Assembly (NCBI GenBank): GCA_963422645.2
Contig: CAXXVO010000004.1
Span: forward strand, 128,001-192,000
DNA length: 64,000 nt
Direction: 5' to 3'
Source: Alphaproteobacteria bacterium
Lineage (GTDB): Bacteria > Pseudomonadota > Alphaproteobacteria > UBA828
Both the position numbers and the translations under genes were made by a program. Below are positions 1-64,000 of this stretch, piece by piece. The notes beneath the pieces are model-generated. The model worked only from the letters and a program-made list of their open reading frames with translations, had not been told where the DNA came from and ran no database searches. The first letter of the stretch is position 1, and each line of letters starts with the position of its first letter.

Positions 1-323
1 AGGTGAATGCGGTCGAAGCCAGCGCCAATGTGGCGGAGCCGCCACGCACACGGCGCTTCGAGGTCGATCCCAGGCTCCGGCTCAGGCTGGAGCGTGAGCT
101 TCGGGAGAGCCCGGACTCGATCATGGGCGTCTATCACTCCCACCCCAACGGCCGGGCCGAACCTTCGGAGACGGATACCTCGATGATCTTCGAGCCCGCT
201 ATGATCTGGCTGATCACCGCCGTCGCGGACGGCCGGGCGGGCGCGACCATGGCCTACAAGCCGACCGAGGACGGCGCGGCCTTCCAGCCGCTCGGGCTCG
301 ACCTCGGCGGTGAAGACGCGTGA
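1..323 (+). CDS. M67/Mov34 (JAB) family metallopeptidase, 5' partial
   Basis: JAMM motif YHSHPNGRAEPSETD. Confidence 0.85.
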   Translation, partial: VNAVEASANVAEPPRTRRFEVDPRLRLRLERELRESPDSIMGVYHSHPNGRAEPSETDTSMIFEPAMIWLITAVADGRAGATMAYKPTEDGAAFQPLGLDLGGEDA

Positions 324-345
324 GCCGGTAGGAGGCAAGGAGCAG

Positions 346-1392
346 ATGGACTTTCGCAGCGACAACGTGGCCTCCGCCGCACCGGAGATCGTCGATGCCG
401 TGGCCGAAGCGGCGCGCGGCAGCGCCACGCCCTATGGCGGCGACCCCTGGACCGAGGGCCTGGAGCCTGCCTTCTCCGAGCTCTTCGAGACCCCGGTGCG
501 GGTCTTCCCGGTGGTGACAGGGACCGCGGCGAACTCCGTGGCGGTCGCGACGCTGACCCCGCCCTGGGGCGTGATCTATGCAGGCCGCGCCGCCCATGTA
601 GAGAATGACGAATGCGGCGCGCCCGAGTTCATGACCGGCGGCGCCAAGGTCACGGGTATCGAGGAGCGCTTCGGCAAGATCCAGCCCCAGGCGCTGGAGG
701 CCGCGCTCGCCGCCGCAGGCACCGGCGAAGTGCACTGGTCGCAGCCGGCCTGCCTCAGCCTCACCCAGCCGACCGAGATGGGCCAGATCTACACGCCGGA
801 CGAGCTTGCGGCGCTCACCGACATCGCGCGCCGACACGACCTCGCGGTCCATATGGACGGCGCCCGCTTCGCCAATGCCGTCGCCGCCAGCGGGGAGAGC
901 CCGGCCGCGCTCACCTGGCGGGCCGGCGTCGATGCGCTCTCCTTCGGCGCGACCAAGAACGGCGCACTCGCGGCCGAGGCCATCGTGCTCTTTGACGCCG
1001 CCAGCGCGGGCGAGCTCGCCTTTCGTCACAAGCGGGCGGGGCAGCTGCTCTCCAAGATGCGTTTCGTCTCGGCCCAGCTCGCGGCCTATATCCAGGACGG
1101 CCTCTGGCTCAGGCTGGCGGACCAGGCGAACAGCCAAGCGCAGCGGCTGGCCCAAGGCCTGGAGGCGGTGCCCGGCGCCTCGCTCGCGGCGCCGGCAGAG
1201 GCCAACGAGCTCTTCGTCACCCTGCCGCGGGCGGTGATCGACGGACTCGCCGAGGCCGGCGTCCTCTTCTACTCCTGGCCGGAGACCGATCCCGCGACCA
1301 CCACGATCCGCCTTGTCACCCGGCACGACACCGATCCGGCCGAGGTCGATCGGCTGGTCGAGACCGCGCGCAAGCTCGCCGCCGCTGCTTAG
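346..1392 (+). CDS. ltaE: Low-specificity L-threonine aldolase
   Basis: MDFRSDN start, HMDGARFANA, SFGATKNG (PLP lysine); RBS upstream of ATG 346. Confidence 0.9.
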   Translation: MDFRSDNVASAAPEIVDAVAEAARGSATPYGGDPWTEGLEPAFSELFETPVRVFPVVTGTAANSVAVATLTPPWGVIYAGRAAHVENDECGAPEFMTGGAKVTGIEERFGKIQPQALEAALAAAGTGEVHWSQPACLSLTQPTEMGQIYTPDELAALTDIARRHDLAVHMDGARFANAVAASGESPAALTWRAGVDALSFGATKNGALAAEAIVLFDAASAGELAFRHKRAGQLLSKMRFVSAQLAAYIQDGLWLRLADQANSQAQRLAQGLEAVPGASLAAPAEANELFVTLPRAVIDGLAEAGVLFYSWPETDPATTTIRLVTRHDTDPAEVDRLVETARKLAAAA

Positions 1393-1462
1393 CCTGACGG
1401 CGCCTGTCCGGCCCCAGGGGCCCGCTCCAGGTGAGCCAGCACCACTGAAGGAGTTGAGCCGA

Positions 1463-2596
1463 ATGTCCAATCGGGAACTCGTCGTCGGAACCCTGGGAGC
1501 AGGCTTCATCGGCTCGTTCCATTCCTATTCCTTCGCGATGCAGAAGCTCGTGAAGAACCGGCTCCCCGTCACCATACGACTGAAACAGATCGTCGACCTC
1601 GACGACGCCACCCGGAACGAGGTGCAGGACCGCTTCGGCTACGAGGAGACAGGCGACGACTGGCGGGCGCTGTTCGACGGTTCCGGAATCAACGTCTTCG
1701 TCAACGCGGCGCCGAACAACCTCCACTTGGAACCGACGGTGGAGGCGGCGCGTCGGGGTATCCCGGTGCTTTGCGAGAAGCCGCTCGCCCACGACGCCGA
1801 TGCGTCGCACGAGATTTGGCGCGAGGCCGAAGGGGCCGGGATCGTTCACCAGGCTGCATTCATCCACCGCTTCATCCCGGCCATCCGATACATGCGCGAG
1901 CTGATCCAGGGCGGCACGTTGGGAGAGCCGATACACTTCCGCTCCTGCTACCTGATGTCCGACTATCTAAGGCCGGACCTGCCCATGGCCTGGCGTCTCG
2001 ACAAGGGCGTTGCGGGCACCGGAACCTTCGGCGATCTCGGCTCACACCATATCGACACCGCGCGCTACCTCGTGGGCGAGATCGCCGAGGTGATGGCCAT
2101 CGCCAGGGTCAACGTGCCCGAGGTCGCAGGCCACCGGGTCGAGGTGGACGATGCGTTTGCCTCCATCGTCACCTTCGAGAACGGCATGGTCGGCACCATC
2201 CAGGCATCGCGAGTGGCGGCCGGTTACGGCCACCACGGCAGCATCGAGGTGGACTGCACCGGCGGCTCGCTCCGCTACCAGGTCGGCAAGCTGAACGAGC
2301 TGCAGATTGCGGAGGGCCGCGATCAGGGCTTTCGCACCATCCAGGTGATCAAGCCGGAGCACCCTCTGGCCGACTTCTGGTGGGATGGCGGCGTGCAGGG
2401 CAGCCATCCCATCGGCTGGGTCGAGTGTTTCGTGCATCAGGTCCACCACTTCATCGGCGCGGTGATCGGCCGGCACGAGGTATCCCCCCTTGCCGCAACC
2501 TTTCGGGATGGCTACCGCGTCGCGGAAGTCGTGGATCACATGATCGCGTCATGGGAGTCGGGGCAGCGCATTCCGGTGCGCTATCGGGACATCTAG
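1463..2596 (+). CDS. Gfo/Idh/MocA family oxidoreductase
   Basis: GAGFIG Rossmann motif, CEKPLA, DLGSHHID; AAGGAG RBS. Confidence 0.9.
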   Translation: MSNRELVVGTLGAGFIGSFHSYSFAMQKLVKNRLPVTIRLKQIVDLDDATRNEVQDRFGYEETGDDWRALFDGSGINVFVNAAPNNLHLEPTVEAARRGIPVLCEKPLAHDADASHEIWREAEGAGIVHQAAFIHRFIPAIRYMRELIQGGTLGEPIHFRSCYLMSDYLRPDLPMAWRLDKGVAGTGTFGDLGSHHIDTARYLVGEIAEVMAIARVNVPEVAGHRVEVDDAFASIVTFENGMVGTIQASRVAAGYGHHGSIEVDCTGGSLRYQVGKLNELQIAEGRDQGFRTIQVIKPEHPLADFWWDGGVQGSHPIGWVECFVHQVHHFIGAVIGRHEVSPLAATFRDGYRVAEVVDHMIASWESGQRIPVRYRDI

Positions 2597-3644
2597 AGCA
2601 TATCCGTTTTAGACGGAACCATATCCGACGTTTCGGATGTAGTTCTTGCATTCTGCGGGCTCGATGGTGGCGATGAGGTGGCCGAGGTGGCGCCAGGTGT
2701 CCTCGAAGTCGCGCCTCTGCGCGTTGCGCATCCAGTGTTTGATCTTGGCGAAGGCCTGCTCGATGGGGTTGAGGTCGGGTGAGTAGGGCGGCAGGAACCA
2801 GAGGCGGGCTCCGGTGCTGCGGATCGCCTGTCTGACCGCCTTGGCCTTGTGGCTGGCGAGATTGTCGAGGATGACGATGTCGCCGGGCTTGAGGGTGGGG
2901 ACGAGCTGCTGCTCGACCCAGGCCAGGAAGCAGCGGGTGTTGATGGGGCCGTCGAAGACGCAAGGGGCGCTGATCCTGTCTGCGCGCAGGGCGGCGAGGA
3001 AGGTCATGGTGCGCCAGTGGCCATGAGGCGCGTAGCCTTTGAGGCGCTGGCCCTTCTTCGCCCAGCCCCTGAGCGGTGCCATGTTGGTCTTGATCCAGGT
3101 CTCGTCCACGAAGATCAGGCGGTCCGGGTCGAGGTGGCGCTTGAGCGCCTGCCAGCGCGTCCGCTTGCGGGCGACTGCGGACCGCGCCTGCTCAGTCGCG
3201 AACAGAGTTTTTTTTGAAGCTCAGACCCTCGCGCCTGAGGAAGCGCCAGATCGTGTCCCGGCTCACCGCGATCCCCGCAGCGGCCAGCAGGTCCCGAAGA
3301 CGGTCGATCGACAGATGCGGCGTCTCAGCGACCAGTCTGTGAACCAGCTCCCGATGCGGTTCCAGGAGCCAGGGGCGGTAACCGCCGATCCTGCCCGGCG
3401 CCACACTCCCCGTCGACCGGTAGCGCGCAACCCACTTCGGCACCGAGGAGACGCTGACACCGAAGCGCGCCGCCACCTGGCGGATCGGCTCGCCCGCCAA
3501 ATGGGCCCGCACCACGCGCTCACGAAGATCACTCGAATAGGGCTGTGTCATCCATGCTGGCCTCCTTCACCAGTAGCCAGCTTGAATCACATTTCCTAAC
3601 TAATGGGAATTCCTAATGATTCTCTCAATCACGGATATGCTCTA
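2594..3644 (-). mobile_element. IS630 family element
   Basis: Terminal IR TAGAGCATATCCGT / ACGGATATGCTCTA, both ends in a CTAG context (TA target); two-ORF transposase. Confidence 0.93.
2609..3551 (-). CDS. IS630 transposase (orfA 3192-3551 plus orfB joined by frameshift)
   Basis: HTH orf[11 protein letters not shown]; orf[23 protein letters not shown]; A8 slippery run at 3208-3215 (FKK). Confidence 0.9.
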
Positions 3645-3860
3645 GTTCTCGGCGAAGCGTGTCGACCCGGTCGATCAGCTCCTTGTATGTGCCGCGCGGC
3701 CGGTTGGTCGTCGAAGTCACCAGCTCGCCGAGCTGGTTCTCGATGGCCTTCGGCAGCGCGCGCCCCCGGCGGCCTCCCAGAACAGTGCCGACCTCCGATT
3801 CCAGAGCGCTGTGAAGGCTTGAGCGGGCGCTATCCGGAAGGGCGAGCGCGCTTGAAGTCG
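3645..3860 (-). pseudogene. Internal fragment of a probable YhaN/Rad50-like AAA ATPase, cut at the IS630 end
   Basis: SLHSALESEVGTVLGGRRGRALPKAIENQLGELVT..RPRGTYKELI resembles this family; frame runs into the IS end. Confidence 0.45.
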
Positions 3861-4060
3861 CCCTTAGCAACCGCGCACATTCTGCCACTGCACGGGGCTT
3901 CCCCGTTGAATGACGCGCGATCGAGCCCCGAGAATGGACCCGGCCATTTCGTCGCCGCGAGGCGATGGCCCGGCGCCTCAGTGGAACGTCATCTCAGCGA
4001 GCAGCGCGAGCGCCAACCTATTTTCGACGGAATCTCGGTTCTTCATCCGTGTAAGGGAGT

Positions 4061-4525
4061 ATGAAGAACAGGAGAAAGCGAATGAAGCACATCCATGTAC
4101 TGACGTTGAGCGCGATATGCACTGCGCTTCTCGTGACCGCCGCGCCGGGTTTTGCGGATGACGGCCAAGAAAAGGGTCCGCGCGAACGCGGCAAGAGCCG
4201 GACGGTGGTCTTGCTCGATACCGATGGCGACGGCAAGGTGATCGCCGCCGAGATTGCCGCAGAGCAAGAGCGTCTGCTGGCTGCGGCGGACGTCAACGCG
4301 GACGGCAAGTTGTCGGTGGAGGAATTTCGCCGGCGCGGGCGCTGGTTCCGAGAATTGGGCGCGACCACGCTGTTCGACCTGATGGATGCCGATGGCGATC
4401 AAAGTCTGTCGCTGGCAGAAATCCAGGCACCATCGCAGCGGTGGTTGACGCGATACGACACAAACGGCGATGACGCGATCGAACAGAGCGAGCTCCCGCG
4501 CAGGAAGGGACGCCGGCGCCATTAG
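4061..4525 (+). CDS. Exported EF-hand calcium-binding protein
   Basis: Signal peptide; four DxDxDG-like loops (DTDGDGKV, DVNADGKL, DADGDQSL, DTNGDDAI). Confidence 0.85.
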   Translation: MKNRRKRMKHIHVLTLSAICTALLVTAAPGFADDGQEKGPRERGKSRTVVLLDTDGDGKVIAAEIAAEQERLLAAADVNADGKLSVEEFRRRGRWFRELGATTLFDLMDADGDQSLSLAEIQAPSQRWLTRYDTNGDDAIEQSELPRRKGRRRH

Positions 4526-4589
4526 CACACGCAGCAGCCGCGCGGGCCGGTCCCTCCATGCGAGAGATGGGGGCCGGCCCGGACTTTCG

Positions 4590-5162
4590 GTGGCGGGCGG
4601 AGGTTTGTCGCAGGCCGGTGACGACACGCTGATCGCGCTCGCGGCGAGCGGCAATCAGGCGGCATGGGCCGCCATCGTGGAGCGGCATCTGTCATCGCTC
4701 GTCGGCTACTCCTGGTACGTGCTGCAAGAGTCGGGCGAGGCTGAGGATGTCGCTCAGGAAGCCTTTGTTCGCTTGCTGGGCAAGGCACCGGATTGGCGTC
4801 CCGGCGAGGCGAGCCTTTCAACGTGGCTCCACCGGGTGGTGACCAATCTCTGCATCGACCGCAAACGATCATTGCGACGCTTTATCAACGATGCGTGCGC
4901 AAGGTTGGAGACTGTCCCGGAACGAGGTTCGCTTGAAGCAGATGTAAGCCGCGCAAAGTCGGTGGAACGCGCCCTCGCCAAACTGAAGCCCCGTCAGCGG
5001 GCCGCGATCGTGCTCGCGCACTACCAGGGCTTCAGCAATCCGGAAATCGCCCAAATCATGGGCAGCAGCGTAGAAGCGGTCGAATCGCTGCTCGCCCGGG
5101 CTCGGCGCTCGCTGCGCGAGACCCTCGGCCCCGTTGTTGCCGAACTCCTGGAGTCGTCATGA
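4590..5162 (+). CDS. ECF sigma-70 factor (start uncertain)
   Basis: AEDVAQEAF, WLHRVVTNLCID, region 4 EIAQIMG..VESLLARARR. Confidence 0.88.
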   Translation: MAGGGLSQAGDDTLIALAASGNQAAWAAIVERHLSSLVGYSWYVLQESGEAEDVAQEAFVRLLGKAPDWRPGEASLSTWLHRVVTNLCIDRKRSLRRFINDACARLETVPERGSLEADVSRAKSVERALAKLKPRQRAAIVLAHYQGFSNPEIAQIMGSSVEAVESLLARARRSLRETLGPVVAELLESS

Positions 5163-5758
5163 CCAAGCCAACTGCAGATGACGGTTCTCGACCGGCCACG
5201 CTTGATCGGCTGGCCGAAGTGCTCGACCGCTACGGCGCCAGCCAAACGCACTGGCCGGCGCAGGACCGCCACGCACTGGAGCCATTGATATTGCGCTCAG
5301 CGCGCGCGCAGGCTCTGGTGCGTGCGGCCGAGACATTGGAAGAGGCACTCGACGCGGTTCGACCGCCCGAGCCCTCCGACGCGCTCATCGGGAGGGTTCT
5401 CGGCACGCACGCACCGCGGGGAGCCGCGAAGCACCGACCGGCTCGTCGGCTGGCGAACTGGATCCTTCAGCTCGGCCCGGCACCCGCTGCCGCTGCATCC
5501 GCACTGGCTGCTGCCGCGGTTACTATTGTTGCGATGTCCTATCTTCAATCCGATGCCGCGCCACCGTCACGACTGGTTCTCGAACCCGAAGCTGCCGTGG
5601 TCGAAATCGACCTCGTGGGCGAGGTCGAACAATCGGTATCGGATGTGGAATCGGACGCGGGAGATGTCGAAGAAATCCAGATCGAATTGACCGAGGTCTT
5701 CATGGTAGCGCTGGAGGTTGAAGGAAGCGACGAGTTGAGCCAGCTGTCTCTCGAGTGA
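5159..5758 (+). CDS. Putative anti-sigma factor
   Basis: ATGA overlap with sigma gene; LDRYGA..WP motif, single TM, very acidic C-terminus. Confidence 0.7.
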   Translation: MTKPTADDGSRPATLDRLAEVLDRYGASQTHWPAQDRHALEPLILRSARAQALVRAAETLEEALDAVRPPEPSDALIGRVLGTHAPRGAAKHRPARRLANWILQLGPAPAAAASALAAAAVTIVAMSYLQSDAAPPSRLVLEPEAAVVEIDLVGEVEQSVSDVESDAGDVEEIQIELTEVFMVALEVEGSDELSQLSLE

Positions 5759-5910
5759 GTGGAAAGACCGCTCGCTACGGCGGCGCCAGCACAGCCAGTA
5801 TCTATCGCCACCGGCAGCAACGAAGGGCTCGGTTTCGAAACCTGCCGACAGCTTTGTCAAGCCGGATGTACGGTCATGCTCACCGCACGCGACACCGAGC
5901 GCGGTCACCG
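5759..5910 (+). pseudogene. SDR (carbonyl reductase-like) N-terminal remnant
   Basis: ATGSNEGLGFETCRQL..VMLTARD, a degenerate TGxxxGxG; truncated. Confidence 0.7.
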
Positions 5911-5984
5911 TCGCCGAGTAGTCCGAAAGCCGTTGGCGCACCGGGAGTCAGATCATCCGAGCGAGCACTGTCGCGATACCGAGA

Positions 5985-6200
5985 AAACTGAATAAAGCCG
6001 GCCACGTCCGTTACGGTGGTAAGAATGATCGAAGACGATTGAGCGGGATCCTGACGAAGCATCGTCAGCACGATCGGGATCGCCGATCCGGCAATGCCGG
6101 CGACGATCATCGAGAGAACCCGCGAGATCGCGATGGTCAGGGCGAGGCCGTAGGAATCGCTCCACACCAGGACACAGACGGCAGTCGTCAGCGCCTGTCC
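5985..6200 (-). pseudogene. mgtE: MgtE magnesium transporter C-terminal remnant
   Basis: GSAIPIVLTMLRQDPAQSSSIILTTVTDVAGF (MgtE TM signature DPA..S...TT..D..G). Confidence 0.8.
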
Positions 6201-6824
6201 ACGACCAGCACCAGCCGCGCATTTCTGCTGGACTACCCGGTATCGAGCGCTGGCGGTGTTGACGGATCCCGTGCGCGGGTCCCTCGCGTCCGAGCCGAAT
6301 GCGGAGGCGAGCGCCGACAACGGCATTCCGCCCGCACCTGTGGTGGCGGCGGAACTGGGCGATTTCGGGCCGGCCGTCGCGGCGCCCAAGGGTGGGACGC
6401 CAAGCTCCAGAGCCAGATTCGTGCTGCGTGAGTCACCGCAAACACCAAAATGCACATCCTCCACGGCGGGTACCCAGACCCCGCCGAAGAACCTTTTCAA
6501 ATGGTGGGGAGTCCCCCCCGTTCGAACAAACCAGAAATGTGCTATCTCCATGACTACGACGTGCAAACTTGGCCTTGCAATATACCTATCAACTCACCAT
6601 ATACTTAGTTATGGATAATTGGTTCCGATGATATTGAAAATGCATTTTCATGTCTTTGGGTAACTGCCCAGGTACCCCCTCTCTCTTATGGAACAAGCCA
6701 GTTCCTTTTGCGTCAACGCCCCCACGCCGCGGGGGTGCCTACTCTCTTGAGCGCGAGAGGATGATGAACGCCGCGTCGCGAACAAGATGAGAGGACAGCG
6801 ATACTCAGGATGAGCCGGAGAAGT

Positions 6825-8366
6825 TCAGGAGCGCAGTATAGGGATCAGCTGCATCGGTTCCGGGTGCGCCAGGATTTGCAGGATGTTCCAGCCTTGCTTT
6901 CGAGCGGTGACGATGACGCTGCGCATTCCGGCGAAGTTGCAGGCGCCTTGCAGGGAGCGGAAGCCGCCTGAGATCTTCTCATGCACTTTGTTCATACGGA
7001 TGTCACGCTCCGCCTCGTTATTCGTGAACGGCGTGCGCAGGTCGGTGAGGAAGCGCAGGCAGCCCTCCTTATGCTTTTGAAGGCGGCGCGCGAGGTTGTG
7101 GCCGATGCGGCGTTTCTTTCGCCCTCGCTTTGCGATCTGGAGCGGCGGTTGGGCCTCATGGAAGGCGATGGCTTCTTCGAGGATACGGTCCCATGCCCTT
7201 GAGATGCGGGCCACCAGGGAGGCGGGGACTTGACGGTCTTTCTCACGGGCGAAGCGGGCGGCCCTGCGCGCGCGCTGAAGCAGGCGGTGCATGCTCGCCG
7301 CCCATTCCTCCTTCTCGATGTCGATCAGGGCCTGGAGTTCGCGCAGGTGATGTGCGTTGCAGGCGCCGTGGCGGACGCCCTTGATGGTGAAGTAGGGGGC
7401 GAAGTCGTCGTGGACGAGGATGCCTTTCAGGTTCTTTTCGACACCGCGCGCGCTCACCTCGCCGATGCGCAGGACGGTGAGCAACGGGGTGCACAGCACA
7501 TGGAGCCAGCGGGTACGGGCGGCGATACGCAGGCCGGTCTCGTCGAGGTGCTTGACCGGCGCCTGCGTGCGGATCAGATCGGCGACATGGTCGAGGAAGC
7601 CCTCGAAGCGCTGCGCTGTGCGCCGGCCCATGGCGGCGATCGTGGCAGTGGAGATGGACACCGCGAAGATGTCGCTCATGAGTTCGGCCAGACGCTTCTC
7701 GGGCACGAACTGGGCGTACAGCAGGTAACTCACCCAAGCGGTGATGCGAGGGCCGTACTGGACCGGGGCGGTGACGCCCGGCGGGAAGGCGGCTCGTGTC
7801 AGCGTGCCGCATGCGCCGCAGAGGCAGCGATGGGCGCGGTGTTCGGTGACCTCGAGAGGCTGCGGCTCGGGTACGTCGAAGACCTGCCGACAGGCGGGCG
7901 CGCCTTGCCGGTCGGCGTCCGAGAGCTCGACGCCACAGCCGGAACAGGTGGAGGGGTGGTGATCGACGACACGGTCCGGGCTGTCGCTCCGCGCGAGGGT
8001 GGTTCCCTTGTGGCCGGGCTGGCCGCCACTGGGCCCGCCGGACTTTCCGCGCTGGCTTTGGGTGCGCCTCTGGGCTCCGCTTTTCTTCTTGAGCCCGTCG
8101 CTGGCGGGGGGCTTGCTGCTTGTGGTGCTGTTGAGGGCCGCGCTGCGCTCGAGTTCGGCGATGCGCTCGCGCAGGGCCGCGTTCTCCTGCTCGAGTGCGG
8201 CATTTTCCCGGGCGAGCGCGGTGGCTGATCGCAGCAGCCCCTGCCCCCATTCCCGGACGGCAACGACGACAGTGGTTGCGAGGGATGATGGCTCGAGAAG
8301 CTCCTTCAGGCAGCAGAAGGCCTCGTTACGGGCGGCGAGGTCTTCGTGCCAGTGCGACACCGTCAC
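6825..8366 (-). CDS. IS66 family transposase (single-ORF, ISBst12-like), element A
   Basis: Leucine zipper, SSKPPASD, GGQPGHKG, CxxC zinc finger, HLDETG, HDDF, CNAHHLREL, TNNEAERDIR; GTG overlaps the MTase TGA. Confidence 0.92.
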   Translation of the reverse strand: MTVSHWHEDLAARNEAFCCLKELLEPSSLATTVVVAVREWGQGLLRSATALARENAALEQENAALRERIAELERSAALNSTTSSKPPASDGLKKKSGAQRRTQSQRGKSGGPSGGQPGHKGTTLARSDSPDRVVDHHPSTCSGCGVELSDADRQGAPACRQVFDVPEPQPLEVTEHRAHRCLCGACGTLTRAAFPPGVTAPVQYGPRITAWVSYLLYAQFVPEKRLAELMSDIFAVSISTATIAAMGRRTAQRFEGFLDHVADLIRTQAPVKHLDETGLRIAARTRWLHVLCTPLLTVLRIGEVSARGVEKNLKGILVHDDFAPYFTIKGVRHGACNAHHLRELQALIDIEKEEWAASMHRLLQRARRAARFAREKDRQVPASLVARISRAWDRILEEAIAFHEAQPPLQIAKRGRKKRRIGHNLARRLQKHKEGCLRFLTDLRTPFTNNEAERDIRMNKVHEKISGGFRSLQGACNFAGMRSVIVTARKQGWNILQILAHPEPMQLIPILRS

Positions 8367-9028
8367 GTGTCTTCGGCCTCGACGGCCATCATGGCGGCGA
8401 GCACGGCGAGGCGTTCGCCCGGCGGCAAGGCCTGGTAGCGCCGGCCCCAGTTGGCTGCCTTGCGCTTGATGCGCTGGCGGTCGGTGAAGTTCCGGCCTGC
8501 GTGGCTGGCCCAATGCATCCGGTCGGGGGCGTAGTTGAACCAGACGACCTCGGTTCGCACCAGACCCTGGGTCGTGACCTGCAGCGCCAGCCGGCGCCAT
8601 CCCGCCAGCACCTCGTCATAGAGCGCCGACGGATGGCCCGAGATCATGACCTGGCAGGGCAGAGCCTTGAGCAGCGCGAGAAGCGCGACGTGGCCGGCCT
8701 CCTCGTACTCGAAGCGGTAGCGCTGCGCCGAGCGGCGGGTCGCGTGCAGATAGGGCGGATCGCTGTAAACCAGCTCCGGGCCCAGGAACGGGAACGAGGC
8801 CAGGAAGTCATGGGCACAGCCGTGAACCAGATCGACCGGGTAGTCGCAGACGAAGGCCTCGAGCGCCTGCGCATCGCGGTCGATGCCGATCGAACGCACG
8901 GCCGGCGGCTTGCGCTTCGTCAGCGCCCCGCCCCCAAGGTGGCTCTCGATGTAGACGGAGTGCGGCGGCATCAGCGCAATCAGCGCTTGGCACAGACCTG
9001 CTGTCGCCTTCGAGCCGAAATACCCCAT
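8363..9028 (-). CDS. DNA adenine methyltransferase (D12/Dam-like, 221 aa)
   Basis: YFGSK, YIESHLGGGAL (SAM-binding motif I variant), IGIDRD, YSDPPY (motif IV), MISG, RTEVVWFNY. Confidence 0.88.
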   Translation of the reverse strand: MGYFGSKATAGLCQALIALMPPHSVYIESHLGGGALTKRKPPAVRSIGIDRDAQALEAFVCDYPVDLVHGCAHDFLASFPFLGPELVYSDPPYLHATRRSAQRYRFEYEEAGHVALLALLKALPCQVMISGHPSALYDEVLAGWRRLALQVTTQGLVRTEVVWFNYAPDRMHWASHAGRNFTDRQRIKRKAANWGRRYQALPPGERLAVLAAMMAVEAEDT

Positions 9029-9188
9029 GGACCGCTCCCGTCACGCGAGAGAGCAGTCCATAGTCCCGCAACTCTATGAGGTCAAGAACCAATCGCGGTG
9101 GCAGAACCAGGCCGCGGCCGCCGCCATAATCACCGTCCTCAACTCAGGATTGGGGTACCTGGGTAGTTACGTCTTTGGTGAGATTTTC

Positions 9189-11067
9189 GTAACTGCCCAG
9201 GTCGTCTGATTTGTCATTTTGGGCCAGTGGATTGAGGCGTTTCTCGTTCGGAGTTGGTGGAAAGGGCTTGACGGGAATTTCGGGAAATGACTCAACAACG
9301 ACATGAGCAATCCCGAGTCGCCGCGCGGCCCTTCGACGGGAGCAGCGCCCGAAACGCCCGCGCAGAAGATCGCCCGCCTGGAGGAGGAGAACGCCCGGCT
9401 TCGGGAGGAAAATGCCTGGCTTCGGCAGCAGAACGCGCGGCTGGAAGAGCAAGTCGCGCGTCTCGTCGAGCGCATCGAGGAGTTGGAGCGCCGTCTCGGC
9501 CTCAACAGCGGCAAGCCGCCTTCGAGCGATGGGCTGAGGAAGCCGAATTCGAAGCGGCGAACCCGAAGCCTGCGCGGCAAATCGGGCCGCAAGCCCGGTG
9601 GCCAGCCCGGCCACAAGGGCAAGACGCTGCGCCGCGCCGATCACCCGGATCGGGTGAAGGATCACGTCCCGGCTTCCTGCAAGGGATGCGGTTCGCCGCT
9701 TTCGGACGCGGCCAGGGCGGGAACGCCCGTCGCCCGCCAGGTGTTCGATCTGCCCGAGCCGAGCCCCCTGGAGGTGACCGAGCACCGGGCGCATGCCAAG
9801 TGCTGCGGGCATTGCGGGACGGTGACCCGGGCGGCGTTCCCCGACGGGGTGTCGGCGCCGGTGCAGTACGGCCCGCGCATTGCCGGGGTGGCGGTCTACC
9901 TTCAGCACGCTCACTTCCTGCCGGAGGATCGGCTGTCGCAGGTGATGGCCGAGCTCTTCGGCGCGCCGGTGACGGCTGCGACGTTGGCGACGATGAGCGA
10001 GAGGGCGGCCGAGCGGCTGCGGGACGCGGCCTTGCACATACAGGACCTGGCGGCGGGCACGGCGCGGGTGAAACACATGGACGAGACCGGCTTGCGGATC
10101 GGCGGTCAGACGCAGTGGCTTCATGTGATCTGCACGCCGCTGCTGGCGGCGTACCGGGTCAGCGGCAAGCGCGGCGCCCTGCTCTCGGGTGTCTCCGGCA
10201 TCGTCGTGCACGATCACTGGAAGCCGTACTTCGCGATGGAAGGGGTGGAGCACGGCCTGTGCAACGCCCATCACCTGCGGGAGTTGCAGGCGCTGGTGGA
10301 CATCGAAGGGGAGGCTTGGGCCCGGCGGATGCAGCAGCTCCTGCGCCGAGCCAATCGCGCCGCCCGCATCGCGCTGGACAAGGATATCGCCGTTCCGGCG
10401 AGGCTTGTGGCGCTGATCGAGCGCCGATACGACGAGATCATCGCCGATGCGCTGGCCTTTCACGAGAGCCAACCACCGTTCTCGCCTGGCAAGAGGAAGA
10501 AGCGCCGGAAGCGAAGGATCGGTCACAATCTGGCCTTGAGGCTGCGCGACCACAAATGCGCGGTGCTCCGGTTCCTGATCGACCTCGAGGTCGGGTTCAC
10601 GAACAACGAGGCCGAGCGCGACCTTCGGATGATGAAGCTGCGCCAGAAGATCTCCGGGGGCTTCCGGTCCGCGCAGGGGGCCGAGAACTTCGCCATCCTG
10701 CGCAGCGTCATCACCACCGCCAGAAAGCAGGGCTGGAATATCATCGAAGCCCTGACCAGCCCATCGGATCGGCTCATCGCCACCGTCAAGTGCGCGTAAG
10801 CTCACCTGGCACGGGTTCTCCAACAGCGGAGCCATTCTCATAAACGATCATGGTCGACGCCGTGCTGGACCACCCCATAGAATGAAAATCGGTGCCCGTC
10901 GCGCGGGCGGACTTCGGGCCACATCGGGGTAGCTTACCGGTCGCAGTCCGCAAGAGGGGCATCGTGAGCTGTGAAACCCGGCGACCCCAGAGGAGCACAC
11001 GGGCGTCGCGTGGGTAGCGTTGTGCCGAATCCCAGAGAATTTTCACAGCAAGAACCTGGGCAGTTAC
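9189..11067 (+). mobile_element. IS66-type element B (1879 bp), intact
   Basis: IR GTAACTGCCCAGGT at both ends; TSD AGATTTTC at 9181-9188 and 11068-11075. Confidence 0.95.
9303..10799 (+). CDS. IS66 family transposase, element B
   Basis: KPPSSD, GGQPGHKG, HMDETG, HDHW, CNAHHLREL, TNNEAERDLR. Confidence 0.95.
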   Translation: MSNPESPRGPSTGAAPETPAQKIARLEEENARLREENAWLRQQNARLEEQVARLVERIEELERRLGLNSGKPPSSDGLRKPNSKRRTRSLRGKSGRKPGGQPGHKGKTLRRADHPDRVKDHVPASCKGCGSPLSDAARAGTPVARQVFDLPEPSPLEVTEHRAHAKCCGHCGTVTRAAFPDGVSAPVQYGPRIAGVAVYLQHAHFLPEDRLSQVMAELFGAPVTAATLATMSERAAERLRDAALHIQDLAAGTARVKHMDETGLRIGGQTQWLHVICTPLLAAYRVSGKRGALLSGVSGIVVHDHWKPYFAMEGVEHGLCNAHHLRELQALVDIEGEAWARRMQQLLRRANRAARIALDKDIAVPARLVALIERRYDEIIADALAFHESQPPFSPGKRKKRRKRRIGHNLALRLRDHKCAVLRFLIDLEVGFTNNEAERDLRMMKLRQKISGGFRSAQGAENFAILRSVITTARKQGWNIIEALTSPSDRLIATVKCA

Positions 11068-11505
11068 AGATTTTCTTCACCGAAATATGCTTTGCTGTTG
11101 CATCGCACTGGCAGAATGCGTAAGCCTGCACCGACAGCGGAGTTGCCGGCCGCACAGCTCGAGATGAAGCCGGTCCACGCAGTGTCTGCGACAAAGTCTT
11201 GACTTTCGACGGCGAGGAGGGCGCAGCGCCTTTCTCGCTTACCAACACAAAGACCGCGGCGACATGGGTTGAATTTGATGCAGCCCCTGGTGCTTCTGGC
11301 GTTCTTCACACAGCCGACGTCTGCCCCCATGATTGATCGGCACCTCAATCCAGGCGGCCCAGAAATCTAGGTGGCATTGACCACAGCGCTGGCTCGGACG
11401 GCGGCGCGACCACGTTCAGGTCAATGTGGCTAAACGGTATGCGAAGGATCCGAAGTGGCCTTCGTGATCCGTTCGCCAGTTCGCAATTTTACTCAAGGAG
11501 TCTCG

Positions 11506-12690
11506 ATGTCCATTGTTCCGTTGGAGAAATCGCCAAATGCGTTCGCCGCCGCTCCACACTCTCCCGGTATTAATCGTCCCGCAACGATCCCATTCCATGA
11601 GCGGAAGCGGACTGCGACGGCGGTCATCTATTGTGAGGAGAACTTCGGTGAAATCGACGGTAAGACGGCCAACGGGCTCATCCGTCATTCAGAGAAGTAC
11701 GAAATCCTCTCGGTGATCGACAGCAAGCAGGCTGGACTCGACACTGGCGAAGTGCTCGGCGGGAAGGCCAACACCATCCCGATTTGCCGCGATCTCACCG
11801 ACGCCCTGTCTCGCACCGTGCACATCCCTGACTACTTCATCTTCGGGATGGCGCCCAAGAGTGGAATGTTGTCGACAGGTGAGCGAGGCATCGTGCTCGA
11901 AGCCCTGGCACGCGGAATGAATGTCGTGAGTGGTCTCCATGAATTCCTGACCGACGACCCGGAGTTCGTGGCCGCGGGCATCGCTAATAACGTCGTGATC
12001 CTTGACATGCGAAAACCGCGAGCCAAAAAAGATTTGCGGATGTTCGACGATCGAATTGTCGAAGTCACCTGCCCGCGAATTACCGTGCTCGGAACCGACA
12101 GCGCCATCGGCAAGCGCACCACCGCCACGATCCTGACTCGTGTTCTCAACGATCACGGCCTGAAAGCCGTCATGGTGAGCACTGGCCAGACCGGCTTGAT
12201 GCAAGGGGCCCGCTACGGTGTCGCGCTCGATGCCATTCCGTCGCAGTTCTGCTCCGGTGAGTTGGAGGCGACCATCATCGAGGCGTTCCAGGAAGAGAGT
12301 CCGGATGTGATCATCGTCGAAGGTCAAGGCGCACTGAGTCATCCGGCCTTCAGCTCCTCGGCACTCATTTTGAGGGGCAGCAGACCCACCGGAGTCATTC
12401 TGCAGCATGCCCCGGGGCGGCGTCATCGCTGCGACTTCGAACAGATGACGATGCCATCGCCGGCCAGCGAAATCAATCTGATCCAGACCTTCTCCGATAC
12501 GAAGGTCATCGGCCTCACGATCAACCACGAGAACATGACACAAGAAGCGGTCAGTGCCGCCATTATCCAGTACGAGGGTGAACTGGGAATTCCGGTCACG
12601 GACGTCTTGAGCCGCCCGCCCGAACGGTTGCTGGACATGGTCCGCCCGGCGATTCCTACACTTGCGGAGATGCGGACGGCCGCGGGCTGA
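11506..12690 (+). CDS. DUF1611 domain protein (DgcN-like D-amino acid N-acetyltransferase family)
   Basis: GKTANGL, GLHEFL, GTDSAIGKRTT, TGQTG, VEGQGALSHP; AAGGAG RBS. Confidence 0.85.
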   Translation: MSIVPLEKSPNAFAAAPHSPGINRPATIPFHERKRTATAVIYCEENFGEIDGKTANGLIRHSEKYEILSVIDSKQAGLDTGEVLGGKANTIPICRDLTDALSRTVHIPDYFIFGMAPKSGMLSTGERGIVLEALARGMNVVSGLHEFLTDDPEFVAAGIANNVVILDMRKPRAKKDLRMFDDRIVEVTCPRITVLGTDSAIGKRTTATILTRVLNDHGLKAVMVSTGQTGLMQGARYGVALDAIPSQFCSGELEATIIEAFQEESPDVIIVEGQGALSHPAFSSSALILRGSRPTGVILQHAPGRRHRCDFEQMTMPSPASEINLIQTFSDTKVIGLTINHENMTQEAVSAAIIQYEGELGIPVTDVLSRPPERLLDMVRPAIPTLAEMRTAAG

Positions 12691-13802
12691 TGGCCGCACC
12701 GCGGTTGGAGATCGACCTCGAAAAGATCCGCCATAATGCTTCCACACTCGTCAAGCGGCTGAGACTCCGTGGCATATCCGTCACCGGAGTTACCAAAGCA
12801 ACTTTAGGGTCACCGGAGATTGCCGGCGTGTTGCTTCAGTCAGGCGTACGGGCGATCGGCGACTCCCGCATTGAGAACATCGAAACGCTGCGTGGAGCGG
12901 GGATATTGGCGCCAATGACACTGATCCGCTCTCCGATGATGAGTCAGGTCGATCGGGTCGTGGCGCATGCCGATATCAGTTTCAATACGGAGCTGGAGGT
13001 TATCGGCAAGCTCTCCGATGCCGCCTATGGGTCGGGGCGGACGCATGGGATCGTGCTCATGGTTGAGCTTGGAGATCTCAGGGAGGGGATCATGCCGGAG
13101 GATCTCCTCGGCGCCGTGCGTGAAACGCTTCGCTGCAGGAATATCGTGCTGAAGGGTATCGGCACGAACCTCGCTTGCCGGAGCGGTGAGCGCGCCGATG
13201 CTGGAAACATGGCAAAACTATCTGCCCTCGCCGAGTCCATTGATGCGGCCTTCGGTCTCACCCTCGATATCGTCTCCGGGGGGAATTCCGGCAATCTTCA
13301 GTGGGCGTTCAGCGCGGCGGGCACCGGAAGGATCAACGATCTTCGTCTCGGTGAGTCAATCCTGCTCGGCGTGGAGCCTCTCCATCGCCAACCGATCCAT
13401 GGACTCTACACCGATGCCATCACACTCGTCGGGGAAGTGATCGAGTCCAAGGTAAAACCGTCGCAACCATGGGGCGATATAGGCCAAACTGCGTTTGGTG
13501 CCAAGCCGGCTGTCAAGGATCGCGGATTTGTCTCTCAGGCAATTTTGGCAGTCGGACATCAGGATACCGATCCAGAAGGCCTCACCGCGTCCTCTGGAAT
13601 CGAGATTGTCGGGGCCAGCAGTGACCATCTCATTTTGAACTCGGGCAAGAACAAAGCGACCGTTGGTTCCGAGATCACGTTCCAACCCAACTACAGCGCA
13701 GTGGTTCGCGCCATGACATCACCTTTTGTCGCCAAGGTTTTAAAGGCGCGAATGCACAATGCCGGAGCAAACCAGCGCAAACAGAAGCAGGCCGTTTTAT
13801 AG
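12690..13802 (+). CDS. Alanine/ornithine racemase family PLP-dependent enzyme
   Basis: GVTKA, GDSRIEN, ELGDLREG, GTNLAC, SGGNS, LRLGE, GASSDH; TGATG overlap with upstream gene. Confidence 0.88.
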   Translation: MAAPRLEIDLEKIRHNASTLVKRLRLRGISVTGVTKATLGSPEIAGVLLQSGVRAIGDSRIENIETLRGAGILAPMTLIRSPMMSQVDRVVAHADISFNTELEVIGKLSDAAYGSGRTHGIVLMVELGDLREGIMPEDLLGAVRETLRCRNIVLKGIGTNLACRSGERADAGNMAKLSALAESIDAAFGLTLDIVSGGNSGNLQWAFSAAGTGRINDLRLGESILLGVEPLHRQPIHGLYTDAITLVGEVIESKVKPSQPWGDIGQTAFGAKPAVKDRGFVSQAILAVGHQDTDPEGLTASSGIEIVGASSDHLILNSGKNKATVGSEITFQPNYSAVVRAMTSPFVAKVLKARMHNAGANQRKQKQAVL

Positions 13803-13840
13803 CGTCGGCTATCGACAACTGGTCCGGTTTTGATGCCACT

Positions 13841-13915
13841 AGCCCGCATTTCTCACCAGGGTCATGGCTGCGCGGCGCTGTCCGGCCGGTAGGGCAGGAG
13901 CGGCGCGCAGCGCAG
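13841..13915 (+). repeat. Partial copy of the palindromic element at 19248-19514
   Basis: GCCCGCATTTCTCACCAGGGTCATGG.. matches that element's terminal repeat. Confidence 0.65.
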
Positions 13916-14270
13916 CGCGCTGCTTCACAGCCCACTTCGCAGCTCGCGTCACCCGGTTCGGTGCCGTCGCGGACGCCGCCCGACCCCGCTTCCCGTCTCG
14001 TCCCGTCATGAAGCATCGACTCCCCAAATTGCAATTTGGCCCCTCCAATGCGACTGCGCAAGGACGGAAAATCGCCAGCGGAGCCGTGGATTGCGGGGCT
14101 TCAGCCGGTTCGGCAACCTTGCAGTGCTTGCGAAAATCCAGGATGACCTACGCCAACCACCCCCATTTGTAGAATTCAGCGTGCTCCGTCAGAAGCTTCG
14201 ATGCCTGACAGCATCTGACGACAGCTACCGCGGTCAGACTGAGGCCGTCACAAATACGAGATCGTGTAAC

Positions 14271-14294
14271 CCCGGAACAAGTCCGGGCATGACG
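14271..14294 (-). repeat. CGTC-type REP palindrome (single)
   Basis: CCCGGAACAAGTCCGGGCATGACG, nearly identical to 28144-28167. Confidence 0.75.
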
Positions 14295-14394
14295 AGTTGG
14301 GGAACGGGCGAGGTGGGCTCTTGTGCCGACGCACCCGGTTGCCGCCCACTCAGACTGCTCCTATATCTCGCCCGACACTAAACCGAGGGCCACG

Positions 14395-14600
14395 ATGGAA
14401 CGGATCGGCGCATCAGAAGCCAGCAGGCACCTGCCCCGCCTGCTCGACCGCGTCGCGCAGGGCGAGAGCCTGACCATCACGCGCCAAGGCAAACCCGACT
14501 GCACCTGGTCCCCGCGTCCCACGACGACGAGCGCGTGCACGAAGTCGCCGCCCGAATTCCCAACGCCGTCGGCACCTCAAGCGCAGACCCGTAAGAGATC
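14395..14600 (+). pseudogene. Phd/YefM antitoxin, frameshifted; no cognate toxin seen
   Basis: MERIGASEASRHLPRLLDRVAQGESLTITRQGKP, then similarity is lost. Confidence 0.75.
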
Positions 14601-14687
14601 ACATGATCACACTTCGCGTGGGTGGCGGCTTTGCACCGCTACATTGCGCGCGGCCGCCCCAGCACCCTACAATACCCCCTAGTTTCG

Positions 14688-15128
14688 CTACGATGCGGCA
14701 TCATCATCCGGCGGACAAACCGCCCTTGCCCTCAAGGACAGTATCCTTCGAAACGCAGTCCACGCAATTCTCGGCTCACCGCTTGACTCCACCTGTATGT
14801 GAGCGTAGCCCCACTCTCTCCATGGAATTTCCACAAAATTGTCTTCAGTCCGCCATTCCACTTGCACACTAAATTGGCACTTTTCCTTCTCACTTGCTTG
14901 CTCCGCCGCACTATAAAAGTCCTCAACTGCAAAATGCGCTTGTCCATAGCCAACCAAATGCCCTATCCGCAGTTCCTTTAGATCTACACCACGCTCTACC
15001 AGCTTATCTCTATGCCAAACAGACAACTCTGCGTCCTTAAATGCTCCCGGCTTTGGTCGCCCTTCAGCGTCACTCCAATCTTTTCGTCGGACAAATCGAC
15101 ACACAATGTCGAAATTCGTTACTGACAT
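14688..15128 (-). CDS. Hypothetical protein, possible ART/RES-like toxin
   Basis: Low-GC ORF; pattern CRFV..PGAF..LSV..AH recalls ART/RES-fold proteins. Confidence 0.55.
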   Translation of the reverse strand: MSVTNFDIVCRFVRRKDWSDAEGRPKPGAFKDAELSVWHRDKLVERGVDLKELRIGHLVGYGQAHFAVEDFYSAAEQASEKEKCQFSVQVEWRTEDNFVEIPWREWGYAHIQVESSGEPRIAWTAFRRILSLRARAVCPPDDDAAS

Positions 15129-15133
15129 AGCAA

Positions 15134-15961
15134 CTAGAGTCTAAGAACCTCGACAAATTCCCTCTCATTCGCGTACGGTATTCGCTTCAGTAGTTGATCG
15201 TTTTCGTCAAATATACTCACATCTATGGACCCCGAGATTGACATTTCTGCCATGATCAAATGACCGCTCTTCAGCCTCATGTAGAAGGACAGTTCGCCAT
15301 CGATGTCCATTGTTATATCGGGCTCAACTGCATATTCGACGGCTACGCGAGCAATTCGTTCGGCACTTTCCACTACGACAGACTCCGGCTTTCTCTCACG
15401 AATTCCAACCGCGAATCCGTTAATTTCCTCCTGCATTGCCCCCGGGATACTAACAGTGACATCCAATATCGAGCTACTCACATTCCATTCTGTGCTCGGC
15501 TGTAAAGGAATTCGCAGAGTGGACCACGTCAAATCGTTTGCTTCATTCGCAGTAGGCCTCTCGAGCTTCAGCCAAGCATTGCTCCATTCGCTTGCGTAAT
15601 CCAAGAAAGTCTTAGCGAAGGGTTCCGAAACTGCTACGTTCAACACGAGAAATTGACGGTCTGGATCGTTACTAGATCCGAAACTCCACCACGCGCCCTC
15701 ACCTCGGCGTCGAGCATTTGATGGTAGCTCGGATGTTCCAACAATATGGGAGAGAGGTGATTGGTTGAGCCCCATCACTATCTTACCAGAATGACTACTG
15801 ATTGGCTTTAACTCCCTATCCGAGACCGTATTATCATAATGGAATGCTGTATTGGAATGTGGCCGCTGCGCAGCAGCAACAATTGCCTCGAACTTCGGTC
15901 CTCCACGGGTTGAATGGTCATGGAGATAGGTTGTTTCTGCGAAGTCGTTTGCGGTTCGCAT
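15134..15961 (-). CDS. Hypothetical protein (disordered N-terminus, small alpha/beta C-terminal domain)
   Basis: 275-aa low-GC ORF, 5-6 bp gaps to neighbours; PDITMDIDGELSF motif. Confidence 0.6.
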   Translation of the reverse strand: MRTANDFAETTYLHDHSTRGGPKFEAIVAAAQRPHSNTAFHYDNTVSDRELKPISSHSGKIVMGLNQSPLSHIVGTSELPSNARRRGEGAWWSFGSSNDPDRQFLVLNVAVSEPFAKTFLDYASEWSNAWLKLERPTANEANDLTWSTLRIPLQPSTEWNVSSSILDVTVSIPGAMQEEINGFAVGIRERKPESVVVESAERIARVAVEYAVEPDITMDIDGELSFYMRLKSGHLIMAEMSISGSIDVSIFDENDQLLKRIPYANEREFVEVLRL

Positions 15962-15967
15962 TTCTAA

Positions 15968-16621
15968 CTACTCGTCTTGCAAAAAACTGTGGGCTTTATC
16001 CCACGCCTCGCTCAAGGAATTGAGAACGTCGGACTTACTTGGCATGGGTTTGCCACCGATGTGCAGGTTTAGTCCCAGGTAGACTTTTGTAGTTTTATCA
16101 TCTCCGAACCGTGGCTCGACTGTGACTGTCCATCGGTGATCGTCTTCTTCAAAAATTAACTTTCCTGAACCACCCACAAGTGTCCATCCCATAGCGCTTT
16201 GTAAGCCAGATGCAAATAACCGATTGGCGAGATATGTTAAAGCAGTCTCTCCAGAATTCTGATCTAATACTAAGTCGACATTGAACCCAAAAGCATCAAG
16301 GGTCTTCTCATTCAGCTTGGAATGTAGAATGGCACAATCAGTGATTTCGGCCAATCGATCCAAGTCGTTGGCTGTCGGATACTCCCTTTCTACAACTGAT
16401 CTAATTGACGAACACTGCAATACAATCCGATCTCTCGGGAGTCGAAGTACTTGTCCTTGGGTGGGTGTCACGCCTGCGCCTGCTCCAATCAGAATCCCCT
16501 CCGGCACGACTTCAGAACCAATAGAATTCTGAAATTCAGCGACGCCTTCTTGAGAGGCGAGCAGCTCGATGCCAACAAATACGACGTTCGCCTTGAGTAC
16601 GTCTTGTACAGTCGCGGACAT
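15968..16621 (-). CDS. Hypothetical protein, TIGR04255-like
   Basis: 217-aa low-GC ORF; AFGFN(V) strand and terminal helix pattern; GGAAGAAGG RBS. Confidence 0.55.
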   Translation of the reverse strand: MSATVQDVLKANVVFVGIELLASQEGVAEFQNSIGSEVVPEGILIGAGAGVTPTQGQVLRLPRDRIVLQCSSIRSVVEREYPTANDLDRLAEITDCAILHSKLNEKTLDAFGFNVDLVLDQNSGETALTYLANRLFASGLQSAMGWTLVGGSGKLIFEEDDHRWTVTVEPRFGDDKTTKVYLGLNLHIGGKPMPSKSDVLNSLSEAWDKAHSFLQDE

Positions 16622-16816
16622 CAGAACCTTCTTCCCGGCGTTGTGAACGCAATAAAAGCGCGCGGTTCAAGGGGTGCGCAAAGGGAAATATCCATCGGTT
16701 GACTCCTAGTGGCTCTGGCAGCCTGGCTAGGGCGTCTGTCCCGCTGAGTACCCATCAAGCTTCAGTGTGGGGAGGTGAGGTTTAGCTTGCAAGGGAATTT
16801 CGGAGGGCTAACCCCC

Positions 16817-19531
16817 TCACCGCGGCGTCAAAACCAGCGTCCCCAGCGCGTCCTCCTCCACACGCGTGCGCTCGGTGAGCATGGGGACGTAGCGGCCGTC
16901 GGCCCAGGCCTCGGCGTAGTCCTCGTAGTTGGAGGAGAGCGGATTGCCGGATTGGCCCGTGCTCTGGATGAAGACCGAGCGCTCGGGCGCGCCGAGGTCG
17001 TAGACCGCGCGGTAGCCCGCGCCGTGGTTCTGGGCGAAGGGGCGCTCCGGGTCGGCCACGTCGAAGCCGCCTGCCTTGATTGTCTCCTTCTCGCCCCCGG
17101 TCGGCATGTTCACCTCGAACCAGGAGCCGATGGCCGGGACCTCGCCCAGGATGCGGCTCTTCATGCGGACCGCGTGGGCCGCGCCCCAGCGCCAGTCCGC
17201 CATGTCGTGGCCGTAGGTGAGGGCGAGGTATTCGAGCGAGACCTTGAGCGCCCGGCTCACGGCCTCGGCGCAGGTCTCCTCCGCGCCCTGGGTGGCCACG
17301 TCGTCGCACCAGCCCGTGCGCTCGCCGAGCGCGCGGTGGATCACCTCGGTGCGGATCTTCCAGTAGTCCTCGAACACGTCGCCCAGCTCGTCGGCGAAGA
17401 GCACGTACATCATCTCCCTCAGCCACGCCATGTAGATGAGCGGCTCGGCGCGCTCGGGCCGCATGCCGTGGTCCCACTTGGCCAGCATGGCGAGCGCGGT
17501 GCGCATGGTGTCGTTCGAGGGCTCGGCGAGGGCGAGCAGCACCGGCGTGAGCCGCGCCGCAGCATACGAGACCAGGTCCTGCTGGATTGCGGCAAAGCTC
17601 GCCACGTCGTGCTTGGGCCGGGCGTCGAGCAGCGCCTCGATCCGCTTTGCCCGGTAGGGCGCGGTCCAGTCGTCGGTGAGGTAGTGGGGATAGTCGTGGG
17701 CGACCATCCGGTTGTTGGCGGTGACGATGCGGCCCGAGGGCGGGTTGTTGTCCCCCGGCAGCGCCTCGAAGGGCACGTGGTCCACCCAGTCGTACGCACC
17801 GGTCCAGCCCGGCACCGGCATGTGGCCCTGGCCCGAAGCGCGGATCGGCACCCGCCCCGGCGCCACGTAGCCGATGTTGCCCTCTGCATCGGCGAAGACG
17901 ATGGTCTGCTGCGGCACGGCGAGTTCGCGCAGCGCCTCGACGAAGCTCTCCCAGTCCTCCGCCCTGGTGGCGCGCACCAGCGCCTGGGCGCTCTTGTCGT
18001 CGTCGGCCAGCGCGGTCCACGAAAACGCGAGCACGTGGCCGGTCTCCAGGTACGCCTCGGTATCCTCCAGCACGTCGGAGATCACCGGCCCGTGGCGCGT
18101 CTCGCGCACCGTGAGCTCGATCGCCTCGCCCCCGCTCACCTCGATGGTCTCGGTGCGGACGTCGAAGGGCAGGCTCCCCTCCGGCGCGAGGTAGCGCCCG
18201 GGATCGTCGGGGTCGATCCGCTCGATGAAGAGGTCCTGGACGTCAGGCCCGGTGTTGGTGAAGCCCCAGGCCAGCGTCCGGGAGCGGCCCAGCAGCGGGA
18301 AGGGCAGCCCCGGCAGCGTCGCGCCCACGACCTCGAACTCCGGCGTCGAGATGTGGGCGAGGTACCAGACACTCGGGACCTCCAGGCGCAGGTGCGGGTC
18401 GTTCGCCAGCAGCGGCTTGCCGGATTCCGTGTGCTCGCCGCTCACCACCCAAGCGTTGGAGCCGAGCCCGGAGGCACGCAGCGCCGGCACGGCGCCCTTC
18501 ACCGCAGCGTCGAGCGCCGCAAAGTCGATGTCGGCGGGCTCGAACGCCGGCGTCTCACCATGCGGCCCCATGGGCGGGTCGTCCGGATGCTGGGCCCAGA
18601 GGTCCCGCAGCTGCGCCCGGTCGAGCGTGCCGGCGAGGCGTGCGCGCAGCAGCTCGTCGCCAAAATTGTCGCCCAGGTCCCAGGCCATGATCTTGAGCCA
18701 GACCAGGCTGTCGGCGGGCCGCCAGGGCTCGGGCTCGTGGCCGAGCAGGATGAACTCGGGCGGCAGCAGCTCGGAATGGGTCTCCAGATAGGCGTTCACG
18801 CCTGCGGCGTAAGCCTCGTAGATCGCCTGTACCTCGGGCGCGAGCACCTCGAAATTTCGCTCGGCGGCGCGATAGAGCCCCAGCGTGCGCAGGAACCTGT
18901 CGGTCTCGATGCCGGGCTCGCCCACCACGGCCGCGAGCCGCGCCTGGCCGATCCTGCGCTGCAGCTCCAGCTGCCAGAGCCGGTCCTGCGCGTGGACGTA
19001 GCCCATGGCGAAGGCGCCGTCCTTCGGAGATTGGGCGAAGATGTGGGGGATCGCATGGGCGTCGCGGACCACCTCCACCGGCGCATCGAGGCCGGCAACC
19101 TCCTCATCGCCGTCGTAGGAGGGGAGCGCGAACCAGGAGCACGAGCCCGCCGCCAGCAGCACGCCGAGCAGCACCAGCGCGCCGGCCGCCGCGCAGTAAG
19201 GTCGAAGTCGCCTGAGTGTGATGCCCTGCCGCCGACCTGCCCTGTCTAACCCGCATTTCTCACCACGGTCACGGCCTGCGTCGCGTCCAGGCGTTCGATC
19301 CGCACGGAGTGGGCCGAAAAGCGTAGCGGGGACTACGGTTAAGGCCCACGACGCCGCGGGCGGGCGCCTGGGCGCGACCCGAAGGGCGACGCTCTCCAGC
19401 CCACAGCGTGCGTCAAGCCCCTCGCCCGATGCCCCACATCGCGCTTCGCGGCTTTCCTGCTCTGTGGGCTGGAGAGCGTCGCGCAGACCATGACCCTGGT
19501 GAGAATTGCGGGTTGAGGCCGCGGCACGCAT
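16817..19531 (-). CDS. Penicillin acylase family (S45 Ntn hydrolase) with in-frame repeat insertion near the N-terminus
   Basis: HAQDRLWQL, GSNAWVV (catalytic Ser), LANDPHL, GQSGNPLS; ATG 19531 overlaps CaiB stop (TGATG). Confidence 0.9.
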   Translation of the reverse strand: MRAAASTRNSHQGHGLRDALQPTEQESREARCGASGEGLDARCGLESVALRVAPRRPPAASWALTVVPATLFGPLRADRTPGRDAGRDRGEKCGLDRAGRRQGITLRRLRPYCAAAGALVLLGVLLAAGSCSWFALPSYDGDEEVAGLDAPVEVVRDAHAIPHIFAQSPKDGAFAMGYVHAQDRLWQLELQRRIGQARLAAVVGEPGIETDRFLRTLGLYRAAERNFEVLAPEVQAIYEAYAAGVNAYLETHSELLPPEFILLGHEPEPWRPADSLVWLKIMAWDLGDNFGDELLRARLAGTLDRAQLRDLWAQHPDDPPMGPHGETPAFEPADIDFAALDAAVKGAVPALRASGLGSNAWVVSGEHTESGKPLLANDPHLRLEVPSVWYLAHISTPEFEVVGATLPGLPFPLLGRSRTLAWGFTNTGPDVQDLFIERIDPDDPGRYLAPEGSLPFDVRTETIEVSGGEAIELTVRETRHGPVISDVLEDTEAYLETGHVLAFSWTALADDDKSAQALVRATRAEDWESFVEALRELAVPQQTIVFADAEGNIGYVAPGRVPIRASGQGHMPVPGWTGAYDWVDHVPFEALPGDNNPPSGRIVTANNRMVAHDYPHYLTDDWTAPYRAKRIEALLDARPKHDVASFAAIQQDLVSYAAARLTPVLLALAEPSNDTMRTALAMLAKWDHGMRPERAEPLIYMAWLREMMYVLFADELGDVFEDYWKIRTEVIHRALGERTGWCDDVATQGAEETCAEAVSRALKVSLEYLALTYGHDMADWRWGAAHAVRMKSRILGEVPAIGSWFEVNMPTGGEKETIKAGGFDVADPERPFAQNHGAGYRAVYDLGAPERSVFIQSTGQSGNPLSSNYEDYAEAWADGRYVPMLTERTRVEEDALGTLVLTPR
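19248..19514. repeat. 267-bp MITE/RPE-like palindromic element
   Basis: About 33-bp imperfect TIR AACCCGCA(T/A)TTCTCACCA..; internal perfect 21-bp IR GCGACGCTCTCCAGCCCACAG (19386-19406 / 19462-19482). Confidence 0.8.
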
Positions 19532-20679
19532 CACGAGTCTCCGTCGGCGATCACCGGCCCATGCTCGTCGAGCTCGGGCGCGGGCGGCCGCTCGCTGGGG
19601 TCGGGGTACGCGGACATCTTGATCGGGTTGCCTGCCATCTTCACCTCCCCTGCGACCGGGTCGTGAGCCCGGACCACCATGTTGCGTGCCGCCACTTGCG
19701 GGTCGGCGAGCACGTCATCCACCCGGTTGATCGGCGAGCAGGGCACGCCCGCCTCCTCCAGCACCTTGAGCCAATGCGCGGTCGGGTGCGCCCGCAGAAT
19801 GGCCTCGAACTCCTGCTCCAGCACGTCGGTGTTGGCGTTGCGCGCGGGGTTGTCGACGAAGCGCGCGTCCTCGGCGAAGTCCGGCCGGCCCAACGCGTTG
19901 CAGAGCGTCGCGAAGAGCGCGTTGTTGCCGGCGGAAATCACCACATGGCCGTCGGCGGTCGCGTAGGCCTGGAAGGGCGTGATCGAGGGGTGGCGCGTGC
20001 CCAGCGGCCCCGGCACCTCGCCGGAGGCGAAGTAGCGCGCGAGCGCGTTCTCCAGGATCGCCACCTGGCAATCGAGCATGGAGACGTCGAGCTTCACGCC
20101 CTCGCCCGTCATAGTGCGGCGGTAGAGCGCGCCGTTGACCCCGATCGCCGTGAAGAGCCCGGCCACGATATCGCCGACCGAGCTTCCCACCCGCGCCGGC
20201 GGCCCGCCGGGCTGCCCGGTGAGGCTCATGATGCCGCCCATGGCCTGCACCACCACGTCGTAGGCCGGCCGGCCCGCGTAGGGCCCGGTGTGGCCGAAGC
20301 CCGAGCAGGCGGCGTAGATCAGGCGCGGGAAGCGCTCGTGCAGCGCCTCCCAGCCGTACCCCAGGCGCTCCATGGTGCCGGCGCGGAAGTTCTCGACCAC
20401 CACGTCCGCGCTCGCCAGCAGGTCCTCGAAGACCGCGCGGTCGCCCTCATCCTTGAGGTCGAGGACGATGCTCTCCTTGCCGCGGTTGATCGACATGAAG
20501 TAGGCCGACTTCCCTTCGAGAAAAGGGCCGAAGGCGCGGGAGTCGTCGCCGCCGCCCGGCGTCTCCACCTTGATCACGCGGGCGCCGAGATCGGCCAGCA
20601 CCATGGTGCAATAGGGCCCGGCGAGCACGCGCGTCAGGTCGATCACGGTGACGCCGGCGAGCGGTCCATCCACGGTCAT
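19531..20679 (-). CDS. CaiB/BaiF class III CoA-transferase
   Basis: DLTRVLAGP, LADLGARVIKVE, INRGKES, ENFRAG, YD..VQAMGG. Confidence 0.93.
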   Translation of the reverse strand: MTVDGPLAGVTVIDLTRVLAGPYCTMVLADLGARVIKVETPGGGDDSRAFGPFLEGKSAYFMSINRGKESIVLDLKDEGDRAVFEDLLASADVVVENFRAGTMERLGYGWEALHERFPRLIYAACSGFGHTGPYAGRPAYDVVVQAMGGIMSLTGQPGGPPARVGSSVGDIVAGLFTAIGVNGALYRRTMTGEGVKLDVSMLDCQVAILENALARYFASGEVPGPLGTRHPSITPFQAYATADGHVVISAGNNALFATLCNALGRPDFAEDARFVDNPARNANTDVLEQEFEAILRAHPTAHWLKVLEEAGVPCSPINRVDDVLADPQVAARNMVVRAHDPVAGEVKMAGNPIKMSAYPDPSERPPAPELDEHGPVIADGDS

Positions 20680-20753
20680 CGCGATGGGTCTCCCTGTCCT
20701 GGAAATCGATTATACACGCCGCGGCCGCGCGGGGCCCGGCAACCGAACGAAGT

Positions 20754-21914
<1,161 letters not shown>

Positions 21915-21970
21915 CTAGGGTCATGCGGCCAGCGGGTCAACCGCTCAGATTGCGCGAGGAAGAAAGAGGC

Positions 21971-24355
21971 ATGGCGGCTGAGAAGACCATCGAGCGTATT
22001 CCCGGGTATTGCGCGCTCTGCACCTCCGTCTGCGGCTGCATCTCGGTGGTGGAAGACGGCCGCCTGGTGGCGGTCGAGCCCGACCCCTCGCACCCCACCG
22101 GCAAGGCGCTCTGCGGCAAGGGCCGGGCAGCGCCGGAGCTGGTCTATCACGAAGACCGCGTGCTGCACCCCTTGCGCCGCGTGTCGCCGAAGGATGCACC
22201 GGGCGAGTGGGAGCGCATCGGCTGGGACGAGGCGCTCGATGAGACCGCACGGCAGCTCAAGCGGCTCGCCGCCGAGAGCGGGCCGGAGAGCGTTGCCTTC
22301 GGCATCACGACGCCGTCCGGCACCGGCATTCAGGACGCCTATCCCTGGATCGAGCGCCTGCGCCACGCCTTCGGCAGCCCCAACGCGCCCTACGGGACGG
22401 AGATCTGCAACTTTCACCGGGACGACATCAACCAGCTGACCTTCGGCGTGGACACGCCGATGCCGGATTTCCAGAACACCGACTGCATCATGCTCTGGGG
22501 GCACAACCCGAGCACCACCTGGCTCGCCTACGCCAGCCGTGTCGCGGAGGCGAAGGCGCGCGGCGCCAAGCTCATCGTCGTCGACCCGCGCCGCGCCGGC
22601 CTCGCGGTCAAGGCGGACGCCTGGTTGCGCGTCAGGCCCGGTAGCGACGGCGCGCTCGCGCTGGGCCTCGCTCACCTGCTCATGGAGGCGGGCGACTACG
22701 ACGCGGCCTTCATGCGGGACTGGACCAACGGACCGCTTCTGGTGCGGGACGACGACGGCACCCCGCTCCCTGCCGACCACGTGAGCCACGGCGCGGATCC
22801 CGCACTCAGGGTCGCGTGGGATGCGGCTGCCGGCGCACCGATGCTCTACGATTCGTCACAAGCCCGCTACGACGGCGGCACACCGGCGCTCGACGGACGC
22901 TACGAGATCGCGGGCGCAGACGGTGCGCCGATCCCCTGCCGCACCGCGTTCGAGCTCTATCGGGAACGCTGCCGTGCATATACGCCGGAGCGGGTCGAGG
23001 AGATCACCTGGGTGCCGGCCGGGCAGCTTCGCGCAGCCGCGCGTCTGATCGCAGAGGCGGGCGCGGTCTCCTGCTACAGCTGGTCCGGCGTTGGCCAGCA
23101 CACCAATGCGAGCCAGACCTCGCGCGCTATCGCGCTCCTCTACGCGCTGACCGGCAGCTTCGATGCACCGGGCGGGAACGTGCTCTTCGACACCATCCCG
23201 GTCAACGACATCCGGGGCCGCGAGATGCTCCCGCCAGCGCAGCTCGCAAGGGCGGTAGGCGGTGCCGGCCGGCCGCTGGGGCCCGAGCAGCAGGGCTGGA
23301 TCACCAGCGACGACCTCTACCGCGCGATCCTCGAGCGCCGGCCTTATCCCATCAGAGGCATGGTGAGCTTCGGCACCAACATCCTGGTGAGCCACGCCGA
23401 CTCAGGCCGCGGCGAGGCGGCGCTGAAGGCGCTCGACTTCGCGGTGCACGTGGACATGTTCATGACTCCCTCGGCCTCTCTTGCCGACATCGTGCTGCCG
23501 GTCAACACGCCCTTCGAGCGCGAGGGGCTGTGCACGGACTTCAAGGTCGGCGCCGACGCGACAGCCTTCGCCCAGCTCCGGCCGCCGGCGGTCGAAGCGC
23601 GGGGCGAGTCGAAGAGCGATGTCTGGATCGCCTTCGAGTTGGCCAAGCGCCTCGGCTTCGCCAATCGGTTCTGGGGCGGCGACATCGACGCCTCCTACCG
23701 GGAGATGCTGGCACCTTCGGGCCTGGAGCTGGAAGATCTGCGACAGTCACCTTCCGGCGTGCGCGTGGACCGCGAGACCCGCTACCGCAAGTACGCCGGC
23801 GGCAAGGGCGGTGAGCCGGGCTTCGCGACGCCCTCGCGCAAGGTGGAGGTCTTCTCGGAGCGGCTCCTCGCCGCCGGCCAGGCGCCGCTGCCGGATCACG
23901 TGGAGCCTGCCATGGGGCCGCTGAGCCGGGCGGACCTTGCCGCGCGCTTCCCCCTGGTGCTGACGTCAGCCAAGTCGGTCCACTACTGCCACAGTCAGCA
24001 CCGGGGCATGCCGTCGCTGCGCCGGCGCGAGCCCGACCCCACGGTCGAGATGCACCCCGAGGCCGCAGCCGCACGCCGCATCGAGAACGGCGACTGGGTG
24101 CGCATCGCGACGCCGCACGGGGCCGCCCGCGCCCGCGCCGCCTTCAAGCCGAGCCTGGACCCCCGCGTGGTCAGCGCGACCCACGGCTGGTGGCAGGCCT
24201 GCGGCGCGCTCGACCTGCCAGGCTACGACGCAACCGGTCCGGAGGGAGCGAACGTCAACGCGGTCATCGGCAACGAGGGGACCGACCCCATCTCCGGCTC
24301 GGTGCCGCACCGCTCCTACCTCTGCGAGATCACGCGCATCGCCGAAGCGGGGTAA
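21971..24355 (+). CDS. Molybdopterin-dependent oxidoreductase (DMSO reductase superfamily)
   Basis: CALCTSVC 4Fe-4S motif, LCGKG, WGHNP, VVDPR, ADIVLP, HSQHR. Confidence 0.88.
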   Translation: MAAEKTIERIPGYCALCTSVCGCISVVEDGRLVAVEPDPSHPTGKALCGKGRAAPELVYHEDRVLHPLRRVSPKDAPGEWERIGWDEALDETARQLKRLAAESGPESVAFGITTPSGTGIQDAYPWIERLRHAFGSPNAPYGTEICNFHRDDINQLTFGVDTPMPDFQNTDCIMLWGHNPSTTWLAYASRVAEAKARGAKLIVVDPRRAGLAVKADAWLRVRPGSDGALALGLAHLLMEAGDYDAAFMRDWTNGPLLVRDDDGTPLPADHVSHGADPALRVAWDAAAGAPMLYDSSQARYDGGTPALDGRYEIAGADGAPIPCRTAFELYRERCRAYTPERVEEITWVPAGQLRAAARLIAEAGAVSCYSWSGVGQHTNASQTSRAIALLYALTGSFDAPGGNVLFDTIPVNDIRGREMLPPAQLARAVGGAGRPLGPEQQGWITSDDLYRAILERRPYPIRGMVSFGTNILVSHADSGRGEAALKALDFAVHVDMFMTPSASLADIVLPVNTPFEREGLCTDFKVGADATAFAQLRPPAVEARGESKSDVWIAFELAKRLGFANRFWGGDIDASYREMLAPSGLELEDLRQSPSGVRVDRETRYRKYAGGKGGEPGFATPSRKVEVFSERLLAAGQAPLPDHVEPAMGPLSRADLAARFPLVLTSAKSVHYCHSQHRGMPSLRRREPDPTVEMHPEAAAARRIENGDWVRIATPHGAARARAAFKPSLDPRVVSATHGWWQACGALDLPGYDATGPEGANVNAVIGNEGTDPISGSVPHRSYLCEITRIAEAG

Positions 24356-24477
24356 CCCGGCGCGGCCGGCGTAACCGCCAAATGCGCGCCCAGCACGGCG
24401 CTTCCTTGCCGGCCGGCGGCGGGCGCGTATAGTCTGGCTCGGGTCGGAAGAGGGCGCACGAGCACGGAGAGCGCGGC

Positions 24478-25893
24478 TTGCGCTACATCAGCACGCGGCA
24501 GACCGGAGGGCGGACGGTCTCGTTCGAACACGCCCTGCTCCAGGGTCTTGCGCGCGACGGCGGCCTCTACCTCCCCGAGCGCTGGCCGGCCCTCGACAAC
24601 GATGCGCTCGCGGCACTCGGCGGCCGCGCCTATGCCGAGGTCGCCGCCGCCGTCATGGCGGCGTTCACCGGGCGCGCCTTCTCGCGCACGCAACTGGCGG
24701 CGATCGCGGCCGAGAGTTACGCCGATTTCGACCACCCCGCGACGGCGCCGCTGGTGCAGCTCGGCCCCGATCAGTGGCTGCTGGAGCTCTTCCACGGGCC
24801 GACGCTGGCGTTCAAGGACTTTGCGCTCCAGATGGTGGCGCGCCTGCTGGACGCGGTGCTGGCGAAGCGCAGGCGCAGGGCGACGATCCTCGTCGCCACA
24901 TCGGGCGACACCGGGGCTGCGGCGATCGAGGCCTTCCGCGGCCGTGAGGCGCTCTCCGTGGTCGTGCTCCACCCGACGGGCCGGGTCTCCGAGATGCAGC
25001 GCCGCCAGATGACCACGGCGGCCGAGCCCAACGTCCACAACGTCGCCATCTCCGGCACCTTCGACGACTGCCAGGCCCTGGTGAAGGCGCTCTTCGCCGA
25101 CCTCGCACTTCGCGACGAGATCGGGCTCGCTGCGGTCAACTCGATCAACTGGGCGCGCGTCGCGGCGCAGAGCGCCTACTACGTCTACGCGGCGCTGGCC
25201 CTCGGTGCGCCGGGGCGGGCGGTCTCGTTCACCGTGCCCACGGGCAATTTCGGCAACGTCTACGCCGGCTACGCGGCGCGGCAGATGGGCGTGCCCATCG
25301 ACAGCCTCGTGGTGGCGACGAACCGGAACGACATCCTCGCCCGCTTCTTCGAGACCGGCCTCTACCGCAAGGGGACGGTGCACAGGACATTGAGCCCCAG
25401 TATGGACATACAGGTAGCGAGCAACTTCGAGCGTCTGCTGGCCGACCTCTCCGGCCGTGATGGCGATGCCGTGCGCGCGCTGATGGCCGAGCTTGCCGAG
25501 CATGGCGAATTCACCCTGCGCGGGGCCCGGCTCGCGCAGGCCAAGGCCGCTTTCGCAGCCGCGCGCGCCGACGACGATGCCTGCCTCGCGACCATCGCGG
25601 AGGTGTGGCGCGCTTGCGGGCGCATGATCGACCCGCACAGCGCCGCCGGCGTCCACGCCGCCCGCCGCCACGGCGCCGGCGCGGGGCCGATGGTGAGCCT
25701 CGCGACCGCCCATGCCGCCAAGTTCCCCGACGCCATCGAGCGCGCCATCGGCGTGTCCCCGGCACTCCCGCCGAGGCTCGCGGCGCTCGCGGCGAAGCCT
25801 GAACGGGTGACGGAGCTGCCCGTGGATGCGGCCCTGCTCACGCGCTTCATCCGCGACCGGGTCCACGCGCCGCAGCGGGAGCGTGTGGCGTGA
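24478..25893 (+). CDS. thrC: Threonine synthase
   Basis: RYISTR, LELFHGPTLAFKD, ATSGDTG, NSINWAR, VPTGNFGN. Confidence 0.97.
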   Translation: MRYISTRQTGGRTVSFEHALLQGLARDGGLYLPERWPALDNDALAALGGRAYAEVAAAVMAAFTGRAFSRTQLAAIAAESYADFDHPATAPLVQLGPDQWLLELFHGPTLAFKDFALQMVARLLDAVLAKRRRRATILVATSGDTGAAAIEAFRGREALSVVVLHPTGRVSEMQRRQMTTAAEPNVHNVAISGTFDDCQALVKALFADLALRDEIGLAAVNSINWARVAAQSAYYVYAALALGAPGRAVSFTVPTGNFGNVYAGYAARQMGVPIDSLVVATNRNDILARFFETGLYRKGTVHRTLSPSMDIQVASNFERLLADLSGRDGDAVRALMAELAEHGEFTLRGARLAQAKAAFAAARADDDACLATIAEVWRACGRMIDPHSAAGVHAARRHGAGAGPMVSLATAHAAKFPDAIERAIGVSPALPPRLAALAAKPERVTELPVDAALLTRFIRDRVHAPQRERVA

Positions 25894-27149
25894 GCGACCA
25901 GACGACGCGCCTCGCCAACGGGCTCAGGGTGGTCAGCGATCCCGTGGACCATGTGGAGACGGCCTCGATCGGTCTCTGGGTCGATGTCGGCGCGCGCTGC
26001 GAGACCGAGGAGACCAACGGGCTCTCCCACTTGCTGGAGCACATGGCCTTCAAGGGCACCGAGCGGCGCAGCGCCCGCGACATCGCCGAGGAGATCGAGG
26101 CGGTGGGCGGCCATCTCAACGCCTACACGTCCAGGGAGACCACGGCCTACTACGCCAAGGTGATGAAGGAGGACGTGCCGCTCGCGCTCGACCTGCTGGC
26201 CGACATCCTCCAGCACTCGACCTTCGATGCCGAAGAGCTGGAGCGCGAGCGCGCGGTGGTGATCCAGGAAATCGCGCAGGTCAACGACACACCGGACGAC
26301 CTCGTGTTCGACCGCTTCCAGGAGACCGCCTATCCGGACCAGCCCATCGGCCGCACGATCCTCGGCCCGCCCGAGCGCGTGGGCTCCTATTCGCGCGAGG
26401 CGCTCGCGGCCTATATGGGTGCGCATTACCGGGCGGCGCGCATGGTGCTGGTGGGCTCGGGCCGGGTCGATCACGACGCCCTCGTCGCGGCGGCGGAGGC
26501 AGCCTTCACCGCGCTGCCGAAAGGCCCGGTGCCGGCGCCTGCGGCTGCGGTCTATGGCGGCGGCGATTGCCGCGTCGTGCGCGATCTGGAGCAGGCGCAC
26601 CTGATCGTGGGCTTCGACGGTCTCGCCTATGACGACGACGATTTCTACGCGCTCCAGGTGATGTCGACCCTGCTCGGCGGCGGCATGTCGTCGCGGCTCT
26701 TCCAGGAAGTCCGGGAGCGCCGCGGCCTCGCCTATTCTGTCTTCACCTTCGCCTCGAGCTACGCCGACGGCGGCATCTTCGGCGTCTATGCCGGCGCCGG
26801 CGAGGACGAGCTTGCGGAGCTGATCCCGGTGATGGCGGACGAGCTGGTCAACGCGTGCGCCACGGTGGACGACGCGGAGGTCGCCCGCGCCCGTGCCCAG
26901 CTCAAGGCCGGGCTGCTGATGTCCCTCGAAAGCACCCAGGCGCGGGCGGAACGGCTCGGCCGCCACATCCTTCTCTTCGGCCGGCCGCTCACGGTCGCGG
27001 AGCTGATCGAGCGCGTCGATGCGGTCGATCGCGAGGCGGTGCAGCGCACCGCATGCCGCATCCTGCAGGGCGGCCGGCCCACGGTCTCCGCGCTCGGCCC
27101 CATCGCGAGGCTCGAAAGTCATGACTCGATCGCCGCCCGCTTCGCCTGA
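25890..27149 (+). CDS. M16 family (pitrilysin-like) peptidase
   Basis: HLLEHMAFKGT, NAYTS, LGGGMSSRLFQEVRE. Confidence 0.95.
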   Translation: MSDQTTRLANGLRVVSDPVDHVETASIGLWVDVGARCETEETNGLSHLLEHMAFKGTERRSARDIAEEIEAVGGHLNAYTSRETTAYYAKVMKEDVPLALDLLADILQHSTFDAEELERERAVVIQEIAQVNDTPDDLVFDRFQETAYPDQPIGRTILGPPERVGSYSREALAAYMGAHYRAARMVLVGSGRVDHDALVAAAEAAFTALPKGPVPAPAAAVYGGGDCRVVRDLEQAHLIVGFDGLAYDDDDFYALQVMSTLLGGGMSSRLFQEVRERRGLAYSVFTFASSYADGGIFGVYAGAGEDELAELIPVMADELVNACATVDDAEVARARAQLKAGLLMSLESTQARAERLGRHILLFGRPLTVAELIERVDAVDREAVQRTACRILQGGRPTVSALGPIARLESHDSIAARFA

Positions 27150-27420
27150 GCCGATCGAGCGGCCGCCGAATGCCTCGCCCGATGTTCAGCCGGACGCGGA
27201 CGAGACCCTGGACGTGCGCGGCTTGATGTGCCCGCTCCCGGTGCTCAAGGCGCGCAAGGCGCTCAAGCGCCTCGACCCCGGCGGGACGCTCGAGGTGCTC
27301 GCGACCGACCCGGCTGCGGTGATCGACTTCAAGCATTTCTGCGAGACCACGCCCTTCGAGCTGCTGGGCTGGCATGAGGACGCCGGCGTCTACGCGTTCA
27401 GGATCAGGGTACCCGGCTGA
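27121..27420 (+). CDS. tusA: TusA/SirA family sulfurtransferase (start uncertain)
   Basis: LDVRGLMCPLPVLKARK..LATDP. Confidence 0.85.
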   Translation: MTRSPPASPEPIERPPNASPDVQPDADETLDVRGLMCPLPVLKARKALKRLDPGGTLEVLATDPAAVIDFKHFCETTPFELLGWHEDAGVYAFRIRVPG

Positions 27421-28004
27421 TGGCGTTCCTCCGCCCTGCCAGCGATTCGTCGCGCGAGGCGACGGTGGAGACGCGCTCGCTCTACCTCCGGCCGCCGCAG
27501 CTGCGCGATTGGCGGGCCTGGGCCGAGCTCCGTGCGCTCTCGCGCGAGTTCCTCAGCCCCTGGGAGCCGACCTGGTCGAGCGACGCGTTGACCCGCAGCG
27601 CCTTCCGCCGGCGCATCCGCCGCCAGCTGCGCGACGGCCAGGACGATCTGGGCTACGCCTTCCTCCTGTTCCGCCGGCAGGACGACGCGCTGCTCGGCGG
27701 GATGACGCTGAGCAACGTGCAGCGCGGCGCAGCGCAGTCCTGCAGCGTCGGCTACTGGATCGGCCGGCTCCATGCGCGCCAGGGCCACATGGGCGAGGCG
27801 CTCACCGGCCTGCTCGGCCCTTGCTTCGGGCCCCTCGGCCTGCACCGGGTCGAGGCCGCGTGCATGCCCAACAACACCGCGAGCCGGAAGCTGCTTGAGA
27901 AGGCCGGGTTCCGCTGCGAGGGGTACGCGCGCGCCTACCTCAAGATCACCGGCGAGTGGCAGGACCACCTGCTCTACGCGACGATCGCGCCGCGCAGGCC
28001 GTGA
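27420..28004 (+). CDS. rimJ: RimJ/RimL GNAT acetyltransferase
   Basis: FLSPWEP, GYWIG, LHRVEAACMP.N..S, WQDH. Confidence 0.9.
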   Translation: MAFLRPASDSSREATVETRSLYLRPPQLRDWRAWAELRALSREFLSPWEPTWSSDALTRSAFRRRIRRQLRDGQDDLGYAFLLFRRQDDALLGGMTLSNVQRGAAQSCSVGYWIGRLHARQGHMGEALTGLLGPCFGPLGLHRVEAACMPNNTASRKLLEKAGFRCEGYARAYLKITGEWQDHLLYATIAPRRP

Positions 28005-28072
28005 GCGCGGCGAGATACTTGGGCCGGTAACCGGTTGCCGAAGTTCCTGTCCGATCCCGCACCACACCCTCA

Positions 28073-28167
28073 CGTCATGGCCGGGCTCGTCCCGGCCATC
28101 CACGCACTTGCCCAGCGTCCGCTGGGTCTTGCTCAGAGAGATGCCCGGAACGAGTCCGGGCATGACG
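28073..28167. repeat. CGTC-type REP dimer between convergent genes
   Basis: CGTCATGGCCGGGCTCGTCCCGGCCATCC..GATGCCCGGAACGAGTCCGGGCATGACG. Confidence 0.85.
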
Positions 28168-28209
28168 GGAGAGGTGGCCTGTCGCACGTCCGTCAAAGAC
28201 GGACCCGGG

Positions 28210-28791
28210 CTAAGCCCGGCCGGCGAAGCCCGAGAGGTTGCCGGGATCGATCCCGAGCCTGCCGACGGCGCGCTCCCACTTGCCGTCCTGGGCCTCGTCG
28301 AAGACCAGCTCCTCGTCGGCCGGCACGGTGAGCCAGCCGTTCTCCTGAATCTCGCGGTCGAGCTGGCCCGGCGCCCAGCCTGCATAGCCCAAAGCCAGCA
28401 TGCTGAGGCGCGGGCCGCTGCCGTCGGCCATGGCCTTCAGCACGTCGACGGTGGCGGTGAGCGCGAAGCCGTCGTCCACCTGCATCGTGGCTTCGTGGGT
28501 GTAGTCGGTGGAATGGAGGACGAAGCCGCGCGCCGCCTCCACCGGGCCGCCGAAATGCACGCGGATGCGCTCGTCCACGGTCTCGGTCTCGATCTCAAGC
28601 TGCTCGAGCAGGTCCGAGAAGCTGAGCGATTCGAGAAGCCTGTTGACGACGAGGCCCATCGCCCCGTCTTCCGAATGAGCGCACATGTAGATGACGGTAT
28701 GCGCGAAGCGCGGGTCCGCCATCGTCGGCATGGCGACCAGCAAATGCCCCTCCAGGTAGGGCCCCGTCCCCTGCTCGCCGCCTGTATCCAT
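28210..28791 (-). CDS. yqgE: YqgE/AlgH family protein
   Basis: LVAMP..DPRF, GAMGLVVN, GGPVE..RGFVLH, GYAGW..GQL..E..N.W, AGRA end. Confidence 0.93.
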   Translation of the reverse strand: MDTGGEQGTGPYLEGHLLVAMPTMADPRFAHTVIYMCAHSEDGAMGLVVNRLLESLSFSDLLEQLEIETETVDERIRVHFGGPVEAARGFVLHSTDYTHEATMQVDDGFALTATVDVLKAMADGSGPRLSMLALGYAGWAPGQLDREIQENGWLTVPADEELVFDEAQDGKWERAVGRLGIDPGNLSGFAGRA

Positions 28792-28964
28792 CGCACAATA
28801 TCCCTGAGCCGCCTGGCTCGCCCCGATCATCGCAAAGGGGCAGGGCGGTGACAACCGAATGTCGGCACGCAAGCTCCGGTCATCCCAGGAGAGCGTCGGG
28901 AAATGGTGGGACGTAGGCACCCACTTGGCGCCCCTTGCTGGTCACCGGTGGCCGACAAAATCTC

Positions 28965-28998
28965 TTGTTGGACACTTTTGCGCAAAAGTGTCCAACAA
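28965..28998. repeat. 34-bp perfect loopless palindrome
   Basis: TTGTTGGACACTTTTGC|GCAAAAGTGTCCAACAA. Confidence 0.9.
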
Positions 28999-29024
28999 CG
29001 ATTGTTGTTGGTCATGGATGGCCG

Positions 29025-29582
29025 TCAAATATCCGCCTCGCTTTCAGTGAGCTTCAAAAGATCGGGGAACGCGAGAACGGAAGTCCGGCGGCCACTGCCG
29101 GGGACAACGACGCGTAGAACATCGCCGTCGCAAAGAGCGTCCAGAATGCGCCGCGCCGTCCTCCCGGACATGCCAGCCTCGGCCCCAAAGTCGGAACCGC
29201 TGAAAATCGGGCGTTCGAATATCCAGTCCAGAGAATGGATGGCATAGCGTGAACGGGTCAGCTCCGGCACGCGGCGCTTCATGTCATCATAAAGAGAGAT
29301 GATACCGTTTGCCTTGGTCAGGTTCTCTTCGGCCTGCAATCGCACAGCTTCCAGGAAGAACCGGCACCAGCCGGTCCAGTCGTCATCCCGCGAGACAGCG
29401 AGGAGGCCTTCGTAATAGGCATCGCGGTGAGCCTCGAAGTGGGCGCTGATGTAAAACATCGGTTCTCGAATGAGGCCGTCCTGCCAAAGGAACAACGGCA
29501 CCAGCATGCGCCCCAGGCGCCCGTTGCCATCCAGAAAGGGGTGCAACGCCTCGAACTCGGCATGCAGAATGGCAAGCTTTAT
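29025..29582 (-). pseudogene. Fic family protein, 5' part removed at the IS66-C end
   Basis: HAEFEALHPFLDGNGRLGR Fic motif; frame abuts the IS terminus at 29583. Confidence 0.9.
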
Positions 29583-30290
29583 GTAACTGCCCAGGTCTGA
29601 TTCTGCCGAGCACTCGGACGTGATGGATTGATGGTTCTGACCAGCCAGGGGTCAGGCGGCGCTTTCCCGGAGCAGCGCAGGATTTCAGAAGCGCAATACG
29701 GGGATCAGCTGGATTGGATCGGGGTGCGCCAGGGTTTCGAGGACATTCCAGCGCTGTTTTCGAGCGGTGGCGATGACGGATCGCAGGTTTGCGAAGTCGC
29801 GGGCGCCTTGTATCGAGCGGAAGCCGCCTGAGATTTTCTGGCGCAGCTTGCCCATTCGGAGGTCGCGCTCGGCCTCGTTGTTGGAGAAGGGGGTTCGCGG
29901 ATCGGTGAGGAAGCGCAGGCACCCCTCCTTGTACTTCTGGAGTCGGAGGGCGAGGTTGTGACCGATGCGGCGCTTTTGTCGTCCGCGCTTTCCGGTCTGG
30001 AGCGGTGGCATTTCTTCGTGAGAGGCGATGGCACGTTCGAGGATGCGGTCCCAGGCTCGCGAGATGCGGGCCACCAGTGAGGCGGGCACGTCGCGGTCGT
30101 TCTTGTGGGCGAAGCGGGCGGCTCTGTTGGCACGGATGAGGAGCCGGTGCGTGCTCGTTGCCCAGTCTTCCTTCTCGATCTCGATGAGGGCTTGGAGCTC
30201 GCGCAGGTGATGGGCGTTGCAGGCCCCGTGGCGCACGCCCTCGAGAGCGAAGTAGGTGGCGTAGTCGTCATGGATGACGATGCCGGCGGC
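29583..30290 (-). mobile_element. Truncated IS66-type element C (one end plus transposase 3' part, 29685-30290)
   Basis: GTAACTGCCCAGGT terminus; HDDY, CNAHHLREL, SNNEAERDLR; related to but distinct from A. Confidence 0.88.
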
Positions 30291-30681
30291 CGGACCACGG
30301 TCGTTCAACCGCCAAGATTGATTCCCGCCTGCGAGGTTCCCCGCCCGCGCGGCCCGAACACGGCGCTAAAACCGCGCTCAAGCCATCCCGAAGCACTGGG
30401 TCGCTGACCCATCGCGCATCCCTTCATCGCTCGGCGCACTGAACTCCAACCACCGCCCCCGGTCAAGGCTGAGGGGTCATGGGCATTCTCGCGCGGTATG
30501 CGGGGCAGAGGTCTGGCGGCGAGACCGTCTTGGACCTCGCAATCGCAGGCGCGCGCCTGCTGGAGGGCGCGCATCCGGCAACGTTAGGGCACGCTGGTTC
30601 CGCCGCCGTCGACGGCTTCATCGACGCGCGAGGTTGTTCGCCGGCGCGGGACGCTAGCGGGCTTGAGGTTTTCCCCTTGGA

Positions 30682-31209
30682 TCAGTTGAACGCTTTCGCA
30701 GGTGTCTCGGCTCCCCGGTAGCCCGCGTCGTAGAGTTCCTTGAGCAGGCTGCAGTCGAGCCCGCTCTCGGGCGGAAGCTCGCTCTCCATCAGGCCGAGCT
30801 TGAGCCACCAGTCGTTGATCAGGCGCCAAGAGTCGGCAATGCCGCCGTTGGTCATCCTGTGCCCGGGATCGCCCGGTGCCGCGCCGCAGAATCTTGCGGC
30901 TGTCATGAACGTGCCCAAGTAGAGGCCGTGGGCGCAATACCCGGCGTTCGCACCGAGGATGCTCTCAACGTCCGCCAGACTGAACTGCATCTGCTCGGCG
31001 ACAATCTGGTTGGCCTCGGCGGGGTTCGCCTGCCAGTAGGCCTGGCCGTCGAACAGCGCCTTCAAGAGCTTGACGGCAACGTCGCGGCGGTTGTTGATCA
31101 AGTCGTCCGAGAAGAAGATCGCGTCGGACAAGAGACCCGTCTGCTTGAAGAACGGCGCATTGTCGGGCACGAGCGTCCCCTGCACAATTGGCAGACCTTC
31201 AACTCTCAT
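30682..31209 (-). pseudogene. Probable C-terminal half of an SsuA/NMT1-like ABC substrate-binding protein
   Basis: LSDAIFFSDDLI..VKLLKALFDGQAYWQANPAEANQIVAE; no signal peptide, too short. Confidence 0.55.
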
Positions 31210-31237
31210 CCTGCGGGGCCGCGCCCGCGGCCCCTCT

Positions 31238-32737
31238 TCAGGGCACGACGCGTTCCGGGTTTATTTGCAAGTACTCGCGGACGAACTTGCAGGCGGCGTC
31301 GCGGTCGTAATGCTGATAGAGCTCGGCCGAGACGAACGCGCGGGGCGTGGCGTTGGTGTTCTCGAACATCGCGACGCGGCTCGCGTGGCTGCTGCACGCG
31401 AGATCCCAGATGAAATTGAAGACGCGGTTCTTCTCGCGCGCGGTCACGCCGGTTCCCGGCATGAATTCCTCGAGCTTCTTGCCGATTTCGGGGTGCTCCC
31501 ACGCCGCTTTGGGCCAGCGACTGACCATGCCCTGGCCGCAGAGGTCGCTCAGCAGGTGCATGATCCGGGGATACTGCTCGATCGAATAGAGACGAACCGG
31601 CGTCACATAGTCCAGGTTGGGCACGGTCACCCCGTTCCAGACCCCGGCCTCTTCGATCGAGGCGACGATGCCCGCCTTCAGGATGGCCGCGTACTTTATG
31701 ATCTCGCTGACGGACTCGCGCACCGTCGGGATGTTGCCCGTGCCTAGAATGTCGACGATCGTCTGTGCCGCGCCGATGAAGATCTCGGCGCGCACCGCAA
31801 GGCGCGCGAGGATGTGCCAGAACGCGATCGCGCAGCTTTCGTGATAGAGCCCGAGCAGTTCCTTGTTCTTGAAGCTGACGATGTACTCGCGCGGCAGGAA
31901 GACGTGGTCGAAGATCAGGAGGTTGTCGATCTCCTCGCCCTGACTGTCCAGCGGGTGGTCCTCCCACTCGCAATCGGGATCGGTAAGCGGCTCACGCAAG
32001 AGCAGCGTCAGTCCCTCGATATTGGCGGGCACCGCCGCCCAGATGCAGGCCGGCTCGTCGAGGCCGGGGCTGAGCGCCGTCGACAGCGTGAAGAAGTGGC
32101 TGATCGCACCGATGCTGCCGCAGGGCTTGGCACCGTAGAGAACGATGCCGTCGGGTCGCTCTTCGACGGCTCGGAGGCGCCCCGGCTTCTCGGCGGCCGG
32201 GAGCCGCCGGTCCGCTTGAACGTCCGGAATGAGATCGGTGCTCATCAGGTTGTGTGCGCCGCTCAGCGCCACGAAATTCCGCGCGTTCTGCGCGTACTCG
32301 GGATTCTCCCGCTCGATCTTGTCGGCGACGGCGAGGAAGCCGAGCGCCATCATGGAGCCGTAGTCGGGAGGGCGACCAAAAATCCCGAGAGTCTTGAGCG
32401 TCATGATGCGGAGCGCCTCATGCTTTCGGCGCAGGTGCTCCTTATCGGTCGGTATCTGCCAGCCGATGGCGTAGCGATCGCCGTCGCCCGGCTCCACATA
32501 GGTAAGCCGGTCCCGGACGTCCGGATCGAACTGCAAATCGAAGAGGTCCGCGATGTTGTCCACCGCGCGCGCGAGCTGTGGGTGGGCCGTCACATCCTCG
32601 ATGAACTGGCCATTTGCGTCGACGATCCGCCGGCCGTCACGCAGACTCTCCTTGTATTGCTCGCCCGTCATGAGATGGGGCTCGGGCCCCGTCTTTAGCG
32701 CCTCCTTCAGCTGGTGCAATCCGACTTCCGTCGCCAT
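31238..32737 (-). CDS. 4-hydroxyphenylacetate 3-hydroxylase (HpaB/PvcC-like) flavin-dependent monooxygenase
   Basis: MTGEQYKESLRDGR, DVTAHP, GRPPDY, DGIVLYGAK, FDHVFLP. Confidence 0.88.
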   Translation of the reverse strand: MATEVGLHQLKEALKTGPEPHLMTGEQYKESLRDGRRIVDANGQFIEDVTAHPQLARAVDNIADLFDLQFDPDVRDRLTYVEPGDGDRYAIGWQIPTDKEHLRRKHEALRIMTLKTLGIFGRPPDYGSMMALGFLAVADKIERENPEYAQNARNFVALSGAHNLMSTDLIPDVQADRRLPAAEKPGRLRAVEERPDGIVLYGAKPCGSIGAISHFFTLSTALSPGLDEPACIWAAVPANIEGLTLLLREPLTDPDCEWEDHPLDSQGEEIDNLLIFDHVFLPREYIVSFKNKELLGLYHESCAIAFWHILARLAVRAEIFIGAAQTIVDILGTGNIPTVRESVSEIIKYAAILKAGIVASIEEAGVWNGVTVPNLDYVTPVRLYSIEQYPRIMHLLSDLCGQGMVSRWPKAAWEHPEIGKKLEEFMPGTGVTAREKNRVFNFIWDLACSSHASRVAMFENTNATPRAFVSAELYQHYDRDAACKFVREYLQINPERVVP

Positions 32738-33110
32738 GGCCGGCTCTCCCTGTGTTGCGCGCGACCGTCGCGCGTGCCGCCGATCAAGTCGACGGAGAGC
32801 GATCCCTTAAGTCTCGAACATCCGCCCCGGGGATTCGCGCGCACAAACCCGCGCCGCGGCTCTCCCCGACACGGGGAACTCCCTAGCCGATGCCGGCGGC
32901 CATCGGCATCGGTCGATGAAGCGTCGGAGAGGACGCACTCCTGCCGAATACTCCAGCAAGTCCATGACGTTGCCAGCCCCCTTCGGGACTCTGGTCCGGA
33001 ACAGGACTACCCTTCAACAACTTTCGGCCGTTCGCCTCATCCGAACGGCGATGCGAAGGGGGGATGAACCATGGTCGGCTTGTAGTAACTGCCCAGGTTC
33101 TTGCTGTGAA

Positions 33111-33195
33111 AATTCTCTGGGATTCGGCACAACGCTACCCACGCGACGCCCGTGTGCTCCTCTGGGGTCGCCGGGTTTCACAGCTCACGATGCCC
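33111..33195 (+). repeat. 85-bp target duplication of IS1634 (second copy 35119-35203)
   Basis: AATTCTCTGGG..CACGATGCCC on both sides; single in uninterrupted B copies. Confidence 0.92.
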
Positions 33196-35118
33196 CCTGA
33201 CTTCGACGGTTGGGCCGGATTTTGGCTGATCTCCCGTCTGGAGTTTTCTGCAAAGACAATGACTTAGAAGTTGCGGTGCGGTCAAGCCGCTTTGTAGTGC
33301 CTAGTAGGTATATGTGGTTGTCGATACCCCCGCCGCGCGCTACACTTTCCCCGTGTTCGTTCGCATCAAGACCACGCCCAACAGCCCGCGACGCTCGGTC
33401 CAGCTCGTCGAGGCCGTGCGCGACGGCGGCAAGGTCCGACAGCGCATCGTTCGCCACATCGGCGTGGCCATGGACGAGGACGAGCTCGAGCGCCTGAGGC
33501 AGCTCGGCGAGTACGTCAAGGCGAAGCTGGAGGACCAGCGCCAGCCTTTGCTGTTTGCGCCCGAGAAGATCGCAGACCAGGTGATCCGCGTCGGACGCCA
33601 GGGCGACGGCAAGCAGGAACTCCCGGTCGATCTCAAGCAACTCGAAGAGGAGCAGCGCCTGATCACTGGCGTCCACGAGGTCTACGGCGAGATGTACCGC
33701 CTGCTGGGCCTCGATGCGCTGCTGCCGCGATCGCGCTACCGGGCCTCGCACGACGCGCTGTTCCACGTGGTGATGGCACGCATCGCCAACCCCGACAGCA
33801 AGCGGGGCAGCGTGCGCCGGCTCGAGGAGGACTTCGGCGTGAGCCTTCCCCTTGAGAAGGTCTACCGCATGATGGACCAACTCGGCGCGACCGTGATCGA
33901 GCGTCTGCGCACGCAGGTGGGCGAGGCGAGCCGATCGCTGCTGCCGGAGCCGGTCGCGCTCCTCTTCTTCGATTGCACCACGCTCTACTTCGAGACCGCG
34001 GTTGAGGACGAGCTTCGCCAGCACGGCTTCAGCAAGGACGGCAAGCACAAGGACTCGCAGGTCCTGCTGGCATTGATGGTGACGCGCGAAGGGCTGCCGA
34101 TCGGCTACGAGGTCTTTCCCGGCGCCACCTACGAGGGGCACAGCCTGGTCCCGGTCTTGCAGGACATGCAGCGCCGCCACCAGGTGGAGCGCACGGTGTG
34201 CGTGGCCGACCGGGGCATGCTGAGCGCCGACAACCTCGACGCCATGGACACGATCGGCGGCGAGTACGTCGTCGGCGCGCGGCTGCGCAAGCTGCCGCTC
34301 GCGCTGCGGAAGCAGATTCTCGACCCGGGCACCTATGCCCCGCTGGAGGGCCCGGAGAAGCGCCGGGTCGGCGAATGGGAGCACAAGGGCCGGCGCCTGA
34401 TCGTCGTCTTCTGCCCCGTGCGCGCGCGCACGGACGCACACGAGCGCCGCAAGCAGGTGGAGCGCCTGCTCGACAGGCTGGCCCGCAGCGACAATCCGAA
34501 GGAGCTGCTCTCCAATCACGGGGCGAAGCGCTTCATCGCCGTCGAGGGCGAAGCCCGGCTCACGGTGAACCCGGAGAAGATCGCCGAGGCCGAGCGATGG
34601 GACGGGCTCGCCGGCGTCATCACCAATCTGCGCGACGCCAGCGTCACCGAAGTGATGTCTCACTACCACGGGCTCTGGCAGGTCGAGGAGAGCTTCCGGA
34701 TCACCAAGCACGACCTGCGGGTGCGCCCCATCTGGCACTGGAACCCGGACCGGATCCGCGCCCACATCGCCATCGCCTTCATGGCCTTCGCCTGCGTCCG
34801 CCACCTCGCCTACCGCGTCGCCATCCAGAAGCGGCGGATGTCCCCGGAAGTCATCCGCTCCGCCCTCGTCCACCGCCAATGCTCGGTCCTGCGCTGCCGC
34901 CAATCAGGCAACCGCTACGTCATCCCCTCCAAGCCGACACCGGCGGCGGAACAGATCTATGCGACCATGGGGCTGCCCCTGACGATCACCCCGTACCAGC
35001 TCGACTGACCGCCGACGAAACCCGGCCCGGTCTCGCAGCGCCGCCGGATGTAGTGCCTGGCCGGAAATGAGAACCGGCCAATTTCAAATACTTACGCGAA
35101 TCAACCGTCGAAGTCAGG
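33196..35118 (+). mobile_element. IS1634 family element (1923 bp)
   Basis: 17-bp perfect IR CCTGACTTCGACGGTTG; flanked by an 85-bp direct repeat. Confidence 0.92.
33353..35008 (+). CDS. IS1634 family transposase
   Basis: FFDCTTLYFE, GFSKDGK, VADRGM, LWQVEESFRITKHDL.VRP..H....RIRAHI. Confidence 0.93.
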   Translation: MFVRIKTTPNSPRRSVQLVEAVRDGGKVRQRIVRHIGVAMDEDELERLRQLGEYVKAKLEDQRQPLLFAPEKIADQVIRVGRQGDGKQELPVDLKQLEEEQRLITGVHEVYGEMYRLLGLDALLPRSRYRASHDALFHVVMARIANPDSKRGSVRRLEEDFGVSLPLEKVYRMMDQLGATVIERLRTQVGEASRSLLPEPVALLFFDCTTLYFETAVEDELRQHGFSKDGKHKDSQVLLALMVTREGLPIGYEVFPGATYEGHSLVPVLQDMQRRHQVERTVCVADRGMLSADNLDAMDTIGGEYVVGARLRKLPLALRKQILDPGTYAPLEGPEKRRVGEWEHKGRRLIVVFCPVRARTDAHERRKQVERLLDRLARSDNPKELLSNHGAKRFIAVEGEARLTVNPEKIAEAERWDGLAGVITNLRDASVTEVMSHYHGLWQVEESFRITKHDLRVRPIWHWNPDRIRAHIAIAFMAFACVRHLAYRVAIQKRRMSPEVIRSALVHRQCSVLRCRQSGNRYVIPSKPTPAAEQIYATMGLPLTITPYQLD

Positions 35119-35360
35119 AATTCTCTGGGATTCGGCACAACGCTACCCACGCGACGCCCGTGTGCTCCTCTGGGGTCGCCGGGTTTCACAGCTCACGATG
35201 CCCCTCTTGCGGACTGCGACCGGTAAGCTACCCCGATGTGGCCCGAAGTCCGCCCGCGCGACGGGCACCGATTTTCATTCTATGGGGTGGTCCAGCACGG
35301 CGTCGACCATGATCGTTTATGAGAATGGCTCCGCTGTTGGAGAACCCGTGCCAGGTGAGC

Positions 35361-36857
35361 TTACGCGCACTTGACGGTGGCGATGAGCCGATCCGATGGG
35401 CTGGTCAGGGCTTCGATGATATTCCAGCCCTGCTTTCTGGCGGTGGTGATGACGCTGCGCAGGATGGCGAAGTTCTCGGCCCCCTGCGCGGACCGGAAGC
35501 CCCCGGAGATCTTCTGGCGCAGCTTCATCATCCGAAGGTCGCGCTCGGCCTCGTTGTTCGTGAACCCGACCTCGAGGTCGATCAGGAACCGGAGCACCGC
35601 GCATTTGTGGTCGCGCAGCCTCAAGGCCAGATTGTGACCGATCCTTCGCTTCCGGCGCTTCTTCCTCTTGCCAGGCGAGAACGGTGGTTGGCTCTCGTGA
35701 AAGGCCAGCGCATCGGCGATGATCTCGTCGTATCGGCGCTCGATCAGCGCCACAAGCCTCGCCGGAACGGCGATATCCTTGTCCAGCGCGATGCGGGCGG
35801 CGCGATTGGCTCGGCGCAGGAGCTGCTGCATCCGCCGGGCCCAAGCCTCCCCTTCGATGTCCACCAGCGCCTGCAACTCCCGCAGGTGATGGGCGTTGCA
35901 CAGGCCGTGCTCCACCCCTTCCATCGCGAAGTACGGCTTCCAGTGATCGTGCACGACGATGCCGGAGACACCCGAGAGCAGGGCGCCGCGCTTGCCGCTG
36001 ACCCGGTACGCCGCCAGCAGCGGCGTGCAGATCACATGAAGCCACTGCGTCTGACCGCCGATCCGCAAGCCGGTCTCGTCCATGTGTTTCACCCGCGCCG
36101 TGCCCGCCGCCAGGTCCTGTATGTGCAAGGCCGCGTCCCGCAGCCGCTCGGCCGCCCTCTCGCTCATCGTCGCCAACGTCGCAGCCGTCACCGGCGCGCC
36201 GAAGAGCTCGGCCATCACCTGCGACAGCCGATCCTCCGGCAGGAAGTGAGCGTGCTGAAGGTAGACCGCCACCCCGGCAATGCGCGGGCCGTACTGCACC
36301 GGCGCCGACACCCCGTCGGGGAACGCCGCCCGGGTCACCGTCCCGCAATGCCCGCAGCACTTGGCATGCGCCCGGTGCTCGGTCACCTCCAGGGGGCTCG
36401 GCTCGGGCAGATCGAACACCTGGCGGGCGACGGGCGTTCCCGCCCTGGCCGCGTCCGAAAGCGGCGAACCGCATCCCTTGCAGGAAGCCGGGACGTGATC
36501 CTTCACCCGATCCGGGTGATCGGCGCGGCGCAGCGTCTTGCCCTTGTGGCCGGGCTGGCCACCGGGCTTGCGGCCCGATTTGCCGCGCAGGCTTCGGGTT
36601 CGCCGCTTCGAATTCGGCTTCCTCAGCCCATCGCTCGAAGGCGGCTTGCCGCTGTTGAGGCCGAGACGGCGCTCCAACTCCTCGATGCGCTCGACGAGAC
36701 GCGCGACTTGCTCTTCCAGCCGCGCGTTCTGCTGCCGAAGCCAGGCATTTTCCTCCCGAAGCCGGGCGTTCTCCTCCTCCAGGCGGGCGATCTTCTGCGC
36801 GGGCGTTTCGGGCGCTGCTCCCGTCGAAGGGCCGCGCGGCGACTCGGGATTGCTCAT
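35361..36857 (-). CDS. IS66 transposase, element B copy 2
   Basis: Protein identical to 9303-10799. Confidence 0.95.
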   Translation of the reverse strand: MSNPESPRGPSTGAAPETPAQKIARLEEENARLREENAWLRQQNARLEEQVARLVERIEELERRLGLNSGKPPSSDGLRKPNSKRRTRSLRGKSGRKPGGQPGHKGKTLRRADHPDRVKDHVPASCKGCGSPLSDAARAGTPVARQVFDLPEPSPLEVTEHRAHAKCCGHCGTVTRAAFPDGVSAPVQYGPRIAGVAVYLQHAHFLPEDRLSQVMAELFGAPVTAATLATMSERAAERLRDAALHIQDLAAGTARVKHMDETGLRIGGQTQWLHVICTPLLAAYRVSGKRGALLSGVSGIVVHDHWKPYFAMEGVEHGLCNAHHLRELQALVDIEGEAWARRMQQLLRRANRAARIALDKDIAVPARLVALIERRYDEIIADALAFHESQPPFSPGKRKKRRKRRIGHNLALRLRDHKCAVLRFLIDLEVGFTNNEAERDLRMMKLRQKISGGFRSAQGAENFAILRSVITTARKQGWNIIEALTSPSDRLIATVKCA

Positions 36858-37037
36858 GTCGTTGTTGAGTCATTTCCCGAAATTCCCGTCAAGCCCTTTC
36901 CACCAACTCCGAACGAGAAACGCCTCAATCCACTGGCCCAAAATGACAAATCGTAACTACCCAGGTACCCCAATCCTGAGTTGAGGACGGTGATTATGGC
37001 GGCGGCCGCGGCCTGGTTCTGCCACCGCGATTGGTTC

Positions 37038-37066
37038 TTGACCTCATAGAGTTGCGGGACTATGGA
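37038..37066 (+). promoter_or_regulatory. Candidate sigma-70 promoter of the MTase-transposase operon (also 9057-9085, minus strand)
   Basis: TTGACC-N17-TATGGA, followed by GGGAG RBS and ATG 37095. Confidence 0.45.
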
Positions 37067-37094
37067 CTGCTCTCTCGCGTGACGGGAGCGGTCC

Positions 37095-37760
37095 ATGGGG
37101 TATTTCGGCTCGAAGGCGACAGCAGGTCTGTGCCAAGCGCTGATTGCGCTGATGCCGCCGCACTCCGTCTACATCGAAAGCCACCTTGGGGGCGGGGCGC
37201 TGACGAAGCGCAAGCCGCCGGCCGTGCGTTCGATCGGCATCGACCGCGATGCGCAGGCGCTCGAGGCCTTCGTCTGCGACTACCCGGTCGATCTGGTTCA
37301 CGGCTGTGCCCATGACTTCCTGGCCTCGTTCCCGTTCCTGGGCCCGGAGCTGGTTTACAGCGATCCGCCCTATCTGCACGCGACCCGCCGCTCGGCGCAG
37401 CGCTACCGCTTCGAGTACGAGGAGGCCGGCCACGTCGCGCTTCTCGCGCTGCTCAAGGCTCTGCCCTGCCAGGTCATGATCTCGGGCCATCCGTCGGCGC
37501 TCTATGACGAGGTGCTGGCGGGATGGCGCCGGCTGGCGCTGCAGGTCACGACCCAGGGTCTGGTGCGAACCGAGGTCGTCTGGTTCAACTACGCCCCCGA
37601 CCGGATGCATTGGGCCAGCCACGCAGGCCGGAACTTCACCGACCGCCAGCGCATCAAGCGCAAGGCAGCCAACTGGGGCCGGCGCTACCAGGCCTTGCCG
37701 CCGGGCGAACGCCTCGCCGTGCTCGCCGCCATGATGGCCGTCGAGGCCGAAGACACGTGA
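37095..37760 (+). CDS. DNA adenine methyltransferase, copy 2
   Basis: Protein identical to 8363-9028 (one synonymous GAG/GAA difference seen). Confidence 0.88.
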   Translation: MGYFGSKATAGLCQALIALMPPHSVYIESHLGGGALTKRKPPAVRSIGIDRDAQALEAFVCDYPVDLVHGCAHDFLASFPFLGPELVYSDPPYLHATRRSAQRYRFEYEEAGHVALLALLKALPCQVMISGHPSALYDEVLAGWRRLALQVTTQGLVRTEVVWFNYAPDRMHWASHAGRNFTDRQRIKRKAANWGRRYQALPPGERLAVLAAMMAVEAEDT

Positions 37761-39024
37761 CGGTGTCGCACTGGCACGAAGACCTCGCCGCCCGTAACGA
37801 GGCCTTCTGCTGCCTGAAGGAGCTTCTCGAGCCATCATCCCTCGCAACCACTGTCGTCGTTGCCGTCCGGGAATGGGGGCAGGGGCTGCTGCGATCAGCC
37901 ACCGCGCTCGCCCGGGAAAATGCCGCACTCGAGCAGGAGAACGCGGCCCTGCGCGAGCGCATCGCCGAACTCGAGCGCAGCGCGGCCCTCAACAGCACCA
38001 CAAGCAGCAAGCCCCCCGCCAGCGACGGGCTCAAGAAGAAAAGCGGAGCCCAGAGGCGCACCCAAAGCCAGCGCGGAAAGTCCGGCGGGCCCAGTGGCGG
38101 CCAGCCCGGCCACAAGGGAACCACCCTCGCGCGGAGCGACAGCCCGGACCGTGTCGTCGATCACCACCCCTCCACCTGTTCCGGCTGTGGCGTCGAGCTC
38201 TCGGACGCCGACCGGCAAGGCGCGCCCGCCTGTCGGCAGGTCTTCGACGTACCCGAGCCGCAGCCTCTCGAGGTCACCGAACACCGCGCCCATCGCTGCC
38301 TCTGCGGCGCATGCGGCACGCTGACACGAGCCGCCTTCCCGCCGGGCGTCACCGCCCCGGTCCAGTACGGCCCTCGCATCACCGCTTGGGTGAGTTACCT
38401 GCTGTACGCCCAGTTCGTGCCCGAGAAGCGTCTGGCCGAACTCATGAGCGACATCTTCGCGGTGTCCATCTCCACTGCCACGATCGCCGCCATGGGCCGG
38501 CGCACAGCGCAGCGCTTCGAGGGCTTCCTCGACCATGTCGCCGATCTGATCCGCACGCAGGCGCCGGTCAAGCACCTCGACGAGACCGGCCTGCGTATCG
38601 CCGCCCGTACCCGCTGGCTCCATGTGCTGTGCACCCCGTTGCTCACCGTCCTGCGCATCGGCGAGGGACGCGGCGATGTCGAAAAGAACCTGAAAGGCAT
38701 CCTCGTCCACGACGACTTCGCCCCCTACTTCACCATCAAGGGCGTCCGCCACGGCGCCTGCAACGCACATCACCTGCGCGAACTCCAGGCCCTGATCGAC
38801 ATCGAGAAGGAGGAATGGGCGGCGAGCATGCACCGCCTGCTTCAGCGCGCGCGCAGGGCCGCCCGCTTCGCCCGTGAGAAAGACCGTCAAGTCCCCGCCT
38901 CCCTGGTGGCCCGCATCTCAAGGGCATGGGACCGTATCCTCGAAGAAGCCATCGCCTTCCATGAGGCCCAACCGCCGCTCCAGATCGCAAAGCGAGGGCG
39001 AAAGAAACGCCGCATCGGCCACAA

Positions 39025-41543
39025 CCTCAGACTTCCTGACCTCTGCTGATTTTAGGTGACACGAGCCGCGCGGATTCCGAGGCCCCGTCGATGTCGTAGA
39101 CTATGCGCAGACGGGTGCCGGGGAAGACCGTTTCGGTGGCGTTCAGGTCGCTCAGAACCGCATCGATCCAACGGTCGCAGGCGTCGTTTGCGAGGCCAAG
39201 AATGTGGACCCGCAGGAGGCCATTGCCAGGATCCGGCAGGATGTCGGCATCGGCGGTGAGCAGCGCTTGAAGCAGTTTCCGGGGATGGGGCTTGTGGCCC
39301 TGCGCCTGCATGACGGGAAGCATCATGCGGGTTTCGGCGCGGTAGGCGATCATCCGGATGACGTCGAGGAGGAGGCGCTCGCGCGCGGGCAAGGCATCGA
39401 GCTGCTCGGCTTCGTCGAGGTCGCCGGCCCGGCAGTGCTTGGGCGTCTCCCTGCGGCTGGCCCTGACGATGTCGCGGACATCCTGGAGGTCCCTGACTTC
39501 CCTCCTGAGTTCCGCCGTCGGCTGCTTCTTCCGGGCCGTGTCGGCGATGCGGTTGCGCAGGCGGCCAAGCTGGCGGTCGAGGCGATGGATTGCCTTGTCA
39601 TAGGCCCGCCGCAGCGGGTTGACGACCATGGCGGCGGGATCGAGAGGCTCGAGCTCGTGGGTCGGCAGGGCGTCGAGATTGAACTCGTCACGCATGTACT
39701 TGAAGAAGTTCTCCTGCGACCAGCGCGAGAACATGGCGCCCGCAACCTCAGCCATCGGCTTGTGCGGATCGGTGGTGATCAGCGGCACCTGACGGCCGTT
39801 GTCGAGCAGGCGGCGGATCTGGCGCACCCTGAAGCCGTTCGGCAACGTCACCGGCTTCTCAGCCAGCCGCATGGTGGCGCTGCCGTCCGCCGCCGGTCCG
39901 TGAATGGGAACGGTCATCGCGCCGAAGTCCTCGGCCGGCCAGTCCTCGCCCCTGAAGTTCTTGTGCCAGGTCAGGCAGGCGACGCCGCGCCTCGCCAGCC
40001 GGCGGAACAGATCCGGGCTCCAGCCCTCGCGGTCGAAGACCAGGGTGAGCGCCGGCTGGCCGGGATGCTCGGCGGTCAGGTCCGGCGCCCCGGCGCCAAC
40101 GATCCCAAGCTCCTGCAGCGCCGGCACCACGTCGGCTTCGATGGCCGCGACCATCTTCGGGTCCAGCGGCTTGTGCAGACAGAGCAGCGGCTTGCCGCCC
40201 AGAGCGTTGATCCAGTAGCTGGCGCTCGCCGGCAGGCACAGCTTCTCGCGCGAGACGAAGTGCTTGGGCAAGCGCCCCTTGCGGCCGGAGTAGACCTTGA
40301 CGTGCCCGTCGATGGCCAGCGTCGCCCAGAGCTCCGGCTCGTCGGCGCCTGCCAGCGCCTGGCAAGGGCGAGCTGCCACGCCCGCACGCCGGCCTCGTCG
40401 TCGGCGATGAGAGCGATCTTGCGGCGCAGCGTCTTGACCTCGGGGCAGCGATCGAGGCCGAGAATGGCGCCCCATTCGCCCGGCGCCTGGTAGCGCAGGC
40501 TCTCGGGGTTGCGCACCCGCGCCAAGGTCATGAAGGCCAGGAAGAGCAGGATCGTAGGCAAGCCGTAATAGCCCTTCGGCAGCAATGGCAGGAGACCGGT
40601 CTCGGAGAGAAGACCTTCCTTCAGCAGGGCCGGCAGGGCGGCGAGCACGCCGCCGAAGCGGACACCGCGGGCGGCGGCGGCGAACTGCGGTTCGACCGGC
40701 CCCGCCTGTCCACAACTGGCCAGAACCCGAGCCGGAACATCGCAAGTCGCACGCCCCATCGGCGCCTGCCGGTCCCGCCGATCGCGCGCGCTGCGATCCG
40801 TTTGCGGCTGCGCTTCCAGCCCCGGCGCCGTCTCCGGCCCCGGGGCACCGGTACTCTCTTCATCGACACGGCCTTCAGGAGCCGCACCCGCGTCAGGCGG
40901 CGCAGCCAGCGCTGAGCGTCCGGGCTCCCCATCCGCCTCCGTGTTGCCGATCAGTCCCTGACGGCGCCACTTGTTGACCGATGGCGCTGACACGCCGAGA
41001 ACCCGGGCCGCCGCAGAGCCGCTCAGGCCCGATGCCAGCAACGCCGTCGCCTTCTCCGCCAACTCCGGAGTGAACACCGACGGCCCGCGACCGCGCCGGG
41101 GCTTCATGAACCCCGCTTCGCCCTCGGCCAGGTAGCGCCGTCGTGCGCGCTGCACCGTCGCGCGCGAGACAGCGAAAGCGTCAGCCAGTTCCTGCGGCGA
41201 GACCGCGCTGATCGCCGCGAGGCGGCCGATCCGCAAGAGCATGGCCGTGCGGTCATCGGCGGCGTGGCTGTCAAAGGGAATGAGGTTGGAAAAGTAGGTG
41301 AAGGTGTCGTCCGAGATCAGGACGGCGAAGCAGCTGTTGCCGATCGAGACCGCCTCTGGAGGGCACATTGGGAGGGTACTGGGCATGGTTGAGACCGTGC
41401 AATTGGTATCAAATTATAATATCAGACCTCGGGCGCGACACCCAGCGAAAAACCGCCTGAAACAACCGAAATGTATCAGAATTCAAGGAGTTCCCGGCAC
41501 GCTGCCCAGAACAGCCAGCATCACGAGGTCAGGAAGTCTGAGG
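39025..41543 (-). mobile_element. Unclassified about 2.5-kb DDE insertion element
   Basis: IR (CCT)CAGACTTCCTGACCTC / GAGGTCAGGAAGTCTG(AGG); exact ends ambiguous by 3 bp. Confidence 0.85.
39027..41386 (-). pseudogene. Large putative DDE transposase with N-terminal HTHs, frameshift near 40350
   Basis: Two HTHs, LGLDRCPEVKTLRRK, IDGH, FDREG, RWSQENFFK. Confidence 0.8.
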
Positions 41544-42056
41544 ATATCGCCGTTCCGGCGAGGCTTGTGGCGCTGATCGAGCGCCGATACGACGAGATCA
41601 TCGCCGATGCGCTGGCCTTTCACGAATAACGAGGCGGAGCGTGACATCCGTATGAACAAAGTGCATGAGAAGATCTCAGGCGGCTTCCGCTCCCCGCAAG
41701 GCGCCTGCAACTTCGCCGGAATGCGCAGCGTCATCGTCACCGCTCGAAAGCAAGGCTGGAACATCCTGCAAATCCTGGCGCACCCGGAACCGATGCAGCT
41801 GATCCCTATACTGCGCTCCTGAACTTCTCCGGCTCATCCTGAGTATCGCTGTCCTCTCATCTTGTTCGCGACGCGGCGTTCATCATCCTCTCGCGCTCAA
41901 GAGAGTAGGCACCCCCGCGGCGTGGGGGCGTTGACGCAAAAGGAACTGGCTTGTTCCATAAGAGAGAGGGGGTACCTGGGCAGTTACGACAAATCAGACG
42001 ACCTGGGCAGTTACGAAACGATAAAGCGGCCTTCGGGGGCCGGGGAGTGACGACCC

Positions 42057-42410
42057 ATCGGGCGGTTGACGACACATGTGCTTGACTTGACGTTGGGCAC
42101 GCCGGCGCGGGGATTGAAGCTGGAGCTTTGGCGCCTGGACGGCGCGGCGGCGGAGCGACTCAAGACGGTCGTGACGAACGACGATGGCCGGATTGAGGGC
42201 GCCCTGCTGGACGGGGAGGCCTTTGCCGCCGGGACCTACGAGCTGCGCTTCATGGCAGGCGACTATCGAAGGCGCGCGGGCGGGCCGCTTGCCGAACCGC
42301 CCTTCCTCGATGTCGTGCCGGTGCGCTTTGGTGTCGCAGATCCGCAAGGCCACTACCACGTCCCGCTGCTACTTTCCGCGTATGGCTACTCCACCTATCG
42401 CGGCAGCTGA
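42057..42410 (+). CDS. uraH: 5-hydroxyisourate hydrolase (start ATC 42057 or TTG 42066)
   Basis: TTHVLD..G.PA, TNDDGR, HYHVPLL, YSTYRGS. Confidence 0.93.
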   Translation: MGRLTTHVLDLTLGTPARGLKLELWRLDGAAAERLKTVVTNDDGRIEGALLDGEAFAAGTYELRFMAGDYRRRAGGPLAEPPFLDVVPVRFGVADPQGHYHVPLLLSAYGYSTYRGS

Positions 42411-42413
42411 GGC

Positions 42414-43901
42414 ATGACGCGCTCGTCGGTCCGGTTTCTCCACTGCGGCGAGGTCGTCGCTCTGACAGACGTCGGCGCGAACGAGACCCTCCTCGACTAC
42501 CTTCGGCTGCGCCGCTATGCCTGCGGCACCAAGGAGGGCTGCGCCGAGGGCGACTGCGGCGCCTGCACCGTGGCGCTCGGCACCCTGAAGGACGGCAGGC
42601 TGGAGTACGCGCCGGTCAACGCCTGCATCTGCCTTCTCGGCATGATCGACGGCAAGGAGCTGGTCGTGGTGGAAGACCTGGCCGGCTCGGGCGGCTCGCT
42701 GCATCCGGTGCAGGACGCGCTGCTCAGACATCACGGCAGCCAATGCGGCTTCTGTACGCCGGGCATCGTGATGAGCCTCTTCACGCTCTACCACGATGGC
42801 GGGCGCTGCGACCGGCAGGCGGTGAACGACGCGCTCGCCGGCAATCTCTGCCGCTGCACCGGCTACCGGCCGATCGTCGATGCCGCGCTGGAGGCGTGCG
42901 CCGGGACGCCCCGCGACGCATTCGCCGAGCGCCACGCAGCGACCGTCGAATGCCTGGCGGCGCTCGACGATGGCGAGGACCTCTTCGTCGGCGATGAGGC
43001 GACGGGCTTCCTTGCGGCGCCGGCCACGGTCGATGCCCTGGCCAGCCTCTACGCGCGCCACCCGGACGCGACGCTGGTCGCGGGCGCCACGGATGTCGGG
43101 TTGTGGATCACCAAGCAGATGCGGGCGCTGCCGAAGATCATTCACCTGGGAAGGGTGGCCGGTCTGGCGGAGATCCGCGAGACCGAGCAGGGTTTCCATT
43201 TCGGCGCCGGCGTCACCCATGCGCAGGCCGAGGCCGCCATGGCGGCGATCGATCCCGATCTCCTCGAGTTGTTTCGCCGCTTCGGCGGTAAGCAGGTCCG
43301 CGCGGTGGGGACACTTGGCGGCAACATCGCCAACGGCTCCCCGATCGGCGATTCGATGCCCGCCCTGATCGCGCTCGGCACGACGCTGCACCTGCGTCGG
43401 GGCGAGGCGACGCGGTCGATGCCGCTCGAGGACTTCTTTATCGACTACGGCAAGCAGGACCGGGCGGCGGGCGAGTTCGTGACCGGGATCGACGTGCCAC
43501 GCCTCGGCTCAGGCGAGGTCTTCCGCTGCTACAAGATCTCCAAGCGTTTCGATCAGGACATCTCCGCCCTGCTGGGCGCCTTCAGGTTCACCGTGGAGGG
43601 GCGCTGCGTCACCCACGCGCGTGCCGCCTTCGGCGGCATGGCCGCCACGCCCAAGCGGGCCGCCGCTACGGAAGCCGCCCTCAAGGGGCTCTGGCTTGAC
43701 GACCCGCATGAGCGGGACGGCGCCTGCGAGGCTCTGGCGACGGATTTCCAGCCCATCGACGACATGCGGGCCAGCGCGCGCTACCGGCTGGAGACGGCGC
43801 AGGCGTTGCTGCGCAAGGCCCTGCACGAGGCAGGCGGCGAGGCGAGCGCCGCGACCCGGCTCGTGGGCCTGCGGCCGGGGGAGGCGGAGCGTGCCGCCTG
43901 A
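42414..43901 (+). CDS. xdhA: Xanthine dehydrogenase small subunit
   Basis: GTKEGCAEGDCGACT, QCGFCTPG, GNLCRCTGY, YKISKRFDQDIS. Confidence 0.95.
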   Translation: MTRSSVRFLHCGEVVALTDVGANETLLDYLRLRRYACGTKEGCAEGDCGACTVALGTLKDGRLEYAPVNACICLLGMIDGKELVVVEDLAGSGGSLHPVQDALLRHHGSQCGFCTPGIVMSLFTLYHDGGRCDRQAVNDALAGNLCRCTGYRPIVDAALEACAGTPRDAFAERHAATVECLAALDDGEDLFVGDEATGFLAAPATVDALASLYARHPDATLVAGATDVGLWITKQMRALPKIIHLGRVAGLAEIRETEQGFHFGAGVTHAQAEAAMAAIDPDLLELFRRFGGKQVRAVGTLGGNIANGSPIGDSMPALIALGTTLHLRRGEATRSMPLEDFFIDYGKQDRAAGEFVTGIDVPRLGSGEVFRCYKISKRFDQDISALLGAFRFTVEGRCVTHARAAFGGMAATPKRAAATEAALKGLWLDDPHERDGACEALATDFQPIDDMRASARYRLETAQALLRKALHEAGGEASAATRLVGLRPGEAERAA

Positions 43902-46224
43902 CCTTCTTCAAGCGGAGCAGCCCACGCGCGTTGACGACGACGGCGCGGTCGGCCGCGCGCTCGCCCATGACAGCGCCCTCGGGCACGTCCAGGGTACGGC
44001 GCGCTACATCGACGACCTTCCCGAAACGGCGGCGCTGGTGCATGTCGCGCCCGGATACGCCGCGCATGCCGCGCGCGGACGGATCGCCGCGCTCGACCTC
44101 GATGCGGTGCGGGCCGCGCCCGGCGTCGTGGCGGTTCTGACCGCCGCCGACATTCCGGGAAAGAACGACTGCAGCCCGGTCTTCGGCGACGACCCGATCC
44201 TCGCCGACGGCCGCATCGCGTTTCACGGCCAGGTGGTCTTCGCGGTGGCGGCGCTGAGCCGGGACGAGGCCCGCCGCGCCTGCCGCCAGGCCCGCATCAC
44301 GGTGGAGGAGGAGGAGCCTCGCGTCTCGGTCGAGGCAGGCCTCGACTCGGGCGAGATGGTGCTGCCCGACTACCAGTTCCTGCGCGGCGAGCCGGGCGCG
44401 GACTTGAAGCGGGCCCGGCATACCGCGTCGGGCTCCCTCCACGTCGGCGGTCAGGAGCATTTCTATCTTGAAGGGCAGGTCGCCCTGGCGCTCCCCGGCG
44501 AGGGCGGTTCGATGCACGTCCATTCGTCAACGCAGCATCCCTCCGAAATCCAGCACCTCGTAGCGGCCATGCTGGGGAAACCGGACGCGGACGTGGTGTG
44601 CGAATGCCGGCGCATGGGCGGCGCCTTCGGTGGCAAGGAGAGCCAGGCGGCGCAGTGGGCCTGCCTTGCCGCGCTCGCGGCGAGCGTGACCGGTGCGGCG
44701 GCCAAGATCCGCCTCGACCGCGACGACGACATCATCATGACCGGCAAGCGGCACGACTTCCGGGTCGACTACAGCTACGGCTGCGACGAGCGGGGGAGGC
44801 TGCTGGCGGTCGACGCCGCGCTCAGCGCACGCTGCGGCTACTCGGCCGATCTCTCCATGGCCGTCTGCGACCGGGCCATGTTCCATGCCGACAACGCCTA
44901 CTACTATCCGAGCGCGCGGATCCTTTCGCGGCGGGTCAAGACCGACACGGTCTCGAACACGGCGTTCAGGGGCTTCGGCGGCCCACAGGGCATGATGCTC
45001 GCCGAACAGATGATGGACGACATCGCCTGCCGGCTCGGCCTGGACCCGCTGGATGTGCGAAAGCGCAATCTCTACGGCCGCGGGCGGGACGTCACGCCCT
45101 ACGGCATGAAGGTCGGCGAGAACACCCTTTCCCGACTGGTGCGCGCGCTGGAGAAGACCTGCGACTACCGCGAGCGGCGCCAGGACATCGCGGCCTTCAA
45201 CGAGAGCAACCGCTTTCTCAAGAAGGGGATGTCACTCACGCCGGTCAAGTTCGGGATCGCCTTCACGCTGAAGCACCTCAACCAGGCGGGTGCGCTGGTG
45301 CACGTCTATACCGATGGCTCCGTGCTGGTGAACCACGGCGGCACCGAGATGGGGCAGGGGCTCCACACCAAGGTCGCGCAGGTCGTGGCGGAGGAGTTCG
45401 GCATCGGCTTCGACAAGGTGAGGATCACCGCGACGAAGACCGACATGGTGCCCAACACCACGCCGACCGCCGCGTCGTCCGGCTCCGATCTGAACGGCAT
45501 GGCGGCGAAGCGGGCGGCCGCCACGATCAAGGACCGCATGGCGGCCCTGGCCGGCCGGCTCTATCAGGTGCCCAAGGCGGAGGTCCGCTTCGCCGGCGGC
45601 ACGGTCACGGTCGGCAAGCGGGACATCCCCTTCGCCGAGCTGGCGAAGACCTGCTTCCTCGAACGGGTCTCGCTGTCTTCGACCGGCTACTTCGCGACAC
45701 CGAAGATCACCTGGGACCGTGCGTCGGCGAGCGGGCGGCCCTTCCTCTACTTCGCCTATGGCGCCGCCTGCTCGGAGGTGACGATCGATACGCTCACCGG
45801 CGAGATGCGGGTGGATCGGGTGGACCTGCTGCACGACGTCGGCAACTCGCTCAATCCCGCCATCGACATCGGCCAGATCGAAGGCGGCTTCGTGCAGGGC
45901 ATGGGTTGGCTCACCACCGAGGAGCTGGTGTTCGATGCCAAGGGCCGGCTCACGACCCACGCGCCCTCCACCTACAAGATACCGGTCGCGAGCGATGTGC
46001 CGGAGGACTTCAGGGTTGCGCTCTGGGAATCCAAGGGCAACAGGGAGGCGACCATCTATCGCTCGAAGGCGGTGGGCGAGCCGCCGCTCATGCTGGCGAT
46101 CTCGGTGTTCTCGGCGATCTCCAACGCCATCGCGAGCCTCAGACCCGGGCGGGTGCCGGCGCTCGATGCGCCGGCGACACCGGAAGCGATCATGCGCGCG
46201 ATCCGCTCCATGCAGGATGCGTGA
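43891..46224 (+). CDS. xdhB: Xanthine dehydrogenase molybdopterin subunit
   Basis: GGQEHFYLEGQ, RMGGAFGGKESQ, AFRGFGGPQG, GGTEMGQGL, SKAVGEPP. Confidence 0.95.
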   Translation: MPPDLLQAEQPTRVDDDGAVGRALAHDSALGHVQGTARYIDDLPETAALVHVAPGYAAHAARGRIAALDLDAVRAAPGVVAVLTAADIPGKNDCSPVFGDDPILADGRIAFHGQVVFAVAALSRDEARRACRQARITVEEEEPRVSVEAGLDSGEMVLPDYQFLRGEPGADLKRARHTASGSLHVGGQEHFYLEGQVALALPGEGGSMHVHSSTQHPSEIQHLVAAMLGKPDADVVCECRRMGGAFGGKESQAAQWACLAALAASVTGAAAKIRLDRDDDIIMTGKRHDFRVDYSYGCDERGRLLAVDAALSARCGYSADLSMAVCDRAMFHADNAYYYPSARILSRRVKTDTVSNTAFRGFGGPQGMMLAEQMMDDIACRLGLDPLDVRKRNLYGRGRDVTPYGMKVGENTLSRLVRALEKTCDYRERRQDIAAFNESNRFLKKGMSLTPVKFGIAFTLKHLNQAGALVHVYTDGSVLVNHGGTEMGQGLHTKVAQVVAEEFGIGFDKVRITATKTDMVPNTTPTAASSGSDLNGMAAKRAAATIKDRMAALAGRLYQVPKAEVRFAGGTVTVGKRDIPFAELAKTCFLERVSLSSTGYFATPKITWDRASASGRPFLYFAYGAACSEVTIDTLTGEMRVDRVDLLHDVGNSLNPAIDIGQIEGGFVQGMGWLTTEELVFDAKGRLTTHAPSTYKIPVASDVPEDFRVALWESKGNREATIYRSKAVGEPPLMLAISVFSAISNAIASLRPGRVPALDAPATPEAIMRAIRSMQDA

Positions 46225-46233
46225 GGCGAGGCG

Positions 46234-47220
46234 ATGAAGACCTGGGCGACTATCGGCCGGGCGCTCCGCGATGAGCAGAGCTGCGCCATGGTCAGCATTG
46301 TCGATGCCAGGGGCTCGGCGCCCCGCGAACCAGGTGCGCGCATGGTCGTGCTGGCGGACGGCTCGTTCGCCGGCACCATCGGCGGCGGCACGCTGGAGTG
46401 GCAGGCGATCGAGCGCGCCCGCGCCGCGTTGGCGAAGGGTGCAGCAGACGGGGAAGCTCCTCCGGTGGGCCTCTCACGAATGGCGCTCGGCCCCGATCTC
46501 GGCCAGTGTTGCGGCGGCTCGGTGCGCATCCTGTTGGAAGTGTTCGCGCCCGGACGAGCCGTCGAGGTGCAGGCGCTCGCCGAGGCTGAATGCGCGGGGC
46601 TCTTCGCCACCGAGGGCCGCATCGCCGAGCGCTGCGTGGAGCGGACCATTCTGGATCGCGATTTGCCCGGCGGCGAAGACAGCCTGCTCGCGGCCGACGG
46701 ACGCCTGCTGGAGCGCTTCGGCACGCGGAAGCAGGTTCTGGCGCTCATCGGCGCCGGCCATGTCGGACGCGCCATGATCATCGCACTCGCGCCGCTCGAC
46801 TTCAGCGTGGTGTGGATCGATCCACGCAAGGACGAGTTTCCTGCCATCGTGCCGGGCGACGTGCGTGTCGTGGTGGCGGCGGAACCGGCGGCCGAGCTGG
46901 CCGCGGTGCCCGATGGCGCTTTCGTGCTGGTGATGTCCCACAGCCACGCGCTCGACTTCGACGTCGTCCTCGCCGCACTCAGGACGAGGCGGTTCGGCTA
47001 TGTCGGCCTGATCGGCTCGGCGTCGAAGAAGGCCCGTTTCATCAGCCGTATGCGGCAAGCGGGCCTGGCGGACGACGATATCGAACGGCTGGTCTGTCCC
47101 ATCGGAATCGACGGCATCGAGTCGAAGCAGCCGGCGGTCATCGCCGCGTCGGTGGTCGCGGACCTGCTGCGCCGCAGGGACGCGATGGTCGAGACGCACG
47201 GCGCGGAGGCCTCGTCCTAA
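46234..47220 (+). CDS. xdhC: Xanthine dehydrogenase accessory protein
   Basis: GSAPREPGARM, LGQCCGG, GAGHVG, HSHALD, GLIGS. Confidence 0.93.
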   Translation: MKTWATIGRALRDEQSCAMVSIVDARGSAPREPGARMVVLADGSFAGTIGGGTLEWQAIERARAALAKGAADGEAPPVGLSRMALGPDLGQCCGGSVRILLEVFAPGRAVEVQALAEAECAGLFATEGRIAERCVERTILDRDLPGGEDSLLAADGRLLERFGTRKQVLALIGAGHVGRAMIIALAPLDFSVVWIDPRKDEFPAIVPGDVRVVVAAEPAAELAAVPDGAFVLVMSHSHALDFDVVLAALRTRRFGYVGLIGSASKKARFISRMRQAGLADDDIERLVCPIGIDGIESKQPAVIAASVVADLLRRRDAMVETHGAEASS

Positions 47221-47252
47221 GGACCCGCGGGTCCGGGACGAGCACCAGCGCC

Positions 47253-48823
<1,571 letters not shown>

Positions 48824-48827
<4 letters not shown>

Positions 48828-49882
48828 TCCTCAGGTTGGAAAGGCGCAGCCAGCGCTCGACGCTGATGGCGTTCTTGTCGCCGGTGCTGGCGATCGGAAT
48901 CACGCTCGCACTCGGCGCCATCATGTTCATGGCCTTGGGCTTCGATCCCGGCGAAGCGCTCTACATCTACTTTATCGATCCGCTGACCAGCGCCTGGTCC
49001 ATCGAGGAGGTGGTCGTCAAGGCCGCGCCGCTCATCCTGATCGGCGTCGGCCTCGCCGTCTGCTACACCGCCAATGTCTGGAACATCGGTGCGGAGGGCC
49101 AGCTTACGTTCGGCGCCCTCCTCGGCGCCTCCATCCCGATCTATTTCCCCGAGTGGCAGTCGCCGCTGGTCCTGATCCTCATGCTGGTTCTCGGCATCGC
49201 GGGCGGGGCGCTCTTCGCCGCGATCCCGGCGTTCCTGAAGAACCGTTTCTCCGCCAACGAGATCCTGACCAGCCTGATGCTCGTCTACGTTGCCCAGCTG
49301 CTGCTCGACTGGCTGGTGCGCGGGCCCTGGCGCGACCCCGACGGCTACAACTTCCCTCAGTCCATATTGTTCGAGGGCTGGCAGGTCATACCGCCTCTGG
49401 GCGAGGGACGGGTGCATATCGGCGCCATCTTCGCCATCGTCGCCGTCATCGTCGTCGCGTTCATGATGGGACGGACGCTGCGCGGCTTCGAGATCCGCGT
49501 CGTCGGCACCTCGCCGCGCGCCGGCTCATTCGCCGGCTTCAAAGGGAAGCGGGTGGTCCTGTTCTGCTTCATGCTGTCAGGCGCCCTCGCCGGGCTGGCC
49601 GGCATCTGCGAAGTCGCGGGCCCGAGCGGGCAACTGCAGCCGAACGTCTCCCCCGGCTACGGTTTCACCGCGATCATCGTCGCCTTCCTCGGTCGCCTGA
49701 ACCCGATCGGCGTGTTCTTCGCGGGCGTCCTGCTCGCGATCAGCTACATGGGCGGAGAAGGGGTGCAAGTGATACTCGGTATCTCCGACAAGACGACCCA
49801 GGTGTTCCAGGGCATGCTGCTCTTCCTCATCCTGGCCTGCGACACGCTGATCCGTTACCGCATCAGGCTCGTTAGGGCCTAG
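48824..49882 (+). CDS. ABC transporter permease
   Basis: WNIGAEGQ, NEILTSLML, GYGFTAIIVAFLGRLNP. Confidence 0.93.
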
Positions 49883-49913
49883 AAGATGACGGCGGAGGTC
49901 TAGGAAGCGGTCG

Positions 49914-50834
49914 ATGGAAGCCCTTGAAGCCGTCATTCTGACGATCATCACGGCGTCCACGCCATTACTGCTGGCGGCGACCGGAGAGCTCGTCACGGAG
50001 CGCTCGGGCGTCCTCAACCTGGGCGTCGAGGGCATGATGATCATGGGCGCGGTCTGCAGCTTCGCCGCCGCCTTTACGACCGGCTCGGCGCTGCTCGGCA
50101 TTCTGGTCGGGCTCTACGCGGGCGTCGCAACCTCGATGCTCTTCGCCTTCCTGACCCAGACCTTGATGACCTCGCAGGTTGCGACCGGGCTGTCGCTCAC
50201 TTTGCTGGGCCTGGGGTTGTCCGGCCTGATCGGCGAGGGATTCACGGGGCTGCCCGGGGAGAAGCTCGAATCGATCCACATCCCCTTGCTCACCGACATC
50301 CCCTTCATCGGACCGATCCTCTTCGGCCAGGACATCCTGGTCTACGCCTCGCTCGCGCTGATCGCGGCCGTCAGTTACGTGCTCTTTCGCACCCGGATCG
50401 GCCTGGTCATCAACGCGGTGGGCAACAATCACCATTCCGCCCATGCCTTGGGCTACAGCGTGATCGGGGTGCGCTACGCCTGCATCGCCTTCGGCGGCGC
50501 CTGCTCGGGCCTCGCCGGCACGTACCTGGCACTTGCCTACACCACGCAGTGGATCGAGAGCATGAGCGCGGGCCGCGGCTGGATCGCACTCGCGCTGGTC
50601 GTCTTTTCCACCTGGCTGCCCGGGCGCCTGCTGATCGGGGCCTATCTCTTCGGCACGGTCTGGATCATGGGCCTCTACGTCCAGGGTCTGGGCGTCGGAA
50701 TCCCGTCGCAGCTATTGTCGTCCCTGCCCTACCTCGTCACGATAGTGGTGTTGGTGATCATCTCAGGGAACAGGTCATTGATCAGGGTGAACACGCCCGC
50801 AATGATCGGGCAACCGTTTGCGCCCGAGAGGTAG
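49914..50834 (+). CDS. ABC transporter permease
   Basis: ERSGVLNLGVEGMM, AGRGWIALALV, LPY. Confidence 0.93.
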   Translation: MEALEAVILTIITASTPLLLAATGELVTERSGVLNLGVEGMMIMGAVCSFAAAFTTGSALLGILVGLYAGVATSMLFAFLTQTLMTSQVATGLSLTLLGLGLSGLIGEGFTGLPGEKLESIHIPLLTDIPFIGPILFGQDILVYASLALIAAVSYVLFRTRIGLVINAVGNNHHSAHALGYSVIGVRYACIAFGGACSGLAGTYLALAYTTQWIESMSAGRGWIALALVVFSTWLPGRLLIGAYLFGTVWIMGLYVQGLGVGIPSQLLSSLPYLVTIVVLVIISGNRSLIRVNTPAMIGQPFAPER

Positions 50835-50927
50835 AGGGGGGAGTGACGCCGCCGGTGCGCTACGATGTGCGTTGGCGGATTGAAGCGTTTGACTGTCTGG
50901 ACCCTTGCTGACGTGAAAGGAGACATC

Positions 50928-51998
50928 ATGAAGAAGCTCATAGGAATGGTCGCGCTCGCGCTGGCGATGACGTTCGCCGCGGGTGCCGCGTCCGCTGCCG
51001 ACAAGCTGAAGGTCGGCTTCATCTATATCGGACCCATCGGCGATCACGGCTGGACCTACGCCCATGACCAGGGCCGCCTCGCGGTCGAGGGGGCACTGGG
51101 TGACCAGGTCGAGACCGTGTACGTCGAGAACATCCCGGAGGGGCCGGATGCCGAACGCGCCATCGAGCGACTGGCGCGCCAGGATGTCGGGCTGATCTTC
51201 ACCACGTCCTTCGGCTACATGGACCCGACGATCAAGGTCGCCACGCGTTTTCCCGACGTGAAGTTCGAGCACGCGACCGGTTACAAGCAGTCCGAGAATG
51301 TCGCGACCTACAACGCGCGCTTCCATGAAGGCCGGTACGTCATCGGCCAGATAGCCGCGAAGACGTCGAAGTCGGGGATTGCAGGCTACATCGCGTCCTT
51401 CCCCATTCCCGAGGTCGTGATGGGCATCAACGCCTTCATGCTCGGCGCGCAGTCCATAAACCCGGACTTCAAGGTCAAGGTCGTCTGGGTCAACACGTGG
51501 TTCGATCCGGGCAAGGAAGCCGACGCCGCGAAGGTGCTGATCGGCCAGGGCGCCGACATCATCACGCAGCACACCGATTCGACGGCGCCCCTGCAGGTCG
51601 CCGAGGAAGAAGGCGTGCATGGCTTCGGTCAGGCCTCCGACATGATCCACTTCGCCCCCAAGGCGCAGCTGACGGCGATCATCGACGAGTGGGGCCCCTA
51701 CTACATCGAGCGCGCCCAGGCTGTGCTCGACGGGACCTGGGAGTCGGGAGACTCGTGGTCCGGGATGTCGGCGGGCACGGTCGTGATGGCGCCCTACACC
51801 AACATGCCGGATGACGTGGCCGCGATGGCGATGGAAACGGAAGCCATGATCACTTCCGGGGAGCTCAATCCCTTCGCCGGTCCGATCTACAAGCAGGACG
51901 GCATGCTGGCCGTGGCCGAAGGCGAGATCATGGACGACGGGACGCTCGCGGGCATCAACTGGTATGTCCAGGGCGTCGACGACACCTTGCCTGAATAA
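50928..51998 (+). CDS. BMP family ABC substrate-binding protein
   Basis: Signal peptide, GPIGDHGWTYAH, TSFGYM, WFDPGKE, QHTDS. Confidence 0.93.
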   Translation: MKKLIGMVALALAMTFAAGAASAADKLKVGFIYIGPIGDHGWTYAHDQGRLAVEGALGDQVETVYVENIPEGPDAERAIERLARQDVGLIFTTSFGYMDPTIKVATRFPDVKFEHATGYKQSENVATYNARFHEGRYVIGQIAAKTSKSGIAGYIASFPIPEVVMGINAFMLGAQSINPDFKVKVVWVNTWFDPGKEADAAKVLIGQGADIITQHTDSTAPLQVAEEEGVHGFGQASDMIHFAPKAQLTAIIDEWGPYYIERAQAVLDGTWESGDSWSGMSAGTVVMAPYTNMPDDVAAMAMETEAMITSGELNPFAGPIYKQDGMLAVAEGEIMDDGTLAGINWYVQGVDDTLPE

Positions 51999-52084
51999 GC
52001 CATTGCCAATACCGGCCGGCGCACCGGGCCTGCAACGCAGCAGGAACGGTGCGCCGGCTGACTTGAAGGCGAGGAGACACGCGC

Positions 52085-53263
52085 TTGGCCGCCTTCGCGC
52101 TCGACTGGCTCAATCTCCTGATTCGCTGGGCGCACATGATCGCCGGCATCGGCTGGATCGGCACCTCCTTCTATTTCATCGCTCTCGACGTCGCGCTGAA
52201 GAAGCGCGAGAAGATGAAGGAAGGCGTGCTGGGCACCGCATGGCAGGTGCACGGCGGCGGCTTCTACCATGTCGAGAAGTTCACCGTTGCGCCGAAGGAG
52301 CTGCCCGGCGACCTGATCTGGTTCAAGTGGGAAGCCTATCTGACCTGGTTTACCGGCTTCCTGCTTCTGGTCGTGCAGTTCTACCTCAGTGCCGGCACCT
52401 GGATGATCGACCCCGAGGTCCTGGACCTCGAGCCTTTGCACGCGGTCGGCATCTCGGTGGGGAGCCTCGCCGTCGGCTGGTTCGTCTATGACGGCCTCTG
52501 CCGCTCGACCGTCGGCAGCCGACCGACCCTGCTCGCCATCGCGGCATTTCTGTGGGTTCTCTTAGCGGCTTACCTCTACACCAACGTCTTCTCCGGCCGC
52601 GCCGCGTTGATCCATGTCGGTGCCTTCATCGGCACCCTCATGGCGGCCAACGTGTTCGCGGTGATCATTCCCAACCAGAAGAAAATCACGAAGGCCCTGA
52701 TAGAGGAGCGGGAGCCGGACCCCAAGTTTGGCGCCATCGGCAAGCAGCGCTCGGTCCACAACACTTATCTGACGCTGCCGGTGCTCGTGACCATGGTGGG
52801 CGGGCACTACCCGATGCTGTCCGCGCATTCCCAGGCCTGGCTGATCGTCGCCTTCGTCATCGTCGGCGGCGCCTGCCTGCGCCACGCCTTCATCCGCCAC
52901 GAGGCGGGCGTCCCCTTCGCCGGTTTCGCCTGGACCCTGCCCGTCATGCTGCTCGCGCTTGCCGCGGCCGTGTGGATGACCTCGCCCCAGCAGCGGGAGA
53001 CGCTGGATCTCGAGGTTTCGGACGTGGAGGTCATGGCCATCGTGGACAAGCACTGCGTGTCCTGCCACGCCGCGAGCCCGAGCCATGAGAGCTTCGACAC
53101 CCCGCCCAAGGACATCGTGCTCGAGACCATCGACGACCTGCACCGCCACGCGGAGCTGGTGGACAAATTCACGGTCCAGACCCGCACCATGCCGCTGGGC
53201 AACGAGACCGAGATGACCGACGAAGAGCGCGCGCAGCTCGGCGCCTGGATCGACGACAGGTAG
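52085..53263 (+). CDS. puuD: Urate hydroxylase PuuD (membrane domain plus cytochrome c)
   Basis: RWAHMIAGIGWIG, VHGGGFY, FKWEAY, RSVHNTY, CVSCH, MPLGN. Confidence 0.92.
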   Translation: MAAFALDWLNLLIRWAHMIAGIGWIGTSFYFIALDVALKKREKMKEGVLGTAWQVHGGGFYHVEKFTVAPKELPGDLIWFKWEAYLTWFTGFLLLVVQFYLSAGTWMIDPEVLDLEPLHAVGISVGSLAVGWFVYDGLCRSTVGSRPTLLAIAAFLWVLLAAYLYTNVFSGRAALIHVGAFIGTLMAANVFAVIIPNQKKITKALIEEREPDPKFGAIGKQRSVHNTYLTLPVLVTMVGGHYPMLSAHSQAWLIVAFVIVGGACLRHAFIRHEAGVPFAGFAWTLPVMLLALAAAVWMTSPQQRETLDLEVSDVEVMAIVDKHCVSCHAASPSHESFDTPPKDIVLETIDDLHRHAELVDKFTVQTRTMPLGNETEMTDEERAQLGAWIDDR

Positions 53264-53288
53264 GACGATGGGCGGCAGGGCGGAGGAC

Positions 53289-53801
53289 ATGCTCCTCACC
53301 ATCGACGATCTCAACCGGATGGCCGTCTCCGAGTTCGCCGCGAGGTTCGGCGACGTGGCGGAGCATTCGCCCTGGGTCGCCGAGCGTGCCGCCGGCGCCC
53401 GCCCCTTTGCCGACCGTGGCGCGGTCGCCCAAGCCTTTGCCACTGCCCTGCGCGGCGCGGCGCGGGACGAGCAAGTGGCCGTGCTGCGCGCGCATCCGGA
53501 TCTCGCCGGCCGGGCGGCGGTCAGCGGCGAATTGGCCGAGGAATCCCGAAAGGAGCAGGCGGGCGCGGGCCTCGACCGGCTCACGCTTGCGGAATTCGAA
53601 CACTTCACAGCGCTCAATACGGCCTACAAGGAGCGCTTCGGGATCCCCTTCATCTTCGCGGTCAAGGGCGCGACCAAGGAGCTGATTCTCGCCGCCTTCG
53701 AAGAGCGTCTCGCCAACTGGCTGGAGGACGAGCTGAAGAACGCTATCGACAATGTCTGCCGCATCATGCGCTTCCGCATCGATGATCGGGTCGCGGGATG
53801 A
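53289..53801 (+). CDS. uraD: OHCU decarboxylase
   Basis: EHSPWVAE, AHPDLAG, S..EQAGAGL, Y.ERFG.PFI.AV. Confidence 0.93.
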   Translation: MLLTIDDLNRMAVSEFAARFGDVAEHSPWVAERAAGARPFADRGAVAQAFATALRGAARDEQVAVLRAHPDLAGRAAVSGELAEESRKEQAGAGLDRLTLAEFEHFTALNTAYKERFGIPFIFAVKGATKELILAAFEERLANWLEDELKNAIDNVCRIMRFRIDDRVAG

Positions 53802-55162
53802 CAACGGGCGCCGATGCCGCAGCACGGGTTCTGCGCGGCCGCACGGTGAGCTTCAGGAACGATCCCCGCGTGGTCGGCCCCGACCGGGCGATGCAGAGCC
53901 AGGACGACGGCGCGGTGGTCGTGGGCCAACGAGGCCGCATCCTGTGGCACGGCGCCTTCGCCGACCTGCCGCCGGAGCACGCCTTGGCTCCCAGCGAGCG
54001 CTACGACCGCGAGGTCATCCTGCCGGGATTTATCGACGCGCACGTTCACTTCCCGCAGCACCGCATGCTGGCGGCGCCCGCGCACGACCTGCTCGAATGG
54101 CTCGAGCGCTTCGCCTTCCCAGAGGAGGCGCGATACGCCGACGCGGACCATGCCGCAGCAGCGGCGGAGAGCTTTCTCAACAAGCTCGTGAGCCACGGCA
54201 CAACCAGCGCCCTGGTCTTCTCCTCGGTGCATGGCCAGGCGGCCGACTGTCTCTTTCGGGCGGCGCAGCGGCGCGGCCTTTGTCTGGCAACGGGCGCGAC
54301 CATGATGGACTGCAACGCGCCGCCGGCCGTGACTCGGGACGCCGAAACGAGCGCCCGGGAGAGCGCCGGGCTCATCGCGTCGTGGCACGAGGTGGATCGC
54401 CTGCGCTACGCGCTCACGGTGCGTTTCGCCGTCACGTCGAGCGAAGAGCAGCTTCGCGTGGCCGGCGAGCTCCTGGCCGACAATCCCGGTTGCCTGCTCC
54501 ACACGCATCTCTCGGAGAGCGTTGCGGAGATCGAGCTGGTGCAGCGGCTGTTTCCCTGGTCGAAGGACTACACCGACGTTTACGAGCGCTTCGGCCTCGT
54601 GGGCGAAAGCGCCGTCTTCGCCCACGGCATCCATCTCTCGGAACGCGAATGCCAGGCCCTGCACGACGCAGACTCGATGGTCGTCCTCTGCCCGACCTCG
54701 AACGCGTTTCTGGGATCGGGCCTGTTCGACATCGATAATCTGAGCGCGGCCCCGCGTCCGGTCAGGGTGGGCGTCGCCAGCGACATCGGCGGCGGCACCA
54801 GCTACTCCCTGCTCCAGACGCTTGCAGAGGCGTACAAGATTTCCCGGCTGAAGGGCTGCAGCTTCAACGCCTTCGACGGGTTCTACCTCGCCACCCTGGG
54901 CAACGCGCGCGGCCTCCGCCTCGATGCCGAGATCGGCACGCTCGATGCCGGCCGCTGGGCCGATGTCGTGGTCCTCGATCCGTGCGCGACGCCGGTGCTG
55001 GCGGCTCGCCAAGAGCTCTCGGAGAGCCTGGAGGACATGCTCTTCGCGCTGATGATGCTGGGCGACGACCGCGCCGTGCGGGCGGTCTACATCAAGGGCG
55101 AGAAGGTCGCCGGCCGGGATCGGGGCGACGGCGAAGGCCTTCCCCATGGTGAGTTTCGATGA
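53798..55162 (+). CDS. guaD: Guanine deaminase
   Basis: PGFIDAHVHFPQ, LLEWL, HTHLSE, CPTSN.FLGSG, SDIGGGT, GDDRAV. Confidence 0.93.
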   Translation: MTTGADAAARVLRGRTVSFRNDPRVVGPDRAMQSQDDGAVVVGQRGRILWHGAFADLPPEHALAPSERYDREVILPGFIDAHVHFPQHRMLAAPAHDLLEWLERFAFPEEARYADADHAAAAAESFLNKLVSHGTTSALVFSSVHGQAADCLFRAAQRRGLCLATGATMMDCNAPPAVTRDAETSARESAGLIASWHEVDRLRYALTVRFAVTSSEEQLRVAGELLADNPGCLLHTHLSESVAEIELVQRLFPWSKDYTDVYERFGLVGESAVFAHGIHLSERECQALHDADSMVVLCPTSNAFLGSGLFDIDNLSAAPRPVRVGVASDIGGGTSYSLLQTLAEAYKISRLKGCSFNAFDGFYLATLGNARGLRLDAEIGTLDAGRWADVVVLDPCATPVLAARQELSESLEDMLFALMMLGDDRAVRAVYIKGEKVAGRDRGDGEGLPHGEFR

Positions 55163-55926
55163 AGGCGCATGACGTCATGCGACCGGGACGGGTGGCCGTT
55201 GCTGCGCTCGGCGTCGCCGCGGTGCTGCTCTTTGCCGGACCTGGCGCCACCACGGCCGCCGACGACCCGTTCGCCGAGGCCCGCGCCGCCATGGTGCAGG
55301 CCGTTGCCGAGACGACTGAAGAGACCGCCGAGTGGATCGGCAAGACGGAGCTGGAGCCCCGGGTGATGGAAGCGATGGGGCGGGTGCCGCGCCATCTCTT
55401 CGTGCCGCCAGATCTGGAGGACCTCGGCTACCTCAACAGGCCGCTCCCCATCGGCTACGGCCAGACCATCTCGCAGCCCTACATCGTCGCGTTGATGACC
55501 GATCTGCTGGAGCCCGAGCCTGACCACGTGGCATTCGAGCTCGGCACCGGGTCGAGCTATCAGGCGGCGGTGCTGGCCGAGCTCGTGGCCGAGGTCTACA
55601 CGGTGGAGATCGTGCCGCCGCTCGCGGCGAGCGCCACGGACCGGCTCGATGCACTCGGCTACGACAACGTGACCGTACGTGCCGGCGACGGTTACCACGG
55701 TTGGCCCGAGCATGCGCCCTTCGACATCATTGTCGTCACGGCAGCCGCGAGCCACGTGCCGCCGCCCCTCATCGCCCAGCTCAAGCCGGGCGGGCGCATG
55801 GTGATACCGGTGGGCAGCCCCTTCCTCACTCAGCATCTGCTGCTGGTCGAGAAGGGGATGGATGGCGCCGTGACCAGCCGCCAGATTTTGCCGGTCATAT
55901 TCGTTCCGCTGACCGGCGGGCACTGA
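55159..55926 (+). CDS. pcm: Protein-L-isoaspartate O-methyltransferase with N-terminal signal-like peptide
   Basis: PIGYGQTISQPYIVA, ELGTGS.YQAA, GDGYHGW, QLKPGGRMV. Confidence 0.9.
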   Translation: MKAHDVMRPGRVAVAALGVAAVLLFAGPGATTAADDPFAEARAAMVQAVAETTEETAEWIGKTELEPRVMEAMGRVPRHLFVPPDLEDLGYLNRPLPIGYGQTISQPYIVALMTDLLEPEPDHVAFELGTGSSYQAAVLAELVAEVYTVEIVPPLAASATDRLDALGYDNVTVRAGDGYHGWPEHAPFDIIVVTAAASHVPPPLIAQLKPGGRMVIPVGSPFLTQHLLLVEKGMDGAVTSRQILPVIFVPLTGGH

Positions 55927-55932
55927 CGCAGC

Positions 55933-58404
55933 GTGACGGGCGAAGGGGCGGGCGAGAGAACGCAGGGCCCGTCCCGTCTCGGCGTCTTTATTGCCGTGGC
56001 GCTGCTGTCCGGCGGCGTGCTGGGCTACGAAATCCTGCTCGCGCGCCTGCTGGCGATCGTCCACTGGCACCACTTCGCCTACATGATCATCGCGGTGGCG
56101 CTGCTGGGTTTCGGCGCGGCGGGCAGCCTGGTGGCGGTGCTCCAGCGTCTGCTCCTCGCGCGCTTTCGCTGGGCCTTCGGAGCCGCCGCGCTGGGCTTCG
56201 GGGTGGGAGCGCCGCTGGCCTTCGCGCTCGCGCAGTCGCTCCCCTTCAACGCGCTTGAGATCGCGTGGGACCGCGCCCAGCTCGGCTGGCTCTTCGCTCT
56301 CTACCTCGTGCTGTCGCTGCCGTTTTTCAGTGCGGCGCTGGCCCTGGCACTGGCCTTTCGGGCGCACGCCGCGCGCGCCGGCGCGCTCTACCGCATGGAC
56401 CTGGTGGGCGCGGGCCTCGGCGCCCTCGGCATGGTCTTTCTGCTGGATGCGCTGCCGCTCGCCGATGCACTGAGGGCGGTGGGACTCTGCGGTGCCATCG
56501 CGGGTGGGGTAGTCCTGCTGTGGGGGAAGGGGCGACGACTCGCGCGGGGCGGCGCGCTGCTTGCGGTGTGTGCGGGGCTCACTCTGCCGGCGGCGCTCCC
56601 CGATCACTGGCTGCGCCCGCATCCCTCGCCCTACAAGGGGCTGAGCCTTGCGCTGACCGCGCCCGATGCCCGCATCGTGGCGGAGCGTCACGGCCCGCTC
56701 GGCTGGCTCGCTGCGGTGGAGAGCCCGATGGTGCCGTTCCGCTACGCCCCCGGCCTCAGCCTCATGGCGCCCGCCGGCCCGCCGGAACAGGTCGGCCTCT
56801 TCACCGACGGCGGCGCGCCCAGCGCGATCACCCGCGCCGACGCCGACCTGCGTTATCTGGAAGCCGAGACCGCCGCGCTCCCCTACCACTTGGTGGACCG
56901 CCCGCGCGCGCTGGTGCTGGGCGCCGGCGGCGGGGCCGAGGTGCTGCGGGCGCTGCGCCACGGCGCCAGCGCGGTCGACGCGGTGGAGCTCAATCCGGAC
57001 GTGCTCGATATCGTGCGCGACGTACTCACGGGCGCGCCGGGCGGCCAATGGGGGGGCGAGAGCGTCCGGACGCATGCGGCCGACGCCCGCAGCTTTGCCG
57101 CGCGTTCATCCGAACAGTGGGACCTGATCCAGATCGCGTTGGTGGATTCCTTCAGCGCTGCGGCGGCGGGCGTACACGCGCTCGACGAATCGTTGCTCTA
57201 CACGGTGGAAGCGTTAGAGACCTTCCTGGATCGCCTTGCGCCGGGGGGTGTGCTCGCCGTCACCCGCTGGCTCAAGCTGCCGCCGCGGGATTCGCTCAGG
57301 TTGCTCTGGACGGCGCGGCAGGCACTGGAGGGGCGGGGTGTCGCCGATCCGGCATCGCGACTGATCATGATTCGCGGCTGGAAGACCACGACGCTGGTGA
57401 TCGGGGGCGGGCCATTCGGTGAACGTGCGATCGAGGGCCTGCGCGCGTTTGCCGAGGCGTACGCGTTCGACCTGGTCTGGTATCCGGGAATCGTCGAGGG
57501 CGACGTCAACCGTCACAACCGCCTGGCTGCGCCCGAGTTCTATCGCGGTGCCGCTGCTATTCTGGGCCCCGACCCGGAGGGCTTCGCGGCCCGCTACAAG
57601 TTTATGCTCAGGCCCGCGACTGACGACCGGCCGTTCTTCTTTCACACGCTCAAGTGGTCGACGCTACCCGAGCTGCTCGCGTTGCGCGCGCAGGGTGGGC
57701 TGCCGCTGATCGAATGGGGCTTCGTGATCCTGGTCGCAACGCTGGTGCAGGCGTCGATTGCCGCGATCCTGCTGATCCTCTTGCCCTTACTCGCGCTCCG
57801 TACCCCCCGCGAGTCAGGTGCGCAGACGCCCGCCCGCTGGCGCGTCGTGCTCTTTTTTGCGAGCCTGGGATTGGCGTTCCTCTTCGTCGAGATCGCCTTC
57901 ATGCAGCGTTTTGCGGTGTTTCTCGGGCATCCGCTCTACGCCATCGCGGTGGTGCTGGCCGGTCTGCTGGTCTTCGCCGGCTTGGGCGCTGGCGCGACCG
58001 ACCGCCTCGCGCGCCTTGCCGGTCGTCGGCCGCCCATCGTGATCGCGGCGGCCGGAATCATCATCGTCGGCGGCGCCTATCTCGGCCTCCTGCCCTGGGT
58101 GTTCGAGGCGGCGCAGGGATGGCCGACTGCTGCGCGCCTCGCCGTGGCGCTCGCGCTGCTCGGGCCCATCGGCTTCCTTCTGGGTATGCCCTTCCCGCTC
58201 GGTCTCAAGGCGCTCGGCGCCCGGGCGCCTGCGCTCGTGCCCTGGGCCTGGGGGATCAACGCCTGCGCCTCGGTGGTGAGCGCGTCGCTCGCGACCTTCA
58301 TCGCGCTCCATATCGGCTTCACGCCCGTGCTCGGCTGTGCTTTGGTGCTCTATGTCCTCGCCGCGGCCTTCCCGCCGCAGATGGCAGGCGACGCCCATCG
58401 TTAG
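55933..58404 (+). CDS. Polytopic membrane protein with spermidine synthase-like SAM-binding domain
   Basis: N- and C-terminal TM blocks; LVLGAGGG..VELNP, ADARSF, PATDDRPFF, GMPFP, WAWGIN. Confidence 0.8.
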   Translation: MTGEGAGERTQGPSRLGVFIAVALLSGGVLGYEILLARLLAIVHWHHFAYMIIAVALLGFGAAGSLVAVLQRLLLARFRWAFGAAALGFGVGAPLAFALAQSLPFNALEIAWDRAQLGWLFALYLVLSLPFFSAALALALAFRAHAARAGALYRMDLVGAGLGALGMVFLLDALPLADALRAVGLCGAIAGGVVLLWGKGRRLARGGALLAVCAGLTLPAALPDHWLRPHPSPYKGLSLALTAPDARIVAERHGPLGWLAAVESPMVPFRYAPGLSLMAPAGPPEQVGLFTDGGAPSAITRADADLRYLEAETAALPYHLVDRPRALVLGAGGGAEVLRALRHGASAVDAVELNPDVLDIVRDVLTGAPGGQWGGESVRTHAADARSFAARSSEQWDLIQIALVDSFSAAAAGVHALDESLLYTVEALETFLDRLAPGGVLAVTRWLKLPPRDSLRLLWTARQALEGRGVADPASRLIMIRGWKTTTLVIGGGPFGERAIEGLRAFAEAYAFDLVWYPGIVEGDVNRHNRLAAPEFYRGAAAILGPDPEGFAARYKFMLRPATDDRPFFFHTLKWSTLPELLALRAQGGLPLIEWGFVILVATLVQASIAAILLILLPLLALRTPRESGAQTPARWRVVLFFASLGLAFLFVEIAFMQRFAVFLGHPLYAIAVVLAGLLVFAGLGAGATDRLARLAGRRPPIVIAAAGIIIVGGAYLGLLPWVFEAAQGWPTAARLAVALALLGPIGFLLGMPFPLGLKALGARAPALVPWAWGINACASVVSASLATFIALHIGFTPVLGCALVLYVLAAAFPPQMAGDAHR

Positions 58405-58428
58405 CATCAGCCCCTGGAGAGACCGGCG

Positions 58429-59125
58429 ATGAAGTTCCTCGTGCTCCAGCACATCGACATCGAGCATCCGGGCATATTTCGCGACTTCATGCGCGAAGAC
58501 GGAGTCGCCTGGGATGCGGTCGAGCTCGACGAGGGCGAGGCGATCCCGTCTCTAGAGGGCTACGACGCGCTGATTTCCATGGGCGGGCCGATGGATGTCT
58601 TCGAGGAGGAGGCGCATCCCTGGCTTGCAGACGAGAAGGTGGCCATTCGCGAGGCCGTGGCGGAACGCGAGATGCCCTTCCTCGGCGTCTGCCTGGGCCA
58701 TCAGCTCCTCGCCGATGCGCTCGGCGGCCGGGTGGGAACCATGGCCGAGCCCGAGGTCGGCATCATGACGGTCGACCTCACGGAAGCGGGGCGAGCGGAC
58801 CCGCTGCTCGCCGGGCTCGATTCGACCGTGACCTGCTTGCAATGGCACGGCTGCGCGGTGACCGCCATGCCCGAGGGCGGCGTCAGCCTTGCGTCATCGC
58901 CGCTCTGCGCGGTCCAGGCCTTCCGGGGGTCGGGCGCCACGCCTACGGGCTGCAGTATCACGTGGAACTGACGCCGACGACGGTCTCCGACTGGGGCGCC
59001 GTACCCGCCTACCAGGATTCGCTGGAACGGGCGCTGGGCTCCGACGGTCTCGCGCCCTTCGAGGCAGAGGCCGCGCGAAACATGCCGTCCTTCAACCGCG
59101 ACGCCCGCATCCTTTACGATAATTT
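58429..59125 (+). pseudogene. Type 1 glutamine amidotransferase, frameshift near 58925 and IS66 insertion (last codons at 62676-62708)
   Basis: MGGPM, LGVCLGHQL, QWHG, then GLQYHVE in another frame; YDNF|MELVRSP split by TSD GATAATTT. Confidence 0.85.
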
Positions 59126-62100
59126 GTAACTGCCCAGGTTCTTGCTGTGAAAATTCGTAACTGCCCAGGTTCTTGCTGTGAAAATTCTCTGGGATTCGGC
59201 ACAACGCTACCCACGCGACGCCCGTGTGCTCCTCTGGGGTCGCCGGGTTTCACAGCTCACGATGCCCCTCTTGCGGACTGCGACCGGTAAGCTACCCCGA
59301 TGTGGCCCGAAGTCCGCCCGCGCGACGGGCACCGATTTTCATTCTATGGGGTGGTCCAGCACGGCGTCGACCATGATCGTTTATGAGAATGGCTCCGCTG
59401 TTGGAGAACCCGTGCCAGGTGAGCTTACGCGCACTTGACGGTGGCGATGAGCCGATCCGATGGGCTGGTCAGGGCTTCGATGATATTCCAGCCCTGCTTT
59501 CTGGCGGTGGTGATGACGCTGCGCAGGATGGCGAAGTTCTCGGCCCCCTGCGCGGACCGGAAGCCCCCGGAGATCTTCTGGCGCAGCTTCATCATCCGAA
59601 GGTCGCGCTCGGCCTCGTTGTTCGTGAACCCGACCTCGAGGTCGATCAGGAACCGGAGCACCGCGCATTTGTGGTCGCGCAGCCTCAAGGCCAGATTGTG
59701 ACCGATCCTTCGCTTCCGGCGCTTCTTCCTCTTGCCAGGCGAGAACGGTGGTTGGCTCTCGTGAAAGGCCAGCGCATCGGCGATGATCTCGTCGTATCGG
59801 CGCTCGATCAGCGCCACAAGCCTCGCCGGAACGGCGATATCCTTGTCCAGCGCGATGCGGGCGGCGCGATTGGCTCGGCGCAGGAGCTGCTGCATCCGCC
59901 GGGCCCAAGCCTCCCCTTCGATGTCCACCAGCGCCTGCAACTCCCGCAGGTGATGGGCGTTGCACAGGCCGTGCTCCACCCCTTCCATCGCGAAGTACGG
60001 CTTCCAGTGATCGTGCACGACGATGCCGGAGACACCCGAGAGCAGGGCGCCGCGCTTGCCGCTGACCCGGTACGCCGCCAGCAGCGGCGTGTGACCGCCA
60101 CCCCGGCAATGCGCGGGCCGTACTGCACCGGCGCCGACACCCCGTCGGGGAACGCCGCCCGGGTCACCGTCCCGCAATGCCCGCAGCACTTGGCATGCGC
60201 CCGGTGCTCGGTCACCTCCAGGGGGCTCGGCTCGGGCAGATCGAACACCTGGCGGGCGACGGGCGTTCCCGCCCTGGCCGCGTCCGAAAGCGGCGAACCG
60301 CATCCCTTGCAGGAAGCCGGGACGTGATCCTTCACCCGATCCGGGTGATCGGCGCGGCGCAGCATCTTGCCCTTGTGGCCGGGCTGGCCACCGGGCTTGC
60401 GGCCCGATTTGCCGCGCAGGCTTCGGGTTCGCCGCTTCGAATTCGGCTTCCTCAGCCCATCGCTCGAAGGCGGCTTGCCGCTGTTGCCGCTGTTGAGGCC
60501 GAGACGGCGCTCCAACTCCTCGATGCGCTCGACGAGACGCGCGACTTGCTCTTCCAGCCGCGCGTTCTGCTGCCGAAGCCAGGCATTTTCCTCCCGAAGC
60601 CGGGCGTTCTCCTCCTCCAGGCGGGCGATCTTCTGCGCGGGCGTTTCGGGCGCTGCTCCCGTCGAAGGGCCGCGCGGCGACTCGGGATTGCTCATGTCGT
60701 TGTTGAGTCATTTCCCGAAATTCCCGTCAAGCCCTTTCCACCAACTCCGAACGAGAAACGCCTCAATCCACTGGCCCAAAATGACAAATCAGACGACCTG
60801 GGCAGTTACGAAAATTCTCTGGGATTCGGCACAACGCTACCCACGCGACGCCCGTGTGCTCCTCTGTGGTCGCCGGGTTTCACAGCTCACGATGCCCCTC
60901 TTGCGGACTGCGACCGGTAAGCTACCCCGATGTGGCCCGAAGTCCGCCCGCGCGACGGGCACCGATTTTCATTCTATGGGGTGGTCCAGCACGGCGTCGA
61001 CCATGATCGTTTATGAGAATGGCTCCGCTGTTGGAGAACCCGTGCCAGGTGAGCTTACGCGCACTTGACGGTGGCGATGAGCCGATCCGATGGGCTGGTC
61101 AGGGCTTCGATGATATTCCAGCCCTGCTTTCTGGCGGTGGTGATGACGCTGCGCAGGATGGCGAAGTTCTCGGCCCCCTGCGCGGACCGGAAGCCCCCGG
61201 AGATCTTCTGGCGCAGCTTCATCATCCGAAGGTCGCGCTCGGCCTCGTTGTTCGTGAACCCGACCTCGAGGTCGATCAGGAACCGGAGCACCGCGCATTT
61301 GTGGTCGCGCAGCCTCAAGGCCAGATTGTGACCGATCCTTCGCTTCCGGCGCTTCTTCCTCTTGCCAGGCGAGAACGGTGGTTGGCTCTCGTGAAAGGCC
61401 AGCGCATCGGCGATGATCTCGTCGTATCGGCGCTCGATCAGCGCCACAAGCCTCGCCGGAACGGCGATATCCTTGTCCAGCGCGATGCGGGCGGCGCGAT
61501 TGGCTCGGCGCAGGAGCTGCTGCATCCGCCGGGCCCAAGCCTCCCCTTCGATGTCCACCAGCGCCTGCAACTCCCGCAGGTGATGGGCGTTGCACAGGCC
61601 GTGCTCCACCCCTTCCATCGCGAAGTACGGCTTCCAGTGATCGTGCACGACGATGCCGGAGACACCCGAGAGCAGGGCGCCGCGCTTGCCGCTGACCCGG
61701 TACGCCGCCAGCAGCGGCGTGCAGATCACATGAAGCCACTGCGTCTGACCGCCGATCCGCAAGCCGGTCTCGTCCATGTGTTTCACCCGCGCCGTGCCCG
61801 CCGCCAGGTCCTGTATGTGCAAGGCCGCGTCCCGCAAGCCGCTCGGCCGCCCTCTCGCTCATCGTCGCCAACGTCGCAGCCGTCACCGGCGCGCCGAAGA
61901 GCTCGGCCATCACCTGCGACAGCCGATCCTCCGGCAGGAAGTGAGCGTGCTGAAGGTAGACCGCCACCCCGGCAATGCGCGGGCCGTACTGCACCGGCGC
62001 CGACACCCCGTCGGGGAACGCCGCCCGGGTCACCGTCCCGCAATGCCCGCAGCACTTGGCATGCGCCCGGTGCTCGGTCACCTCCAGGGGGCTCGGCTCG

Positions 62101-62675
62101 GGCAGATCGAACACCTGGCGGGCGACGGGCGTTCCCGCCCTGGCCGCGTCCGAAAGCGGCGAACCGCATCCCTTGCAGGAAGCCGGGACGTGATCCTTCA
62201 CCCGATCCGGGTGATCGGCGCGGCGCAGCGTCTTGCCCTTGTGGCCGGGCTGGCCACCGGGCTTGCGGCCCGATTTGCCGCGCAGGCTTCGGGTTCGCCG
62301 CTTCGAATTCGGCTTCCTCAGCCCATCGCTCGAAGGCGGCTTGCCGCTGTTGCCGCTGTTGAGGCCGAGACGGCGCTCCAACTCCTCGATGCGCTCGACG
62401 AGACGCGCGACTTGCTCTTCCAGCCGCGCGTTCTGCTGCCGAAGCCAGGCATTTTCCTCCCGAAGCCGGGCGTTCTCCTCCTCCAGGCGGGCGATCTTCT
62501 GCGCGGGCGTTTCGGGCGCTGCTCCCGTCGAAGGGCCGCGCGGCGACTCGGGATTGCTCATGTCGTTGTTGAGTCATTTCCCGAAATTCCCGTCAAGCCC
62601 TTTCCACCAACTCCGAACGAGAAACGCCTCAATCCACTGGCCCAAAATGACAAATCAGACGACCTGGGCAGTTAC
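59126..62675 (-). mobile_element. IS66-B outer copy with a second B nested in it; transposase 61055-62561 frameshifted (+1 near 61837)
   Basis: TSD GATAATTT at 59118-59125 and 62676-62683. Confidence 0.93.
59157..60809 (-). mobile_element. IS66-B inner copy with a net 235-bp internal deletion (junction near 60091)
   Basis: TSD GAAAATTC at 59149-59156 and 60810-60817; lacks the DETG segment. Confidence 0.93.
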
Positions 62676-62704
62676 GATAATTTCATGGAGTTGGTGCGCA
62701 GCCC

Positions 62705-63817
62705 TTAGGCGGCGCCTCCCGGCGGCCGGTCCGGAACTGTCGGCGGCGTGCCGAGGGGGCTGAGCCAGGTGACGTGGCCCATCTTGCGGCCGTCCCGGGT
62801 CTCATCCTTGCCGTAGAGGTGGAGGTGCGCGGCCGGGTCCGCGGCGAGCGCCCGCCAGCGCTCGACATCGGCACCGATCAGGTTCTTCATACAGGCGTTG
62901 GCGCGCCCTGCCGTGGAGCCGAGCGGCAGGCCGCAAATGGCGCGGATATGCTGCGCGAATTGGCTGGTCTCGCAGCCCTCGATGGTCCAGTGGCCCGAGT
63001 TGTGGACGCGGGGGGCGATCTCGTTGACCAGCAGCCGGCCGTCCTCGGTGAGAAAGAGCTCGACGCAGAGAGCGCCCACATGGTCGAGCGCCTGGACGAC
63101 GCGCTCGGCGCCCTCTCGCGCGGCCTGCGCGAGAGCAGGGGGTATGGCGGCCGGTGCCAGAGTCACGTCCAGGATGCCGTTCACATGGCGGTTCTCGACC
63201 GGATCGAAACTTGCGACCTGCCCGTCCGAAGCGCGGGCCACGATCACCGAGACCTCGCGCTCGATGGGCGCGAAGGCTTCCAGGATCGCGGGCCGGCTGC
63301 CCAGGGTATCGCGCCAGGCCACGAGCAGATCATCGCCCGCAGTCAAGACGACCTGACCCTTGCCGTCATAGCCGAGGATCTGGGTCTTGAGCACCGCGGG
63401 CCGGGAAATACGCGCATCGGCAGCTGCGTTGTTGGCGCCAACCTCAACCGCCGCATAGGGCGTCGTCTCCAACCCAAGGCCGCGCACGAAATCCTTTTCG
63501 GCGATGCGGTTCTGGGCGACGCGGAGCGAGCGGGCGCCCGGCCGCACCGGCACTCGCTCCGCCAGCCGTTCGAGTGCCGATGCCGGCACGTTCTCGAACT
63601 CGGTGGTGACGACATCCACCGCGGCGCCGAAGGCGTCGAGAGCCGCGTCATCGTCGTAGGCTGCTGCGGTCTCGGCGGCTGAGACCTGCGCGGCCGGGCC
63701 GCCCGGCTCGGGTGAGAAGATATGGCAGCGGTAGCCGAGAGGCGCGGCGGCGATCGCCAGCATCCGGCCGAGCTGGCCGCCGCCGAGGATGCCGATGGTG
63801 GAGCCCGGCGCGATCAC
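62705..63817 (-). CDS. purK: N5-CAIR synthetase
   Basis: IGILGGGQLGRM, TTEFENVP, GYDGKGQ, NEIAPRVHNSGHWT, YGK..RKMGH. Confidence 0.96.
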   Translation of the reverse strand: MIAPGSTIGILGGGQLGRMLAIAAAPLGYRCHIFSPEPGGPAAQVSAAETAAAYDDDAALDAFGAAVDVVTTEFENVPASALERLAERVPVRPGARSLRVAQNRIAEKDFVRGLGLETTPYAAVEVGANNAAADARISRPAVLKTQILGYDGKGQVVLTAGDDLLVAWRDTLGSRPAILEAFAPIEREVSVIVARASDGQVASFDPVENRHVNGILDVTLAPAAIPPALAQAAREGAERVVQALDHVGALCVELFLTEDGRLLVNEIAPRVHNSGHWTIEGCETSQFAQHIRAICGLPLGSTAGRANACMKNLIGADVERWRALAADPAAHLHLYGKDETRDGRKMGHVTWLSPLGTPPTVPDRPPGGAA

Positions 63818-63821
63818 GGGA

Positions 63822-64000
63822 TCAGGACTCCGGGGTTTCGGCGACCGCAGCGGTCTGATTGGCGCGCCACGCGTCGAGCGCGGCGGCCACGCGCTCATCC
63901 CCGAGGGCCACGATCGCGGCGGCGAGCAGGGCCGCGTTGACCGCGCCGGCGCGCCCGATGGCGACCGTGCCGACCGGCACGCCCGCCGGCATCTGGACGA
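63822..64000 (-). CDS. purE: N5-CAIR mutase, 3' part
   Basis: Own translation: [35 protein letters not shown]..stop. Confidence 0.93.

Follow-up and report, generated by a model that had tools for sequence, protein, structure and literature searches.

What is the role, within an insertion sequence, of a second gene that encodes a protein of the Dam methyltransferase fold? The usual picture of an insertion sequence comprises a transposase and its ends; in the case described here there is an additional gene with a candidate regulated promoter. The element in question, referred to as element A, was found at positions 6660-9170 of a 64,000-nucleotide stretch of an alphaproteobacterial genome (contig CAXXVO010000004.1 of assembly GCA_963422645.2; positions 128,001 to 192,000), which is termed the window below.

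Layout of element A

Element A, an intact IS66-family element of 2511 bp, is one of many copies of a highly active insertion sequence with a single transposase. Its principal features are as follows.

6652-6659, unstranded: left copy of the 8-bp target-site duplication, GTCTTTGG, identical to 9171-9178
6660-6678, unstranded: terminal inverted repeat at the transposase end, GTAACTGCCCAGGTACCCC, one of a pair of 19-nt repeats that are 95% complementary
6825-8366, minus strand: IS66-family transposase of 513 aa, GTG at 8366 (DUF6444, zf-IS66 and DDE_Tnp_IS66)
8363-9028, minus strand: Upf31-family Dam-fold protein of 221 aa, with intact SAM-binding motifs and DPPY
9152-9170, unstranded: terminal inverted repeat at the cassette end, partner of 6660-6678 (18 of 19 positions complementary)
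9171-9178, unstranded: right copy of GTCTTTGG, read from the sequence

A sequence-only reading of the window had described an IS66-type element in which a Dam-like gene, enclosed by the inverted repeats and the duplication, precedes the transposase. Both points were borne out by the 19-nt repeats, the 8-bp duplication, the location of 8363-9028 within 6660-9170, and the matches of the transposase to NF033517 (E 3e-85; 286.5 bits, with a cutoff of 180) and PF03050 (E 1.9e-40). The overlap that it had reported between the two genes is also present, the TGA of the Dam-like ORF (8365-8363) and a GTG in the transposase frame (8366-8364) together forming the sequence GTGA. An in-frame ATG at 8600 would yield an alternative transposase of 591 aa; alignments with homologues begin at the GTG. 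No tnpA or tnpB of the canonical IS66 group was found within the ends of element A, where the only other family-supported ORF is the Dam-like gene, and the element is therefore assigned to the single-transposase subgroup rather than to the canonical three-gene group.

GGTACC occurs in both inverted repeats, as had been pointed out, and GTAC was found in most ends of the IS66 lineage to which element A belongs. The distribution of GANTC is mildly unusual, with 0 occurrences in element A versus 1.83 per kb genome-wide, and 3 in the sister family described below. An IS66 relative that is free of the Dam-like cassette adjoins element A at 9188-10900; its transposase (9303-10799) is 59% identical.

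Copies within the genome

The genome contains 36 full-length copies of the element A family, more than 98% identical, as well as a sister family that is approximately 82% identical to it. Matching 8-bp duplications, which differ from copy to copy, were observed at 22 of the 36. The 221-aa Dam-like ORF is intact in all of them (36/36), and a transposase of 512 or 513 aa is present in 34. A second copy lies within the window.

36953-41987, plus strand: second copy of the element, inverted with respect to element A, with the Dam-like ORF intact at 37095-37757

The duplication of this copy (GACAAATC, at 36945-36952 and 41988-41995) is unlike that of element A. Its transposase is broken by a 2580-bp insert (39029-41607) and its Dam-like protein is 100% identical to that of element A, in keeping with the unchanged protein reported from the sequence. 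The statement that the unit had moved at least twice was thus correct as to a second copy with a different duplication, but was a large understatement with respect to the number of copies.

The Dam-like protein

No Pfam family (PF02086 included) was matched by the Dam-like protein at E <= 0.01, and its score against TIGR00571 (21.1 bits) was below the cutoff of 114.85. The best fold matches were E. coli Dam, DpnM and T4 Dam. SAM-binding motif I (ESHLGGGA) occupies residues 28-35 and DPPY residues 90-93, with GIDRD situated approximately 40 residues N-terminal of DPPY. Among 43 sequences, down to 39% identity, complete invariance was seen at G32, D90, P91 and P92, and near-invariance at Y93, E28 and G34.

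When the family profile was compared with DpnM, residues 17-73 and 183-266 of the latter matched residues 3-61 and 79-157 of the Dam-like protein. Residues 74-182 of DpnM are without counterpart (about 110 residues versus about 17), from which it is apparent that the alpha-class recognition domain, located between motifs III and IV, is missing. This agrees with what had been proposed from the short interval between GIDRD and DPPY. The basic helical C-terminal tail that had been predicted appears in the AlphaFold2 model (mean pLDDT 91.2) as a basic two-helix domain (helices 181-199 and 203-220). A two-copy (homodimer) structure prediction gave scores of 0.15 and 0.28, the mark being 0.42, values that carry no weight either way as to a dimer. 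Values of dN/dS for the gene, determined against 13 relatives, ranged from 0.12 to 0.30, indicative of purifying selection.

A cassette that travels between IS families

Nucleotide similarity (82%) between element A and an IS701-type element, L064, is limited to element positions 86-811. This comparison delimits the following feature.

8360-9085, minus strand: portable cassette of roughly 730 bp (promoter and operator candidates, leader and ORF), starting at the -35 box and ending 3 nt beyond the stop codon

In a second IS66 lineage (L072 and L080), too, the cassette is enclosed by the inverted repeats; the transposases there are about 30% identical and the Dam-like proteins 68-70% identical to those of element A. 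The inverted repeats of the IS701-type elements L064 and L077 (NF049999) likewise enclose it. No target-site duplications were identifiable in the flanks of the IS701-type elements. In L183 and L186, IS1634 transposases are situated directly downstream of it. Its orientation is constant in the three IS families, on the same strand as the transposase and directly upstream; the GTGA overlap is specific to the IS66 lineage of element A, and in other lineages the two genes are separated by 4 to about 130 nt. Record titles assign the cassette-bearing sequences to at least nine phylum-level labels. Judged from these sequences, the Dam-like gene is a portable cassette common to IS66, IS701 and IS1634 elements, a point absent from the sequence-only reading. 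IS630 was considered as a further partner and rejected, as L056 and L059 share just 828 bp, which is the cassette alone, and the IS630-type neighbour in L056 is incidental.

Among 80 genome loci, an IS66-family match was obtained for 70 and an IS701-type match for 8, with 2 solo cassettes. Metagenome loci were found with a single Dam-like protein as query; 66 of 80 had a downstream ORF of at least 120 aa (61 IS66, 2 IS701-like, 2 IS1634 and 1 unassigned), so that the downstream gene was a transposase in 65 of the 66 readable cases. Both sets of loci consist of the top matches to the Dam-like protein of element A, at 66% identity or more, and the near-total IS linkage therefore applies to that clade and not to the whole family. 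The IS-borne proteins form one clade in the protein tree (support 100/99). Outside it lie the four plasmid copies and all but one of the 11 sequences of unknown context; the exception, P0144, is inside.

These data bear on whether the gene might contribute nothing to transposition and be carried along as a passenger, neutral or selfish, such as a plasmid gene acquired in a single capture. Its plasmid relatives, discussed below, are indeed stand-alone backbone genes with no transposase adjoining. However, the fixed position and orientation directly ahead of transposases from three IS families, the precise boundaries of the cassette, its retention across so many phylum-level labels, the dN/dS values and the intact ORF in every full-length copy make a passenger very unlikely, and the tabulated linkage does not resemble a one-off capture. 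No published description of an IS-borne Dam-like accessory gene was found in the accessible text of the literature searched, which included PMC9330008, PMC6563490, PMC4914505 and PMC9296519; ISfinder, REBASE and supplements were outside the scope of that search.

Promoter and operator candidates

The region upstream of the Dam-like gene contains the following features.

9032-9054, minus strand: inverted repeat in the 5' leader, with a Shine-Dalgarno-like GGGAG; possible RNA hairpin
9057-9085, minus strand: cassette promoter candidate TTGACC-N17-TATGGA, enclosing the palindrome
9059-9078, minus strand: palindromic operator candidate CATAG-N10-CTATG, between the -35 and -10 hexamers

The promoter candidate had been proposed previously and is present (9085-9057 on the minus strand). 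It was not called by a consensus promoter scan, its second hexamer being without the final T; TATGGA, the -10 hexamer of the element A lineage, is a poor sigma-70 match. Of 30 unique upstream sequences, 23 contain the pattern TTGAC-N2-YATAG-N10-CTAT and all 30 fit a looser form; the pattern was also seen in 70 of 78 metagenome loci. Across the 5.9-Mb genome there are just 83 occurrences of ATAG-N10-CTAT, and 79 copies of the promoter-operator were counted (59 like that of element A, 20 like that of the sister family). The predicted leader hairpin is supported in the second IS66 lineage only, where 13 pairs were obtained, four of them with compensatory changes; in the element A lineage there were 4 weak consensus pairs and 0 compensatory changes.

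It had been suggested that the Dam-like protein is a low-specificity or transposase-guided methylase, which would mark the ends of the element (e.g. at GTAC) or shield it from restriction. The GTAC-containing ends of element A and its lineage would accord with such a role, as would the missing recognition domain. Neither the second IS66 lineage (GTAACTACTCACCC) nor the IS701-type element L077 (CTGAGCTCGACTTTGTTCA), however, has GTAC at its ends, and both carry the same cassette; GTAC as the target is therefore not supported. No end sequence is common to all cassette-bearing lineages, the conserved feature in every one being the promoter palindrome, and the presence of three unrelated transposase families behind the cassette argues against a specific transposase partnership. 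The conservation of the palindrome, together with the same layout in plasmid relatives, points to high specificity for this site rather than to low specificity. When the lack of genome-wide methylation upon Upf31 expression (see below) is also taken into account, a methylase that marks ends or shields the element seems most improbable.

Plasmid relatives and the question of methylation

The Dam-like protein is 45% identical to Upf31 of plasmid pJP4 over its full length (222 columns, C-terminal domain included) and 56% identical to a Xanthomonas plasmid copy. The upf31 promoter of pJP4 has the sequence TTGACAG-CATCG-N10-CGATG. Either CATCG-N10-CGATG or CATAG-N10-CTATG was found upstream in 5 of 8 plasmid relatives, and the palindrome was absent upstream of the other 3. 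The link to the Upf31 that has been tested, that of pBP136, was made by way of the pJP4 copy.

According to the Upf31 study (PMC11997246), upf31p is an active promoter that is repressed by full-length Upf31, for which the C-terminal domain is needed; this autorepression was shown by means of a xylE reporter, with an R751/pBP136 hybrid of Upf31. Methylation by Upf31 was not detected there by GATC digests or by SMRT sequencing in E. coli ER2796. The restriction digests covered GATC only, and the SMRT test was of the ORF alone expressed in E. coli. Transposases and insertion sequences are not mentioned in the paper (0 occurrences). Given that the sole tested relative is described as an autorepressor with no methylation, enzymatic activity of the Dam-like protein cannot be assumed. 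A DNA-binding regulator is more likely than a general DNA methylase.

There is nevertheless some chance, if a rather small one, that the protein methylates DNA at a specific site, acting as an m6A methyltransferase on the adenine of the CATAG half-sites in its own operator, the methylation state setting promoter activity. Transposase expression would then be linked to replication, as with host Dam on IS10/IS50, but by a host-independent writer. The invariant DPPY and nearly invariant motif I glycines and glutamate (Upf31 included), the purifying selection, the proximity of the fold to those of E. coli Dam, DpnM and T4 Dam, and the adenine common to both operator classes in the half-site CAT(A/C)G are all consistent with this idea. 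The negative SMRT result came from the ORF only, and a site of 10 fixed bases would be expected about 4 times in 4.6 Mb, probably too few for motif calling; the digests were restricted to GATC. Against operator methylation stand the absence of the alpha-class recognition domain and the fact that the sole experimental test of a family member found none. In its strictest form, put forward here as a rather unlikely proposal, m6A would be written solely on the palindromic operator of the protein's own promoter, as a self-contained epigenetic switch that the unrelated IS66, IS701 and IS1634 families had each adopted as a plug-in. The switch would in that event couple transposase expression to replication or to entry into a new cell, and the negative Upf31 result would follow from the enzyme's having been tested without its cognate site.

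A proposed control module for the transposase

The reading that is somewhat favoured is that the Dam-fold gene of element A forms a portable module which regulates its own expression and controls the transposase. The gene is integral to the element and, to judge from its arrangement, probably co-expressed with the transposase. The self-encoded control module envisaged from the sequence was a reasonable idea. The GTGA overlap and the fixed upstream position on the same strand suggest that the cassette promoter would drive both the Dam-like gene and the transposase behind it. The protein would bind CATAG-N10-CTATG, as the conservation of this site and the work on Upf31 suggest, probably as a dimer by means of the two-helix C-terminal domain. 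Binding would repress its own promoter and hence transposase synthesis. As the same repressor would be made from all copies, expression per copy would drop as copy number rises, and this negative feedback would be carried by the element between hosts.

The presence of approximately 79 copies in one genome is unlike tight repression, and is a point against a feedback repressor. The poor -10 hexamer and the 3 plasmid relatives that have no palindrome upstream count against it as well. Conservation of DPPY and motif I down to 39% identity would not be expected in a pure repressor, and argues for retained catalysis or base flipping. These motifs suggest that recognition may involve the flipping of an adenine, and could include methylation of the operator.

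The cassette behaves as an exchangeable control module: three or more families of transposase make use of it, it occurs in many phyla, and single genomes contain dozens of copies. If it sets transposase dosage, it would help to explain the bloom and persistence of such elements in symbiont-like genomes, and would provide a wider biological context for the plasmid gene upf31. The operator copies in this one genome, roughly 79 and identical, also render the disputed question of Upf31-type methylation open to a direct test with long-read data.

Comparison with known systems

The closest parallel is with Upf31 of the IncP-1beta plasmids pBP136, R751 and pJP4 (Elg et al., Mol Biol Evol 2025, PMC11997246), with which DPPY and the C-terminal two-helix domain are shared. 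Both proteins have a Dam fold that lacks the recognition domain of the alpha class. In both promoters the -35 box is followed by a half-site of 5 nt and, after a 10-nt spacer, by its inverted counterpart. The half-sites differ, being CATCG for Upf31 and CATAG for the IS cassette. Upf31 is encoded by a stand-alone plasmid backbone gene, whereas the cassette gene is the multi-copy head of an IS operon, and the KorB partner proposed for Upf31 has no counterpart in the IS.

In Dam, DpnM and T4 Dam, the motif X/I/II and DPPY blocks align with the Dam-like protein, which lacks a recognition domain of about 110 residues between the two blocks and carries an added C-terminal helical domain. No GATC activity was detected for the tested relative Upf31 (PMC11997246).

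Element A resembles the single-transposase IS66 subgroup in its DDE_Tnp_IS66 and zf-IS66 domains, ends starting with GTAA, 8-bp duplication and lack of tnpA and tnpB, but adds an upstream gene with its own candidate regulated promoter. We take this subgroup to be the ISBst12 group of ISfinder.

M.SsoII, M.EcoRII and M.MspI are restriction-modification methyltransferases that repress their own promoters by binding to inverted repeats. A methyltransferase fold with autoregulation at a promoter inverted repeat is what is proposed for the cassette protein. These three are C5-cytosine enzymes in which DNA is bound by an added N-terminal helix-turn-helix, and to our knowledge none is a component of an IS. 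Transposition inhibitors encoded by insertion sequences damp transposase expression in a manner linked to copy number or replication, and host Dam controls IS10, IS50 and IS903, Dam control being cited also in PMC9296519. The proposed controller differs from both in being a separate Dam-fold gene that moves between IS families.

Structure of element A and its copies in the genome

Element A, an IS66-type insertion sequence (IS), carries upstream of its transposase gene a small Upf31-family, Dam-like ORF, referred to here, together with its promoter and operator candidate, as the cassette. The features identified, in window positions, were as follows.

6660-9170, genes on the minus strand: element A, complete insertion sequence, 2511 bp
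6660-6678 and 9152-9170: terminal inverted repeats, 19 nt, 18/19 complementary
6652-6659 and 9171-9178: 8-bp target duplication GTCTTTGG flanking element A
8363-9028, minus strand: small 221-aa ORF
8366 (GTG start) to 6825 (end), minus strand: transposase ORF, 513 aa from the GTG
9085-9080 (TTGACC) and 9059-9078 (CATAG-N10-CTATG), minus strand: promoter candidate

The TGA of the small ORF overlaps the GTG at 8366 in the transposase frame, and homologues from other loci align from residue 1 of the protein initiated there. Pfam and NCBIfam profiles identified DUF6444, zf-IS66 and DDE_Tnp_IS66 domains in the transposase, and a match to NF033517 (E 3e-85). The sequence-only reading had noted a second copy (copy B) at 36953-41987, and this was confirmed: it is inverted, is flanked by a different duplication, GACAAATC, and encodes an identical 221-aa protein. 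Its transposase gene is broken by a 2580-bp insert. That insert (39029-41607) is mostly another multi-copy element of approximately 2514 bp, many near-identical copies of which are situated on one contig (C15) of the same assembly.

A gap of 9 bp separates element A from a cassette-free, single-transposase IS66 element at 9188-10900, which has the end sequence GTAACTGCCCAGGTCGTCTG and encodes a 498-aa transposase with 59% identity to that of element A. Elements of this type contain, 19 nt inward from their end, the sequence GATTTGTC, whose reverse complement is the duplication at copy B, GACAAATC. Because of this match and the 9-bp spacing, the cassette-bearing IS seems to insert in or beside the ends of its cassette-free relative.

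The window's own genome assembly (5.9 Mb, 23 contigs) contains 36 full-length copies of element A, more than 98% identical. Identical 8-bp duplications, differing from copy to copy, flank 22 of these. The 221-aa ORF is intact in all 36, and a transposase of 512 or 513 aa is retained in 34. The element is active and includes the small gene as an integral part. A sister family, with approximately 82% identity in DNA and 86% in the small protein, is also present.

Several other properties of these copies were observed. Matching duplications are absent at 14 of the 36 copies; one pair has reciprocally swapped flanks (GACTCTCC/ATGTATTC versus ATGTATTC/GACTCTCC), which fits inversion by recombination between two copies, and the flank GAAACGCC is found at three. 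Element A contains no GANTC sites and the sister family region contains three; the genome has 1.83 per kb, and base-composition shuffles gave a mean of 7.6.

Association of the cassette with unrelated IS families

A genome survey yielded 80 loci holding close relatives of the small protein. An IS66-family match was found in 70, directly downstream of the cassette in all but L070, where it is upstream and the downstream gene encodes a 147-aa IS66 fragment (on the same contig as locus L122). An IS701-family transposase is situated downstream in eight loci, as assigned by profile scan (PF13546) for L060, L064 and L077, by near-identity to these over the element length for L061, L065, L066 and L078, and by ORF position only for L063. 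The L064 and L077 transposases match NF049999 at E 1e-91 or better. Two loci contain solo cassettes.

Three kinds of element enclose the cassette within their inverted repeats: the IS66 lineage of element A, a second IS66 lineage, and IS701-type elements (repeats of 22 nt in L064 and 19 nt in L077). The second IS66 lineage ends in GTAACTACTCACCC; its transposase is only about 30% identical to that of element A, and its small protein 68-70%. Nucleotide similarity between element A and the IS701-type element in L064 is confined to a stretch that starts at element position 86, the -35 box, and finishes at 811, 3 nt beyond the small gene's stop codon, so the cassette measures approximately 730 bp. 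In L064, some 500 bp (3468-3965) separate the inverted repeat from the cassette promoter, with a 176-aa ORF on the opposite strand that lacks a family match.

Of 80 metagenome loci surveyed, 66 have an ORF of 120 aa or longer behind the cassette; the remaining 14 extend beyond the contig or leave fewer than about 280 nt on that side. These 66 ORFs comprised 48 with the IS66 DDE domain, two with IS66 N-terminal domains only, 11 N-terminal pieces 57-95% identical to second-lineage IS66 transposases, two IS701-like (DDE_5), two IS1634 (NF033559, E 8e-74 and 1e-38) and one unassigned. The ORF downstream in L123 (873-1823; 317 aa, cut by the contig end) matched neither Pfam nor NCBIfam profiles and resembled none of the IS66, IS701 and IS1634 transposases tested; it may represent a further partner family.

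The cassette is thus common to unrelated IS families, namely IS66, IS701 and IS1634. Homologues mostly without IS linkage would have counted against the sequence-only reading; both surveys found the opposite for the IS-borne clade, a count that applies to this clade and not to the whole family, as the loci surveyed were the best matches to this one small protein. That reading had also proposed a methylase of low specificity or guided by the transposase, with GTAC in the element ends as a candidate target. These versions are the weaker ones: GTAC is absent from the ends of other cassette-bearing lineages, and the transposase partners span three unrelated families.

Promoter and candidate operator

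Upstream of the ATG in every lineage inspected is the arrangement TTGAC, 2 nt, (C/T)ATAG, 10 nt, CTATG, the second half-site of which overlaps the -10 position. As judged from sequence, the palindrome is placed exactly where a repressor would obstruct RNA polymerase. Among the 30 unique upstream sequences obtained from 81 loci, 23 contain the strict pattern and all 30 fit a looser one. The pattern was also observed in 70 of the 78 metagenome loci with sufficient upstream sequence, several of the eight exceptions being near variants (e.g. GTAG-N10-CTAC). ATAG-N10-CTAT occurs 83 times in the window's genome, and 79 of these are cassette promoters.

The -10 hexamer in the lineage of element A (TATGGA) is weak, and a consensus promoter scan did not call the element A promoter; the hexamers of the second IS66 lineage are better (TATGCT, TATACT). 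In the latter lineage (L072, L074, L075, L080 and related loci), the leader also contains a 13-pair hairpin (GATCCAA...TTGGATC), located after the -10 box and just 5′ of the start codon, with GATC in each arm and compensatory changes at four pairs.

Fold, conservation and phylogeny of the small protein

The small protein has no Pfam match, and its match to TIGR00571 (dam) is weak (21 bits against a cutoff of 114.85) and restricted to residues 85-150. AlphaFold2 predicted with confidence (mean pLDDT 91.2, pTM 0.84) a Rossmann-type core and two C-terminal helices (181-199 and 203-220); the top Foldseek matches were E. coli Dam, DpnM, Mcbe1 and T4 Dam. In the alignment of the family profile with DpnM, residues 3-61 correspond to DpnM 17-73 and residues 79-157 to DpnM 183-266. 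Since some 110 DpnM residues are skipped, the alpha-class recognition domain is absent, as had been suspected from the sequence. The domain order is a SAM-binding block, a catalytic block and an additional C-terminal domain. In a 43-member alignment extending down to 39% identity, G5, H23, G32, D90, P91, P92, H113, S130, G178 and R184 are invariant. Pairwise dN/dS values against 13 relatives (0.12-0.30) indicate that the gene is under purifying selection.

Maximum-likelihood analysis placed the IS-borne proteins in a single clade (support 100/99). Outside it are the four plasmid copies and, of the 11 rows of unknown context, all but P0144, which lies inside on a long branch. A subclade (98/92) comprises the IS701-linked proteins and is situated beside the IS66-linked ones of element A's lineage. 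Record titles for the genome loci name Alphaproteobacteria, Gammaproteobacteria, Tectimicrobiota, Chloroflexota, Binatia, Planctomycetota, Acidobacteria, Bacillota and one candidate-phylum Uhrbacteria genome. Among 301 sampled genomes of the window's class, nine gave a match with E 1e-10 or lower. Full-length matches near E 1e-100 were confined to four of these, one being the window's own, and three of the four held more than one. The two sampled genomes of the same family gave none. For the wider protein family, one library yielded 3704 proteins (E 0.001 or below) and a second one 5554 cluster representatives.

Proposed function and comparison with Upf31

A search of plasmid-record proteins returned 196 records, all below 60% identity to the small protein; many are IncP-1beta plasmids whose records label the gene upf31.0 or 'DNA methylase'. 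The pJP4 copy of Upf31 is 45% identical end to end, and a Xanthomonas plasmid copy 56%. In pJP4, the promoter is laid out as in element A, with another half-site (TTGACAG, CATCG, 10 nt, CGATG). Eight plasmid relatives comprised three with CATCG-N10-CGATG, two with CATAG-N10-CTATG and three with neither; the family-wide half-site is therefore CAT(A/C)G.

Upf31 of pBP136 was studied by Elg et al. (preprint 10.1101/2024.02.05.579024; Mol Biol Evol 2025, PMC11997246). According to the authors, an active promoter lies within 68 bp upstream of the gene and is repressed by full-length Upf31, whereas the R751 allele, which is naturally truncated, does not repress it; repression requires the C-terminal domain, predicted to mediate dimerization, and inverted CAGCATCG repeats were proposed as the operator. 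They also report that GATC methylation was not detected and that the ORF gave zero SMRT-detectable modification in methylase-free E. coli.

The small protein is somewhat more probably than otherwise an operator-binding repressor of the transposase transcript. It would bind CATAG-N10-CTATG and so repress a transcript shared with the transposase gene; as such a repressor would act in trans on all copies, damping would depend on copy number. Control of this kind would travel with the IS into any host, which may be why several IS families took up the cassette.

The main alternative, that the protein is an operator-specific m6A writer as well, is considered rather unlikely. The invariance of the DPPY and SAM-binding motifs across the family is hard to account for in a pure binder. 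Judging from the primers, the strain in the negative Upf31 assay probably lacked the cognate site; a sequence of 10 bases is expected only about four times per E. coli genome.

Both Upf31 and single-transposase IS66 elements are already known. The papers searched gave no description of a Upf31-type autoregulated cassette as the standard upstream partner of IS66, IS701 and IS1634 transposases; the terms 'transposase' and 'insertion sequence' are absent from the published text of Elg et al. (PMC11997246). For the repressor favoured here, Upf31 is the closest characterized relative, and the homology extends to the promoter layout. The two differ in setting: in all four plasmid neighbourhoods inspected, the homologue is a backbone gene standing alone, without an adjacent transposase gene, whereas the IS-borne homologue heads a transposase gene.
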